Positions 1-64,000 of a stretch of 64,000 nt of DNA are shown in pieces. The notes below the pieces were generated by a model, which saw only the letters and a program-made list of their open reading frames with translations, had not been told where the DNA came from and made no database searches. Source of the DNA: Candidatus Cloacimonadales bacterium (lineage in GTDB: Bacteria; Cloacimonadota; Cloacimonadia; Cloacimonadales; JAIOQZ01); the NCBI GenBank assembly GCA_963662655.2, contig CAXXTU010000002.1:608001-672000 (forward strand). Reading direction: 5' to 3'. Each line of letters starts with the position of its first letter. Positions within the stretch are counted from its first letter, which is position 1. A program made the translations under genes and the position numbers.

Positions 1-1860
1 TGTATCGAGTTCCCATGATTTCTGGGCGAGGTAGTCGAGGATATGAAGTCCCATTTCGCCTTCTGCCCGTTGAGGGATGTAGTCGTCGATAAAGACAGGC
101 GTGATGCTGAAGTTCTTGTAACCGTCCTCGTCGACTTCCGCGTTGAGCACCATGGAGGGCATCGTTTCGGGGTAGTCGAGTTCGAAAATGAAGTTACCCA
201 GCGAATGGGCGATGAGAGTACCGTTGTAGACCTCCAGACCTTGAATGATGTGCGGGTGGTGGATAATGACCAGATCGGCTCCGCTATCTACTGCGAAGTG
301 GCGCAGCTCGCGATCCCACATTTGCGGGACGTCGTAAAGCGGGGAGTAGTCTTCGTCCCCGTTGTAGTCGATGTCTGGCTGTTCGGGGATATCATAGTTG
401 TCGCCCGGTTCCGTGGAGTATTCGCTTCCGGCATGCAGAAGCAGGGTGACCAGATCTGCGGTTCCTTCGACCGATGCGATCTGTTGCATGATGTTGTAGG
501 GGGTGAGGTAGGCGAAGCCAGCTTTATTCGCCCCGGCGTTGAGATACGGCTGGAAGTTGTTGTACTGACCGGTACGATCGCTGGACATCAGGAACGCCAT
601 GTTAATGCCTGAGATATTTGCGTAAACGGGTAGATTGGCTTCGTATTCATCGAGCCCCGCACCTGAAAATTTGATGTTTTGTTCAACAAGCATCTCACGG
701 GTCTCGATCAGCCCTTCTTCCATGTAATCGAGGATGTGGTTGTTTGCCAGGGAGACGATATCGATCCCGCCGAAAGATAGTCCTTCGACGTTGTTTGGGT
801 TACCCTTGAAGCAGACTGTTTTCGTCGGATGTTGGTTGTAGGACGAAGTAAGCTGGCACTCGAGATTGGCAACGGTCAGGTCGGCCGCATCTCCGAGGAT
901 CGGCAGTGTAGGCTCGTAAAGGGATGCAACTCCCTGGGTGGGAATAATCCCGCCAGGAGCATCGTAGCGACGGGCCATCATGATGTCGCCAACGAAGTTA
1001 ACGGTAACGGGCAACGTCGATTCGCCTTCGTCCATCCATATCGTGCAGGTTGCATCGCCCCACGTGCCTGTGTCGTCGCATACCTGAAGCAGTATCGTGT
1101 AGTCGTGGTCGTCCTGAACAAAATAGGTGTGTACGGGATTCTCTTCCTCGCTGACATCTCCATCGCCGAACGACCAGTAATACTGGAATTCGTCGCTATC
1201 GGGATCGTCGATTTCGCACGAGAACTGCACGGTCATGTCACGGGTCGACTGATCGTTAATCACGTAGGAGATGGATACCTCCGGTGCGACGGGCAGGTCC
1301 TCGGTGATGTTCACGATGTGATCGAAATAGGTTATACCATCCCATCCGCTATCGCTGTCGTTGATGTAGACGATGGACGTGATGGTGGGATAGTATTCGA
1401 ATCTCGCCATCCAATCATGCGCGACAGGCAGCATAATCTGGTTCCATTGATTCTCGCTGAAGGCCCCCTGGTAAACGGTGACCCATTCATCGATGTCGAG
1501 CATTTGCGATCCATCGAACGAATAGAAAAGCGTGTGGGCGCTGTCTTGCAGGGCGAATCCCTGGATTTCGCTGTCTTCATCGACATAAAAAGCAATCTGC
1601 CACATATCGCCCTCGCAGATTTCCAGCGAATCGATGGGTTGGACCTTCCATGTATTACCGTACAGGATGAGCGAGTAGTCTGAATCGTTAAAAGTGTTCA
1701 GGCTGTCGATTGCCCAGTCGTCCGGATCGGCGTCTTCATCCGGATATGAGAAGAGCTCGATATTGGGATTCTCGAAATCTTCTATGACGATTTCGCGATA
1801 GCTCGAAGCAAAGAGGCCCAGAGAGGCACAGAGAAATAAAAAGAGTATATTCAAGCGCAT
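1..1860 (-). CDS. Secreted CapA/PGA_cap metallophosphatase-family protein with a PKD domain (3' end runs off the window)
   Basis: Not in the ORF track (no stop in window). Manual translation from ATG 1860 (AGGA upstream): signal peptide MRLNILFLFLCASLGLFA, PKD-like YYWSFGDG...NPVHTY, CapA motifs FVGDIMMAR, ANLEC, SLANNHILDY. Confidence 0.8.
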   Translation of the reverse strand, partial: MRLNILFLFLCASLGLFASSYREIVIEDFENPNIELFSYPDEDADPDDWAIDSLNTFNDSDYSLILYGNTWKVQPIDSLEICEGDMWQIAFYVDEDSEIQGFALQDSAHTLFYSFDGSQMLDIDEWVTVYQGAFSENQWNQIMLPVAHDWMARFEYYPTITSIVYINDSDSGWDGITYFDHIVNITEDLPVAPEVSISYVINDQSTRDMTVQFSCEIDDPDSDEFQYYWSFGDGDVSEEENPVHTYFVQDDHDYTILLQVCDDTGTWGDATCTIWMDEGESTLPVTVNFVGDIMMARRYDAPGGIIPTQGVASLYEPTLPILGDAADLTVANLECQLTSSYNQHPTKTVCFKGNPNNVEGLSFGGIDIVSLANNHILDYMEEGLIETREMLVEQNIKFSGAGLDEYEANLPVYANISGINMAFLMSSDRTGQYNNFQPYLNAGANKAGFAYLTPYNIMQQIASVEGTADLVTLLLHAGSEYSTEPGDNYDIPEQPDIDYNGDEDYSPLYDVPQMWDRELRHFAVDSGADLVIIHHPHIIQGLEVYNGTLIAHSLGNFIFELDYPETMPSMVLNAEVDEDGYKNFSITPVFIDDYIPQRAEGEMGLHILDYLAQKSWELDT

Positions 1861-2009
1861 AGAACATCCTTTGTTTTGGTTGTGGTGGAAATCCTCATCT
1901 ACAAATAAATCAAGAAACGTTCCAATATGCAAGCAAAATTATTACGTGGAAACTTCGAATCGTTGAATCAGCCCGGCAAGCTGGAGTTTTAATCCTTACG
2001 AAACCAAAC

Positions 2010-2136
2010 GGCGGGGCATCTTCGCCCGATCATGCCGCTCCAACGTGGATATAGCACACCATCGGAACAATCGAACGTAAAAAAATGGTGTGCAACACCA
2101 CGTCTGCGCGGCAGATCGAACGAATCTGCTCCCGCC
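2010..2136 (-). ncRNA. Structured intergenic hairpin element, copy 1 (candidate ncRNA or non-autonomous repeat)
   Basis: Nested inverted repeats; homologous to 25756-25883 with compensatory changes. A-C mismatches on + become G-U pairs on -. Confidence 0.6.
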
Positions 2137-2203
2137 TCGATGAACGTTTCAGGTAAACATTGACAGTAAAAAGTGATCAACGTTGTTTACATACGAGGTG
2201 AAA

Positions 2204-4177
2204 ATGAACATCGTATTATATATATCCCATCATGGTTTCGGGCATGCAACGCGGATGAACGCGCTTGCAGGGGAGCTGAAAAAATGCGGAATCTTCTGTC
2301 ACATCCGGTCCGGGAAACCGGAATTCCTTTTTCAAGCGCTCGACGACCAGTTTTACGAGTTAACGCCGGTTACAATCGATGATGGACTCAAGCATCGCAA
2401 CTGGTGGATGATCGATCTCGAAGCGACGCGCAAAGCGATTCAGGATCGTTACGGAGATTATCGCGAATTGGTGGAGGGGGAAGTGCGATTCATCCGCGAG
2501 AACGAGATCGAGATGGTCGTCGGAGACATTCCTCCGCTGGCTTTCGAGATCGCTTCGCAGGCGGATGTGTTTTCGATAGCGATATCCAACTTCGACTGGT
2601 ATTACAACTATCTGCCATTCTTCAAGGGGGATGCTGAGATCATGCCGATTCTGGAGAAGATATCGAGCATGTATCATAAAGTGGATTACGCGATCAAGCT
2701 GCCGTTTTCGGACGAGGATAGCATGGCGCAGTTCCCGGTGATGGATGAAGCCGGCTTGCTCACGCGCGAGATGCATCCCGATCGGGCGGCTTTTTGCGAG
2801 AAAAACGGAATCGATCCTGGGAGCCTTTTGATTAGGGTTTCCTTCGGCGGCGAGGGAGGCAATCCGATAGATATGGCAGTGCTTTCGGGCGTTGAGGGGA
2901 TTACAATTATCGCGAAGGGCTCGCCGGAGAACGATTACGGCTGTGTGCGGCATTTCAATACGCACGAGGCCTTCACCGATGCGATGAGCGCTTGCGATAT
3001 CTGCATAACGAAGCTCGGATACAGCACCCTCGCCGAGTTGACGCAACTGGGTAAATTTGTGATCTACACCTACACGAGCGTGCTGCCTGAGAATGTGGTT
3101 CTGGAGCGTGGGCTGGACGAATACTCCCGCAAGATGTACATCCCGCTGGACGAAATCGGGCACGCCGACTGGCAGGAGATTATTGAAGATATCCGAGGAC
3201 AGTTGGACAAGCCGTACAACGAGGAGAAGTACCGCAACAGGAATCGCGAAGTGGGGAAGATGTGCATTCGCAAACGATTCGAGAGCACCGAAGGAAAGGT
3301 CGCGATCATCGATGTGGGCACGAACAATATCCAGATGCTGTGGGCGATCCATTCTATGGACGGAATCAGGGTTGTGCATCGCGCCTCCCGGATTTCCGCG
3401 CTCGGTAAGGGCATGAAGGACGGAAGGTTGACCTCTGCCGGGATTCAACGCGCGAAGGATATCCTGGCGGATTACGCCGATTACGCGCAGGCTTTCTCCG
3501 ATCGCGTGATCATTACCGGCACGAGCTGCTCCCGCGAAGCGAGCAATATCGCCGAACTCTCCGACTGGATTCGCGAGAAGTACGGAATCGAGTATCGCAT
3601 CCTTTCCGAGGAAGAGGAAGCGCTTAACACTGCCGAAGTCATGCGCGAGGATTTCCCGGAATACGAGCGGATCGTTTCGTTCGATATCGGCGGAGGGAGT
3701 ACGGAGTTCAACTTGCTGGTCGACGGTGAATTACAGAGATCGATAAGCCTGCCTGTCGGCATTCGGCGTCTGGAGACGCTCTTTGGGAACGATTACGGCA
3801 GACAACGCGAGTATATCCTGCATCAACTCGAACGAATCAGGGGCTGGAAAGCTCAGGACGTACATCTGACGGGCATCGGCGGCAGCATCGCAAACCTTGC
3901 GGCGATCAAGGCTGGATTGAAACGATATCGCCCGGAAATTGTACACAAGATGACACTCGAATCGGCGGACTTGAAGAATTTCATTGACATTTTCGGAAAT
4001 TTAACCTACAAAGAAATCCAGACGCTAATGCCATTCGAACCGGCACGAGCCGATCTGATCCGTTCCGGTTCCGTTTTCATCAAAATGGTGATGGATTTTT
4101 TCGAGCAGGATACCGCTGTCGTAAGCGACCGCGGCTTGATGTTTGGCGTTCTGTATCGGTTGATCAAAGAGAGTTGA
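2204..4177 (+). CDS. Fusion of a GT-B glycosyltransferase-like domain and a Ppx/GppA phosphatase domain
   Basis: N-terminal YISHHGFGHATR, SNFDW, TKLGYST. C-terminal IDVGTNN, LSEEEEA, DIGGGSTE, GIGGS, RADLI, VSDRGL. GAGGTG RBS before ATG 2204. Confidence 0.8.
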   Translation: MNIVLYISHHGFGHATRMNALAGELKKCGIFCHIRSGKPEFLFQALDDQFYELTPVTIDDGLKHRNWWMIDLEATRKAIQDRYGDYRELVEGEVRFIRENEIEMVVGDIPPLAFEIASQADVFSIAISNFDWYYNYLPFFKGDAEIMPILEKISSMYHKVDYAIKLPFSDEDSMAQFPVMDEAGLLTREMHPDRAAFCEKNGIDPGSLLIRVSFGGEGGNPIDMAVLSGVEGITIIAKGSPENDYGCVRHFNTHEAFTDAMSACDICITKLGYSTLAELTQLGKFVIYTYTSVLPENVVLERGLDEYSRKMYIPLDEIGHADWQEIIEDIRGQLDKPYNEEKYRNRNREVGKMCIRKRFESTEGKVAIIDVGTNNIQMLWAIHSMDGIRVVHRASRISALGKGMKDGRLTSAGIQRAKDILADYADYAQAFSDRVIITGTSCSREASNIAELSDWIREKYGIEYRILSEEEEALNTAEVMREDFPEYERIVSFDIGGGSTEFNLLVDGELQRSISLPVGIRRLETLFGNDYGRQREYILHQLERIRGWKAQDVHLTGIGGSIANLAAIKAGLKRYRPEIVHKMTLESADLKNFIDIFGNLTYKEIQTLMPFEPARADLIRSGSVFIKMVMDFFEQDTAVVSDRGLMFGVLYRLIKES

Positions 4178-4239
4178 GAAAGGAATTGATCGAAAACCTC
4201 CATCTGATGCCCTGAATAGATTCAAAACAGAGGTTTGAT

Positions 4240-6432
4240 ATGTCGCCTGGAATACATTTGGAATATCTACCCCGAGGCGGTGTTGTTTTCGGCACCGGTG
4301 CAGACCGCATTCAGTTCGCCGCTCCGCCCGAGACGATCAAGGATACCATGAAGCTCGCAGATGGCGTACCAAGCCACTTCATGATTCCTCCGCACATGTT
4401 CGACATTCAGCGTGGTATCTCGCTGGCGGATATGGAATTCCCCGTGTATTACAACTTCTTCCAGGGTGGGAACAAAACGGCGGTGATCTGCACCGTCGAG
4501 CAGAAGAAACGCTTGCAAAATATCCTCAAAGAAGCTCTGTTCGGCCCAGAATCCCTCGATGTGATCAGGGATTATTCCTCCCAGTTCGCGCCAGAGATGA
4601 TTCCCGATCTGACAAACGAAATCAAGTATTTCCGCAAGCATCCGTTTATCGAGAACCACCAGATGACCCTCTCCGATCTCGTTCAGTTCAAGGTTTTCAA
4701 GGATAATCAGATCGAGATCGGATCATTCAAGATTAGAAGACAATCTGATGGGTGTTATTCCGTTGTGGATTGTGACGGAAATCATCTTACGCTCGACCAG
4801 ACATCGATCTTCGCAGGTGAGAGGAAAGAGCCGGAGGTCAACTACTACGCGTTCCGGCAACCCGTTTACGGCGTAACGATTCTCGGAGCCGGAGACGGCT
4901 TCAATCCGGATTCGACCACATCGGGCATGATCGTGTGGGTCAACCGCAGGGGAATCATCGTCGATCCCCCCGTGAACACGACGGAGGAGCTGGCAAAATT
5001 GGGTGTCAGCCCCAAGCTGATCGATGGCGTGATCCTTACGCATTGCCACTCGGATCACGACGCCGGCACGATTCAGCTTCTCATGCAGGAAGGACGCCTG
5101 AATCTGTACACCACGCAGACGATTTTCAAAGGATTTTTGCGCAAGATATCGTCCCTGACCTGCATCGAGAAGGAGCACCTTCGTAAAATGGTCGTCTTCC
5201 ATCCGGTGAAGGTCGGCAACCCGGAGAGGATCGGGGGCGCGGTATTCCACTTTCAGTACAACCTTCATTCGATTCCAACGATATCCTTGCGGGTGTCGCT
5301 GCAGGATGTGCGGATGGTTTACAGCTCCGATTCGCAGAACGATCCCGATTTCATCTTGAAGATGTACCGCGACGGAGTCATCGGGGAAGCGCGAAAAGAT
5401 CAATTGTTGCAGTTCCCCTGGGACAGCGATATCGTGTTCCACGAAGCCGGCGCAAAGCCTCTTCACACGCCCATAGAATTTCTGTGCAATCTCCCCGAAT
5501 CGGTTCGGAAGAGGATGTACCTGCTGCATACTGACCTTTCCAAGATTCCGCCCGATTCAGGTTTGAAGATCGCGCCGACCGGCCTGGCAAACACCATTGT
5601 GATCGATGTCGGCAAGCCGTTGTTCGATAGCTCAATCGAGGTCCTCGATGTGCTGGCGCACGTTGACCTCTTTCATGAACTGCCGATCGAGAAGGCGCGA
5701 GAGATACTCCTGTACATCCGGCGTTACCTCTTCAAGAAAGGCGAGTATATCTATCACCAGGGCGATGAGATTCACTTCTTCAACATCATCCTGCATGGAG
5801 CCGTGGAAATCGTTGAGGACCAGCGAGCCATCACAACCCTCAGCAAAGGGGATTTCTTCGGTGTGAGCGCTCTGCTCGAGGGGCATCCCCACACAGCTGA
5901 CGCGAAGGCGTTGACGGATGTGGAGATTCTTGCCTTCAAGAAGGACGATTTCCTGGCTTTGATCCAGGGAACCGGCATCGCGGAAGTTCTGGCGCACCTT
6001 GCCCGTATCCAGAATCGCGAGCTCTGGGACCTCGTCTGGCAGAACCCGGTGTTCTCCAATCTCACGCCCACGCAGATCATCCATTTGCACAGATCGTTCA
6101 AATCCGAGCTTGTTATCGTCCCGCCCGAGCGTTACTTTATCAAGGAAGGACAGAAACTTGATTCCTGTTATGTGATACGCAAGGGTAAAGTGCGCGTCTT
6201 GAAGAACGAAGAGGAGATCGACCTGATACAGGCGGGGGAAATCTTCGGCGTTACAGCGGTTTTCGAACCCAACAGCAAGGTCATGCACGGCTTTAAAAGC
6301 GTTGGAGAAGTTGAATTGTACCAGATCAGCAGAGATGTGATGATACAGTACATGGAGAAGTACCCGGGAGTATACGTTCGCCTTTACTACGCCAATTACA
6401 TTCAGGATATCGCGGAGGCATCATGCTTGTAA
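4240..6432 (+). CDS. Metallo-beta-lactamase-fold cyclic nucleotide phosphodiesterase with two C-terminal cNMP-binding domains
   Basis: THCHSDHDAG motif, LHSIP, HEAG. Two CNB-like repeats (IYHQGD...GDFFG; IKEGQ...GEIFG). Confidence 0.8.
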   Translation: MSPGIHLEYLPRGGVVFGTGADRIQFAAPPETIKDTMKLADGVPSHFMIPPHMFDIQRGISLADMEFPVYYNFFQGGNKTAVICTVEQKKRLQNILKEALFGPESLDVIRDYSSQFAPEMIPDLTNEIKYFRKHPFIENHQMTLSDLVQFKVFKDNQIEIGSFKIRRQSDGCYSVVDCDGNHLTLDQTSIFAGERKEPEVNYYAFRQPVYGVTILGAGDGFNPDSTTSGMIVWVNRRGIIVDPPVNTTEELAKLGVSPKLIDGVILTHCHSDHDAGTIQLLMQEGRLNLYTTQTIFKGFLRKISSLTCIEKEHLRKMVVFHPVKVGNPERIGGAVFHFQYNLHSIPTISLRVSLQDVRMVYSSDSQNDPDFILKMYRDGVIGEARKDQLLQFPWDSDIVFHEAGAKPLHTPIEFLCNLPESVRKRMYLLHTDLSKIPPDSGLKIAPTGLANTIVIDVGKPLFDSSIEVLDVLAHVDLFHELPIEKAREILLYIRRYLFKKGEYIYHQGDEIHFFNIILHGAVEIVEDQRAITTLSKGDFFGVSALLEGHPHTADAKALTDVEILAFKKDDFLALIQGTGIAEVLAHLARIQNRELWDLVWQNPVFSNLTPTQIIHLHRSFKSELVIVPPERYFIKEGQKLDSCYVIRKGKVRVLKNEEEIDLIQAGEIFGVTAVFEPNSKVMHGFKSVGEVELYQISRDVMIQYMEKYPGVYVRLYYANYIQDIAEASCL

Positions 6433-7418
6433 TCCTCAAGCCGAACATGGATCCGGGGATCGAAAAGAGTTTCATCAAGAGCATCGAGACGATGGGGCTC
6501 GATTACTATCAATATGAATTGCCCGATCGTAAGGCGATCTATGTTCGCCATGATTTACCGCAGATCGATCTGAATTTACTCACGCACCACGAGGCCGTGC
6601 AGAACGTCGTCCGCCTGAGTGGTCAATATAAAAAAGTCTCCAGCGTCAATCCTCCGGTTCGTGTCGATTTCGGGCAGGATTCGATCTCGCGCGAAGATTT
6701 CACAATTATAGCGGGCCCATGTACGTTCGTGGACGAGAAAGAACTCCACGGGATCGCGCAACGCCTGAAGGAAACGGGCGTGAACTTCTTACGGGCAGGT
6801 GTCTTCAAGCTCAGGACATCTCCGTATTCATATCCAGGTCCGGGCGAGAAGGGTCTGGAGATTCTCCGTAAAGTAGCGGAGGAACTCGGTATGCACTCCA
6901 TCACCGAGGTCACTTCGATCGAGGATGCGAAGCTTTCATCCCAGTTTGTGGATATACTCCAGGTTGGAACGCGAAACATGTACAACGTGCCGATGCTGAA
7001 GGTATTGGGCGAGATCGGCAAGCCGGTTTTGTTAAAGCGTGGACTTTCCAGCACGTACGAGGAATGGCTTTACGCCGCGGAGCATATCGCGGTTCAAGGA
7101 AGAAGCGACATCATCCTCTGCGAGAGAGGCATCCGAACGTTCGACTCATACCTGAGAAACACGCCCGATATCGCAGCGATCCCGGTGATGAAATCGATGA
7201 GCTGCCTTCCGGTGATTTTCGACCCCTCCCATGCTACGGGCAAGCGGGAGATGGTTAAACCGCTTTCACTGGCTGCATGCGCAGCAGGTGCCGATGGATT
7301 GCTTGTCGAAGTACACAGCGAGCCGGATCAGTCCTCGATCGACGCGCATCAAACCATAAGCATTGAAGACCTGATCGATATCCAGAAGGCAATCAAGACC
7401 ATCCGGAGTATCTTTTAA
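6423..7418 (+). CDS. aroF: 3-deoxy-7-phosphoheptulonate (DAHP) synthase, type I-beta, with N-terminal regulatory domain
   Basis: IAGPC, KLRTSPYSY, QVGTRNM, LLKRG, CERGIRTF, DPSH, EVH motifs; overlaps the upstream gene. Confidence 0.85.
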   Translation: MLVILKPNMDPGIEKSFIKSIETMGLDYYQYELPDRKAIYVRHDLPQIDLNLLTHHEAVQNVVRLSGQYKKVSSVNPPVRVDFGQDSISREDFTIIAGPCTFVDEKELHGIAQRLKETGVNFLRAGVFKLRTSPYSYPGPGEKGLEILRKVAEELGMHSITEVTSIEDAKLSSQFVDILQVGTRNMYNVPMLKVLGEIGKPVLLKRGLSSTYEEWLYAAEHIAVQGRSDIILCERGIRTFDSYLRNTPDIAAIPVMKSMSCLPVIFDPSHATGKREMVKPLSLAACAAGADGLLVEVHSEPDQSSIDAHQTISIEDLIDIQKAIKTIRSIF

Positions 7419-7421
7419 CCA

Positions 7422-7667
7422 TTAGCTTACGCCAGTCTCCCGGCTATTTCTCATATCCTTTACTTCTCGTAGTATTTTCTGGCCGGTCCTGGTTTTTCTC
7501 CAGCTCTGGTAGACAGGATTCAGGATTGCCTGAATGTCTTCGGCAGCCTGCGAAGCTTCCTCTCCCTGAGGCCCATTTTCCTTCGCCTCAAGGCCCTTTA
7601 TCATTTGCGAAAGCAAGTTGATGAGGCGCATGGATTGCTTTACGCCAACATGGAGCGTGATTTTCAT
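7422..7667 (-). CDS. Hypothetical protein, 81 aa
   Basis: ORF with GAGG RBS, protein-like composition, fills the gap. Confidence 0.55.
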   Translation of the reverse strand: MKITLHVGVKQSMRLINLLSQMIKGLEAKENGPQGEEASQAAEDIQAILNPVYQSWRKTRTGQKILREVKDMRNSRETGVS

Positions 7668-7805
7668 AGTACCCTCGGCTGAATATCGTCTTGCGACTTC
7701 GATTTGATAAAGACAGGTCGAGACGACAGGAATACCCTAACTGACAGTCTCGACCATGCGATGAAAATTTCTTCTGCCGACAAATCTGTTGTCGTTTCTG
7801 AATGG

Positions 7806-8522
7806 TTAATTCATTACTTCCTTGGAAACCTGGATGATATCGCCGGATCCATGCACGGATCGGCTGACGGATGACGGAGAGCCGATGTACTTCACGTCTC
7901 CCGATCCGTTGATCGCTGCGCTCAGCGCGGAATCTACCATGACGTTTACATCGCCTGATCCGTTGATGTGGACGGCGCAACTGCTGGCAAGCATATCGAA
8001 TGCCTGTACATCTCCCGAGCCGTTCACCGCGACCTGCAAGCTGCCGGTCTGTCCTTTGAGATGGCAGTCGCCGGACCCGTCGATACTGACGTTGGTGTTT
8101 TCATACTCGGCAACAAGACTACAGTCTCCCGATCCGCGGATCGCGACACTCAGGTCTTTGCCCTTCAGCGAGCCATTGGAATCGATGTCTCCCGAGCCGT
8201 GAATCGCGATATTCTCAATTACCGGCATGCTCAGGTCGATATGAATGTTCTTGTGCGAGCGGATATTCACCTGTTCCTGAAAGCGAATTCGAAGCGTGCC
8301 GTTGTCAACCTCGGTAACGATGTACTCCATCAGGTTGTCTTCGGCGGAAATCTCGCACGAGTAGGTCTTGCTCTGGGTTATTGTGACATCGCCCGAGAAG
8401 TGGAGAGAGACTCCGGTGAAATCCGATACTTCTCGGAATTCTTTGACGATATTGCCTGAGCCAGAAATGGCCATGCACGCGATGGAAACGATTAGCAGTC
8501 CAAAAACAAAAGCTGTTTTCAC
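7806..8522 (-). CDS. DUF2807 / head GIN domain beta-helix protein, exported
   Basis: Signal peptide; repeated (I/V)xGSGD units; GGAGG RBS before GTG. Confidence 0.85.
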   Translation of the reverse strand: MKTAFVFGLLIVSIACMAISGSGNIVKEFREVSDFTGVSLHFSGDVTITQSKTYSCEISAEDNLMEYIVTEVDNGTLRIRFQEQVNIRSHKNIHIDLSMPVIENIAIHGSGDIDSNGSLKGKDLSVAIRGSGDCSLVAEYENTNVSIDGSGDCHLKGQTGSLQVAVNGSGDVQAFDMLASSCAVHINGSGDVNVMVDSALSAAINGSGDVKYIGSPSSVSRSVHGSGDIIQVSKEVMN

Positions 8523-8568
8523 AAAACCTCCTGGGTTGTTGACATATCTGGAAGTCAGTTGGTTATTA

Positions 8569-8832
8569 TCAATCTGTTTTCTCTTTCACGTTTTTTACAA
8601 TGTGAAGGTTCGTGAATTGTCTTCTCACTCGCCGATTGGCAATCCTCTCAAGAATGAAAAACACGATGATGCCGAAACTGACGCTCATGATTGCGTACAT
8701 GAGCAAGTTGTCATTCTCGGTGTCCTTGAAATATTGAAATGATAGAACACACATTCCCAACAAACCAATCACGAAAACAATAATCCCGACAATCACCATC
8801 CTCTTGCTTGATTTTGCTGTCTTTGTAAACAT
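8569..8832 (-). CDS. Small two-TM membrane protein
   Basis: Two hydrophobic segments; GAGGTG RBS; directly upstream of the DUF2807 gene. Confidence 0.6.
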   Translation of the reverse strand: MFTKTAKSSKRMVIVGIIVFVIGLLGMCVLSFQYFKDTENDNLLMYAIMSVSFGIIVFFILERIANRRVRRQFTNLHIVKNVKEKTD

Positions 8833-9393
8833 AAACACCTCTTTGAATAAAAATTGGAAAATGAAAGCTGGCTGTCAAGGATTATCGCGGTGTCGCACAT
8901 CTCCGGCTATGGCGTTGTGGCATAACACCTTTCAACAGCGAGAAATAATACCCCATACAAGCAAGGATAATAGTGGTTTACAGTACAAAGTTTGTTGACA
9001 CCATTCTTGAATAAACGAGTATTCTAAGTCGTTGCATCGATTGCTGAATCCGAAAAAATAATAGAATATTTATGCCGGGAAATTCATTTTGGGCCGTTTT
9101 ATGCACTACGAATCTTGATTTGCTCAACTGAATCGACTCGTGAGATGCATGCGCTGGATAATGTCCATTCATGTGTTTACGATGTGTTAACTTCGTGGGC
9201 AACTCAAATTGCCATGTACGATTGCGTAAAATATGTACGTTTTCGTGCATTGCGGATGTTCTTTGAAATGCGATTGAACGTTTTAACGCGCTCGCTTGAA
9301 AATCATTCTGATATCATAATCGAATTGAATTCATACTGACATGGATGTAAACAACGACATCACAATAGAAATCACACTGAAAATGGAGGTGGA

Positions 9394-12300
9394 ATGAAAA
9401 TGAAACATTCACGGAAATTGATGTTATTAATCGTTTTATTGATGGCAGCGTTAAGCGCTCAAGCGCTTTACGTCGAAATCGGTGAAGGGACAAGTACAAC
9501 GTACTACTCTCCTGTTACCGGTTTATGGGACTACGGTTGGTCCAGAACGATCTTTTTGGCCGACGAACTCGGTACTGCAATGGATATCACAGGTTTGAGC
9601 TTACAGGTAAGTAATTCAGCCGCGCTAGATTATACCTTTGCAAACCAGAGTATCTATCTTGTTCACACTGCAGATGCAGAATTCACGGATCCTTCCTATC
9701 TCGATCCAGAAACTGCCGGTTACACACTGGTTAGGAATGGCGATATCACTTTCACCGGAACGGACTGGATAGAAATTCAGTTCGATAACGCTTTCTCCTA
9801 CAATGGCACGGACAATCTCATTCTCTGCTGGGTCAATAACGACGGAGACTGGGACTCGGACTATCCTGTCTTCTACTACACTTACATTTCGGGTCGTTGT
9901 TTATACGACAACCAGGACACAACTTTCCCCCAAATCGATGGAGCAATATCGGGTTATGTACCCAACATTCGTTTCCATTACACCATCGAAGGCGCACCGG
10001 AAGTCGCCTCAGATCCCAATCCTGGAAACGGCGCGGAAGATGTTCCTACAGACCTGAGTTCCCTGAGCTGGACCTTTGGCGCGAACACAAACAATTTCGA
10101 TGTTTACTTTGGGACGGACAATCCTCCTACGACGCTTATCGCTGACAATCAGGCAGCGTTCTCACCAATCGTAAGCCTTGAAGAAGAGCTTCTCGCAGAG
10201 ACGGATTATTACTGGAAAGTGATCTCCAGAAACAGTATCGGAGAAGTCTCCGGACCGGTATGGAGCTTTAAAACCGAAGACGTTTTGATCACCGAGTTCC
10301 CATACGGTTCGGATTTCGATGTGTTCCCTCCGGCCTATTTCGATCTTACAGGTGGTACAAGGAACTGGGCGCGGTATTCTTCCAACGGAATTACTGCCGC
10401 GTATTGTAATCTGTGGTCATGGGAAGAGGGCAATACAGCCTACATGAAACTTCCTCACATGACGCTTCCCGAATCACCGGCATTGACTTTCAACTGGTCT
10501 CATTTTTATAACGATGAATATCTTGAAGATGCTTTGACAGTTCAGATTTCCACAGACGATGGTGAAACTTGGACAAACCTTTGGTATAAAGAAGGTGTCG
10601 ACCTTGATTCAAACGATGGCGCTGGAAACACATCCCCCGGCGATTTTTCAACGATAGAAAACATCTCCCTCAACGACTATACTGGCCAGACGGTCGAGAT
10701 TCGCTTCTATGCACTCTCTGGATACGGCCCCAATCTCTATGTCGATAACGTTTACGTTTATTCCACGGGCACACCTCCCGGCCATGTGACTGCAGTAAGC
10801 CCCGAAGATGGCGAGGAAGGCGTTCTTCTGGACGGTACCCTTCAATGGAGCGCTGCTTTTGGAGCTGAGGGTTACAGTCTGTCATTTGGTACGGACAACC
10901 CACCAACGAACATTGTCAACAATGCCGACCAGGGCGAAAACACGACGTACGCATTCGAGAACCTCGATATCAATACCGTGTACTACTGGCAAGTCGTGCC
11001 TTACAATGGAGGCGGAAACGCCGTTGACTGCCCTGTATTCAGTTTCACGTCGATCGCAGTTCCTCTTCCTGCATCCGCTGTTGCGCCGACAAACTACGCT
11101 ACTGAAATTCCAAACGCAGGCACCCTGGAATGGTCGGACGCCTATATCGCTACCGGATACAAACTGTTCCTTGGAACAGACGACCCTCCCACAGACATTG
11201 TGAATGGAACGGACCTCGGCGAAGCGACTACATACAACTTCTCCGATCTCGACCTCAACACTACCTACTACTGGCAGGTTGTTCCTTACAATGGCAACGG
11301 CGATGCCGTCGATTGCCCGGTATGGAGATTCACTACGTTCAATTTGCCTGAAGTAACGGATTACAAAGCGCCTCGTGAAGAAGAACTCGATGTTCCCGAA
11401 TCGGGCGTACTTGTTTGGGATGAAATCGATGCTGACGGCTACTGCTTGTTCTTCGGAACCGACAATCCTCCAACAAACGTTGTGAATGGAAGCGACCTTG
11501 GTTTGGATAACTACTACCAATACCAAAATCTGGCGTTGAACACAACCTACTACTGGCAGGTCGTTCCTTACAACGCTGCCGGTAATGCAATCGAATGCCC
11601 GATCTGGAGCTTCACGACTGTCGCGACAAGTTCCAACTTCGGTACGGACGGTACGTACTACTTCGCGAACAGCATCTCCGATGGTGCTGCGCCCAGCTAT
11701 CCAACTTATAACTGGATCGATACGACGGATCATACAGAGTTGGTTCTGAACGGTAGTTCCCCTGATAACGGCAGCGCTGATGATGGAAACTGGAAGGTTG
11801 CATTACCGTTCAGCTTCCCGTTCTACGGAACGATGCAGGATACCGTTTGGGTGTCGACCAACGGAACGATCACATTCAGCAATTCCGCTCCGTACCAGAA
11901 CAAGCTCATCCCGGATGCAACAGTTCCCAACGGCTTAATTGCACCTCTGTGGGACGATTTCGAGTATTCGAACGATGCTCAGGTGTTTGTCGGTTCGAGC
12001 TCGAACAGCGTTACCATTACATACTGGCATCTGCCTACCCATACCTCTCCAACCAGCTACTACATGACGACACAGGTTACCATGTTCACAGACGGCAAAA
12101 TCATCGTGTGCTTCAACTACGATGAAAGCGCCGGCTATGTCAACTTTGGTGGCGCTTACGAATACGACTGTACAGTCGGTATTGAAAACATGGATGCAAC
12201 ATCCGGTATCCAGTATCGTGCATGTACGGATTACAACGGTGAATCCCCTCTGTATAACTTTGTCGGCGGACCAATCTATGATGTGAACGGCGGAAACCTG

Positions 12301-12609
12301 GCTCTGGCATTCGGTACCGACCAGAACGATCTCGACTGGCCTGTTGCCGGTCCTGGCGCACCGACAAACGTTGCGATCACCGTTGCCGAAGGCGCGACCC
12401 AGCTCAGCTGGAGCGCAGTCGACGGAGCAGCTTGTTACCACATCTACTACTGTGAGACACCGGACGGCACATTCGAGCTGCTCGGAACCACGGCAGAGAC
12501 GAGCTACACGCACAACGTTGTGAGTGGCAAATATTTCTACCATGTGAAATCGGACGACAGCGGAATCCTTCGCAACAACGTCCGTAAGTCCAGAAAGTTC
12601 TCAAAATAA
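9394..12609 (+). CDS. Large secreted protein with four Fn3-like repeats, a cleaved-adhesin-like domain and a nidogen-like domain
   Basis: Signal peptide; four GTD(N/D)PPT...YYW...FT/FK repeats; LPFSFPFYG...VSTNG...IAPLWDD; GGAGG RBS. Confidence 0.75.
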   Translation: MKMKHSRKLMLLIVLLMAALSAQALYVEIGEGTSTTYYSPVTGLWDYGWSRTIFLADELGTAMDITGLSLQVSNSAALDYTFANQSIYLVHTADAEFTDPSYLDPETAGYTLVRNGDITFTGTDWIEIQFDNAFSYNGTDNLILCWVNNDGDWDSDYPVFYYTYISGRCLYDNQDTTFPQIDGAISGYVPNIRFHYTIEGAPEVASDPNPGNGAEDVPTDLSSLSWTFGANTNNFDVYFGTDNPPTTLIADNQAAFSPIVSLEEELLAETDYYWKVISRNSIGEVSGPVWSFKTEDVLITEFPYGSDFDVFPPAYFDLTGGTRNWARYSSNGITAAYCNLWSWEEGNTAYMKLPHMTLPESPALTFNWSHFYNDEYLEDALTVQISTDDGETWTNLWYKEGVDLDSNDGAGNTSPGDFSTIENISLNDYTGQTVEIRFYALSGYGPNLYVDNVYVYSTGTPPGHVTAVSPEDGEEGVLLDGTLQWSAAFGAEGYSLSFGTDNPPTNIVNNADQGENTTYAFENLDINTVYYWQVVPYNGGGNAVDCPVFSFTSIAVPLPASAVAPTNYATEIPNAGTLEWSDAYIATGYKLFLGTDDPPTDIVNGTDLGEATTYNFSDLDLNTTYYWQVVPYNGNGDAVDCPVWRFTTFNLPEVTDYKAPREEELDVPESGVLVWDEIDADGYCLFFGTDNPPTNVVNGSDLGLDNYYQYQNLALNTTYYWQVVPYNAAGNAIECPIWSFTTVATSSNFGTDGTYYFANSISDGAAPSYPTYNWIDTTDHTELVLNGSSPDNGSADDGNWKVALPFSFPFYGTMQDTVWVSTNGTITFSNSAPYQNKLIPDATVPNGLIAPLWDDFEYSNDAQVFVGSSSNSVTITYWHLPTHTSPTSYYMTTQVTMFTDGKIIVCFNYDESAGYVNFGGAYEYDCTVGIENMDATSGIQYRACTDYNGESPLYNFVGGPIYDVNGGNLALAFGTDQNDLDWPVAGPGAPTNVAITVAEGATQLSWSAVDGAACYHIYYCETPDGTFELLGTTAETSYTHNVVSGKYFYHVKSDDSGILRNNVRKSRKFSK

Positions 12610-12634
12610 GGGTATATTCCCCCCTTATTGCCAT

Positions 12635-12662
12635 AAAACCGGCTGCCCCACAGCCGGTTTTC
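12635..12662 (+). terminator. Rho-independent terminator
   Basis: AAAACCGGCTG-CCCCA-CAGCCGGTTTT after the stop at 12609. Confidence 0.75.
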
Positions 12663-12672
12663 TTATTATGCG

Positions 12673-12706
12673 AAAAGGCCAACATCCTCATGGACGTTGG
12701 CCTTTT
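12673..12706 (-). terminator. Rho-independent terminator of the peroxiredoxin gene
   Basis: AAAAGGCCAAC...GTTGGCCTTTT between convergent genes. Confidence 0.7.
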
Positions 12707-12730
12707 GTCTTGCAGAGGGACTATCTATGA

Positions 12731-13414
12731 CTATAACTTGAGCTCTTTGAAGCAGAGGAACCAGTCGAGGCACTCGTATTCTTCGCCGGCGCCTTTAACG
12801 CGATCCGCAGCCTGTCCGCATGATCCTGGCGGCGGGATGATCACCTTGTCGCCGGGACGCCAGTCGGCGGGAGTAGCAACTCCGTACTTCTCAGCGGTTT
12901 GCATCGCGATGAGGAGTCTCTTGATCTCATCGAAGTTGCGGCCATTTGCCAACGGGTAGTAGACAAGCGCCCTGATCTTGGCGTTCGGGTCGATGAAGAA
13001 CACCGCGCGAACCGCCTGGGTGTCGGACGCTTCCGGCATCACCATGCCAAACGCCTTCGCGACGTCCATCTTCAGGTCTGCGATCACCGGGAATTTCACT
13101 TCGACATCCTTCATTCCCTTCCACTGGATTTTCTCTTTGATCGTACGAAGCCAGGCGATGTGCGAGTAATGGCTGTCGATGGAAAGGCCGATCAACTCTG
13201 TGTTGAGCTTCTCGAAATCTTCCTTCATGGAAGCGAATGTCATGAACTCGGTGGTGCATACGGGTGTGAAATCGGCCGGATGGCTGAAAAGGACGACCCA
13301 TTTGCCTTTGTAATCTTCAGGGAACTTAATGACGCCCTGAGTCGTCATAGCTGTAAACGATGGGGCTGTTTCTCCGATTAATGGGATGCGGGGAACGTTC
13401 TGTTCTTGGTTCAT
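12731..13414 (-). CDS. Peroxiredoxin, Prx6 subfamily
   Basis: FSHPADFTPVCTTE, GRNFDEI, TPADW; C-terminal CLDWFLC. Confidence 0.92.
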   Translation of the reverse strand: MNQEQNVPRIPLIGETAPSFTAMTTQGVIKFPEDYKGKWVVLFSHPADFTPVCTTEFMTFASMKEDFEKLNTELIGLSIDSHYSHIAWLRTIKEKIQWKGMKDVEVKFPVIADLKMDVAKAFGMVMPEASDTQAVRAVFFIDPNAKIRALVYYPLANGRNFDEIKRLLIAMQTAEKYGVATPADWRPGDKVIIPPPGSCGQAADRVKGAGEEYECLDWFLCFKELKL

Positions 13415-13438
13415 TTCTTTCTCCTTGGTTTTTCTTGT

Positions 13439-13897
13439 TTATTCTGTTGTGTTTTGAATGCAATTGTTGCAGATACCCCGGACTTCGATGGTAATCCTCT
13501 CGACATTCCCGATTTCCGGCAGGTCGGAAGGAATATTCAGGCAGTTCAAATGATCGTTCATGAAGTCGTAGACCTCTCCACAGACTTTACAGGTGAAGTG
13601 GTGGTGCTTGTCGAAATTGGCGTCGAAACGAGTTCTTTCCCGCGAATTGCCCAGCGCTTGGAGAATGTCCATGTCGACGAGCAGCCACAGCGTTCGATAA
13701 ACGGTATCGAGCGAGACAGTGGGCAGACGTTTGCGGATATTCTTGTAGATATTCTCCGCCGAGGGGTGATCGTGTGACTTCAGAACCTCTTTGAATATCT
13801 CCATCCTCTGATGGGTCGCTTTCACTCCGGATTCTCTTAAGCGGTCCTTGAGAATCTCCAGCATTTGATCTACGTTTTCTCGTTTGCTCTTTTCCAT
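13439..13897 (-). CDS. perR: Fur-family repressor, PerR-like
   Basis: HPSAE, SLDTVYRTL, HHHFTCKVC, CNNC; upstream of a peroxiredoxin. Confidence 0.8.
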   Translation of the reverse strand: MEKSKRENVDQMLEILKDRLRESGVKATHQRMEIFKEVLKSHDHPSAENIYKNIRKRLPTVSLDTVYRTLWLLVDMDILQALGNSRERTRFDANFDKHHHFTCKVCGEVYDFMNDHLNCLNIPSDLPEIGNVERITIEVRGICNNCIQNTTE

Positions 13898-13910
13898 CGG
13901 TTATTCCTTG

Positions 13911-13927
13911 TTAGTAATCATTCCTAA
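13911..13927. promoter_or_regulatory. Putative PerR/Fur box
   Basis: TTAGTAAT-C-ATTCCTAA, 8-1-8 inverted repeat (7/8 match), 13 nt upstream of the perR start. Confidence 0.6.
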
Positions 13928-14051
13928 ATAGGATAATTCACGAATGGGAAATGTCAAATTCTTTTTTGTTCTTCTAGCGAATGATCCGATAATCGATGTT
14001 AGATTATTGTGCAATAGTTTGTAAAATAAGATAGATAAATACGTTAGGGTT

Positions 14052-14912
14052 TCACTCTTTCAGGGATTTATTATGGATGACGCTTGTGATCTCGGCTCCG
14101 AAAAAGATGATCTGGATTGTGTAGTAGAGCCAGAAAAGCAGTAGCATGATAGATCCGGCTGTTCCATACAGCGAGCCAATCATACTCCGAGAGAGGTAGA
14201 AACCGATCAATTGTTGACCGAGCAGAAAAAGGATCGTGGTTGTGATCGCTCCCGGGATTACCTCGCGCCACTTCGTCCGGGAGGATGGCAGGTAGTGGAA
14301 GATAACGGTGAACAGCGCGGTGATGATCACGAACCCGCCGATGACGTTGAGGGTCTCCAGAAAGCTGGGGAAGCCGGGGAGGATTCGATCAAGGAAGTGC
14401 ACGAACGTCGTGATGAACGTACTGACGAAGATGACGAGAACCACCAGGAAACCGATCCCGATCACGATGAGGATGGAGTAGAAGCGCTCGATCAATCCGT
14501 GAACGATGGGATTGCGAGAAGAGGGCGGCACTTCGAGAATCGTGTTCATCGCGTCTCGAAGTTGCAGGAACACCCTCGACGCGCCGAAGAGGAGGAAGAT
14601 GAAGCCGAAAAGCGCGGCAACGATGTTTGTGGAGTTTTGGGTGTGTTCGCTCAGGAAGTATTTCAGTACCTCCTCTGCCTGGTTGCCCGAGAATTCCCCC
14701 AGTTTCTGCAACAGCTCTGTCTGGGCGGATTGCTCGCCATAGAAGAAACCCGCGATCGAGATCGCGATAATCGCGAGGGGAGCCAGCGAGAACAGCGTGT
14801 AAAACGTAACGGCGGCCGCGATGGCAGAGTTCTTGTGCTTGGACCAGTTATCCAGAACCTTGTTGAACATCCGCCAGGAAGTTTTTATAGAGTCTATAAT
14901 GTTTACACTCAT
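14052..14912 (-). CDS. YihY/BrkB family membrane protein
   Basis: AAAVTFYTLFSLAP, LRDAMNTI, YGTAGSIMLLLFWLYY...GAE. Confidence 0.9.
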   Translation of the reverse strand: MSVNIIDSIKTSWRMFNKVLDNWSKHKNSAIAAAVTFYTLFSLAPLAIIAISIAGFFYGEQSAQTELLQKLGEFSGNQAEEVLKYFLSEHTQNSTNIVAALFGFIFLLFGASRVFLQLRDAMNTILEVPPSSRNPIVHGLIERFYSILIVIGIGFLVVLVIFVSTFITTFVHFLDRILPGFPSFLETLNVIGGFVIITALFTVIFHYLPSSRTKWREVIPGAITTTILFLLGQQLIGFYLSRSMIGSLYGTAGSIMLLLFWLYYTIQIIFFGAEITSVIHNKSLKE

Positions 14913-14978
14913 TGCTGAATTGTACGCTGCCGGGAAAGGAAGTCAAGAAATTCGATACATCGAGTGAAGCGTTACTCG

Positions 14979-15242
14979 CTACGGGTTCGTCTCGGGAAGG
15001 TCTTCTTGTTCGCAAAGGTGCTGAGTTATCTTGAAGTGAAGTTGTTCCATATCACGTTGTACCTTCTTCTGGTTATGCTCCGAGTACTCGTGCAGCACGT
15101 TGATAATCTCTTTGTCCTTCAGGTTTATTGTGAAGCAGTACATGCGCGTGTGGTTTTGCTGGATATTCAAAATCTCGCTCACGGCGGATATCAAACTGAG
15201 TTCAACCTTCCGGTTTTCATCGATAACAAGATACTTTGCCAT
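14979..15242 (-). CDS. Hypothetical 87-aa protein downstream of a sigma54 promoter
   Basis: MAKYLVIDENRK...; ATG 15242 lies about 35 nt downstream of the -24/-12 element. Confidence 0.55.
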   Translation of the reverse strand: MAKYLVIDENRKVELSLISAVSEILNIQQNHTRMYCFTINLKDKEIINVLHEYSEHNQKKVQRDMEQLHFKITQHLCEQEDLPETNP

Positions 15243-15277
15243 TGTCACATCCGGATGTTTTAATAAAAATGTAGATT

Positions 15278-15294
15278 TGCAATAGCAATGCCAA
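15278..15294 (-). promoter_or_regulatory. Sigma54 (-24/-12) promoter
   Basis: Minus strand TTGGCATTGCTATTGCA has exact GG-N10-GC spacing, next to a GAFTGA activator gene. Confidence 0.7.
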
Positions 15295-15453
15295 AAAACA
15301 TTCGTGGAAACTCGCTCGTGTAACGTTTTGCATGATAAACGGATAGGCAGATGGCGGATATTTTGCGTTTGCCAGAGAGAATAAGTCAAAATAAACGAGT
15401 CAATCAAATTGCTCATTCAAAATGACAGAAAGAAGCGATCGAAGGCAGAAAAA

Positions 15454-17577
15454 TCACCTGGAATTCGCGTCGATATCCCTGAGCTTTCGCTGGATCGTCG
15501 AGTAGGATATTCCCAGAAGCTTGGCAGCATTGGTTTGGTTGTTATCGGCTCTTCTCATGGCCTCGAGGATCAGCCTTTTCTCCATTTCCGCCATGGTTCC
15601 GAATGCTACTTCGCCGCTTGGGCGTTCTTCGACTTCCGGCTGATCCAGATCGAAGTTATCGATATCCAAAACATCGCCAGTGAACATGATCATGGCCTTT
15701 TCTACCATGTTTCTGAGCTCCCGGACATTCCCCGGGAAATGGTAATCGACGAGTTTATCGAGTAGATGCGGTGTGTACGACGGCGCTTTTTTCTTGAGCG
15801 CTCTGGCGAACTCATCGATGAAATACTGAAGAAGAGGCTCAATGTCGTCCTTCCGCTCGCGCAGGGGAGGGATATTGATTTCGATGGTATTGATCCGGTA
15901 GAGGAGGTCGGCTCTGAACACATTCTGCTTGATGAGCCCTCCGATATCCTTATTGGTAGCGGCAATCAGACGAAAATCGATCTTGATTTCCTTGTTCGAG
16001 CCGATCTGTTTGATCTTCTTATTCTCGAGCACGCGCAGGAGCTTTGCCTGCAGGGCGGTGGGCGTATCTGCAATCTCGTCGAGGAACAGCGTACCCATGT
16101 TCGCTTCTTCGATGTAGCCCGTCTTGTTCATCAGCGCGCCGGTGAATGCGCCCTTGATGTGGCCGAAGAATTCGCTCTCGACAAGCCCGTCGGGGATTGC
16201 GCTGCAATTGACCGGCACGATCAGATAATCCTTGCGTTTACTCGCGTAATGAATGATGTGCGCGATGATCTCCTTGCCCGTACCGCTTTCACCGGTTATC
16301 AGCACGCTGGTCTCCGAGTGGTTGGCAGCCGTCATCGCCAGGTCCATCACATCGCGGATTGCCCTGCTGCAACCGATGAAATTCATATTCATGTTGCGCT
16401 TCAAAGCGTCTGTGATCAACGATTTGTGCCGACGTGTCTCCTGAAGTTCGCGGTTTGTCTCGTCGTATTTCTCCTGAAGCGATGTCAGCTTCTCGATGAT
16501 GTTGTCGTTGAAGAATTTATCGTGGTATTCCGTGTACTTCTTGTAGTGATCGAGCGCTCCCTTGAAGTTGCCTTTAAGCTCTTCGATTTCGCTGAGCAGC
16601 TGGTAGGCGTCCTGGGTTTCTTTCTGCTTCCCGAATTTATTCGCGAACTCCAAGCTTCTCATCGTGAAGCTTTCGGCGTGATCGTATTGCCCCATTTTCT
16701 TGTAAACGGTTCCAATGTGTAACAGGAATTCGGCCATGAACCGGTAGTTCTTGTGGTGATCACATAACCTTTGGGCCTCGAGATACTGCTTCAGGGCGTT
16801 GGGGTAATCGCCGAGGTCCTCGTAAACGCCACCGATGTTGTTCGTGAGAACGATGATCATGGTGTGGTAATTGATTTGCTCCGCGACCTGCAATGACTCC
16901 TTGTAGTACGCCAGCGTTTTCTGGGGGTCTTCCTGGCTGTACGATACGCCCAGATTGTTCAACGCCTGGATGATTCCGCCCTGGTGATGGATATTTTTCA
17001 TCAAAATCAACGACTTGTTCAGGTATTCTCTCGATTTATCCATCTGATTGAGAATGCCGTAGATGACGCCAACCGATTCCACAACGCTTGCATAATTCAG
17101 ATACTGGTCGGATGAATCGGTCAACAGCCCCTTGTCCTGAAGGTTGGTATAATACTCCATCGCTTCGAGGAAGATTGAAAGCGCTTCGTCGTGCTTGCCC
17201 TGAAATCTGCAGAAAGTACCTTTAAGTACGTGCGCTTTAATATATCCGGCCGTGTTGCTGAGGGATGTAAATATCGCTTGCGATTCTTCGATGTCCTCGA
17301 ACGCCTGATCGATCAGCCCCAGACGGTTGTTCACAAAAGCGCGAATACGGAGCATATCCGCGACCTTGCTCTGATCATTGTTCCTTGAATAAAGCTCGAT
17401 CAGTTCATTGATGTATAAGATCGCCTTATTGTTCTCGTTCTCATCAATGCAAATCTTGAAGAGATCAGATAGCAGCTTGCCGAGTGAGGTTTTATCTTTT
17501 GCGCGTCTTGCTTGCGGGAGTTGCTTTTCGATATCTTGAATAGAAAGCTTTATATTATCATTCTGGGCCATACTCAT
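15454..17577 (-). CDS. Sigma54-dependent activator with N-terminal TPR array and Fis-type HTH
   Basis: TPR repeats (ALNNLGVSY, TNNIGGVY, LHIGTVY); GESGTGKE, GAFTGA, LFLDEI, FPGNVREL; C-terminal HTH; no receiver domain. Confidence 0.9.
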   Translation of the reverse strand: MSMAQNDNIKLSIQDIEKQLPQARRAKDKTSLGKLLSDLFKICIDENENNKAILYINELIELYSRNNDQSKVADMLRIRAFVNNRLGLIDQAFEDIEESQAIFTSLSNTAGYIKAHVLKGTFCRFQGKHDEALSIFLEAMEYYTNLQDKGLLTDSSDQYLNYASVVESVGVIYGILNQMDKSREYLNKSLILMKNIHHQGGIIQALNNLGVSYSQEDPQKTLAYYKESLQVAEQINYHTMIIVLTNNIGGVYEDLGDYPNALKQYLEAQRLCDHHKNYRFMAEFLLHIGTVYKKMGQYDHAESFTMRSLEFANKFGKQKETQDAYQLLSEIEELKGNFKGALDHYKKYTEYHDKFFNDNIIEKLTSLQEKYDETNRELQETRRHKSLITDALKRNMNMNFIGCSRAIRDVMDLAMTAANHSETSVLITGESGTGKEIIAHIIHYASKRKDYLIVPVNCSAIPDGLVESEFFGHIKGAFTGALMNKTGYIEEANMGTLFLDEIADTPTALQAKLLRVLENKKIKQIGSNKEIKIDFRLIAATNKDIGGLIKQNVFRADLLYRINTIEINIPPLRERKDDIEPLLQYFIDEFARALKKKAPSYTPHLLDKLVDYHFPGNVRELRNMVEKAMIMFTGDVLDIDNFDLDQPEVEERPSGEVAFGTMAEMEKRLILEAMRRADNNQTNAAKLLGISYSTIQRKLRDIDANSR

Positions 17578-17700
17578 CACATCCTGATTATAGATAATGT
17601 ATTGATTAAACAAGTGTATGAGACGATTTAAAGCGTATTCTGTCAAGTGGGATTTAATAATTTAAAACGGAGGATCGCGTAAGGATTGTGAGAATGAATT

Positions 17701-20700
17701 TTAAAACTCCGCCCGTATCTCGAGCGTCATCTCGTGGCTGGTTTCCTGATCCGGGTAAGCATCGCCGGAATACTGGAAACTTGCGCTGGTAAACTGGTTG
17801 ACCTTGTAGGAGAGATTTACGCTCCACTCGAACAAATCGCCTTCCCGCTTCTCGGCAAGGTAGTTCAGATAATCCGAACCGCTACGCTCGTTGTGCTTAT
17901 AGGCGAATCGGGAGAAAATCCTGTACTTCGTCAGCAGATAGAGCGTCAGGTTCTCCGAAAGCCCCAGGCTGCGGATGGCGTAATCCTTCTTGTTGATGCG
18001 CTGTACGCCGTCCTCCGCGGCGTAACTCAGATCCGTATTGAGCAGCAAGCTCTTCGTGGCTCTTGTGACGACGGTGAATGTGTAGGTGTTCGTCTCGATT
18101 TCGGATTCATAGTAGGAATCCTCCTCCACGGTGTTTTCCCAGGAGAGCTCGAGATCATTGTTCTGCAGTTTCTTGTAGTTCGCAGAAAAGAACCACGTCT
18201 CGTCCGAGTAATCCGTTGGCTCCTGGTAACGGTTGTCCAGATTCTGATCTTTGCTGTATTGCCCCTTCAGCAGCAGCGTCTTGGTTATAAGGTCGTACCA
18301 TAGCGTTTGCTGGAAGGAGTTGCTACCGTAAATGGTGTAATTACTGTCCATCATGCGGTCGGAGGAGAGGAGGTACACCTTCCACTTGTCGTTGGAACGA
18401 GAGTTCTCCGTAATGGCCACGTATGTCTCGGACTGGAGCTTGCTCAGGAACGGGTGCGTAGGGAAGAGCAGCTTGGGATTCAAGAAGAGCGAGGCATCGG
18501 TGTTGACCTCGATGGAAAGCTCCGGTTCGCCGGAAGTGATGTAAAACCAGTCGTAATCTCCCTCTTCTACGTATACACCGGTGCTGTCGTAGTCGCCGAT
18601 GCCTTCACCGACGAATTGTAGCTCGCGGACTTTCGGGTAGAATTCGAGGTTGCTCAGGGAGTAGTTCAAACTGATCGATACCGCGTCGTCGAGGAAGTTG
18701 TTCACGCTGCTGAGTTCCGCGATATCGTACTGGTCGTCGTCGTCTTGTTTCTCGACGATGCGATGCAGATAACGCAGCTTCATGCGGTGGTTGCTGTAGT
18801 TCATCAGGTAATCGAGCTCCCAAGTCTCCGTATTTTGCTGAAAATCGCTGCTGACGATCTCGTAGCGGTCGTTCGTGTAGGAAACCTCGGTAGCCACGAC
18901 CTTCGTTTCCCAGGTTCCGGCAAAGAGCTTCCAGGTCAGGTTGGTGTCCTCGTAGTCGGATTCGTTGCGGTACTGCTCGATGAACCGGTTGCGATAGTAA
19001 TCGCCACCCAGCCGGTAGTTCCGGTACGTGTAGTGCGATGTGAGGTTGATACGGTCGATGGAAGCCGCCCTCTGCTCAGAGTCGGGATCGGTGTAGTCCT
19101 GGCTGGATTCCTGGTATCGCATGAAAACATACGGAACAAAGCTGAACTGATTGAGCGTCCCGGTGTAAACGGTTCTCTTGAAGGCTGCGAAATCCTTGTA
19201 TTCTTTTTCGGTGTAGGTGATCGAAGGCGTAAACAGCTCGAAGAGCCGCATGCTGTAGTTGCCGAAGATCTCCTGCCTGCTTACGGAATCGTTCCGGGTG
19301 AATTCGTAGGTATCGTAGCTCGATGCTGGATCGTCGATTTCCGCGAAGGGTGCGAGGCCCTTTTTGAAATGGCGATAGTAGCCTGTCAATTGCGGTTCGA
19401 ACCGGTCGAAGCGCGGCGCGAGCTCGAATCCCGTATGGGTTGCCCAGGAGTCGTTGTCGCTGTCGTCTTTGGACGACCATGTGTTCTTATCCAGCGATGT
19501 AACAAGCGCTTCGGTGTCGATTTTCAGATAATCGCCCTTCCAGCCGGCGGAGAAATCGTAATTGATCAGTCGTTCGGGAGATGGGAGTTCCCGCACCGGT
19601 TCGTAGCGCCCCATGCCTTCGCCGACGTAGTAGTAGATGGACGGCGTCTGCTGCTCGTATGAACCGTTTCCCGCTCCTACGTATGAAAACGAGAGCGCGT
19701 AGGTTCCGGTGGAGTCATACCCGACATACTCGTAGTAGGATTCATCGCCTTCGGTGACGAGGATGTAGCTACCGTCACCGGCTTCCACCTCGTAGATACC
19801 GTTTCCCCAGGCGATTTCGTCGCCTGCCGCCTTGAGAATCGCCTTGTCCTCGTCGCTGAAGGTTTCCTGAAGCGGGTTGTTGCGGTCGTCGTTCGAGACG
19901 ATGGCGTGGGCATCGAAGTAGAACCGGCCGAAGGGCTTCGTCTGCGCGGACGCCATGTAAAGATTTTTGCGGTAGTCCTCGTCTGAGTACTGAAACACAA
20001 CCATGATGAAACTATCTTCGTCGATAAAGTGATCGTTGGTGAAGGTGATGGTGCCCTCTTCATAATCGATGGTGTAATCGCTACCGCGCTGCATGGCAAC
20101 GCCGTTGAGGTATACCGTTTCCGATCCCGCAACAACCAGCAGGGTGAATCCGTCCAGGTTCAGGTAATAAGGCCCTTGCTTGGCCTGTTCGCCGTTGAAT
20201 TCCACCGTTTGCGTTTTTGCCCGTGAGACTGCCAGCGCGCCACGGAACGTGTTTTCTCCGTACCAGCCGGCACGCAAGCCCTCGAACTGTAGATCGACGT
20301 TCATGAACTGCGTGCCCTCGATGGGGTAGTCCAGGTCGCCGAAAGCGACCTCATAGTGGTTTCCATACAGCTTGATGAACACCTGATCGAGGTTGCTGAT
20401 CTCCCGTGAATCGCCCTCCGGCGTTATGGGGGACTGGCTGTCCGAGAGTTGAGCCTGTACCTTGATGCCCGGGGAGAGTTCGCCGTCCATTTTCACGAAG
20501 AGCGATTGATCGATGCTGACATCGTCCTGGTTGCCGACCGTCAGCGAAATGGTTTTGCTACCGGTAATCGTGAGGTCGGTTCGGCCTGTCAGGTCCCACT
20601 GTTTGCGCCTACTCATCTTCGGTGCGGAGGTGGAGTCGGAAGAGGCCATGCGGTAGAAGTAGTACCGCTCGCGAAGGTTCTCCGGGTAGATCCTATACGA

Positions 20701-20997
20701 AAGCGTTATATACTGAACACCCTGAGGGATCGTGGCAATGTGCAGGATGCCGTTCTGATAATCGACACGATAGTCGCGTCCTCGCACAAACAAGAAGCTC
20801 GCCGCATCGTCGGGATTCATGACGGAAAGGGTATCGGTGTTCACGATGATATTGCGGTGTTTGAGGGGAATCTCCGTGCCTTTTCGCGTGAGATCGAACG
20901 TCTCCTCGCGCTGAATGGGGGAGAAGTAATTATATGCAAAGGCGTGGCTTGCCAGGAAGACCAGTAGAAGGAATAGACTCGCCTTACTCCGATTCAT
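17701..20997 (-). CDS. Large outer-membrane beta-barrel protein with SprA-like N-terminal motifs
   Basis: Signal peptide MNRSKASLFLLLVFLASHAFA; RGxDYx(V/I)DYxxG twice; beta-strand-rich C-half ending LEIRAEF. Confidence 0.6.
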   Translation of the reverse strand: MNRSKASLFLLLVFLASHAFAYNYFSPIQREETFDLTRKGTEIPLKHRNIIVNTDTLSVMNPDDAASFLFVRGRDYRVDYQNGILHIATIPQGVQYITLSYRIYPENLRERYYFYRMASSDSTSAPKMSRRKQWDLTGRTDLTITGSKTISLTVGNQDDVSIDQSLFVKMDGELSPGIKVQAQLSDSQSPITPEGDSREISNLDQVFIKLYGNHYEVAFGDLDYPIEGTQFMNVDLQFEGLRAGWYGENTFRGALAVSRAKTQTVEFNGEQAKQGPYYLNLDGFTLLVVAGSETVYLNGVAMQRGSDYTIDYEEGTITFTNDHFIDEDSFIMVVFQYSDEDYRKNLYMASAQTKPFGRFYFDAHAIVSNDDRNNPLQETFSDEDKAILKAAGDEIAWGNGIYEVEAGDGSYILVTEGDESYYEYVGYDSTGTYALSFSYVGAGNGSYEQQTPSIYYYVGEGMGRYEPVRELPSPERLINYDFSAGWKGDYLKIDTEALVTSLDKNTWSSKDDSDNDSWATHTGFELAPRFDRFEPQLTGYYRHFKKGLAPFAEIDDPASSYDTYEFTRNDSVSRQEIFGNYSMRLFELFTPSITYTEKEYKDFAAFKRTVYTGTLNQFSFVPYVFMRYQESSQDYTDPDSEQRAASIDRINLTSHYTYRNYRLGGDYYRNRFIEQYRNESDYEDTNLTWKLFAGTWETKVVATEVSYTNDRYEIVSSDFQQNTETWELDYLMNYSNHRMKLRYLHRIVEKQDDDDQYDIAELSSVNNFLDDAVSISLNYSLSNLEFYPKVRELQFVGEGIGDYDSTGVYVEEGDYDWFYITSGEPELSIEVNTDASLFLNPKLLFPTHPFLSKLQSETYVAITENSRSNDKWKVYLLSSDRMMDSNYTIYGSNSFQQTLWYDLITKTLLLKGQYSKDQNLDNRYQEPTDYSDETWFFSANYKKLQNNDLELSWENTVEEDSYYESEIETNTYTFTVVTRATKSLLLNTDLSYAAEDGVQRINKKDYAIRSLGLSENLTLYLLTKYRIFSRFAYKHNERSGSDYLNYLAEKREGDLFEWSVNLSYKVNQFTSASFQYSGDAYPDQETSHEMTLEIRAEF

Positions 20998-21442
20998 GCA
21001 ATGCTTGATTGAGATGAATCGAATCGATCCAGGATTGATTGCCTTCCAGCGTAACCTTGCGATGTTGATTGCAATATTCGAATCGAAGCTTGAGGGTGTT
21101 TTCCGGAAGAACGGACTCTGCAAGTTGCGGCCATTCGATGATGACGATCTTCCGCCCGAAGATTTCGTGCAGGCCGAGCTCCCACACCTCTTCCTCGCTT
21201 TCCAGGCGATACAGATCGATGTGGACGATGTCTTCGCCGTACTCGTGCATGATCACGTAGCTGGGGCTGCTGACGATGTCCCTGCTGTCCAGCGCTGCGC
21301 AAAAGGCGCGCGTGAAGAAGGTCTTGCCGGCTCCCAGGGGCCCGGACAATGCCAGTGTATCGCCTTTCCGAACGTTCATGGCGATATGTTTCGCAAAAGC
21401 GTTTGATTGATCTTGATCAAGCAGTTCGATTTCTTTTATCAC
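20984..21442 (-). CDS. tsaE: t6A biosynthesis ATPase TsaE
   Basis: GPLGAGKT, SPSY, HIDLYRL, IEW. Confidence 0.93.
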   Translation of the reverse strand: MIKEIELLDQDQSNAFAKHIAMNVRKGDTLALSGPLGAGKTFFTRAFCAALDSRDIVSSPSYVIMHEYGEDIVHIDLYRLESEEEVWELGLHEIFGRKIVIIEWPQLAESVLPENTLKLRFEYCNQHRKVTLEGNQSWIDSIHLNQALHESE

Positions 21443-21567
21443 GTTAACTCCAAATAAATAACACCTGAATCACGAATTGTTTCAATCATCGGGATTGTCA
21501 ATAGATATGTAATGCCCTATCCTTTGATTGGTAGAGCATTTAGTCGTGAAAACTTATTTAATGTAAA

Positions 21568-21942
21568 CTATTTGAGTTTCTCGAGTTCGGCTTCAAAATC
21601 CTCCAGCGCTTTGCGAACCCCTTCGTCATCCTTGTACTGGGTCGCGGTCAGTGCAATGACTTCGATGCTTTTGAAGAGTGTCTCGAAGGCGTCGGCCAGC
21701 TCTTGTTTCTGCGCGTCGTCAGTCAGGGAAAGCTGGGCGTTGGCTTCGAAAACGATGATGATTTCCTTCTTCAATTCAGCGAGAATCTCTGTGAAATCTT
21801 CGGGTTGCTGAACTGCTTTCGCCTGGATGGCAAGCTCTTTCACGCGGTTTGCGGCTTGAACAATGCTTTCTTCGGGAGTTTGTTCGGCCGAGATGGCGAT
21901 CGCCAATATCACAAGGATCGTCAGTGCGAGTATCTTTTTCAT
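21568..21942 (-). CDS. Small secreted alpha-helical protein
   Basis: Signal peptide, GGAG upstream, amphipathic helices. Confidence 0.7.
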   Translation of the reverse strand: MKKILALTILVILAIAISAEQTPEESIVQAANRVKELAIQAKAVQQPEDFTEILAELKKEIIIVFEANAQLSLTDDAQKQELADAFETLFKSIEVIALTATQYKDDEGVRKALEDFEAELEKLK

Positions 21943-21967
21943 ATTCCGTGATCTCCTGTTCTAAAAT

Positions 21968-22393
21968 CTATTCTTCGATGTGTGGGGTTGATTCCTGCAT
22001 GATTTCATCGAGCTTCTTCATCTGTTTCATGTATTTCTCGATGGACGCCTTGACCTCTGGGTGATTCTGGTATTTTTTTACAGCTTTTTGCACTTCGATC
22101 ATGCTGCTTTGCATGTTTTTGGCAAAGTTCCTCATCGTGGCATCGAGTGAATCCGGGATGGTCTGGGTCTCTGCGATCTCTTTCTGTAAATCCATCGTTG
22201 CATAAGCGTATGTGGACATTAGGGATGTCAGGTCGTCGAGCAGACGCACAACTTGATCGACAGTGGTTGCTTTTTGTGCGTTCGTAGCAATCGCCTGAAG
22301 TTGTGTATCGACATCCTGCATTACCTCCATCGGCGGTTTTGCGTATAGGAGTGTGCATGACATAATCGCCATGAGAATAATAAACTTCTTCAT
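21968..22393 (-). CDS. Small secreted alpha-helical protein, probable paralog of 21568-21942
   Basis: Signal peptide, GAGG RBS, similar helical pattern. Confidence 0.7.
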   Translation of the reverse strand: MKKFIILMAIMSCTLLYAKPPMEVMQDVDTQLQAIATNAQKATTVDQVVRLLDDLTSLMSTYAYATMDLQKEIAETQTIPDSLDATMRNFAKNMQSSMIEVQKAVKKYQNHPEVKASIEKYMKQMKKLDEIMQESTPHIEE

Positions 22394-22491
22394 GAATACC
22401 TCTTAAACATTGTGTCTCCAGATGGGCAATAAAACCTGATTTCCTAATTATCTGGAGACCATCCGGCTAATATCCGAACCGGAAAAACATT

Positions 22492-22523
22492 TGTCCACTT
22501 TTTTCCATGGAAAAAATCGGACA
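22492..22523. repeat. Near-perfect 32-bp palindrome, possible operator
   Basis: TGTCC-AC-TTTTTTCCATGGAAAAAA-TC-GGACA; the central 18 bp are a perfect palindrome. Confidence 0.55.
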
Positions 22524-22561
22524 GGCACATGGGGAGGGTTGGGTGTTTCAGACGAAAGGGA

Positions 22562-25500
22562 TTATGAGATGTCTTTATCGAGCAGTTTTCGTATCAGACG
22601 GGCTATGTCGGGAAGCATGAATGGCTTGTGGATGATGGTCGATACATGCTGCAGGTTGTCGAGGTCATCTGTTTGATTGTAGCCAGTGCAGAGGATGATC
22701 GGCAGGGAAGGCTCGATGCGATGGATCTCCGCAGCGAGCTCGTCTCCGTGCAGTTCGGGCATGGTGAGGTCCGTGATCAGAATATCGTATCTCTGCGGGT
22801 GATCTTTATATGATTCAAGCGCTTTTGTGCTGCTCGAATGCACTTCGACGCGATAGCCGAGTTTTTCGAGTGAAACCTTGACCACTTCGCCGATCATCAC
22901 TTCGTCGTCCACGAAGAGGATTTGCTCGTTTCCTCTGGGAATGACATGCGCGTCATCTTCGATCGAGGTCTCTACTGGCTCAATCAGTGGCAGGTATATC
23001 TCGAATTTCGTACCCAAGCCAAGCTGGCTTTCCACGGTGATCTCTCCGAAGTGTTCATGGATAATGCCGTAGACAATGGATAGTCCAAGGCCCGATTTCC
23101 CATGTTCGCGTCTTGTTGTGTAGAAGGGATCGAAGATTTTGGGGAGGTTTTCCGCGGAGATACCGCTTCCGTTATCGACGATTTCGAGAAGGAGGTAGTT
23201 ACCTTCGTTCAGGGAGTGCCGGAGGCTGTGCCGCTCATCGACCATTTCTTCGTAAACGCTGATCCTGATGGTACCGCTTGTCCCGAAAAGAGCCTGGCTC
23301 GCATTGGTGCACAGGTTCATCAGAACCTGATTCATCTGCATGGGATCTGCCATGATGGTGTCGTTATTCGTCTTGAAATCGACTTTGATGTTAATCGTTA
23401 TCGGCAGGGTGCTCCGAAGCAGGTCAACCGTACTTGTTACAACCGATTTCATTCTGATCGGCTTTCGCTCGGGTTGCGAATGCTTGCTGAACGCGAGGAT
23501 GTGGGCCACCAGCTTGCGAGCTCTCTCGGCAGCCGCCATGATCTCCTCATTGTACTCATGAACGCTCGAATCAGGTGGGAGCTCCTGAAGCGAAAGTTCC
23601 GTGAATCCCATGATTGCGCTGAGGATGTTGTTGAAATCGTGTGCGATGCCACCGGCCAGCGTTCCCACAGCGTCGATCTTCTGGGATTGAGCGATTTGCT
23701 TTTCCAGCCTTCTTTTCTCGGTGATATCCTTCACGACGAAGACGTAGTTGATAATGCGGTCGTTGATGTCTTTAAGGGGTGATATCGTCGTGTCTGCATC
23801 GTAGGTTACTCCTTCCCGGGTTTGGTTGAGAAGCATACCGGACCACGGGTTTCCCTGGTTCAACTCGCGAAGGACCATGTCTTCGATTTTAAGTAGTGAC
23901 TTATTCTCTATAACGGCGCTGTACTGGCTTCCGAAAATTTCTTCGAAGGTGTACCCGTTGAGCTTTTCGAATGCCTTGTTGACATAGATAATCTTGCCGC
24001 CGGTGTCTGTGATGAAGATTGACTCGGATACCTGCTCGATCGCTTTGAGTATTCTGTCCCGGTGTTCGTAGGCCATTTTCTCGTCGGTGATGTTCTGATT
24101 GATCCCGATGATACGAATCGCGTGGCCTTCCCGGTCGCGGTCAACGACCTTGCCCTGGCTGCGGATCCACAGGATGGATCCATCTTTCTTCAGGATGCGG
24201 TGTTCAATTTTCAGGGTGTCGTTCCCGGTTTGATTGAGCGCTTCCATCTCTTTGATTACCCGGTCGAGATCATCCGGGTGCTCTACTCTGAAGATTAAAT
24301 CAAAGGGATCGATGTCTTCATTACTGGCGTAGCCAAACATATTGTACCATTCATCGTTGAGACTGACTTTCTGAGATAACGGATAGATGTCCCACAAGCC
24401 GAGGCTAATCCCGTGGATTGCCAGATCGCACCGTTCCTTTTGTTCGCGAATAGTGTTGCTGGCATGTGTTTTAATGAAGATGATGATGGCTCCAAACACT
24501 ATGCAAACGCCGAAGAACATGCCCATAAGGACGAACCATGTCTTCAATTTCCGGTAGTCCTTCACGATGGGTTCCGGTTCTCCTATTATAATAGAGCTCC
24601 CCGGCAATTGCTTTCTATCTATCCCAAACCTTTGGAGTTGTTCATAGTAAAACATAGGGAAAAAGGTTGATTTGGAGTCGATCGGGATGGCTTCGGGCCT
24701 TTTTCCTTCCAGGATTTCCATCGCCATTTTCGCAGCGACCGATCCCTGCGCTTTGGAATTGACGATGTAGCCTCCCGTAGCGCCGTATTGCAGAAGATTG
24801 TCCCAGGCTGTGTAGATGGGGTAAGCAATGTTGTCTGCAACGAATTTCAGGTCTTTTTCCGATACCACATTTCCTTTATTGTCCAAATAGTAAGATAAAA
24901 CGAAGATTACAGTGGGTTGATCGATGGCGTTTATCGATTGTATCAATTCATAGGGTGGGGTACCGACGAATTCATGGTACTGATATTGTTGAAGGTACTG
25001 ATTGATATTCCTGCGGAAGGTCAGCAGATGTTCGTATCCTGTTCTCGTATGATCTGCGACGACGGCTATATGTCTTGTATCCGGGTGAAGGCCCAAGGCC
25101 AATCTGATGGTGCTTGCAAGGTCGTATTCTTCGAGAATTCCTGTGCATTTATTTCGTCCATCGAGCATTTCTTCCGTGAAGAAATTGATGCCGGTGAAAA
25201 CCAGTGGGATATCCGTGAAAAGCTCATTTTGATGTGAAATAACGAATTCAAGAGCGTTGTTATCGGACACAATCACGACGTCCGGTGGATTTTGAGAATA
25301 TTTCTGGTCCAGTAAGTTGAAAAGCGGGGCTTCTATATTCTTCAGGGGGTAGCGCTTGCTGTCCATGTATTCTGTGAAGATACCGAGGTCGTAGGGTGAA
25401 TCAGACAAAGAAGACATGATGCCTTGGTGAATGGATGCAGTCCATGTGAAATCGGAATGATACGAGTGCAGAATAAGAATGTTCTTTTTTAGAGGGACTT

Positions 25501-25588
25501 GTTCGGAAGCTAAACCGGATGCGACGATCAACGCCATGAAACAGAGGAGAACTCTTGCAAAAAAGGCAATATGTATCCGGTGTTGCAT
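22562..25588 (-). CDS. Hybrid sensor histidine kinase (periplasmic substrate-binding-like domain, TM, two PAS, HisKA, HATPase, REC)
   Basis: AGGIAHDFNNIL, NLCTNA, DNGSGI, GLGLS, FVDDE...TDLTMP...KP. Confidence 0.92.
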   Translation of the reverse strand: MQHRIHIAFFARVLLCFMALIVASGLASEQVPLKKNILILHSYHSDFTWTASIHQGIMSSLSDSPYDLGIFTEYMDSKRYPLKNIEAPLFNLLDQKYSQNPPDVVIVSDNNALEFVISHQNELFTDIPLVFTGINFFTEEMLDGRNKCTGILEEYDLASTIRLALGLHPDTRHIAVVADHTRTGYEHLLTFRRNINQYLQQYQYHEFVGTPPYELIQSINAIDQPTVIFVLSYYLDNKGNVVSEKDLKFVADNIAYPIYTAWDNLLQYGATGGYIVNSKAQGSVAAKMAMEILEGKRPEAIPIDSKSTFFPMFYYEQLQRFGIDRKQLPGSSIIIGEPEPIVKDYRKLKTWFVLMGMFFGVCIVFGAIIIFIKTHASNTIREQKERCDLAIHGISLGLWDIYPLSQKVSLNDEWYNMFGYASNEDIDPFDLIFRVEHPDDLDRVIKEMEALNQTGNDTLKIEHRILKKDGSILWIRSQGKVVDRDREGHAIRIIGINQNITDEKMAYEHRDRILKAIEQVSESIFITDTGGKIIYVNKAFEKLNGYTFEEIFGSQYSAVIENKSLLKIEDMVLRELNQGNPWSGMLLNQTREGVTYDADTTISPLKDINDRIINYVFVVKDITEKRRLEKQIAQSQKIDAVGTLAGGIAHDFNNILSAIMGFTELSLQELPPDSSVHEYNEEIMAAAERARKLVAHILAFSKHSQPERKPIRMKSVVTSTVDLLRSTLPITINIKVDFKTNNDTIMADPMQMNQVLMNLCTNASQALFGTSGTIRISVYEEMVDERHSLRHSLNEGNYLLLEIVDNGSGISAENLPKIFDPFYTTRREHGKSGLGLSIVYGIIHEHFGEITVESQLGLGTKFEIYLPLIEPVETSIEDDAHVIPRGNEQILFVDDEVMIGEVVKVSLEKLGYRVEVHSSSTKALESYKDHPQRYDILITDLTMPELHGDELAAEIHRIEPSLPIILCTGYNQTDDLDNLQHVSTIIHKPFMLPDIARLIRKLLDKDIS

Positions 25589-25755
25589 CCAGACCCCTAC
25601 TACTTAGGATGTAATAATTACTTTATGTATTCAACTTCCTTCATGTGAGCTTCTTATTTACAATATACTGGTACTCGGTAAAATGTGACAAATTCTTTTT
25701 GGATTATTCTTTCGCATAGAGTACATGGTATGATTCTTTCACAAGCTGGTATACC

Positions 25756-25883
25756 GGCGTGGCATCTTCGCCCGATTCCCCTTTTCAACGTGGATATACC
25801 GCGCCTTCGAGACTACCGGACACGAGATAAAAAGGCGCGAAACACCACGTTGAAAAGGTGGATCGAACCAATCTGCTGCCGCC
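25756..25883 (-). ncRNA. Structured intergenic hairpin element, copy 2
   Basis: Shares GGCATCTTCGCCCGAT, CAACGTGGATATA, AACACCACGT and GATCGAACxAATCTGCTxCCGCCTCG with copy 1; stems covary. Confidence 0.6.
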
Positions 25884-25921
25884 TCGTGCGAGGGCCTGGT
25901 GCGTGGTGGCTTTTTCATGAA

Positions 25922-27928
<2,007 letters not shown>

Positions 27929-29137
27929 TTATTCTTCGGGTCTCTCGATCTTGCCGACAAACAGGAGTGCACCGGTCGTGTTGTGACGGATAACGAAAAG
28001 GAATGGGTGATCCGCGACGAATTCGGGTACGGGCTGCGGCATGGCAGATTTCATTCTCATCTCGACAACAGTTGCTGCGGCAGCTTCGGTGCCGGCTTCG
28101 TTGACTTCGATGAACGCCTTGTGCACAACTCGATCGATATAAAGCATACCTTCGGGTTCGATTTCGCTGAAATCCGCCCGTTCGTCGAAAGCGCTTTCCA
28201 TCCCAAGCGCGATCAGCGCGCCGTTGAGGTTGGACAACGTTTCAAACTTGAATCGAGGTATGAACACGTTTGTTTTACGGGCTGGATCGATTTTTTTCAC
28301 CGGAAGCCACTGGCGCAGATTAGAGATGTTAGCTTCAAGCTTGGAAAGGCCATCCTGCTCGCGTGGAAGGATGATGATCATGGAGACGTCCTCACCGAGG
28401 TACTCGATCTCCAGCGCGGTCATCAGCTCGTCGCTACGCGTGCGGAAGCGTTCCTCGATGTTCATGAACGGCGTCGTGTATTCGCTCGCGTTGATCGGAT
28501 AGAAAGAAGCGTCGCGGGTTTTGCTTTTGTCGAACTCATGGAGCCAGTGACCGTAGAAATAGACGGCGTTACCCAGCACCATAACGGTTTCGGGCGTTAT
28601 CGATCCATCTGCGAGGATGTCTTTGATCTTGTCGTTGGTCTGCTCGGCGATCCAGTCATTGATAGCTTTGCGCGATTTCTTGGGATTCTTCGAAAAATCC
28701 AGCGTGTAGAGTCCCGCATTGTAATACCGGCGGTTGTTATCGATGAAGCGCTGTCGAAGGCGGAAGCCTTTCTCCACCCAGATAGCGTTCGCCGTGTTGA
28801 GCGAGACGTTGCCGAATTTCCCCACCGAGTTAAGCGATTGTATCACCGTGCTGAAATCGCTGTTATAGTTCTCCCCGCTGCAGTGGAGTACGCTTTGCAT
28901 CTCCTCTTTCGTTGTGCCCATTGCACCGAGCGATGTCATGGAGAGCACGCTGGAGATGCTGTAGGGCGAGAAGAGGAGATTGGTCCCCGGCGTCGATAAC
29001 TCACCGAAGATATCGGCACAGAAGGCATCCGTGCTGTCCGCCCACTGACTTAGCTGCTGTGGAGCCTGTGCTGTGGCTTTGATGGGCATAAGCGCTATGA
29101 TCGCGATGAGGATAAAAATGGAGGTAACTTTTTTCAT
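27929..29137 (-). CDS. Secreted serpin
   Basis: FSPYSI, NAVYFYGHW, hinge EAGTEAAAAT, FVADHPFLF; signal peptide. Confidence 0.95.
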   Translation of the reverse strand: MKKVTSIFILIAIIALMPIKATAQAPQQLSQWADSTDAFCADIFGELSTPGTNLLFSPYSISSVLSMTSLGAMGTTKEEMQSVLHCSGENYNSDFSTVIQSLNSVGKFGNVSLNTANAIWVEKGFRLRQRFIDNNRRYYNAGLYTLDFSKNPKKSRKAINDWIAEQTNDKIKDILADGSITPETVMVLGNAVYFYGHWLHEFDKSKTRDASFYPINASEYTTPFMNIEERFRTRSDELMTALEIEYLGEDVSMIIILPREQDGLSKLEANISNLRQWLPVKKIDPARKTNVFIPRFKFETLSNLNGALIALGMESAFDERADFSEIEPEGMLYIDRVVHKAFIEVNEAGTEAAAATVVEMRMKSAMPQPVPEFVADHPFLFVIRHNTTGALLFVGKIERPEE

Positions 29138-29181
29138 AATTTCATCTCCTGTAAAATGTTCAAACTACTACAATTGGTTAT

Positions 29182-29300
29182 TCCCGGAGTCAGATTGGTT
29201 CGAACCCGTCCCGGAAATGTATTCAGTCACAGCGATAGCTGTGGCAATATACATTGGAGGGTGAGCGGAGCTCAAGGGATCGGGCCAATGTGGCCCGGGG
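29182..29300 (+). ncRNA. Structured intergenic hairpin element, diverged copy 3 (opposite orientation)
   Basis: CAGATTGGTTCGA...GATCGGGCCAA matches the minus strand of copies 1 and 2; nested stems. Confidence 0.45.
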
Positions 29301-29325
29301 TGCCTTCGTTGAGCTGCTCGTTTCC

Positions 29326-29778
29326 CTAAAACAGCACCTTGCTGAGAATCCGGGGTTCCAGCCTGAACTTGGAGCCTTTCCCCTGGAAGAAGTGATGCTC
29401 CCGAATCAGATGAATGTTCAAAGGCGTCCACTGCACCTGGAAGTTGTGCTTCAGATTGGTGAAGTAAATTATCCCCTTGCGGTAACCACCTCCATGCATG
29501 AACGGACACACCAGCTTCCCTCGGAACGATTTGTATTCGACCTGGAATTGCTCCTCGATCACGATCGGTCCGTCGTATGAGTCGAAGGCTCTTTCGGTGA
29601 AGAAATCCATGCGATCGGCGATTTCTTCCGCGGTGATGCCCAGCGCTTGGAGCTCGCCCTCATCGGTCTCGATGATTTCGTTCAAGTGCCTCTCGTCGTA
29701 GCCGAGAAATCCGTCGCGCGTCAGGATGCCGGGTTGCATCCGCTCGATAATCTGTATTTCTTTGGGAGTCTGTTTCAT
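29326..29778 (-). CDS. Hypothetical 150-aa protein at the end of the NQR/Rnf-like operon
   Basis: Starts 9 nt after the reductase stop with AGGGG RBS; CPFxH and HLIREHHFFQG motifs. Confidence 0.75.
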   Translation of the reverse strand: MKQTPKEIQIIERMQPGILTRDGFLGYDERHLNEIIETDEGELQALGITAEEIADRMDFFTERAFDSYDGPIVIEEQFQVEYKSFRGKLVCPFMHGGGYRKGIIYFTNLKHNFQVQWTPLNIHLIREHHFFQGKGSKFRLEPRILSKVLF

Positions 29779-29787
29779 AAATTCCCC

Positions 29788-30891
29788 TTATGCAAAGCTG
29801 TCGTAGAAGATGCGATCCTCGGGAACGCCGAGCTTCTTGAGTTCTTTGGTCACTGCGCTGATCATACCCGGGCTGCCGCAGAGGTAGGCCTCCGTCTTTG
29901 CCGGATCGCGCATGAATTCCTGGAAGTACGGCAAGACGTATCCGGTTCTGCCGTCCCAATCCGAGCCTTCCTCCGGCTGGGAAAGGACGGGAACGTAGGT
30001 GAAATCTGGCAGTTTCTTCTCATACTCGCGGAAATGCTCCGTGAGGTAGAGGTCTTTTTTCGTCCTTGCACCGAAGAAGTAAACCATGCGCCGTTTGCTA
30101 CCGTGGTTGTGAAGATACTCCACCATCGATTTGATCGGCGCTTTGCCGGATCCACCCGCTATGAAGAACATGTCCGCTTCCGTATCCTGAATCACGAAAT
30201 CGCCGAAAGGACCGGTGAAGGATATCTCGTCGCCCTCGTTGAGGTGGTCGTGAACCCAGGTTGTGCAAATGCCTTCCGGCACGCGCCGTATGATGAGCTG
30301 CAGGATGTCCTCGTGATCGGGATTGCTTGAAATGGAATATGCGCGGGAGACGGTCGACTTGTTCTTCGCGTAGGGCTTTGTTTCGAGTTGAACGTACTGC
30401 CCGGCCTTGAATTCGATCCGGGTCGGTTCGATGAGCTTGAAGGTGAGACCTTTGATATCGTACGTGTAATCTTCAATCTTGGCGACTTTCGCACGGAAAC
30501 GCTTGATCGAGAAGAGCTCCGGCGGAATCCATATCTTGATATCCTCTTTGACCTTGATCTGGCACGAGAGGCGAATGTTATCCTTGAGTTCCTGCGCGTT
30601 CAGATACGGTTTCTCGGTGGGGAGAAGTGGTCCTCCGCCTTCCAGCACTTTGACTTTGCAAAAACCGCAGCTTCCTCTTCCGCCGCAGGCCGATGGAATG
30701 AAGAGGTTGTTGTCGCCCAGCAGCGTAAGCAGCGAGCTTCCGCCCTCGACTTTGATCTGCTTCTTGCCGTTGTTGATGTCGATCGTGCATTCGCCGTAAT
30801 TGGCGATGAACATGTCCGCCAACACCAGAAGCAGCGCAAGGCCACCGCTGATGCCCGAGACGATAAGGATATTCCATAAGATGAATGTCAT
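29788..30891 (-). CDS. nqrF: NqrF-like NADH-oxidising subunit (TM, 2Fe-2S, FAD, NAD domains)
   Basis: SACGGRGSCGFC, RLSCQ, GQYVQL, RAYSIS, GPFG, YLCGSP; likely start MTFILWN at 30891. Confidence 0.8.
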   Translation of the reverse strand: MTFILWNILIVSGISGGLALLLVLADMFIANYGECTIDINNGKKQIKVEGGSSLLTLLGDNNLFIPSACGGRGSCGFCKVKVLEGGGPLLPTEKPYLNAQELKDNIRLSCQIKVKEDIKIWIPPELFSIKRFRAKVAKIEDYTYDIKGLTFKLIEPTRIEFKAGQYVQLETKPYAKNKSTVSRAYSISSNPDHEDILQLIIRRVPEGICTTWVHDHLNEGDEISFTGPFGDFVIQDTEADMFFIAGGSGKAPIKSMVEYLHNHGSKRRMVYFFGARTKKDLYLTEHFREYEKKLPDFTYVPVLSQPEEGSDWDGRTGYVLPYFQEFMRDPAKTEAYLCGSPGMISAVTKELKKLGVPEDRIFYDSFA

Positions 30892-30902
30892 AGGATTTCC
30901 TT

Positions 30903-31490
30903 CTATTGTATAACGACCACGCCGGAGAACCCGATGAACGCCAGCGCCATGATTCCGGTGATGATCAATGTTATCCCCGCGCCCTGCAATCCGGTGGGGA
31001 TAAACTTGTCTTTCAGCTTCGCGCGGATACCCGCCAGCGCCAGGATGGCCAGCATCCAGCCGAGACCGCTTCCGGCTGCGTAGCCAACGGTCTGCATGAA
31101 GGTGTATTGCCGAATGACCATGAAAAGCGATACGCCGAGAATCGCGCAATTCACCGTAATCAAAGGAAGGAATATCCCCAGCGTGTAGTAAAGTACCGGC
31201 GATACCCGCTCGATGATCATTTCGGTGAGCTGCACCGTGGCGGCAATCACGATGATGAAGATGATGTATTGAAGATAGACGATGTCCAGCGGTACCAGGA
31301 TGTAATGGTAAACCAGGTAGTTCAACACGGTTGTCAGGATCGTGACGAACGTGACCGCCATGCCCAGCCCGAACGACGACTCGATCTCCTTGGATACCGA
31401 AAGGTACGAGCACATCCCAAGGAAGTTCGTAAGCAGGATGTTGCTGGTGAATATCGCAGCAAAGAAGATGATTATTGGACTCAGAACCAT
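30903..31490 (-). CDS. NqrE/RnfA family membrane subunit
   Basis: NILLTNFLGMC, LGIFLPLITVNCAILG, ALAFIGF. Confidence 0.9.
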   Translation of the reverse strand: MVLSPIIIFFAAIFTSNILLTNFLGMCSYLSVSKEIESSFGLGMAVTFVTILTTVLNYLVYHYILVPLDIVYLQYIIFIIVIAATVQLTEMIIERVSPVLYYTLGIFLPLITVNCAILGVSLFMVIRQYTFMQTVGYAAGSGLGWMLAILALAGIRAKLKDKFIPTGLQGAGITLIITGIMALAFIGFSGVVVIQ

Positions 31491-31492
31491 GA

Positions 31493-32104
31493 TTACCTCC
31501 TTCCCGCTTTCGCTTTGTGTGCCGCGATGGGGCCGTTGATGATCCAGATGAGGATGGCCAGCATGAAGAACGCGCTGGGCGCCATCACCATGATCGACCA
31601 GTTGGTCCACCAGCTTCCCATGATCTTCGAGCCGAAGATCGTTCCGAAACCGGTAATTTCACGAACAAACGAAATCAGCAGCAGCACCAGCGTATAGCCG
31701 GTTCCCGCACCGATTCCGTCGATGAACGAATCGAACGGCGTGTTCTTCGCAGCGAATGCCTCCGCACGTCCCATGATGATGCAATTGGTGATGATCAATC
31801 CCACGTACGGCCCGAGCGCTTTGCTCATCGCCGGCATGTATGCCTTGAGGAAGATGTCCACGATGATCACGAACGAGGCGATGACCAGTGTCTGCGCCAT
31901 CATGCGAACGTTCTTCGGCGTGAATCTGCGGATCATCGAGATGGTGAAGTTGGAAAACGCCAGCACGAAGATGACGCCCAACCCCATCACCAGGCTGTTT
32001 TTCATCAGGTTGGTCACGGCAAGCGTGGAGCAAATGCCCAAGACCTGCCGCCACACGGAGTTTTCGGTAAAAGCGGCGGTAACAAATATATCTTTCTTAT
32101 TCAT
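31493..32104 (-). CDS. NqrD/RnfE family membrane subunit
   Basis: LGICSTLAVT, GLIITNCIIMGRAEAFA, PSAFF. Confidence 0.9.
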   Translation of the reverse strand: MNKKDIFVTAAFTENSVWRQVLGICSTLAVTNLMKNSLVMGLGVIFVLAFSNFTISMIRRFTPKNVRMMAQTLVIASFVIIVDIFLKAYMPAMSKALGPYVGLIITNCIIMGRAEAFAAKNTPFDSFIDGIGAGTGYTLVLLLISFVREITGFGTIFGSKIMGSWWTNWSIMVMAPSAFFMLAILIWIINGPIAAHKAKAGRR

Positions 32105-32780
32105 AATCACGCCCCATCGCCTTCGTCTTTTTTAAGAACTGATCGTGCAGCATTTTGACGATTGCCCCGCTGGAAGCGGTCGCGCCCGTTATCTGGTTGA
32201 TCTGTGTCGAACCGGGCGTATCCTCCTCGGGGATCATTTGGAATCGAACGACGGAGTTGTTTTCGATGATTCTCTTGTTGATGAACTGGTTCTTGAACCA
32301 GTCTTCCGTGATGCGCCCCCCCAGCCCGGGCGTTTCGTTCTGGGTGATGATCTCGAAATGACGGATGGTCGCAAGATCCGGCGTCACGGAAATCATTGCT
32401 TCGATGGTGCCCCAGAGTCCGCTTCCCACCAGCGGGAAAGCATATCCGAGTGTCTCAGATCCATCGACCAGCTTATAGTATTTTTCGTAGTGAACATAGG
32501 TCGGGTCTTCATCGGTGGAGACATCGAGCGAATCGACAACCACGCGGCTTGCGAATAGTTTTTCCACCTCTTCCTGCGTGAGCTCAAAGGGATCATCTCC
32601 TTCGGGAATATCGAACAGCTTGAGGACGGTTGCGTGCAGCCGATACAGCCGGTAGGCGGTAACGCGATGCGAGGTGGTGTGGTAGAAGGTCGCCAGGATC
32701 CCGATAAAGATCACGGTGATGAGAATCATGAACAGCACGGGGTAGAAGCGGCTGTCCGTAAAGGATTTTCGTTCTTTCAT
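32097..32780 (-). CDS. NqrC/RnfG family FMN-binding subunit
   Basis: GSGLWG, ETPGLGG, flavinylation motif ITGATASS. Confidence 0.9.
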   Translation of the reverse strand: MKERKSFTDSRFYPVLFMILITVIFIGILATFYHTTSHRVTAYRLYRLHATVLKLFDIPEGDDPFELTQEEVEKLFASRVVVDSLDVSTDEDPTYVHYEKYYKLVDGSETLGYAFPLVGSGLWGTIEAMISVTPDLATIRHFEIITQNETPGLGGRITEDWFKNQFINKRIIENNSVVRFQMIPEEDTPGSTQINQITGATASSGAIVKMLHDQFLKKTKAMGRDYE

Positions 32781-32793
32781 CGACGTCCGCTCC

Positions 32794-33708
32794 TTATTTC
32801 TTTTTTGCTGTGAGTTTGCCGAATCCATGCTCGATGATGGGCATTACGGTGTTTGCCAGAAGCAGCGCGAACATGAAGCCTTCGGGGAACAGGGAGAATC
32901 TACGGATGAATACGGTCAGAAACCCGGTGAGGATACCGTAAATCCAGATCGCGTCTATGCGCTTTGGCATGGAAACCGGATCGGTGATCATGAAGATCGC
33001 GCCGAACATCAATCCGCCCGAAAGCATCATGGGCAGTGGATTATCCCCGTAAAAAAGTACGCTGAACAACGCGAAGCTCGCCAGGGTCGCCACGATCGGC
33101 TGCCACTTGGCGGTCTTGGATGTAACCAGATAGAGCCCGGCCAGCACGATTAACAGCGCGGAGGTCTCGCCCAGGCATCCCGGAATGAATCCGAGAAACA
33201 GGTTGAGCATCGTTGGCGCAGTATGTGGATCCCCGAGCGTCGCGATCGGAGTCGCTGAAGTTATCTGGGCAGTGTTCATCCAGGTGGCGAATCCCGCGGG
33301 AAACTTCATCAGCGGCTCCAGCCAGACGGTCTGCATCGCCTTGGGGAAGGATATGTAAATAAATGTACGCCCGACAATCGCCGGATTGAAAACGTTCATC
33401 CCGAATCCACCGAAAACCATCTTCCCGAATGTCACGCCGACAACCGCGCCGACGACGGCAATCCAGAACGGTACGGTTGGTGGAAGCGTCATGGCGAGCA
33501 GCGTTCCGGTGACGAATATCGCCATAGAAACCTTGCCGCCTTTGCGCTGGCGAATGAAGAGGTACTCGGTAACGAAAGCCGCGATATTGGTTATCGCCAC
33601 AACCGCCAGTACCCGCCAGCCGCTCAAGAATATCGACAGAATCATGATGGGGATCAGCGCGATCAACACGCGATTCATCATGACCTGCTTCATGAATATT
33701 TTATTCAT
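32794..33708 (-). CDS. NqrB/RnfD family membrane subunit (short form)
   Basis: FGGFGMNVFNPA, TSATP, GCLGETS, FMITDPVS. Confidence 0.9.
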   Translation of the reverse strand: MNKIFMKQVMMNRVLIALIPIMILSIFLSGWRVLAVVAITNIAAFVTEYLFIRQRKGGKVSMAIFVTGTLLAMTLPPTVPFWIAVVGAVVGVTFGKMVFGGFGMNVFNPAIVGRTFIYISFPKAMQTVWLEPLMKFPAGFATWMNTAQITSATPIATLGDPHTAPTMLNLFLGFIPGCLGETSALLIVLAGLYLVTSKTAKWQPIVATLASFALFSVLFYGDNPLPMMLSGGLMFGAIFMITDPVSMPKRIDAIWIYGILTGFLTVFIRRFSLFPEGFMFALLLANTVMPIIEHGFGKLTAKKK

Positions 33709-33970
33709 CAACACCTCGCAGTATTCTAATATACAATTCTTCAATATCTAAAAAAGCATTACAACGGTGTTCGCGTCAATCATTTTTACAATAATCTCCC
33801 TGATTCAAGGTAATGAATCTTGTGAGAACGGCAACATCTTCTGCATTCAATATTGAGATACCTTCCAAAAAAACTTTACAAGTATTCCCTTACTCGATTT
33901 GTTTGGCTGAGATGCGTATATTGGATTTTTATGCGCATCGATAACGATGAAGGATAATCAGGGATAGTCT

Positions 33971-36517
33971 ATGAGACGATTCATATTACTTACTTTATTG
34001 GTAATAGTTACTACAATTGCAGCGGTAGAACAGATCGATCTGAATACCGCGACACTGGACGAAATTTTAACGCTTCCCATCTCCGAGAAACAAGCGCTAG
34101 ACATCTACGAGTACCGACTCTATGTTGCTTTCTTCGAGAGTGTGTACGATCTTCGCAAGATCGATTCGATCGACCAGACCACGCTCTTGAAACTCAAGCC
34201 GCTTGTCATGATCTCTCATTACTCGGATCTGGATGACGCCGAACAACGTCGCGAAGAGATCGCCTACCTCATCGAGCGTCTCGGTAGCAACGAAGGAAGC
34301 CAGGAAGGGACATCGGACGTGTGGGAAGATTATCTGATCACCCCCCGCAATGTCAACAGGATGTTCTTCTCCGATATCCTCAACTTCCCGAGCGTTTCTC
34401 CCGTCGATGCGGCTTCCGTCAGAAGACGCATTGCGAACAAGGATTCCATCACGAGTTGGCCGGACCTCCGCAGTACGGACGGCGCATCGTTTTACGGCAT
34501 GAGAAATCTACGCAACTACGTATATTATACGGATCCCCCCGTACAGGATCGCCTATTCTTCGATTACCAGTTCAAGTACAGCGATGCCCCGCCGGAGGAA
34601 GATGAAGAAGAAGCCCAGCTCACGCAGGAGGCTTCGACGAACGACGATCGTCTTCAGGACGATTTCGAGCCCGAGCTCATGAACAAGCTTCGCATCCGCT
34701 ATGGAAACACCTGGAAAGCCGGCATGATGATCTTCAACCGCAAGGGCGAGGATGGGCTTTTCGATATGACCGCCGACGAAATGTGGGAAGACGGAAAGTT
34801 CTTCGTGGGCTACGAGGATTTCCAGCCGTGGCTTTTCAACAGCTATTTGAAGGTGTACCTCGGTGATTACCGCGCCACGTACGGAGAAGGCCTGGTCATG
34901 GAAAACACCGATTTCTACAGCTCTCGCAAAACAGGTATGGGTTTCAGCAAACGCATCACCGGAATTATTGGCGATCTCTCCCGTACAAGCGAATACGCCC
35001 TCCGCGGTGGTGCTGTGGAATGGAAAACGGATAAATTCAACGTAACGATGTTCGCGTCGAGCGACAAGAAGGACGCCGTACTTTACGACAGCAACGGTGA
35101 CGGTTGGTTCGGCAACGACGACGACGAGGATATGGACGACAAGGACATGGTGTTCTCCTACATCACCATGAACAACCGCCCGGACGATTCGTCCCGTGAG
35201 ATACTCGGGTCCGAGAACCTCGCCGTGGTGCGCGATGCCCTTCAGGAAGACATCCTGGGCGGACACATCGAGTACTCGCCTATCATCGGAACGCATATCG
35301 GTATGACGGCTTACGAAGCGCGTTACGACCGCTATTTCTCTGTCCCATCGGATATGGATAGCCTGGAAACTGTTCTCCTCGGTTCTCCGGAAGACGACGC
35401 TGAAAAGGTGAAGATTCCGGATAGCGAAATACTGGGCCTCTACTCGACGAAGACCGATAGCTACAAGCGCGATTACCGTCGCGTCTACGGCATCGATTTC
35501 GGCACCACGCTCGACTTCATGTCGATCCAGGGTGAATACGCGGAGCTGGAAGTCGACGGCAACTTCGGCAAGATCGGCGACGATCCCAAGGCGATGCTCA
35601 CCAGCGCGTACACGCAGTTCGACAACCTGAACTTCCTCGCGCTCTACCGCAACTACGATCTCGATTTCGACAACCCCTACGGACGCGGATTCTCCGAGCA
35701 CCAGAAGTTCGACGATTCCATGTTCGACAAATACGATTATGTTCTTACGAACGGCGACCTGGTTTACATGTATCTCAACTCGGCGCAGGCGCAGGCGGAA
35801 GAGGGTATCTACCTCGAGACAAGATACCAGTTCAACCGGTATCTGACCATCAACCGCGCCTACATCGATATCTGGGAAAGAAAATGCGATGCACGCCGCT
35901 CGGTGCGTTTCCAGGGCGAGCTTGAATTCAAGCCGTTCCATCAGCTCAGGATTCGCCCCAAATACAAACACCAGGTCAACCGCTACGACGACTATATGGA
36001 TCGCGCGGTTTCCACCACTGACGAATACACCATTCAGTTCCGAGCGCTGCTTTCGAAGCGGGATTTCTTCCAGCTCGAGTATCGCTACAACCAGGTGGAG
36101 ATGCCTCCGTACCCGTACCTGACCAACACGCCCGAACCCGGCGACGACACCCTCACCCAGGGAACCGTGCTGATTCACGGCGATTACATCAACGTGGATT
36201 ACACCCACTACTTCAACGACTATTTCAAGGTGAAAGGCGCGTTCTGCTTCTGGGACGGTCACGGGATCAGTCATTGGGACTGGGAAGACATGGAGATCGA
36301 CTTCATGGGAGAGCGCGGCTACAAGTACTGGTTCACGGTGCAGGATCGCATCTCGAAAAACGTTTATTTCTCGATCAAATACAAATTCAAGAAGTATAAA
36401 ACCAAAGTTCTGGACGGACGCGAGTGGGACAACTCGGAGTGGGACGACGGAACCCAATATACCAAAGTTGAGAACGAACAGCAGTCGATCCGACTTCAAA
36501 TTGACTGGAAATTCTGA
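33971..36517 (+). CDS. Outer-membrane protein with ComEA-like helix-hairpin-helix domains and C-terminal beta-barrel
   Basis: Signal peptide; IDLNTATLDEILTLP...FESVYDL and a second NVN...WPDL unit; ends LQIDWKF. Confidence 0.75.
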   Translation: MRRFILLTLLVIVTTIAAVEQIDLNTATLDEILTLPISEKQALDIYEYRLYVAFFESVYDLRKIDSIDQTTLLKLKPLVMISHYSDLDDAEQRREEIAYLIERLGSNEGSQEGTSDVWEDYLITPRNVNRMFFSDILNFPSVSPVDAASVRRRIANKDSITSWPDLRSTDGASFYGMRNLRNYVYYTDPPVQDRLFFDYQFKYSDAPPEEDEEEAQLTQEASTNDDRLQDDFEPELMNKLRIRYGNTWKAGMMIFNRKGEDGLFDMTADEMWEDGKFFVGYEDFQPWLFNSYLKVYLGDYRATYGEGLVMENTDFYSSRKTGMGFSKRITGIIGDLSRTSEYALRGGAVEWKTDKFNVTMFASSDKKDAVLYDSNGDGWFGNDDDEDMDDKDMVFSYITMNNRPDDSSREILGSENLAVVRDALQEDILGGHIEYSPIIGTHIGMTAYEARYDRYFSVPSDMDSLETVLLGSPEDDAEKVKIPDSEILGLYSTKTDSYKRDYRRVYGIDFGTTLDFMSIQGEYAELEVDGNFGKIGDDPKAMLTSAYTQFDNLNFLALYRNYDLDFDNPYGRGFSEHQKFDDSMFDKYDYVLTNGDLVYMYLNSAQAQAEEGIYLETRYQFNRYLTINRAYIDIWERKCDARRSVRFQGELEFKPFHQLRIRPKYKHQVNRYDDYMDRAVSTTDEYTIQFRALLSKRDFFQLEYRYNQVEMPPYPYLTNTPEPGDDTLTQGTVLIHGDYINVDYTHYFNDYFKVKGAFCFWDGHGISHWDWEDMEIDFMGERGYKYWFTVQDRISKNVYFSIKYKFKKYKTKVLDGREWDNSEWDDGTQYTKVENEQQSIRLQIDWKF

Positions 36518-36567
36518 TGAAAATGAAAAAGCATAAGATAGAAAATTTAAAACCTCTTGGAGGATCA

Positions 36568-37956
36568 ATGTATAGACGTCTGTTTATAAAAAGCTTATAT
36601 GTTGTTACGCTGGTATTGTTCGCCTCTTCACTGGCGGGATACTCGCTGCTGGAGGCCGGTTACGAACCCTACTTCCAGACGGATGGACTCGGTAACTATG
36701 TCGGTATCACCGACGCACGTTCCGGTGCGATGGGTGGAGCTGGCGTGTTTGGTGGACAGCGCTTTCTGGACACCACGATCAACCCGGCCAGCATCATGTT
36801 TCTCGATCCCGGTTACGGCGGTGAGATCAACTACGGTCTCATGCGCACGAACGACCGTCGCAGCATGCCGATATACAGCTTCTTCGACGAGTACGTAGAT
36901 GAAGGGACATGTTCGTACAACAGCGACTGGTATGACGAAGCGGCTATCGGCGGTTACTACATGCAGGATATCTCTCGTGCCGGATTCGGTGTGGGATTGT
37001 CCTACACACCGCGTTTGAACTTCGATGCGACCTATAACGAAGACGTTCGCAACGACGACAGCTCGGATGACAACCAGTATCCGTTCATCATCGCAAAGAA
37101 TTCGATCGAAAGCGAAGGCGCGATCCGCTCGACCAATCTCGCAATTGCAGGCAGCTTCTCAAAGCTTGGTTTTGTCGATCTCATGAGCCTTGGCGTTCAG
37201 ATCGCTTTCTACGAAGGTGAACACAACCGCACGAAGCGAATCGAATGGACGGATGAAGCACGTCAGGTTGTGCAGAACTTCGAACTTCCAGATTACTACG
37301 AAAAAATGGGACGCGAGTTCAGCGGTACCGGTTTCAACATCGGCTTCAACCTTCATTTTGCCGATCATTACGGCTTCGCGTTTACCTATACACCCAAGAC
37401 GGAGCTCGAGGTGGACTACTCCTACAAACTCGATTCCTATCAGGGACAGATGGAAGCCGACTTGGACGTCGACGATTTTGTGATGCCGTCAAGAATGCGC
37501 TTCGGTCTGCTTTACAAACCGCAAAATGTTATGAAGACTTTCGTGAATGTCGATATGGAGATCGTGAACTGGTCAGAGGTCGAAGACTACTACGATGACG
37601 CCATCAACTTCTATCTCGGTGTCGAGCATCGTGTTTACGAGACCATGCCGATTCGAATCGGTTTCCGCTACGAGACCCTGCCCATCGATTCGATCGCAAT
37701 GCCGACCTTCACTTGCGGGACCGGGTTCGAGGTTTACGGACCGCTCCGGTTCGATTTCTCCATCGAATATTCTCATCGCAAATATCAGGGTGAGGACTTA
37801 TTCCCAGAATCTTATTACAATGATGAAAACTATGCGGAAAGCGCATCGTACGAATCCCAGCTCTGGAACTATGTTGTTCCGACGGATCGTACGGAATCGG
37901 ATAAAGTCGATGAGACGTTCCTGAAATTCCAGAGCGCTTTGACGTTAACGTTTTAA
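36568..37956 (+). CDS. Outer-membrane beta-barrel, FadL/PorV-like
   Basis: GGAGG RBS, signal peptide, DARSGAMGGAG...NPA motif, ends LTLTF. Confidence 0.65.
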   Translation: MYRRLFIKSLYVVTLVLFASSLAGYSLLEAGYEPYFQTDGLGNYVGITDARSGAMGGAGVFGGQRFLDTTINPASIMFLDPGYGGEINYGLMRTNDRRSMPIYSFFDEYVDEGTCSYNSDWYDEAAIGGYYMQDISRAGFGVGLSYTPRLNFDATYNEDVRNDDSSDDNQYPFIIAKNSIESEGAIRSTNLAIAGSFSKLGFVDLMSLGVQIAFYEGEHNRTKRIEWTDEARQVVQNFELPDYYEKMGREFSGTGFNIGFNLHFADHYGFAFTYTPKTELEVDYSYKLDSYQGQMEADLDVDDFVMPSRMRFGLLYKPQNVMKTFVNVDMEIVNWSEVEDYYDDAINFYLGVEHRVYETMPIRIGFRYETLPIDSIAMPTFTCGTGFEVYGPLRFDFSIEYSHRKYQGEDLFPESYYNDENYAESASYESQLWNYVVPTDRTESDKVDETFLKFQSALTLTF

Positions 37957-37971
37957 TTGAGGCAATATATA

Positions 37972-39639
37972 ATGTATCGCGTACTCCTGATTGTATTTAT
38001 TCTATTGTTCTCGCAGCTGTTCTGTGAGACTCTCAAGCTTGATATCATGTTTACCAATGACGTTCATGGCGGAATCGACCGCTACGACGCCACGTTCATG
38101 AATCCCGATTTCCCACCGGTACTGGGCGGCGGCGCTTCTGCCGCGACCTATATCAAGGAAGTTCGCGCGCTGTCCGATGGAAAGACGCGTGAGAACCTGC
38201 TCGTCGATGCAGGCGACTTCTTCCAGGGGCATCCGGTAGGAACGGTCAGTAAGGGTAAATCTGTGATCGACTACATGAACGAGATCGGTTACGAGCTGAT
38301 GGTCATTGGTAACCACGAGTACGATATCGGCGAGGAAGAGCTGGTCAAGACTTTGAAGTTTGCGAAGTTTCCGATTCTTTCCTGCAACATTATCGACAGA
38401 AGAACCAACGAGCTTGTCGATTACGCGATTCCATACATCATTTTGGAGAAGATGGGCTTGCGCATCGGTATCGTGGGCGTTACCACCACCGATACGGAGC
38501 TGATGAGTTTCCCCGAGCACATCAAAAACGTGGATTTCACAAATGCGAAAGAAGCGCTGGGAAAATATATTCCCATCGTCAGGGAGCAGGGTGTTGACCT
38601 GTTAATCGTCGTTGGGCACATGGGATTGCCTTACTACCCGGAACCCGTTTATAAAACGCGTTATGTCGAAGGCAAAGCTTATACGAAGGAACGCTATTGG
38701 GGATATGATTCGCAAGAGCTGGCTCACGAGGTGGAGGGGATCGATCTCTTGATCGGTGGTCACATGCACAAGGGTTTCTACGAGCCTTGGGAAGACCCGG
38801 TAACCCATACGCTTGCCGTTCAGGGTTACGCCTACGGAAGCAATGTGGGGCATATCACGCTTCTTATCGACAAGGACACCAAGACCCTTGCCGGATGGGA
38901 ATCCCCTGCTTACGATAACATCCTGATTACACTTTTCGAAGACGAATACATCCCGGATCCCGCCATTTCCGACACGATTCTCGCCATGACGCGCGAAGCG
39001 GAAAAGGGCATGGACGAGGTGATCGGCGAATCGGCGATCCACCTTTCAAGGGACGGTAACGGACCGCAGAACCTGATCGGCAATCTCGTGGTTGAATCGA
39101 TGAAGGCTGAGATGAACGCGGACTTCGCGTTCATGAACCTCGGCGGTATCCGCGCGGATCTGCCGTTGGGGCCAATAACGTATCGCGATGTGTTCAACGT
39201 GTTGCCGTTCGATAGCCAGATTGTTGTATTCGAATGCGACGGCAATTTCCTGAAATGGATCATCGAGAAGCGCGTGGAGGGATCGCGTCACGGGCTGCGC
39301 ACAGCCGGTATCAAGGTTACGGTCGACCGTGATCGACCGGATTTCGATCGCGTAGTCGATCTGTGGATTGGTGACGAATACTGGGATCCCAACAAGATTT
39401 ACCGCGTTGCCACCAGCGACTTCCTCATGCAGGGAAACGCAGGTCTGACAAAGCTTACGAATATTCCCGAAGAAGATATTACAAGGCACGAGACCATCAT
39501 TCGCGACGTAATCGTGAATTACATCAAGAAGAACTCGCCGGTCAGCACGAAGATCGATAATCGCTGGACTCGGGACGATGGTGTTGGGTATTCGGAAAAG
39601 ATGCGGGAAGCGCTTCAAAAATCGTCTGTTAAAAAATGA
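37972..39639 (+). CDS. Periplasmic 5'-nucleotidase / UDP-sugar hydrolase (UshA-like)
   Basis: TNDVHG, DAGDFFQG, GNHEYD, GGHMH, NLGGIRA, LPFD. Confidence 0.9.
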   Translation: MYRVLLIVFILLFSQLFCETLKLDIMFTNDVHGGIDRYDATFMNPDFPPVLGGGASAATYIKEVRALSDGKTRENLLVDAGDFFQGHPVGTVSKGKSVIDYMNEIGYELMVIGNHEYDIGEEELVKTLKFAKFPILSCNIIDRRTNELVDYAIPYIILEKMGLRIGIVGVTTTDTELMSFPEHIKNVDFTNAKEALGKYIPIVREQGVDLLIVVGHMGLPYYPEPVYKTRYVEGKAYTKERYWGYDSQELAHEVEGIDLLIGGHMHKGFYEPWEDPVTHTLAVQGYAYGSNVGHITLLIDKDTKTLAGWESPAYDNILITLFEDEYIPDPAISDTILAMTREAEKGMDEVIGESAIHLSRDGNGPQNLIGNLVVESMKAEMNADFAFMNLGGIRADLPLGPITYRDVFNVLPFDSQIVVFECDGNFLKWIIEKRVEGSRHGLRTAGIKVTVDRDRPDFDRVVDLWIGDEYWDPNKIYRVATSDFLMQGNAGLTKLTNIPEEDITRHETIIRDVIVNYIKKNSPVSTKIDNRWTRDDGVGYSEKMREALQKSSVKK

Positions 39640-39993
39640 GTTGACAATCTCGTAGAAACAGGTATTTTGTTTAGCGAAGAGTATATCGAACGAGTGACAA
39701 TGAAACTCATTCAGGCGGTAGCATATATTTGATAGCAAGCCAATAATTCATATATTTCCCTAAAAGCTTGAGCGTATTTCTGAAATTAGCAAGTAACATT
39801 TGTATTTCGAATACGTTCTGAATAATGAAACGTCAGGTTGCACGATAATTTTGGATTCCCAATATTGTAGCATTCCGGCACCTTTTCCGATATCAATTTG
39901 TCGTAACTTAGCTGGCATCGGTATTCGGATTTCACAAACAAAATATTATCCTTTGATGATAAATCAAGCAGGACACAATACGGAGTAAACATT

Positions 39994-40836
39994 ATGCTGA
40001 AGGACATTGGAAGACTCGACACGGACATGACGCGAGAGATCGATGCAAGACTGGAAGAGGTCTTCGAACTGCTGAACAAGAACAATGCAAAATCCAAGAC
40101 GGAAGCTGTGAAACAATTGAATTCCATGGCGAAATCGCCTAACTATTTCGTTCGGGAGTATCTCGGAAAACAGATGCTGAGCTTTCACGACAGGGAGCTG
40201 ATGAATGAAATTGCCAGGAAGATGATATCCCATAAGTTTTATGGCATACGTGCAACCGCGCTTTTTTATTTTATCACTTTGTATGAAAACAATCCCGAGA
40301 AGGTGCTCGAGATTCTCGAAGATCTCTTCGAGAGCGTTCCGTGGGAAGTGGAAAGTGTTATCAACGATCTCTGGCGCAGCCATCCGGAAGTCATGAAGAA
40401 GAACATGCTCAAGTGGTTGAAGTCGGAGAACGAAACCAAGCGCGCGTTGTCGTTCCACGGCATGGAGAACATCGCGAACCAGGATCCTGTTTACATCATG
40501 GATTTCATCAATCGCGCCATTGACGACGAGAGCATGGAAGTCCAGAAGAAGATTACCCACATACTCACGCAAGTCGCACGTTCCCGACCGGCCGAGTGTT
40601 ACCCTTACATTCACGAATGGTTGCTCGAAGCAGATGAGAAGCGGATGAAAACCTTGTGGGTCTCCATGAAGAAGCTGGCAAACATCGTCGTGCAGAAAAG
40701 CCGCAGAGACAAGTCGCAGGAATTCATCATGCTTACGCACCGGACAATTCAGGATTGGCGCAACGACGAGAATCCGAACGTCTCTGAAATGGGGGGCAAG
40801 CTCTCTGGCATCTTGAAGAACAACCGACATCAATAA
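39994..40836 (+). CDS. HEAT/ARM-repeat helical protein (possibly DNA alkylation repair-like)
   Basis: Repeated helical units (SPNYFVRE, SENETKRA, DDESMEVQK, DENPNV); GGAG RBS. Confidence 0.6.
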   Translation: MLKDIGRLDTDMTREIDARLEEVFELLNKNNAKSKTEAVKQLNSMAKSPNYFVREYLGKQMLSFHDRELMNEIARKMISHKFYGIRATALFYFITLYENNPEKVLEILEDLFESVPWEVESVINDLWRSHPEVMKKNMLKWLKSENETKRALSFHGMENIANQDPVYIMDFINRAIDDESMEVQKKITHILTQVARSRPAECYPYIHEWLLEADEKRMKTLWVSMKKLANIVVQKSRRDKSQEFIMLTHRTIQDWRNDENPNVSEMGGKLSGILKNNRHQ

Positions 40837-40891
40837 CGGAAATTGCATCATTCACCGAGTGGGCTCGAAAAGAGTCGGATGACCGCTAACC

Positions 40892-41055
40892 GCGCGGCGG
40901 GGCGGCGTTGAATCACAATAGCCCGACACATATATACGCTGGAATCGAAGGATTTGAATTGGATATAGCGTACCTATGTATCGGGCTTTATTTGTGATTC
41001 TGCAAGGCATTCAGCCTTGCTGGTGCGCGAAGCGCACAACGCCGCCCCGCCGCGC
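40892..41055. repeat. 164-nt element with perfect 19-bp terminal inverted repeats and three internal hairpins (MITE/REP-like or ncRNA)
   Basis: GCGCGGCGGGGCGGCGTTG...CAACGCCGCCCCGCCGCGC. Confidence 0.65.
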
Positions 41056-41094
41056 TGAGCATGCTGAGCAAATTCGAGATGGGAGATTGCTTTT

Positions 41095-42084
41095 TTACGC
41101 TTTCAGGTGATTCTTGAAAGAGTCGATAATTTCGTCGGGCAGAATCGGATGGATCCCCATTTTTCCGCAGACCTTGCCGGCAGCGTGGTTTGCGATGAGG
41201 GCGGAAGTTCGCATGTCGCATCCGGCGGCCAGGCAGAGTGTCAGGGTACTTATCACGGTATCGCCTGCGCCTGAAACGTCGTAGACTTCCATCGCGAAGG
41301 TCGGAATGCTTATGGGATCGGCGGTTCTGGAGAATACGGAGAGTCCTTTTTCGCTGCGGGTAACGACTACGTATTCGGGTTCAAGCCGATCGAGAAGTTT
41401 GTGGGCCGCAGCGAGGAAATCGTCTTCGGATTTGATCTCGATCCCGAGATTCTTCTCCGTCTCCTTGAGGTTGGGCTTGAACACCGTGCAATTCTTGTAG
41501 GCGAAGAAGTTACGGAACTTCGGGTCCACGGTTACGATTTTATCCAGCTTGTTGCACGTATCGATTACGGTGTTGATGACGCGCTCGGTAAGCAATCCTT
41601 TATTGTAGTCCTCGATAAGCACCGCGTCAACTTGCGGAATGAGCGCTTCGAATCGTTCGATGATTCTGTCCTCGACATCCCTTGCCACGTCGTCGTCATT
41701 CTCGCGGTCGATACGCACAACCTGCTGATTATGCGCAATGACTCGCGTCTTTATGGTCGTGTTACGGCTTTCATCTGCAATCAATTCGAGGTTCGAGATT
41801 CCGTTTGCGATGAAGATATCCCGCATACGCTCTGCGTTCTGATCGTTTCCGATAAGACCGAGTACGTAGGGAACTGCTCCCAGCGCGTGGATGTTGTTCA
41901 CCACATTCGCTGCGCCTCCAAGGCGGAAATCTTCCTTCCTGACCTCTACGACAGGCACCGGAGCTTCCGGAGATATCCTGTCAACCTTCCCCCAGATATA
42001 ATGGTCGATCATCAAATCGCCGATAACGAGCACTCTTTTGTTCTTGAACTGGTCGATTATCTTTCTCAATTCGCTGATCTGCAT
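41095..42084 (-). CDS. hldA: D-glycero-D-manno-heptose-7-phosphate kinase (HldE/RfaE kinase domain, PfkB family)
   Basis: RISPEAPVPV, GGAANV, DYNKG, VYDVSGAGDT. Confidence 0.9.
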   Translation of the reverse strand: MQISELRKIIDQFKNKRVLVIGDLMIDHYIWGKVDRISPEAPVPVVEVRKEDFRLGGAANVVNNIHALGAVPYVLGLIGNDQNAERMRDIFIANGISNLELIADESRNTTIKTRVIAHNQQVVRIDRENDDDVARDVEDRIIERFEALIPQVDAVLIEDYNKGLLTERVINTVIDTCNKLDKIVTVDPKFRNFFAYKNCTVFKPNLKETEKNLGIEIKSEDDFLAAAHKLLDRLEPEYVVVTRSEKGLSVFSRTADPISIPTFAMEVYDVSGAGDTVISTLTLCLAAGCDMRTSALIANHAAGKVCGKMGIHPILPDEIIDSFKNHLKA

Positions 42085-42093
42085 TACATCCTC

Positions 42094-43458
42094 CTACTTG
42101 ACCGGGTACTTTCCATTGAAACAAGCGAAACAGTATTCATCGGGCTCGGTAACCGCCTGGCGCAGTTCATCGATGTCCAGATATCGCAGGCTGCTGACAT
42201 TGAGATACTCCCTGATCTCATCCGCAGATTTACGGTTCGCGACCAACTCATCTCGGGTTGGTGTGTCGATGCCGTAGAAGCATGAATTCTTCACGGGCGG
42301 CGAACCGATGCGCAGATGAACTTCCTTCGCTCCGTGACTCTGGAGAAGCTTAACGATCTTGCGGATCGTGGTTCCGCGAACGATGGAATCATCCACCATC
42401 ACCACGCGCTTGCCTTTGAAGAAGTTCGGCAGCGGATTGAATTTCTGGGAGACACTCTCGTCACGCACCGTTTGCTGTGGTTTGATGAACGTCCTTCCCA
42501 CGTAGTGATTACGGATCAAGCCCATCTCGTAGCGCACGCCGCTCTCCTTCGCGTAACCGAGCGCCATGGAATTGGCCGAGTCCGGGACGGGTATTACCAC
42601 ATCCGCTTCGATATCCTTGTCGCCCTGGGCCAATAACGCGCCTATGCGCTCGCGAACTTCGTATACGTTCTCGCCAAACTGATAGCTGTCCGGGCGAGAG
42701 AAATAGATATGCTCGAAAATGCAATGCTGGCTAGCCTGAATCATGCGATACTCGGCAGGATCGTTCTCGATCTCGCGATAACCGCTTTTATCGATGTGGA
42801 TGATACCGGCAGGCTTCATTTCCTTCTTCCAGACCGGCTTCACGATGTCCAGCGCGCAGCTTTCGGAGGCCACTACGAAAGCGCCGTCCTCTGTCTGTCC
42901 GTAAACCATCGGTCTGAAGGCGTACGGATCACGGAAGATTACCATTTCCTCGCCGAAAGAAAACACCGTGGAGTATGCGCCCTTGAATTCCCGCATTAAC
43001 GCCCGTATCGCGTCGAGCCAGCTCATCTTTTCGATTTCTATCTTGTAGGCGATGAATTTCAGGAGCAGCTCGCCGTCGTTGCCCGACTTGAAGTGAACGC
43101 CCTTCGATTCCAGAATCTCGCGCATCTCGTCGTAGTTGACAATATCGCCGTTACTTGCCAGCGCGTAAACCGGCCCGGCCAACGTTTCGACTACGTGCGG
43201 TTGCGAGTTGTCCTCCGTGGACGTTCCGCGCGTGGGATAACGTACGTGCCCGATCGCGATGTTGCCCTCGAGCTTTGCTAGCGCTTCGGCGCTGAACACG
43301 AACTTCACCAGCCCCATCTTCTTGCGTAGCGTAAATCCTTTTCCGTTCGAAACTGCGATTCCGCAGCTTTCCTGTCCGCGATGCTGCTCGGCAAACAATC
43401 CGAGTGTTGCCAGTTCTGCAGCCTTTGGGTGACCGAATACTCCGATGATTCCACACAT
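42094..43458 (-). CDS. purF: Amidophosphoribosyltransferase
   Basis: MCGI, QHRGQ, GHVRY, CIFEHIYF, VDDSIVRGTT, CFYGID, CFACF. Confidence 0.96.
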   Translation of the reverse strand: MCGIIGVFGHPKAAELATLGLFAEQHRGQESCGIAVSNGKGFTLRKKMGLVKFVFSAEALAKLEGNIAIGHVRYPTRGTSTEDNSQPHVVETLAGPVYALASNGDIVNYDEMREILESKGVHFKSGNDGELLLKFIAYKIEIEKMSWLDAIRALMREFKGAYSTVFSFGEEMVIFRDPYAFRPMVYGQTEDGAFVVASESCALDIVKPVWKKEMKPAGIIHIDKSGYREIENDPAEYRMIQASQHCIFEHIYFSRPDSYQFGENVYEVRERIGALLAQGDKDIEADVVIPVPDSANSMALGYAKESGVRYEMGLIRNHYVGRTFIKPQQTVRDESVSQKFNPLPNFFKGKRVVMVDDSIVRGTTIRKIVKLLQSHGAKEVHLRIGSPPVKNSCFYGIDTPTRDELVANRKSADEIREYLNVSSLRYLDIDELRQAVTEPDEYCFACFNGKYPVK

Positions 43459-43463
43459 GGTAT

Positions 43464-44090
43464 TTATTTGTTTCCTTTCGATTTGAATGATAATTTATTC
43501 TCTGTCCCTGCCAGCAAACGCTTGATGTTCGCGTGATGACGAACAACGACCAGAGTGGCCACGATGCCGGTCAGGACAAGATATACAACGTCCGTGAATC
43601 CATTGAGATAGTTCACGACGAGATTGCTGACAAAGAGCATTACCCCCGCCAGAATCGATCCCAGCGATACGTACCGCGTCGCTGCGGTAACGACGATGAA
43701 GGTGAGAACAGCCGCAGAAAACGAGATCGGAGTCAGAAGAAGAAAGACGCCGGTTGATGTCGCGACGCCTTTACCGCCTTTGAAGCCGAGGAATACCGTG
43801 TAGTTGTGCCCCATGATGGCGGTGAATCCGATGATGGATAGCCATAGAGGGTTGTCGCCCACCAAGAGCCTTCCGATCAAGACCGCTGCCGCGCCTTTGA
43901 AAATGTCCAGTGCGAGCACGGGCAATCCAATCTTGGGTCCCAGTACGCGAACAGCGTTCGTTGCGCCAACATTCCCGCTTCCGTGTTCACGAATATCAAC
44001 TTTCTTGAACAACTTTCCGAAGATATAGCTAACCGGAATGCTGCCTAGAAGGTAGGCTGAAATCAATGAGATGATCAGTCCTTTTGCCAT
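43464..44090 (-). CDS. plsY: Glycerol-3-phosphate acyltransferase
   Basis: GSGNVGATN, GHNY...FKGGKGVA, HHANIKRL. Confidence 0.95.
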   Translation of the reverse strand: MAKGLIISLISAYLLGSIPVSYIFGKLFKKVDIREHGSGNVGATNAVRVLGPKIGLPVLALDIFKGAAAVLIGRLLVGDNPLWLSIIGFTAIMGHNYTVFLGFKGGKGVATSTGVFLLLTPISFSAAVLTFIVVTAATRYVSLGSILAGVMLFVSNLVVNYLNGFTDVVYLVLTGIVATLVVVRHHANIKRLLAGTENKLSFKSKGNK

Positions 44091-45457
44091 AATCCAAGCT
44101 CTATCATTTCTTTACGGTCGCGCTCCGAGATATGGTCGCGTCCGCGGACGAACATCCTGATCGCCGCACCGGAGAAATCAAACTCGTCGCGCAAGCGATT
44201 ATGCAGGTATCGACGATACTGCTCCGAAACCAGTTTTGCATTGTTGCAGAAGAACACGATGGTCGGCGGATGCACCATGACCTGTGTGCAATAGTAAAAT
44301 TTGATGTGTTTGCCTGTCGGGTGTGACGGCGGATACTTGGCTATTGTTGATTTAAGGAACTGATTAAGCTTCGAGGTCGGGATCCTCTGATTCGAATTGG
44401 ACATCACTTCGAGTATCGTCTCGAGCAACTTGCGGACGCGTTGGCCCGTCAGCGCCGAGCTGAAAACGATGGGCGCGTGCACCAGGAAGGGCAGTTCCCG
44501 TGCAAATTCTTTGGTGAACTTGTTCACGGTCTTGCTGTCTTTTTCCACCAGGTCCCATTTATTGAACACGACAATCATGTCCTTGTAGTTGCGGTGCGCG
44601 TACGATGCGATCCGCTTGTCCTGCATGGAGACTTCCGACGTCGCGTCCAGGATCAATAGGACGATGTCCGCCCGGTTGATGCTCTCGATGGTCCGCATGG
44701 AGCTGAAGTATTCCACGCCCTGCTTGATGCGCGTTTTCTTGCGCAGTCCGGCCGTGTCGATGAGCACGAGTTTCTTGTTGAAGTAGTTCAGCGTCGTGTC
44801 GATCGAGTCGCGCGTTGTTCCGGGGATTTCGCTGACGATCACTGTGTTTTCGCCCACGAGGCGGTTCACGATGGACGATTTCCCCACGTTTGGTTTCCCG
44901 ACGATCGCAACATGGATCGTTTCTTCATCGGTTTTCTTCTGCTCTTCCTCGATCTTCGAAGGCTTCAGCCGCTTGATCATCTCGTCCATGAAATTGCCGG
45001 TGTTGCGGCCATGTACCGCCGATATCGGGAATGGATCGTCGAAGCCGAGTTGCAGGAAGTCGTAGAGATCCAACGCGAATTTCTCGTTGTCGACCTTGTT
45101 CGCCACCAGCATGACTTTCTCGTGATGCGGGGCAAGCGTACGGGCGATCTCGATATCGATGTCGGTCGTGCCGGTATGCGCGTCCACGATGAACAGGATG
45201 AAATCAGCCTCTTCGATGGACAGTTCCGCCTGGAATTTCACCTGCTTGTCGATGGTATCGTCCGAATAGGGGATGATTCCGCCAGTGTCCACGATGACAA
45301 ACGCGTGCTCGTTCCAGATTATCTCTTCATACTTGCGATCCCTCGTGATTCCCGCTTCGGGATCGACAATCGCTTTCCTCTTGCGACACAAGCGATTAAA
45401 TAATGTTGACTTCCCTACATTCGGGCGTCCAACAATCGCTACGATTTTCTTCAACAT
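44075..45457 (-). CDS. der: Ribosome biogenesis GTPase Der
   Basis: Two G domains (GRPNVGKS, GKPNVGKS), DTGG, DTAG, KH-like C-terminus. Confidence 0.96.
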   Translation of the reverse strand: MLKKIVAIVGRPNVGKSTLFNRLCRKRKAIVDPEAGITRDRKYEEIIWNEHAFVIVDTGGIIPYSDDTIDKQVKFQAELSIEEADFILFIVDAHTGTTDIDIEIARTLAPHHEKVMLVANKVDNEKFALDLYDFLQLGFDDPFPISAVHGRNTGNFMDEMIKRLKPSKIEEEQKKTDEETIHVAIVGKPNVGKSSIVNRLVGENTVIVSEIPGTTRDSIDTTLNYFNKKLVLIDTAGLRKKTRIKQGVEYFSSMRTIESINRADIVLLILDATSEVSMQDKRIASYAHRNYKDMIVVFNKWDLVEKDSKTVNKFTKEFARELPFLVHAPIVFSSALTGQRVRKLLETILEVMSNSNQRIPTSKLNQFLKSTIAKYPPSHPTGKHIKFYYCTQVMVHPPTIVFFCNNAKLVSEQYRRYLHNRLRDEFDFSGAAIRMFVRGRDHISERDRKEMIELGLWQKD

Positions 45458-45604
45458 CTTGACTCTCCATTCCTTATATGAAAAAATCAGATTCTTCCGA
45501 TCACCTTTTTCTGTCAACCATAAACGTCAAACTGGAAGTGCATGCCTCCTCTGCGAACGATCTTGCAATAGATCATGGCATCTCCGGCTTGAGAGTAGCT
45601 GGGA

Positions 45605-45793
45605 GAAATACGCTCGCGTAAAGGGTGGGTGGGTCGTGCGTGGATGCTTTGGAAGGGAATTTGCCCGACCTCGAGGACGTAGAAGAATAATGGGAAAGCT
45701 CGAAATTTACTCGCGAGATGGGAATTTCAATGACAATAGCAAATTCCATTACGAAGCAACCGCGCAGGGACCTATATCTCCCGAGCGTATTTC
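45605..45793 (+). other. 189-nt nested hairpin between der and pgk
   Basis: GAAATACGCTCG/CGAGCGTATTTC closing stem plus four nested stems with G-U pairs on +. Confidence 0.5.
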
Positions 45794-45869
45794 GCTTTTA
45801 CGATGTTTTTTCTTTACAAACTGCAACGAGTCGTATAATTTAACAAAAAAAGCAATAACGGAGGTAATC

Positions 45870-47165
45870 ATGAAATTAATACATAATCTTCCCAAAGTTC
45901 AAGATGCCGATCTGCAAGGAAAAGTTGTCTTGATGCGCGTCGATCACAACGTTGTGAAAAAAGGCAAAATCAAGGATACCACCCGCATCGACGAAACGTT
46001 CCCCACAATCTGCAGGATCCTTCGCAAGGGCGGACACCTGATTCTCATGTCGCATATCGGGCGTCCGAAAGACAAGAAAACGGGGGAGATCAACATCTCC
46101 GCGAACGATTCCGTGAAACCGATCGTGGAATACCTCAAGCGCAAGCTCGACCTCGATTTCTACATCCCCGAGTTTGTTCAGGATGGTAAGAACGGCCTCC
46201 GTGGTATCGATACGTCGTTCAACTCGGCGCTGGACAAGTTGAAGAAGAAGGAAATCGATGGCATCTATCTGCCCAATACACGCTGGTTTGCCGGTGAAGA
46301 AAGCAAGGGAGAAGAAGCGGAAGAACTCGCCCGTCAATTCGCCGGAATCGCCGACGTGTTCGTCAATGACGCCTTCGGTTCGTGGCAACCGCACGTTTCC
46401 ACTGTGGGGCCAGCCAGGCTTATCCCTTCCTACGCAGGCATCCTGATGCAGAAGGAGATCGACAAGCTGTACAACATCTTCTCGCCGATCCGTCCGTTCC
46501 TGGGTATCGTGGCCGGTTCGAAGTTCGATACGAAAATCGGCCCTTTGCGAGCGCTATTGGAGAAAGCGGATCACCTGATTGTCGGCGGTGTGCTCTACAA
46601 TGCTTACTTGTGCGCCCGTTACAACATCAGCATCGAGGGTATCGGTGATGACGACGTGGCTGCGGCTCGCGAATTCATCAAGATCGCCGACCAGAATCCT
46701 GGAAAACTCATTGAACCAGCCGTGATCGTAGAATCGGAAGAGCTCGATGCCAAAACCCCTGGAAAATATCGCAGCATCCGCATCGATGAGCTCAAGCCGG
46801 GCATGAAGCTGAAATTTGTCCTCGACGCCGATCCTTCCGCATTCGAAGATGAAACGCTCAAGAATGTCATCCTGGGCGCGAAAACGATATTCACTAACGC
46901 GGTGATGGGCTTCACACCCAATTTCTGGGAAGGAACGAAGGCGATGTATTCCCTGATCGATCAGAACAAGGACGCGCTGAAACTCTTTGGCGGCGGCGAC
47001 ACCATCCAGGAATTCAAGAACCTGATGCCAACTCTTTACGAGAAGACCGTTCACGATCAGAACTACTACTTCTTCACCGGTGGAGGAACGATCCTCAAGG
47101 CGATCGAAGAGGGTTCCGCATACGGCTTGGAGCCAGTAAAGCTTCTGATTCAAAACCACGAATAA
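45870..47165 (+). CDS. pgk: Phosphoglycerate kinase (divergent)
   Basis: GGAGG RBS; RVDHN, SHIGRP, NDAFG, GGGDT, TGGG. Confidence 0.88.
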   Translation: MKLIHNLPKVQDADLQGKVVLMRVDHNVVKKGKIKDTTRIDETFPTICRILRKGGHLILMSHIGRPKDKKTGEINISANDSVKPIVEYLKRKLDLDFYIPEFVQDGKNGLRGIDTSFNSALDKLKKKEIDGIYLPNTRWFAGEESKGEEAEELARQFAGIADVFVNDAFGSWQPHVSTVGPARLIPSYAGILMQKEIDKLYNIFSPIRPFLGIVAGSKFDTKIGPLRALLEKADHLIVGGVLYNAYLCARYNISIEGIGDDDVAAAREFIKIADQNPGKLIEPAVIVESEELDAKTPGKYRSIRIDELKPGMKLKFVLDADPSAFEDETLKNVILGAKTIFTNAVMGFTPNFWEGTKAMYSLIDQNKDALKLFGGGDTIQEFKNLMPTLYEKTVHDQNYYFFTGGGTILKAIEEGSAYGLEPVKLLIQNHE

Positions 47166-47212
47166 TCATAGAATTGTTACGGAAATCGCATCCTTTCAAA
47201 GGTGGGGCGATC

Positions 47213-48316
47213 ATGCATACAAGCTTCTTGAAAACGCTATGGGCCGCAGTTGTTCTGTGGGCCATAGCGTTTCCTTTATCCAGCCAGGAGTACGACCAGT
47301 GGTCATCCTCGACCGACAAAGCGTATGAGGATTACCAGCGCAGAATGGAAGATCACTACAATACATACAAAGAGCGCATCGAGCGATTGTGGAATGAATA
47401 TAAAGAGTCGACGCCAACCCAGTGGGTGGAATACTCGGCCGATGATCGCACCCGTAGCACCGTCGATTTCGAGCATGGCGAGGTAACGATTTCCACCATT
47501 GTCGAGCCGGATCAGGCGTCACCGGAAGCAAAGGCGGAGGATCAGCTCAAGCAGCAGCTTGAATCGGTGGTGAAAGAAAAAGATACCGAAGGCGTTCCGC
47601 TTCTGGAGAACCAGCTCGAGACTCCAGACCATAAACCCATCGACGATCGCAATATCGACAACGTTGCAGAAGGGCTCATGCAGGATGCGAGGGTCGAGAC
47701 GATCAACTCCCCCGACGGTTCGAAAAAGCTGAAATACACCATCACGCTCGAAATGACGCCCGATCATCTGCGTGTCCGCATCGACAAGTATCTGCCTGCG
47801 ATCAACGAGATATGCAGCAAGCATAAGATTCAGCCGTCGGTCGTGTTGGCAATGATTCATACGGAATCGTCATTCAATCCCAGGGCATTCAATCGCTCCA
47901 GCGGGGCGTGCGGCCTGATGCAGATCGTACCCCGCTTTGCAGGCCTGGCCATGAATCAGGAAATCTACGGGAAGGATAGCCGACCAACTTCCGAAGAGCT
48001 CTTCGACGCAAGACGAAACCTCGAGATGGGCATCGGTTATCTAAAGCACATTCGCCGGTACTACTTCGATGCGGTAACAGACCATCGCAGTCAGTATTAT
48101 TGCATGATATCCGGTTACAACGGCGGGTCGGGGAATGTGTACAGGGCGGTAACAGGCAAGACGAGGAAATGTGACGCGTTCGATCAGAAAGTCAACGGAA
48201 TGAATTCTTCATCGTTCCTCAAGTTTTTGGCAGCGAAACTTCCACACGCGGAGACGCGCAATTATCTGAAAACGGTTGTCGAACGCTCTGAGAGCTACGG
48301 CGGAATAAAAAGCTGA
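47213..48316 (+). CDS. Lytic murein transglycosylase, MltC-like (DUF3393-like plus SLT domain)
   Basis: VDFEHGEVTI, IHTESSFNP, GLMQI, YNGG, ETRNY. Confidence 0.82.
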   Translation: MHTSFLKTLWAAVVLWAIAFPLSSQEYDQWSSSTDKAYEDYQRRMEDHYNTYKERIERLWNEYKESTPTQWVEYSADDRTRSTVDFEHGEVTISTIVEPDQASPEAKAEDQLKQQLESVVKEKDTEGVPLLENQLETPDHKPIDDRNIDNVAEGLMQDARVETINSPDGSKKLKYTITLEMTPDHLRVRIDKYLPAINEICSKHKIQPSVVLAMIHTESSFNPRAFNRSSGACGLMQIVPRFAGLAMNQEIYGKDSRPTSEELFDARRNLEMGIGYLKHIRRYYFDAVTDHRSQYYCMISGYNGGSGNVYRAVTGKTRKCDAFDQKVNGMNSSSFLKFLAAKLPHAETRNYLKTVVERSESYGGIKS

Positions 48317-48324
48317 GATATCCT

Positions 48325-49209
48325 CTATTGCTCTGACGCTTCGTGATAGGCCCGAATCTTCGTCCCGCTGGTTCTTGCCGCCTTGTGGGAAGCCATTTCA
48401 TCCACAAACGCTTCATCGTTCGGAAATGAACTGCTGATATACCTCGTATGCAAAAGAACGAACTTCGAGTAGCGTTCGATCACCTTGCAAACCCTGCTGA
48501 AGTTGAGATACGTCTTGCTCGGGTACAGATTGATCACCTCGAGTCCGCCGTTTATCGAATCGATGTAGGAATCGATCAAGCTTCTCTTCAGCTCCAGAGA
48601 ACCCTTACCCGCAAGGATGCTGAACGCGGGGTAGTAACCGAAATCTTCCTCGAACCAGTAGATCGCGCGATTGTCCCCGGCGTAGCCGACGATGTCGGGC
48701 GTCGAGCTCGTAAACGCCTCGATGTCACCTTTGAAGTATGCTCTCTTCATCGACTTGATCGACGGGAACAGCTTGATATCCCACCCCATTTGCTTCTTCT
48801 CGTTCAGGGCGAGGCTCAGCTCCGCAAGATTGCTTGAATTTACTGTTCCGATCACCTTCCCCCTCAAGTCCTCAATGGATTCAAGCGAGGACGACGCTAC
48901 GATCCCGCCGCCTCCACGCTGCAAAGGTTGAAGGACTTTTGAGGATTTCGTTTCGTCCAATAGGGCATAGGTTGCCGGGAGTGCCGCCAGGTCGACACGC
49001 CCCTTTTGAAGCGCGGCAAATAGCTTCTCTTCACTCGAATAGGTTCGGAACTCTACTTTCTCCCGTGGGAAATACTCGGCCTCGATGGCGAATCGAAGGG
49101 GGAAGGAAGCGATTTGATCCTCCACCACACCCACGTAGATGATATCCAGTTGGTTCGTACAACCTGAGAGGAGCACGACAACAGCGAAAACGGCAAAGAT
49201 GAATCTCAT
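48325..49209 (-). CDS. Substrate-binding lipoprotein, NMT1/SsuA-like
   Basis: Lipobox LSGC; GRVDLA; SIEDLRGKVIG. Confidence 0.7.
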   Translation of the reverse strand: MRFIFAVFAVVVLLSGCTNQLDIIYVGVVEDQIASFPLRFAIEAEYFPREKVEFRTYSSEEKLFAALQKGRVDLAALPATYALLDETKSSKVLQPLQRGGGGIVASSSLESIEDLRGKVIGTVNSSNLAELSLALNEKKQMGWDIKLFPSIKSMKRAYFKGDIEAFTSSTPDIVGYAGDNRAIYWFEEDFGYYPAFSILAGKGSLELKRSLIDSYIDSINGGLEVINLYPSKTYLNFSRVCKVIERYSKFVLLHTRYISSSFPNDEAFVDEMASHKAARTSGTKIRAYHEASEQ

Positions 49210-49229
49210 AAACTATAACCTCACCCGGA

Positions 49230-52200
49230 TCATCTGTAAACGATCATCTTGCCCGTTTTCTCGGTCGATTTCTTCGATACAGGCTCACTCACTTCGATCT
49301 TGTAGATGTACGTGTTGTTGGCGATCCAATCGCCGTCCCCATCGCGAACATTCCAGCGGATCTGGTTATAACCGCGCTTGCATCCCGAGCGCTCGATCGT
49401 CTTGATCTTGCGGCCGGTAATGGTGTATACGCTGATCTTGGCGTTGTAGCGCGTGGATGAATCGGCATTGTGCGAAATAACGAATGTGAAGTGGAAATCC
49501 TCGTCGCCCTTGTATGGATTCGGGTAGGGTAGGATGTCCGATAGCTTGATGTCCGTTCCGATATCGGCATCGGTGGAAACCTTGAAATCGATATGCTGAA
49601 CCGACGGTTCGTTAGCGTTGTCGAATGCGATCAGCTCGAGCGTGTGGCTTCCTCTCGAAATCCCCTCCAACTGCCAGTTCAGCTCACCGCGCGTGAAGGA
49701 ATCGAGGTTGTAGGAGAATCCTTCGGTGATATCGATGAACGTGTTGTCGTCGTCGATACGGGCAAGAATCTTGTGACCTGGTTTTCCAAGGATGTTAACG
49801 CCGGTGCTGTCCGAGATGCCTGCGATCAGGAGCGGATCGGACGTTACGGTGTCTTCTTCCTGGAAGTCTTTCGAATCCAGCCAGATACTTATTTCAGGCG
49901 AGTCGTCGTTTTCGATGTATTCGGCGTTGGTGCTCAACGTCACCGGATAGAGGTAGGAGACTCTCGAATCGGTGCCGTCCTCTGTCATGGCGATCATTCT
50001 TCCGGTCTCGCCGCCTGCGATGTCGTAAGGGATGATGAAGGTAGCGTCAAAGTCACCGGAAACAACACTCACCTCGCCGCGGAAAAGTGGATTGGACATT
50101 TCCGTCCAGGTAGCAACGGCGGTGTCGGTGGCCCAATACTGTTTCTCGGTAACGGCGTCGTAGACGCGCAGCATGGTCTGGCCCTCTTCGATGGCGCTCA
50201 TATCGTCTAGATTGAAATCGCCGGAGATATTGACCGTCTGCAAAGCATGAAGGCTGTCCGCGTCGTTGGTGACAACGATGTTTTCTTCTCGGGCAGGTGG
50301 TACGAGGCGTAACACCGGGTCTCCGAGGAGGGCGTAGCGCTCGTTGTTCCCCGGACTGTTATAGATGCTCTTGGCGTTCATGAGCGAGAGGCCCAGGGCT
50401 CTGCGCGAGTTACACATCTGTTCGAGGAAAACGCCCATAAGTCCTGTGTTGTTGCCGCCGGTGGTTTCGCACGTACCGGCAAGGGACGCGATCGCGCCGC
50501 CATCCTCCGAGAAGAGTATCTCTTCAGCGAGGCAATTGGTCTCGTAGTTGTCGAATTTACCCACCGAGCAGGATGCGGCGATGAAGAGGGGCAGTTTGTC
50601 CGCATTGTGAAGCTGCGGGATATCGCTGATGGAGAGGTATTTCTCATCGCCAAGAACGTGCGTTGCTCCGTGGCCCGTATAGTACATGACCAGCAAGCCG
50701 TCGTTCATCTTCTCGATAAGGAGGTCGCGCACCTGGGGTTTTGCGTTGAAGGCGTCCAGCTCGTACTCGATCGCCATGAGCATATCGACGTATACCGCGG
50801 GATTGATCTGCTCCGCGTTCGTTTGCGCGTTGTTCGTGTGCTCCACCTGCGAAATACTTCCGGAGTTGTACTGGTCGTCCGCAAGGATGAGGATTCGATT
50901 TTTCCAGTAACCGGCTGTCGGATTCTCCATGAACTGGCGCGTGCGGTCGATCATGAGTTGCAGATCGGCCGTCGTCTGGGCGGGATATCGTCCGATCGCC
51001 ATCTCGGGCTGGTCGTCGTCCGTGAAATAGACGAAGTAGTCGTCGCTGGTGGTGGAGCTTATCTGGTACGCGATGATTTTGTTCTTGGGGACGTTCGACT
51101 CGGCAAAGTTTCGCCAGTCGTAGACACCGGCTCCCAACAAGACGGCGTATGTGAGCGTGTTCAAGGTGTCCGTTTGCACGGAATGTTTCAGGAACATTTT
51201 TACTCCGTTCGGGTCCGGCATACCGCCGGAGAATTGGTCGAACACTTCCTGCTGCAAGACGACCTGCGTGTCGAAATCGTACTGATCTTTATAAAGGGCG
51301 GCAAGCTCTTCGGCTCCGCTTTGGAATTCCTTCGGAGTGATGATGACCACTTCGCGGGACTGCGGTTGCGCGATATCTTTCGGTGAGTAGAGAGAAATAT
51401 CGTCGACGGAATAGAAATCGCCGGTGTTCACAACGTAAATGCGGGTGTCCGTATTGCCATTGGCGACGAATGAAAATCCCTGCGACTGGCTATCGTATTC
51501 AGAGATCGGTCTGATCTTGATGCGATCGAAGTCGTCGACCTCGAATGCCATCATGGTGCTGGAATAAGCGTTCGAGAATACATACTCAACGTTTTCTCCC
51601 ACATCGAGGAGGTCCACGTTGATCAAGAACTGGCCCGACCGCTTATTGAGCAGTTTGTAATACTCCAGCTCGTAATAATCGAGCAGGATGTTCGTGGCCG
51701 ATGTTCTCGTCAGGCGAACCGTGATGTCGTTGGTATCGTTCCGGGAAAAGTCGCTCGTTCCCGTGAACGTACGATAGTATGGCCCGTTCCATGTATTTTC
51801 GAGGATCGAAGTGTCGTTGATGAATACTTCGATCTGGTGGTGGTTGCTGTTGACGCCGGAAGAAGAAAGCTCGCGCACGGTGATGCGGAAGGTCTGATCT
51901 TCGGCGGTATCAAGGTCGGTGAGATTGTAGGAGAGATCGTAATCGGTGATGGAAGTGCCCTGATACCCGAATTGCTGCGTGTACCAGTCGAAGCCGTCGT
52001 CTTCTCTGCGGATCTTCTCCTGTTCATAGCGGAGCTTCTGGAAGGTGTTGGTTCTCGAACTCGAAGCGGAACCGGCGCTCTCACTGACAATTCTCGATGG
52101 CGATGTGTCGCCTTCACCGAATGTAAGCCAATAGATTCCCGCCTGAGAATAGGGATTGAAAAAATGGTTGGGCTCGATTTCCTCGTTCAGGTCGTAATCG

Positions 52201-53129
52201 TCACGGTCACGACCATAGAAGAGGATGTAATCGACGGAATCGAAAGAGTGATCCGATTCACCGTAGACGTAGATCGGAATTTCAGCGAACTCGAGTCCAT
52301 TCGAGTTGACGCTGGGATCCATGACTGCTCCGCCGGTGCTGAAAAGGCGCAACTCCGTGGGATCGATGATGGAGCGATCGACCATTTCATTGACGGCATC
52401 GGAGGTGATTTTGAATAAACCGTCCTTGTGAACCTCGATTCTCATCCATATAGGGAACTCGCTGAAGTTGGCGTAATTGACGTTGTCACGCGTCGAGGTC
52501 CGCCAGCCGGCGGCTTGAGACGGGTTCAATATGACATTCTTAAAAACTTCCGGTGTGGTATAAATGCGGGATGAACTGACGTTGTTCCCCGTATACGAGA
52601 AACTGACCCTGATCGATTCGTTGACCGAGAGTGTATTGTTGCTGCTGTTGTAGGAGAATGGATTCACGCGGATCGTGACCGTTTCCACGCCGCGGAATTT
52701 TCCTTTGTCCATGATTTCCACCAGCGGTCGTGCGGAGGAGCGATAAGATTCTTTGTTTGTTGTATAGGTTTGCCGGCTCACTTCGTCAGCGTCTTCCTGG
52801 GTAACTTCCGGGATGGGTATGAGCGGTGCATCGAGATGGAGTGATCGCGCTTTGCGTGCATCGTGAGAGAATCGAATCGAGCCACCTGGCGGAACGGCGA
52901 TCATTCGTGTGAAATAGGGGAGATCGGGCGATCCCGCGTCTTCCGGATGAACCAGCCCCGTGGTTTGGATGCGAGTGTAAGCGTCTTCCGGGACAACCTG
53001 GTAATCCTCCAGACTGAAATCGACAACAAGCTTCTGGTTGGTTTCGGTTACAACCGTGACATCTGCGAACAGCCCTGTAAAAAGCATGAGTAGAGTCGCT
53101 GCCAGTACGACTTGCGGGTATCTCATCAT
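49230..53129 (-). CDS. PorU-like peptidase C25 (gingipain family) with propeptide and C-terminal sorting-like domain
   Basis: Propeptide GSPDLP; SDDYF, IGRYP, YTGHG (His), ASCSVG (Cys), LLGDP; C-terminal YPNP...YTITGRKI...YIYKI. Confidence 0.82.
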   Translation of the reverse strand: MMRYPQVVLAATLLMLFTGLFADVTVVTETNQKLVVDFSLEDYQVVPEDAYTRIQTTGLVHPEDAGSPDLPYFTRMIAVPPGGSIRFSHDARKARSLHLDAPLIPIPEVTQEDADEVSRQTYTTNKESYRSSARPLVEIMDKGKFRGVETVTIRVNPFSYNSSNNTLSVNESIRVSFSYTGNNVSSSRIYTTPEVFKNVILNPSQAAGWRTSTRDNVNYANFSEFPIWMRIEVHKDGLFKITSDAVNEMVDRSIIDPTELRLFSTGGAVMDPSVNSNGLEFAEIPIYVYGESDHSFDSVDYILFYGRDRDDYDLNEEIEPNHFFNPYSQAGIYWLTFGEGDTSPSRIVSESAGSASSSRTNTFQKLRYEQEKIRREDDGFDWYTQQFGYQGTSITDYDLSYNLTDLDTAEDQTFRITVRELSSSGVNSNHHQIEVFINDTSILENTWNGPYYRTFTGTSDFSRNDTNDITVRLTRTSATNILLDYYELEYYKLLNKRSGQFLINVDLLDVGENVEYVFSNAYSSTMMAFEVDDFDRIKIRPISEYDSQSQGFSFVANGNTDTRIYVVNTGDFYSVDDISLYSPKDIAQPQSREVVIITPKEFQSGAEELAALYKDQYDFDTQVVLQQEVFDQFSGGMPDPNGVKMFLKHSVQTDTLNTLTYAVLLGAGVYDWRNFAESNVPKNKIIAYQISSTTSDDYFVYFTDDDQPEMAIGRYPAQTTADLQLMIDRTRQFMENPTAGYWKNRILILADDQYNSGSISQVEHTNNAQTNAEQINPAVYVDMLMAIEYELDAFNAKPQVRDLLIEKMNDGLLVMYYTGHGATHVLGDEKYLSISDIPQLHNADKLPLFIAASCSVGKFDNYETNCLAEEILFSEDGGAIASLAGTCETTGGNNTGLMGVFLEQMCNSRRALGLSLMNAKSIYNSPGNNERYALLGDPVLRLVPPAREENIVVTNDADSLHALQTVNISGDFNLDDMSAIEEGQTMLRVYDAVTEKQYWATDTAVATWTEMSNPLFRGEVSVVSGDFDATFIIPYDIAGGETGRMIAMTEDGTDSRVSYLYPVTLSTNAEYIENDDSPEISIWLDSKDFQEEDTVTSDPLLIAGISDSTGVNILGKPGHKILARIDDDNTFIDITEGFSYNLDSFTRGELNWQLEGISRGSHTLELIAFDNANEPSVQHIDFKVSTDADIGTDIKLSDILPYPNPYKGDEDFHFTFVISHNADSSTRYNAKISVYTITGRKIKTIERSGCKRGYNQIRWNVRDGDGDWIANNTYIYKIEVSEPVSKKSTEKTGKMIVYR

Positions 53130-53264
53130 AAAATTCTCTCCCATCTCATTTTGAAGATTGATTTATAAAACTAACGAAGATGCAGTGCATTCGTTACCGA
53201 AGTAACGTTGTCGAAAATGGCGCAATCATGTCAAGAAGTGATCTGTTATTCGTTGGATGGTTGA

Positions 53265-54995
53265 TTAACGGGCTGTGTATCGCTTCCGCATGATTTCGAT
53301 CATCATGCCCAGGCGATGCTTATAGGTTTCGTTTCGAGTCACCCTGCTATATGCATTCCGGGCGTATCTCTCGCGAACGGAGTCGTTCTCCAGATAGAAG
53401 GCGACAAGCTCCGGGATTTCTTCGACATCCCTGAAGAATACGATTTCCTCGCCACTCGTATCGAAGATTTCTTCGAGCTGCTGTTTGTAATCCGTCAGGA
53501 TGAATTTTCCACAGGCGGGGACGTCGAAGACGCGCTGGTTCACGGCGTTTTTCATCTGCCGGCTGGTCATGTTGAAGTTGATCCGACTGGTGTTGTAAAC
53601 CTGAGGCAGGTTGTCGTAGTAGAGTACTTCGCGCTCGATGCGATAGCGGTTGTTGAGGATAGTATCCCAGTTGGGGTCTCCGAAGACGGTGGGATAGAAC
53701 GGCGCGAGTTTCTCAATGCCGCTCAGGCGGTACATTTGCGTTGCGCGCCAGAGGACGGCGGCCTCGAAATCGAGCTGTTGTTCGGGATAATCGAAGGCGA
53801 GTTCGATTCCGGTAGCGCGGACTCTGTCGATGGCTTCGATGACGTAGCGGCTATCGATGCCGAGGAACTCCAGGGCAACGGTATCCAGATGGTAGAGGAG
53901 GTCGCGGCGGAACACCATGCTGCGCAGGTTTTTGTGCGTGCTGTATACCATGCTGCTTCCCACGAAAGAGACGTCCGTCTTGTAGGGGAGATCGAGGGGT
54001 TTGAAGAGCTCCGGCATGGTCGCGAGCGGCAGGTAATCGACATGCGGATAACCGGCGTCGATAACGTCCTGAATGTAGTCACGATCCCAGACGAAGATGT
54101 TGCAGTAGTCCGATATGTTGGTGTCCTTCCCACTGAGAACGACGGTAGGGCTATCGACGAACCAGGAGATAAACGGAATTTCAAGCTCGCTGAGGAGTTC
54201 CGTCATGCGCCCTTCCTGGTCGAATCCAAGGTGGTTGATCGTGAGAACGAAATCCGGCTTGAATTGGCTGATGAGCGTAAGGAAGTTCCGCACAAACTCG
54301 TCGTACTGGTAGTTGTCCTTGTCGATGTGGATGTACTGTACGGCGTGGCCCAGTTGCTGGAGCGCGGAAAGGCACTCCTTTGTCAGCACATATCCGCTAT
54401 CGATGAAAATCACCTTGAGCTTGGATGCCCCGGCGAATTTCTTGTATTTCCACTGATCGCTAAGGTCGAAGATGGGCTTGTTCTGCAATCGTCTTTTGAC
54501 GGCGTCGAAGTACCGCGGGAGCAGACGGGTTCGCTGCTTGATCTCAAGTATTTCGATCTCATCGATGTTGCCGATGAAATCGAGAACCTCGAAGTCTTCG
54601 TACCCTATGATGAAGCGAACGGACTCTGGCAGTTTGGAGATGTCGATAGTCTGCATGGCGAGGTTGAAGAGGTTTTTGTCGGGTTCAATCACCGTAATGA
54701 TCTTATCCGGGAAACGCTTGCAGAGCGGATCGAGTCCGTAGCCGAGTCCAATACCCAGGCAAACGATGTGGGGCTTCTCCGTTTTCACACTTTCGGCCCA
54801 ACGGATTGCCTCGCGAGTGGGGTAGTAGCTGCTATGGAGCGTGACCTTCTCCCCGTTCTCTTCAAAGATTAACCCGGGAGCATCTTCCTTGCTGGGAATC
54901 AGTGTGAATTCACTCGTGAATCGGCAATGCCCCTTATTAATGTGTGCGCCTGAACGACCGGCGAGTGTCCGGTGATTTCTCTCGAATCGGTTCAT
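53265..54995 (-). CDS. CgeB-family glycosyltransferase with N-terminal MAF/methyltransferase-like domain
   Basis: LHSSYYPTREA, GIGLGY; WFVDSP, LPLA, VSFVG, NQRVFDVPACG, TYKHR. Confidence 0.75.
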   Translation of the reverse strand: MNRFERNHRTLAGRSGAHINKGHCRFTSEFTLIPSKEDAPGLIFEENGEKVTLHSSYYPTREAIRWAESVKTEKPHIVCLGIGLGYGLDPLCKRFPDKIITVIEPDKNLFNLAMQTIDISKLPESVRFIIGYEDFEVLDFIGNIDEIEILEIKQRTRLLPRYFDAVKRRLQNKPIFDLSDQWKYKKFAGASKLKVIFIDSGYVLTKECLSALQQLGHAVQYIHIDKDNYQYDEFVRNFLTLISQFKPDFVLTINHLGFDQEGRMTELLSELEIPFISWFVDSPTVVLSGKDTNISDYCNIFVWDRDYIQDVIDAGYPHVDYLPLATMPELFKPLDLPYKTDVSFVGSSMVYSTHKNLRSMVFRRDLLYHLDTVALEFLGIDSRYVIEAIDRVRATGIELAFDYPEQQLDFEAAVLWRATQMYRLSGIEKLAPFYPTVFGDPNWDTILNNRYRIEREVLYYDNLPQVYNTSRINFNMTSRQMKNAVNQRVFDVPACGKFILTDYKQQLEEIFDTSGEEIVFFRDVEEIPELVAFYLENDSVRERYARNAYSRVTRNETYKHRLGMMIEIMRKRYTAR

Positions 54996-55405
54996 ACGTT
55001 GTCTTCAAGGAATCTCAATAAACGTTCTTCTACCAATTCAAATCGCTTCAACTCGCACTCCCAGATAACTAAAGTTCGCCATCCAGCATTTGTTAGGTAT
55101 GTAATATTTTGTTTGTCTCTGAGAATATTGTTGCCAATTTTGACCGCCCAATATTCTTTATTGGTTGAAGGTTTATTATTTCCATGTTTGCAATTATGTC
55201 CATGCCAAAAACAGCCGTTAACGAAAATTGCTTTCTTCTTCGAAGGGAATACAATATCTGGTTTTCCAGGTAAATCCTTGTAATTAATACGATATCTATA
55301 ACCATGGCGATACAAATATTTGCGAATTTTTATTTCTGGCCCGGTGTTTTTGGATTTCACGGATCTCATGATTTGAGTTCTCTTTTTTTTTGAGACATGA
55401 TCCAT
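54992..55405 (-). CDS. vsr: Very short patch repair endonuclease
   Basis: KNTGPE, LPGKPDI, FVNGCFWHGH, IWECEL. Confidence 0.93.
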   Translation of the reverse strand: MDHVSKKKRTQIMRSVKSKNTGPEIKIRKYLYRHGYRYRINYKDLPGKPDIVFPSKKKAIFVNGCFWHGHNCKHGNNKPSTNKEYWAVKIGNNILRDKQNITYLTNAGWRTLVIWECELKRFELVEERLLRFLEDNV

Positions 55406-56139
55406 TAATATACAAGCTCAACCCAAGACTCATTGAATCCAACTATACGCATTACATCTTCATGGACCAATCGAGGAGACTTTAAAAGCCTAATGTTCAG
55501 TCTTTTATTTGGGACTTCTTCAATTATTGTGAACTGGGAACCGTGTGGTTGCCATGTAAATTTATGTTTTCCAGTCCTTACATCTGTAGCAATTAAATTA
55601 TTATTGGAATTCCATTCCCAGGAAAATTGCTCGGGTATATACAATGAAGTTTCTGTCTCAAAAATCGTCAATTCCCTCAAATCAATGCCTTTAATTAACA
55701 CAACAGTTCGGAGATGGCGATATTTAGCTCTTGTTGAGGTCACTCTTTCATTCCAGATATCCAATACTTTTGGCCCAACAAGATTTGGATCAATATTCAA
55801 AACTTTTTCTTCACCAAAAGAGTATGCAAGAGAATTACGCCCAGAGATTAATCTTACCTTCTTTGCACTAAAGGGATTAGTGTTCTTGACTGTTTTAGCT
55901 CCCCATGCCATTTGTTTATTAACAACGTCATCAAGCCCAATGTTTGATGGCGTCCATTCTGCCCCAATTGATTTCGCAAAAATTTCTTCCCAGTCAGAAC
56001 CAATAATTCGTGGATTATCCTGTGTTGCGATGGTGTAAATAATTGATTCTGCCACCAAGTATGGAAAATTGGATGGGAAACTGTTTAATGGATACAATGG
56101 ATCGTACTTGTCAGCCGATCTGAGTTTTGGTCTATTCAT
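55405..56139 (-). CDS. Putative type II restriction endonuclease
   Basis: Lies between the MTase and vsr and overlaps both; DWEEIF...LDDVV...GAKTVK resembles a PD-(D/E)xK site. Confidence 0.65.
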   Translation of the reverse strand: MNRPKLRSADKYDPLYPLNSFPSNFPYLVAESIIYTIATQDNPRIIGSDWEEIFAKSIGAEWTPSNIGLDDVVNKQMAWGAKTVKNTNPFSAKKVRLISGRNSLAYSFGEEKVLNIDPNLVGPKVLDIWNERVTSTRAKYRHLRTVVLIKGIDLRELTIFETETSLYIPEQFSWEWNSNNNLIATDVRTGKHKFTWQPHGSQFTIIEEVPNKRLNIRLLKSPRLVHEDVMRIVGFNESWVELVY

Positions 56140-57113
56140 TTCACCGCTTCCATGGTTTCTTTATTTGCCTGAAAACAAGTGCTAAGCTCGATCAATGATT
56201 TGATAGATTCAAAGATTACTTCTTGAGCAACAGGTACAGGTAAGCTGTTGCCGGCTTGTTTTCTTGTTTGCGCATAGCTGCAAACAATACGAAAAGAATT
56301 TGGAAATCCTTGCAGTCTTAACATCTCTCTTGAGGTAAGTCTTCTTTCACCATTGACTAACAAATAATTATATGAAGCTCCAGCTCTCAAGGCGCACGAG
56401 TATGGTAGGATGCTTATATTACCCGACTTATTCTCATGCCAAATCCTTGTCTCTTCTGATTTATTTCTGTTCTTCTTCCTCTTTTCTTGTATATATTTGG
56501 AGGCATAATACATTGCGTCTGGATTCTCTTCTAGCAATACATCCAATGGAGTCATTTCTCTTCTCTCTTTAGGCCAACGGAAAAAAGGATTAAAATTCCT
56601 AAACCCAACAATAAACAGTCTCTCTCTTTTCTGTGGTAAGCCAAAATCCATGGCGTTTAATATCTTATATTCAATGGAGGTATATCCGATATCGCCAAGA
56701 GTTCTTAAGATTGTTTTCAGTGTTCTTCCTTGATCATGGTTTAACAACTGCTTAACATTTTCGAGAACAAAAAAGGACGGGGTCTTGGCCTCCAATATGC
56801 GTGCAATATCAAAGAAAAGAGTTCCTCGAATATCATTAAATCCTTTTCTTTGACCAATAATGCTGAATGGTTGACATGGGAAACCTGCAAGAAGGCAATC
56901 GTGATCAGGTACATCGTTAGCCATAATCTGCGAGATATCTCCAAATGGAGTCTCGTCAAAATTAGCTTTGTATGCTTTTCTACATTCCTTATCAATGTCG
57001 CTTGAAAGAACGCATCTCGAATCTAGCCCTAGAGCTTTTGTAGCATTTTCAAATGCTATTCTAAAACCACCAATCCCTGAGAATAAATCAATGAATTTCA
57101 ATTCTTTTTTCAT
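56136..57113 (-). CDS. DNA (cytosine-5)-methyltransferase
   Basis: DLFSGIGG, GFPCQPFS, ENV, PQKRER, RLQGFP, GNS. Confidence 0.95.
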   Translation of the reverse strand: MKKELKFIDLFSGIGGFRIAFENATKALGLDSRCVLSSDIDKECRKAYKANFDETPFGDISQIMANDVPDHDCLLAGFPCQPFSIIGQRKGFNDIRGTLFFDIARILEAKTPSFFVLENVKQLLNHDQGRTLKTILRTLGDIGYTSIEYKILNAMDFGLPQKRERLFIVGFRNFNPFFRWPKERREMTPLDVLLEENPDAMYYASKYIQEKRKKNRNKSEETRIWHENKSGNISILPYSCALRAGASYNYLLVNGERRLTSREMLRLQGFPNSFRIVCSYAQTRKQAGNSLPVPVAQEVIFESIKSLIELSTCFQANKETMEAVK

Positions 57114-57227
57114 AAATCTCTCCATTTCCCATTTTGAGTACAAGATTTAGATGTCAAGAAATATCCTGCCATGTGTTGGAGCTTCGAAAAATCTTGACAG
57201 AAAGATTTTGTACCCTTAAGTAAACGC

Positions 57228-58145
57228 ATGGAAAAAATAGCAATATTATCCGGCGGCTTCTCGGAGGAACGGGAAGTGTCGCTCGTATCGGCGGCAGAGA
57301 TCGAAAAATCTCTCAAGGCAATGGGTTACTCGACATGCTTGATCGACCCAAAGGAGTATCCCGATTACTGTTCGGTGGTCAGAGCGATCAAGGATTTCGA
57401 AGCCGACATCGTTTTTATCGGACTGCACGGCGGCGACGGCGAAGACGGGAGAGTCCAGGGACTTCTCTCGCTGGCCGGAATCCCCTTCACGGGTTCCGAC
57501 TGGAAGTCTTCGGCCCTTGCAATGGACAAGAACCTCTCCATGCAACTCGCCCAGGCAATCGATATCGAGGTGCCTGAGTACATTTGCATCGATTCGCACG
57601 AAAGTTTTAACGGCAAAGACGTGGAAATCTTCGGCTATCCGTTCGTGATCAAGCCCAACCAGTCCGGTTCCTCGGTGGGAATAACCATCGTCGAGCAGGA
57701 GAATCAAATCGCAGAAGCCCTCGATCTGGCATTCCAGTTTAGCGACGAGGTCATTATCCAGCGGTACATCAAGGGCGACGAGATTACAGCGACGATTCTC
57801 GGCGACGAAGCGTTACCTCTTGTGCGAATATTACCGCGGAAAGGCTTTTACGACTACACCAATAAATACACGAAAGGCAATACGGAGTACGAAGTGCCGG
57901 CCAAGATTCCCGAAGAGGTCAGGGCTCGAGTTCAGGCGGACGCCCTGCGAATATACAATCTGATGGGCTGCTCGGGGTATGCCCGTGTCGATTTCCGCTA
58001 CGACGGCGAGTTCGCATATTTCCTGGAAGTAAACACGTTGCCCGGCATGACGCCTCTCAGCCTTACGCCGATGGCTGCGAAAGAAGCAGGTTATTCTTTC
58101 CAGGCTCTGTTGAAGAAAATCATCGATATCGGTTTGGATAAATAG
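57228..58145 (+). CDS. ddl: D-alanine--D-alanine ligase
   Basis: GGFSEEREVS, LHGGDGEDG, GSSVG, YDYTNKY, EVNTLPG. Confidence 0.95.
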   Translation: MEKIAILSGGFSEEREVSLVSAAEIEKSLKAMGYSTCLIDPKEYPDYCSVVRAIKDFEADIVFIGLHGGDGEDGRVQGLLSLAGIPFTGSDWKSSALAMDKNLSMQLAQAIDIEVPEYICIDSHESFNGKDVEIFGYPFVIKPNQSGSSVGITIVEQENQIAEALDLAFQFSDEVIIQRYIKGDEITATILGDEALPLVRILPRKGFYDYTNKYTKGNTEYEVPAKIPEEVRARVQADALRIYNLMGCSGYARVDFRYDGEFAYFLEVNTLPGMTPLSLTPMAAKEAGYSFQALLKKIIDIGLDK

Positions 58146-58213
58146 AACGCACGTATCCCTAAACGTCAAAACATGACCTGAGTGAATAATAAAGTTTTAC
58201 ATGAGGAGAAACT

Positions 58214-59311
58214 ATGAAACACGTAACGGTATTACTTTTACTATTGGCTGTATCAGTGGTTTTTGCCGATGGCATGCCGCTGACCATCACTCTGAACGAT
58301 GACGTGACGTATAATCTGTTTTATGCGTCGTACATCGATCCCGACAACCCGAGTGCACAACCCATATTCTTCAGCGGTTCCATTCAAAACACAACAGCGA
58401 CAGATGTTCTAAGTTATTATCTGCGAGTGGGCCTCGAATGGAACGGAAATACGCTCATCGACTTCAACGATTCCGATAGCCGTATCGAAGCGGATGATCC
58501 ATTGGGCCCTGGCGTTGTAAAGCCTTTCACATCTCGTGACATCATCTCGAACGTCCCAGTCAACGGCTTCCGTGGAAGTCTGACTATGGATGGCGTGCTG
58601 GATGAGAATCCGGATTTTGAGGATGCGATCCTTGCAACGGGAAGATTTCCCGATGGCATGTACAAGGTTACCGTCCAGGCTTTTGATGGGGCGAATGATG
58701 CTGCGATATCCGATCAGGAAACAATGGTTATCACCATCCTGAATCCGGTGAACATCCAGTTGCTTTATCCGGGAACGTCGGTCGGTGGAAGCATCGTCTC
58801 GTATCCAACGCAACAGCCGACGTTCATGTGGCTCTCGAACCTCGGCAGCTACAATTTCAAGCTGTTTGAGGTCGAAAGCCCCTCGGATGCGTCCGCGGAA
58901 GATATCGCCAACGATATACCTTTCTTCGAGGACGAAGATGTTCATACAACGGCATACTCCTATCCTTCAACAGCTCCGATGCTGGAGATTGGCCATACAT
59001 ACGCCTGGCAGGTGACGGGGCCTCTTTCTTCTCCGATCGATAATGGCAATACGATTGAAAGCCCCCTGTTCATGTTCAGAATCGAGAATCCCAATACCGA
59101 TCCGATCCAGATGCAGATCATCATGACGCTGATCCAGAATCTCATGGGAATCGAAGGTATGGAGAGCTTCCTCAACCTGATCTACGATGGCTATGTACCG
59201 TCCGGAATGGTTCGCTACAAAGGAAATCTCATCGATATTTCGCAGTTGAATGAACTGATCGCCCAAATCATCGCTGGCGAAATCGACGTCAGAAGCATTA
59301 TTGTCGAATAG
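58214..59311 (+). CDS. Secreted beta-rich (Ig/Fn3-like) hypothetical protein
   Basis: Signal peptide, GAGGAG RBS, PTFMW...YAWQV. Confidence 0.7.
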   Translation: MKHVTVLLLLLAVSVVFADGMPLTITLNDDVTYNLFYASYIDPDNPSAQPIFFSGSIQNTTATDVLSYYLRVGLEWNGNTLIDFNDSDSRIEADDPLGPGVVKPFTSRDIISNVPVNGFRGSLTMDGVLDENPDFEDAILATGRFPDGMYKVTVQAFDGANDAAISDQETMVITILNPVNIQLLYPGTSVGGSIVSYPTQQPTFMWLSNLGSYNFKLFEVESPSDASAEDIANDIPFFEDEDVHTTAYSYPSTAPMLEIGHTYAWQVTGPLSSPIDNGNTIESPLFMFRIENPNTDPIQMQIIMTLIQNLMGIEGMESFLNLIYDGYVPSGMVRYKGNLIDISQLNELIAQIIAGEIDVRSIIVE

Positions 59312-59320
59312 GAGATAATT

Positions 59321-60016
59321 ATGACTATTACAATACGAAGAACAATCGTCTTAATCTCCATCTTGCTGATGGTGGCAGTCGCGGCTCTGTTTGCGGAAGA
59401 TCCGGTGGCCTTGACGCTCAAAGTGAAAGGCAAGGTTGATCTGACCAGGGCGGAGAAGACCGAAGGGCTGGAAAACGGTGCGATGCTACAAAACAACGAT
59501 GAACTGAACAGCTACGACAACGCCTATGCGGCGGCGAAATTCGTCGATGGCAGTTCCCTGATCAAGCTCTTCCCGAACAGTACCCTACGTATCCGGGCAG
59601 AGGTTGACGGCTCGAATCAGCTGGACAAGAAATCTTACCTCGAAAAGGGAAATATCTACTCCAAAATCATGAAGAAGGCAGGTGTTTACGAAATCGAGAC
59701 ACCTACAACCGTGGCGAGTGTGAAGGGAACCGAATTCCTTCTCAGTGTATCGGACACGGGCGTAACCGAAGTCCACACCTTCACGGGTACGGTAAGGATG
59801 GAAAACAAGTCCGACGGCGAAACAGCGGACGTCGGCCCGGGCCAGAAAGCCTCAACCGGCGGTATCGGCCCCATCGTTGTAACACCGTATGAAGAAAAAG
59901 ACCTCGATGAAGAAATCATCGAAGAAATTGAAGAACTCGAAGAAGCCGCAGACCTCGAAATTGAGATGAAGGGTCCGGACGGCGAAATCCGCAGAGTCAT
60001 AATCGATTTGGAGTAG
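59321..60016 (+). CDS. Exported FecR-domain protein
   Basis: KVKGKV, FVDGSSLIKLFPNS, IETPTTVASVKGTEF; cleavable-looking signal; acidic tail. Confidence 0.85.
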   Translation: MTITIRRTIVLISILLMVAVAALFAEDPVALTLKVKGKVDLTRAEKTEGLENGAMLQNNDELNSYDNAYAAAKFVDGSSLIKLFPNSTLRIRAEVDGSNQLDKKSYLEKGNIYSKIMKKAGVYEIETPTTVASVKGTEFLLSVSDTGVTEVHTFTGTVRMENKSDGETADVGPGQKASTGGIGPIVVTPYEEKDLDEEIIEEIEELEEAADLEIEMKGPDGEIRRVIIDLE

Positions 60017-60020
60017 GCTT

Positions 60021-62438
60021 ATGAAAAGAATGATCTATTTCCTTATACTGATTAATATGTTCTCGCTTCTGGCGGCTGTCACTACACTCAAGCACACCCC
60101 GCCGATCTCGTTATCCCCGGGAAGCGAACAGATCATCAATCTTGAAGTTATCGACGGTATCGACGACGTTGATGAAGTGAATCTTTACTACCGCCAGTTC
60201 GGTTCGCAGTCATACATCAGCATGCTCATGACCCGCGACACCGGTGTTCAGCCCATGTTTACGGCTCAAATACCGGATGTTATCGAGCAGGGTATCGAGT
60301 ATTACTTCGAAGTGACGCTGCTCAATGGCTCGATCCAGACCTTGCCGGCTTCACAACCGGAGATCAATCCTTACAGGCTTCAAGCTTCGGCTGCTGAGGC
60401 CCCATCGGATGATTTCATCCTGCTTTCTCCCGTTTCCTCAACCGTTCCGGAAAACGCGGATTTAATCATCGCCATCTCGTATTTCGCCATGGCAGGAAAC
60501 ATCGATACGGATAAAATCCAGGTGTTCTTCGACGGTTTCGATAAGACCAACCAAGCTACGATCACCGGTAACATGCTTACGCTGCGCATGGAAAAAGTAC
60601 CGTCCGGCAATCACAGCTTCCAGATCAAAGCCGAGACAATGAGCGGTAAACCGGTCGTCTCCCGCACATGGCAGACAAAGGTCAGCGGTAGCGAACCGTA
60701 CGAGCTGCCCATGGATTTGACCGGCAGTGTCCGTTTCTACGGCAAATACAACAGTACTGATCGCGACGGCGACACCGACGAAGATCGTCGCGGCGATTGG
60801 GACATCAACGTGAAGACACAGCAGAAGTACTTCAACATGTACACGAAGCTGTTCCTCTCCTCTGACGAAGACAAGGATCGTCAACCGTTGAACCGCTACA
60901 CCTTCGGCATCAAGATACCTCACCTTGAACTCGTTCTCGGTGACGATTCTCCGTACTTCGATACCTTCACCCTGAACAACAAGAACGTTCGCGGTATCCA
61001 CGGAGACCTGAACGGAGCCGGAATGCGCCTGATGGTCATCTATGGTGAATCCAAGCGTGGAATCGACGGCAAATATACTGTGACCAGCGACTCGACTCAC
61101 ACGATCGACAAGCACGGGACCTTCAAGCGAAACACATTCGGTTTCAGAACGGAAGCCGGTTCTCGTAATGCGCTCCTTTGGGGCTTGAGTGTCGTCAAGA
61201 ACAAGGACGAACGCTTCTCGCTCGATGAGGAACTGGTTTTGGACGATAACGGCAATCACGTGAACACGCCGAAAGACAACCTGGTTATCGGAACCGATTT
61301 CCAGCTTGCTACATTTCGCAGGGCCTTTGTTCTCGGCGGTGAAATCGCGATGAGTCTTTACAACCACGATACCTATGACGGTGCGATGTCCAAGGACTCG
61401 CTCAGCGCGTACATCTACGGTAAAGAATCCGACGATGAAATCATGTTCGACCCCGAGTCGATTGACGACCTGATCATCATCAACAAGAACATGGAGCCGA
61501 TCGTTCCGGGTCAATCGAACCTGGCGTTCAGGCTGTATGCCCAGTTGAATATGTACCGGAACTTCCTTTCGGTATCTTACTCGGAGATCGGCGCAAGCTT
61601 TAATTCGCTTTCCGCGAACTACTTGCAGAACGATACTTCCGTGCTCTCACTAACCGACAACGTCTCCTTCTGGGAGAATCAGGTGCAGCTCGCACTGGGC
61701 TTGAACTGGCAGGAGGACAACCTCTCCGACCAGAAAGAGAACACCAGCGCTACCACCAACTGGTTTACCCAACTGACGGTCGGTCCGCGCGGATTACCGG
61801 CTTTGCGCCTGGGTTACAGCATGTCGAACTCGGCAAACGATTCCGACACGCTTACTTCAAAGCTCGATCAGACCGTTACGCAGATCAGCACAGGTCTGTC
61901 GTATGACGCGATCAGCCTCCTCGCCGTACCAACGCTGTTCTCCGTGAACTACAACCTCAGTAATGGCGAAAGCGACATGTACAACAACTTCGAGGACGAC
62001 ATGAACACGATATCGCTCTCGGCGGTGTCTCGTTTCCGCGATCTTCCGGTTCGTACGGTTCTCCAGTTCAGTACTTCCAGCAAGGACTTCAAGCAGGAGT
62101 ATCACACCGGAACCAGCGCTGACACCCTGAGCATCAACAAATCGAATGTCTCATATAATACGATCTATGCAAAAATGGATTGGCGGTTCGTCGACGAGAG
62201 ACTCAAGCCGTTCATGAGCGTTAGCTGGACAACCGTTTCCGGCGACGAAGAGAACGACGGCACGAAGGCCGATGTGTCTCAGAATGTTCTGAATACCAAT
62301 ATCGGTACCTCCTACGAGGTGATCAATGATCTCGATACCATGCTCAGCTTCGGTATTCGCGATTTCTCGGACGGAGAAACCTCCGCCAATGATTATTCCC
62401 GCTACGATGTAAAATTCAAGGCGAGCTATCGATTCTAA
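60021..62438 (+). CDS. Outer-membrane protein: N-terminal Ig-like domains plus beta-barrel
   Basis: Signal peptide; HTPP...LYYR...IEYYFEV; alternating strands; ends KASYRF. Confidence 0.65.
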   Translation: MKRMIYFLILINMFSLLAAVTTLKHTPPISLSPGSEQIINLEVIDGIDDVDEVNLYYRQFGSQSYISMLMTRDTGVQPMFTAQIPDVIEQGIEYYFEVTLLNGSIQTLPASQPEINPYRLQASAAEAPSDDFILLSPVSSTVPENADLIIAISYFAMAGNIDTDKIQVFFDGFDKTNQATITGNMLTLRMEKVPSGNHSFQIKAETMSGKPVVSRTWQTKVSGSEPYELPMDLTGSVRFYGKYNSTDRDGDTDEDRRGDWDINVKTQQKYFNMYTKLFLSSDEDKDRQPLNRYTFGIKIPHLELVLGDDSPYFDTFTLNNKNVRGIHGDLNGAGMRLMVIYGESKRGIDGKYTVTSDSTHTIDKHGTFKRNTFGFRTEAGSRNALLWGLSVVKNKDERFSLDEELVLDDNGNHVNTPKDNLVIGTDFQLATFRRAFVLGGEIAMSLYNHDTYDGAMSKDSLSAYIYGKESDDEIMFDPESIDDLIIINKNMEPIVPGQSNLAFRLYAQLNMYRNFLSVSYSEIGASFNSLSANYLQNDTSVLSLTDNVSFWENQVQLALGLNWQEDNLSDQKENTSATTNWFTQLTVGPRGLPALRLGYSMSNSANDSDTLTSKLDQTVTQISTGLSYDAISLLAVPTLFSVNYNLSNGESDMYNNFEDDMNTISLSAVSRFRDLPVRTVLQFSTSSKDFKQEYHTGTSADTLSINKSNVSYNTIYAKMDWRFVDERLKPFMSVSWTTVSGDEENDGTKADVSQNVLNTNIGTSYEVINDLDTMLSFGIRDFSDGETSANDYSRYDVKFKASYRF

Positions 62439-62450
62439 GTTAAACGACAT

Positions 62451-62480
62451 CTGGCGGTGAGAAATCACCGCCAGTTTTTT
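62451..62480 (+). terminator. Rho-independent terminator
   Basis: CTGGCGGTGA-GAAA-TCACCGCCAG-TTTTTT. Confidence 0.85.
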
Positions 62481-62497
62481 CATACACTGGAAAGCCC

Positions 62498-64000
62498 ATG
62501 ATTATTAGAACAATCACCCAAAACATAAGGTTCTTCCTGCTGCTTCTTGTCATCTTCATCGGTTTACAAGTATTTTTCCTCACGGACTTCTGGGTCCACT
62601 TCGATTACAAAATTTACGATACCTTCACGCAGATGCGCGGCACGGAAGAGATATCCAACGATGTCCTCATCGTCAATATCGATCAGGACACATTCGATTC
62701 CATCGAAACCTGTTCCTGGCCTTACCCTCGAACGCTCTACGCGAAGCTGATCGACAACATCTTCCAGGCGGGGGCGAAACTTCTCATCATCGATATCGAG
62801 TTCACCGAGCCGAGAGACGCGGTTGAGGACAGCCTTTTGGCGGCGACGTGCGCGAAGTATCGCGATCGAATCGTACTCGCCGGCTCCGTCATTCGCGAGC
62901 AGCATGCCGGATACATCCACGAGCGCGTTGTGCCGCCGATCAAACCGCTGCAGGACGCGGGAATTCCCTGGGGCGTGGTGAACATCCACACCGATGCCGA
63001 CGGATTCGTCCGGCATTATTCGCTGTTCCAGAAGTATCGTGAGCAGAACTACTATTCGCTCGGCGTGCTCGGGCTGGCGTTGCTGAACAACGGACACGAT
63101 CGGATGCTCACCAACATCACCGACGGTAATCCCTTCAAGATCGAGGGAGAAGACGAGTTCGTAATCCCGAAATTTGGAACGAACACGGCCATGATACACT
63201 TTTACGGCCCTACGAGCACCTTCCCGTGGGTTCCCCTGTACCAGGTTGTGGATGATATCACGTTTGATATATCCGATTTCGATCTGGATTCGTACGAGAA
63301 TCACATTATCGCAGACAGCGTTCTTCAGGACAAGATCGTACTCCTCGGCACCACGCTCAAGGAGCACCACGACTACTTCAGCACGCCTTTTTACTCGGGC
63401 CTGACCCCGGGAGTGGAAATCCACGCGAACTTCGTGGAGATGTGTCTGGATCACGAAACCATCAAACGTTTTCCATTCATCTGGTGGCTGGCGATTCAGT
63501 TTGCGCTGTTCGTGATTCTCAGCTACATATTCATACGGATTTCCCCCAGCATATCCTTGATTCTATCTATCGTGCTGATTGTCCTGTGCATGGGTGGAAC
63601 GTATCTGCTGCTGACGAAATTGAACACATTCGCACCGAACCTGGAATTGCCGGTTCTGGTGCTGCTTCTCTACTTTATCAGTCTACTGCGACACTATATC
63701 AGGACCTCGCGAGAGAAAAAGCAGATTAGAAACGCGTTCCGGCAGTACATGGCGCCAGATCTGGTCAACGAGCTACTCAAGCATCCCGAGAAGCTCAAAT
63801 ACGGTGGGGAAGAGAAGGTCATCTCCGTTCTCTTCTCCGATATCCGCTCGTTCACGACCTACACAGAGAGCCACGAGGCGCGCGAAACGGTGATGATGCT
63901 GCGCGAATACCTGACGGCGATGGTGGATGTGATCATTCGCCACAAAGGAACACTGGACAAATTTGTCGGGGACGAGATTATGGCTCTGTTCGGGGTACCG
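62498..64000 (+). CDS. CHASE2-domain class III adenylate/guanylate cyclase (runs off the window)
   Basis: Not in the ORF track. Manual translation from ATG 62498: VNIDQ...WPYPR...IDIEF, DADGFVR, PGVEIHA, TM helices, VLFSDIRSFT, LDKFVGDEIMALFG. Confidence 0.9.
   Translation, partial: MIIRTITQNIRFFLLLLVIFIGLQVFFLTDFWVHFDYKIYDTFTQMRGTEEISNDVLIVNIDQDTFDSIETCSWPYPRTLYAKLIDNIFQAGAKLLIIDIEFTEPRDAVEDSLLAATCAKYRDRIVLAGSVIREQHAGYIHERVVPPIKPLQDAGIPWGVVNIHTDADGFVRHYSLFQKYREQNYYSLGVLGLALLNNGHDRMLTNITDGNPFKIEGEDEFVIPKFGTNTAMIHFYGPTSTFPWVPLYQVVDDITFDISDFDLDSYENHIIADSVLQDKIVLLGTTLKEHHDYFSTPFYSGLTPGVEIHANFVEMCLDHETIKRFPFIWWLAIQFALFVILSYIFIRISPSISLILSIVLIVLCMGGTYLLLTKLNTFAPNLELPVLVLLLYFISLLRHYIRTSREKKQIRNAFRQYMAPDLVNELLKHPEKLKYGGEEKVISVLFSDIRSFTTYTESHEARETVMMLREYLTAMVDVIIRHKGTLDKFVGDEIMALFGVP

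Follow-up and report, generated by a model that had tools for sequence, protein, structure and literature searches.

A hairpin first noticed in two aligned copies is no two-copy RNA: it is a genus-specific, dispersed intergenic repeat present in 120–150 copies in its own genome (122 strong copies; 147 when divergent and partial ones are included). Rather than encoding an RNA, it likely represents a mobile element of single-stranded DNA, and we are somewhat more inclined to believe than to doubt that it is a non-autonomous, REPIN/BIME-like one, with fixed strand-specific mismatches and parts exchanged between copies. As far as we searched, the family is undescribed: literature searches on Cloacimonadota repeats listed nothing on it, and the main text of a 2026 preprint on non-coding clusters, whose supplements could hold the motif, does not contain 'cloacimon'.

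The window, the whole 64,000-nt stretch analysed, comes from a 3.8-Mb genome (G000) with three congeners (G001, G002 and G003), and holds three copies of the element (Table 1). Both copies reported at the outset, at 2010–2136 and 25756–25883, are in place with all their conserved blocks, 97 of 133 columns being identical when 2009–2139 is aligned with 25755–25886; the third copy, to which the preliminary description had only alluded, lies on the opposite strand. The paired substitutions are also as described: the inner stem CACACCAT/ATGGTGTG becomes CGCGCCTT/AAGGCGCG through three double changes, and the middle stem TGCCGC/GCGGCA is replaced by CCTTTT/AAAAGG. Copy 2 sits 36 nt past the stop codon of ligA (25922–27910, minus) and upstream of a PAS histidine kinase gene. 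The divergent copy 3 (covariance model E 0.002, folding z −7.0) has a TTGG/CCAA variant, a side hairpin with a GGA triloop and an inner loop swapped between arms. A promoter scan around copy 1 gave 0 sites, and the sole terminator-like match there was the inner stem itself.

Table 1. Positions of the element, its parts and its inverted pairs (window coordinates unless a contig is named)
Feature	Position	Strand	Remarks
Copy 1, rod hairpin	2010..2138	folding strand minus	divergent intergenic gap; covariance model 140 bits
Weakly conserved unpaired tail	1999..2009	minus	3' of folding strand; copy 1 matches poorly; from logos
Tail family pattern, about TGG-Y-Y-A-Y-C	copy 1 site 1999..2009	other strand	from logos
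Outer stem arm	2010..2015	plus	partner 2131–2136; T2130 is a bulged A on the folding strand
Outer motif, left arm, conserved	2016..2031	plus	partner 2114–2129
Middle stem, left arm, variable	2032..2044	plus	partner 2102–2113
Inner motif, left arm, conserved (GTGG ATATA)	2045..2053	plus	partner 2094–2101 (AACA CCAC)
Inner stem and apical loop	2054..2093	plus	2054–2062 pairs with 2085–2093
Right arm	2094..2129	plus	inner motif 2094–2101, variable stem 2102–2113, outer motif 2114–2129
Copy 2	25756..25885	folding strand minus	covariance model 130 bits
Copy 3, divergent subtype	29172..29311	folding strand plus	upstream of serpin gene
Inverted pairs, G000 contig C2	13783/13952, 90126/90172, 414374/414422, 1230448/1230478		
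Inverted pairs, G000 contig C2	2254936/2254950, 2349512/2349611, 2468507/2468606, 3341298/3341322		

The same parts follow one another in 113 of the 122 strong copies: outer stem, bulge, outer motif, variable stem, inner motif, inner stem and loop. On the folding strand, the outer motif (2016–2031 with 2114–2129) combines a GA/GA tandem with a UU/GG tandem wobble; the inner motif forms an asymmetric UGUU/UAUAU loop, with ATATA and AACA each kept in 106 of 113 copies. The left arm of the middle stem comes in 98 distinct versions among the 113 parsed copies, 48 of which carry a G·A, N-N, A·G loop in this stem on the folding strand. Apical loops range from 4 to 295 nt across the family, often with small cargo hairpins inside.

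Three further features of the window deserve mention in their own right. A C5 methyltransferase, an unknown 244-aa gene and a Vsr endonuclease form one cluster at 54992–57143; a 730-aa protein (4240–6432) joins a metallo-beta-lactamase fold to two cNMP-binding domains, with a weak Apyc1 match below cut-off; and ~285-nt, fn3-like internal repeats of a 1071-aa protein (9394–12609) are the largest direct repeats in the window.

The minus strand of copies 1 and 2 folds better than the plus strand, as had been proposed, by RNA energies (−80.3 versus −65.1 and −70.1 versus −56.3 kcal/mol, respectively) and by DNA energies (−41.6 versus −38.9 and −34.1 versus −31.8). Its RNA folds have z-scores of −9.0 and −7.5, with 0 of 200 shuffles as good. 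Across the family, the folding strand has the lower MFE in 120 of 122 copies as RNA and in 114 of 122 as DNA. Mismatches in 76 distinct equal-length middle stems read G·A (84), G·T (37) and G·G (27) on that strand, versus C·T (5), A·C (11) and C·C (3) for the complementary types, so that strand is the one that folds; the outer stem lacks a G·U asymmetry (21 versus 19). The arms, moreover, differ in fixed ways (TC/TC, CC/AA and ATATA/AACA).

Covariation held up in a larger alignment of 38 sequences (37 distinct), in which 93.8% of cells pair, against 31–45% in slid controls. Both sides change in 27 of 41 pairs, which 0 of 500 shuffles reach in a test that the relatedness of the sequences inflates. 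The variable stem shows 72% Watson–Crick pairing versus 41% with shuffled partners. Selection acting on the single-strand fold (minus in copies 1 and 2) is supported. The original argument, that conserved loops with covarying stems indicate selection, stands for the fold of one strand but is less secure for each individual pair: the covariation is real, but it is partly a by-product of exchange between copies, because arm-to-arm template switching and inter-copy exchange can produce it and both have left traces here.

An arm-profile search of the home genome gave 133 paired, non-overlapping matches, of which the 122 with arm scores above 25 and above 20 bits were kept, and a motif scan found 114 matches versus 1 in the reversed genome. 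A covariance model, R1, built from 38 copies matched 129 of 150 candidates scored in G000 and gave 38, 40 and 66 matches in the three congeners (some being reverse-strand duplicates), but 0 in 4 other genomes of the same taxonomic family and, with stricter filters, 0 in 148 other genomes of the phylum sample. BLAST drew the same boundary, with the element in 3 of 3 congeners and 0 of 37 other genomes, and 26 of 30 matches in an exact-pattern scan of GTDB belong to Candidatus Cloacimonadales bacterium. The four GTDB matches from outside Cloacimonadales and five metagenome matches to the exact pattern all fail the covariance model. Viral contigs and phage and plasmid collections gave no match to the element, and read contigs from two runs of one sample, which span the locus, gave no joint lacking it. 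Rfam 15 returned 0 gathering matches in the window and, across six loci, nothing overlapping the element at E ≤ 1. The preliminary description did not recognise it as a tRNA, SRP RNA, riboswitch or attC site, and that view is supported.

Among copies, nearest-neighbour identity has a median of 0.82 and a maximum of 0.94, by which measure they are old. Eight inverted back-to-back pairs occur in G000, always joined at the tail side (Table 1), and those at 2349k and 2468k are near-duplicates of each other, linker included. Several single sites stand out on contig C2. Three copies, one divergent and one truncated, surround genes that we read by eye as umuD- and umuC-like at 832.8k–836.5k, one of them between both genes. 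Two copies at 1733418–1737092 flank three genes resembling, again by eye, a terminase/portal remnant, and one of these copies has a 295-nt loop with tandem cargo units. A copy at 1153446–1154428 lies 12 nt past the stop codon of a XerD-like gene, probably by chance, given 122 copies. In G002 (C17:177.2k–195.7k, L130–L131), the left arm of an element is split by 18.6 kb of inserted DNA, which has short inverted ends and a direct repeat of 5 bp and carries DDE transposase, sigma-54 activator and FG-GAP genes.

By the calls of our own simple gene caller (2853 genes), which make context classes approximate, only 3 of 122 copies overlap a gene, by 1–9 nt; 52 of 122 lie in convergent gaps versus 138 of 925 of all gaps (p = 4e-16), and 10 of 122, copy 1 among them, lie in divergent gaps versus 251 of 925. 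Convergent-gap enrichment is typical of REPs. Of 118 copies on C2, 88 have the G-rich, leading strand as their non-folding strand (p = 9e-8), and adding divergent copies gives 104 of 142, so by standard skew reasoning the folding strand lies mostly on the leading-strand template. The ratio is 35:15 in convergent gaps, 9:1 in divergent gaps and 14:7 where flanking genes run on the lagging strand. In G001, the strand switches with the replichore in 32 of 33 distinct loci, and 39 of 43 loci of the relatives agree with local skew. In tandem (co-oriented) gaps, by comparison, the folding strand is sense in 21 of 60 and antisense in 39. Orientation thus follows replication rather than genes or transcription.

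This polarity weighs on the reading of the element as RNA, be it a 3'-UTR structure or folding-strand sRNA acting in protein binding or transcript stability, or an RNA spread by reverse transcription, all of which we consider rather unlikely. About half of the copies lie within 30 nt of a stop codon, as such a reading would have it, and a gene reads into the folding strand without a terminator (simple scan) in 51 of 122, so many copies are probably transcribed as 3' UTR; yet a terminator precedes the folding strand in 22 of 73, and the minority of sense copies in tandem gaps and the copies in divergent gaps fit an RNA function poorly. The fold advantage of the folding strand is large in RNA (mean 14 kcal/mol versus 4 for DNA), and its tandem U·G, tandem GA, U·U and 5'-GGA/5'-GAA loops are compatible with RNA, the last as seen in thermodynamic work on SRP RNA. 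G·T, G·A and G·G pairs nevertheless fit RNA and DNA alike. A precedent for a transcribed repeat with compensatory changes exists in bcr1 of Bacillus cereus (in the part of PMC3184786 cited).

Loops and reverse transcriptases add to the case against RNA. Cargo-hairpin triloops are GNA in 37 of 59, counting either strand, while other intergenic DNA has 183 of 1338 per strand, and C-G-closed GNA triloops number 10 on the folding strand versus 1 on the other; DNA mini-hairpins of the GCGNAGC type are reported to be much more stable than their RNA counterparts (PMC13037366, in part). This is modest evidence for DNA-type loops, since few cargo families supply these loops (12 distinct stems in 15 copies) and the non-folding strand carries 18 of the 37. 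RNA-type tetraloops are lacking (GNRA 1 of 16, cUUCGg 0). G001 has 33 copies and no reverse transcriptase match, and the element is absent from five reverse transcriptase loci searched. The only reverse transcriptase of G000 (L001, C2:981.0k–983.3k), a candidate that we take to be of defence type, is broken by a frameshift into frames of 148 and 358 aa, with a 217-aa HTH protein after them, and its locus lacks the element. Of the two possibilities first offered, an ncRNA or a REP-like element, the latter is now the best reading, and a new ncRNA is disfavoured by the replication-linked polarity, the 39 antisense versus 21 sense copies and the DNA-type loops.

Strong replichore polarity in at least two genomes might instead mark domesticated polar chromosomal sites with a host role at the replication fork, such as priming, restart or protein loading. 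Some positions are common to species at ~75–80% protein identity at 21 of 73 gene ends versus 274 of 5706 genome-wide, a background of all gene ends uncorrected for intergenic space, and mini-hairpins are reported at ssDNA priming sites (PMC13037366, in part). We hold a host site to be very unlikely, however, for an element confined to one genus, with copy numbers varying from at least 33 to 147 across genomes, uneven spacing with gaps of 200 kb, and presence/absence differences between close relatives (3 empty sites).

The element's interior is modular. Rank correlations of similarity between modules run from −0.06 to 0.09, whereas those between two arms of the same stem are 0.52 and 0.83, and excess mutual information is 0.006–0.008 between outer stem and interior, 0.083 between variable and inner stem and 0.07–0.15 within stems; the outer stem is statistically unlinked from the interior. 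Near-identical middle stems are joined to unlike loops in 17 of 32 pairs. We also compared orthologous sites for 67 G002/G003 copies, drawn from at most ~0.9 Mb of each genome, which gave 8 parsed orthologous pairs (two sharing one G003 locus), 4 filled but unparsed sites and the 3 empty sites. Four of the 8 pairs are nearly identical. In the other 4, both middle-stem arms have been replaced (similarity 0.31–0.77) with pairing kept, while the outer stem remains at 0.86–1.0. Interiors have thus been exchanged between copies, through either gene conversion with repair and selection or recombination of the folded strand. As a separate observation, G002 loci L109 and L141 are two versions of one locus, 98% and 82–88% like G003, which suggests strain mixing or duplication in the assembly.

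Arms have also been rewritten. Two copies carry a 3' outer motif that has become the complement of its 5' counterpart, and pairing is perfect in 15 of 113 variable stems; an arm rewritten as the complement of its partner is a template-switch signature (PMC8794818, in part). The inner asymmetric loop is swapped between arms on the same strand in several copies, window copy 3 included.

Exchange of this kind is what attC-like sites would show, if a recombinase (host XerC/D or another) swapped or flipped helical segments of the folded strand at the mismatch motifs, making the elements rearrangement joints. The exchange is symmetric, in that just 2 of 113 variable stems fall below the median random chimera in strength, even where non-canonical pairs persist in both arms, although conversion with selection or repair could also yield such symmetry. 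In the L130/L155 pair, both middle arms differ and the inner stem and loop are 100% identical. Inversion of dsDNA cannot swap a loop between arms on one strand, but the swapped-loop subtype may go back to a single old event or a pair of them. A folding strand on the leading-strand template is also what attC bottom strands show in sedentary integrons (in the part of PMC5371416 cited). Synteny with the own genome holds for 4 of 19 gaps that contain the element versus 48 of 82 that do not (p = 0.004), a contrast confounded with gap size that falls to 3 of 16 versus 16 of 38 at gaps of at least 300 nt, and a role in genome rearrangement is unproven. With an AAC/GTT core missing from the stem base in end logos, an integron integrase (TIGR02249) above cut-off in 0 of 5 genomes, control genomes likewise falling below it, and no cassette arrays, we regard attC-like sites as unlikely. 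The same goes for their boldest form, an integrase-free attC-like class of more than 100 folded-ssDNA recombining hairpins in which a protein swaps or flips segments at the two mismatch motifs; if true, stems would be independently inherited cassettes and the sites genome-shuffling joints.

The ends of the element are its least regular part. A scan for target duplications gave, at the best offset, 4 of 119 for 4-mers and 2 of 119 for 5-mers. Conserved terminal repeats were not found in the logos, where the terminal stem is variable and unlinked to the interior; flank logos also lack a GTAG/GGAG-type tag at the hairpin foot and symmetric ends, and the foot differs between species. What recurs, both in G000 and in its congeners, is a weak ~10-nt tail located 3' of the folding strand. 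A DDE-type MITE of the ordinary kind (ERIC/RUP/Correia-like) with decayed inverted ends would share the size (120–190 nt), the long hairpin, the intergenic placement and the variable interior of MITEs (PMC3184786, in part), but would be expected to leave target duplications; here the ends are the variable part and conservation falls on asymmetric mismatches inside the element. Nor would a double-stranded transposon be expected to show strand polarity. We judge a MITE highly improbable.

One clean empty/filled pair sets a 346-nt span against 20 nt, and the element lies there within a ~330-nt mosaic that replaces the loop of a small palindrome; since it arrived inside the mosaic, this site leaves the element's own ends undefined. 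In the congeners, a REP-like motif occurs within 300 nt of 45 of 85 copies and a RAYT-flank motif near 15 of 85, counts that have no control, whereas copies in G000 are nearly always alone (REP-like motif nearby in 2 of 147). Shared intergenic dead space may be what lies behind the association with REP mosaics. Downstream of their ligA orthologues, G001–G003 have a different neighbour, so copy 2 has no empty counterpart there. At least six REP-like units make up intergenic mosaics at L007, L150, L157 and L188 (G003) and L008 (G002). The Rfam Acido-Lenti-1 RNA acts in congener mosaics like one REP unit; it was presented as a candidate RNA only (Weinberg 2010, in the part of PMC2864571 cited).

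The preliminary description inferred that a REP-like element would be mobilised in trans, and proposed checking for linkage to HUH/RAYT transposase, TnpB/IscB or reverse transcriptase genes. No partner emerged among Y1/RAYT, reverse transcriptase, IntI, IS110 and neighbour searches. Y1 transposase (PF01797) is absent from G000, where tblastn with the relatives' Y1 proteins was empty and one HUH pattern gave 0 matches, and 0 of 17 Y1 loci of five relatives carry the element. At L014–L028 (in G001–G004 and G007) there are several RAYT-like Y1 genes, each with its own short flanking REP family; some of these REPs form long tandem arrays, as in L025 with 21 copies at ~36-nt spacing. No gene recurs beside 85 copies of the relatives, genes between close copies in G000 include no partner, and orphan arms there are truncated or divergent copies with no enclosed ORF. 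Integrase matches in G000 are, from reading the sequences, XerC- and XerD-like genes and a prophage/ICE set; an integrated element with three tyrosine-recombinase matches and IS3-like genes lies at C2:3.399–3.419 Mb (L059). IS110 (PF02371) is absent from G000 and present only in G002, where 0 of 6 loci searched, out of 17, carry the element. A search for Y2 (PF04986) gave no match, as did its control. With no pair of copies at least 95% identical and no Y1 transposase left, the G000 family is probably a decaying relic.

Under the REPIN/BIME-like reading, spread would likely depend on an HUH-type enzyme, none having been found among the genomes searched, and the two conserved mismatch motifs may be protein-recognition and strand-discrimination marks, like the REP bulge. 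New copies would arise via a single-stranded intermediate, in the congeners often inside REP-like mosaics. Copies would next swap interiors, breaking within the conserved motifs, and template switching would restore pairing between arms; these steps could account for much of the covariation. Biased insertion, or the loss of copies in the opposite orientation, would keep the better-folding strand from lying on the lagging-strand template. This reading has two weak points, the lack of an enzyme and a polarity opposite to that of the IS608 type. IS200/605-type HUH elements use the lagging-strand template (PMC3333891, in part), so a folding strand mostly on the leading-strand template demands an extra assumption; we infer loss of copies that fold on the lagging-strand template.

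More than 250 diverged copies in four genomes define a folded-ssDNA recognition code unusually sharply, and could serve as bait in a search for the enzyme. The spread of REP-like elements, and how they remain paired, is an open question, and the orthologous pairs catch both stem arms replaced at once. A caution also follows: in a multicopy repeat, even very strong covariation that includes G·U and GA pairs is not in itself proof of an RNA.

Among known systems, as portrayed in the parts of the papers cited, attC sites resemble the element in that one strand folds with unpaired features, in their variable terminal structure and in the leading-strand template (PMC5371416). The element differs in lacking an R''/R' core (RYYYAAC...GTTRRRY) at the stem base, its internal AAC/GTT varying with the middle stem, and in having far more primary conservation, no IntI and no cassette arrays; it lies beside housekeeping genes in either orientation. 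The bcr1 repeat of the Bacillus cereus group and ERIC are likewise group-specific, dispersed 125–155-nt repeats with a compensated fold. Unlike the element, a rod without duplication, bcr1 is flanked by 5-bp direct repeats, folds as a cruciform and has been shown to be transcribed, and ERIC is filed as a MITE with terminal inverted repeats (all PMC3184786).

REP/BIME with TnpA-REP in E. coli comes closer. It shares with the element a strand-specific ssDNA hairpin with conserved mismatches, which in REP are needed for TnpA-REP activity, and circular ssDNA intermediates have been proposed for it (PMC8266576, PMC3333891; in part). Inverted back-to-back pairs (8 here), mosaics in the congeners and convergent-gap enrichment are further likenesses; the element is 3–4x longer than E. 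coli REP, with two conserved mismatch motifs, no GTAG and no REPtron. REPINs of Pseudomonas fluorescens form hairpins whose ends are conserved and whose spacers are compensated (Bertels and Rainey 2011; PMC3116915, in part). Unlike REPINs, the element has asymmetric arms with fixed mismatches rather than two inverted REP copies, lacks a tag tetranucleotide and a flanked RAYT, and shows strong replichore polarity and nested module exchange. By the tests run it is not a REP/REPIN member, having no tag, asymmetric arms and no RAYT, although a lost partner is possible. What it has in common with REPINs is the dispersed intergenic hairpin of ~100–150 nt, the variable spacer with compensatory changes, the restriction to one lineage and the non-autonomous way of life (PMC3116915, in part).
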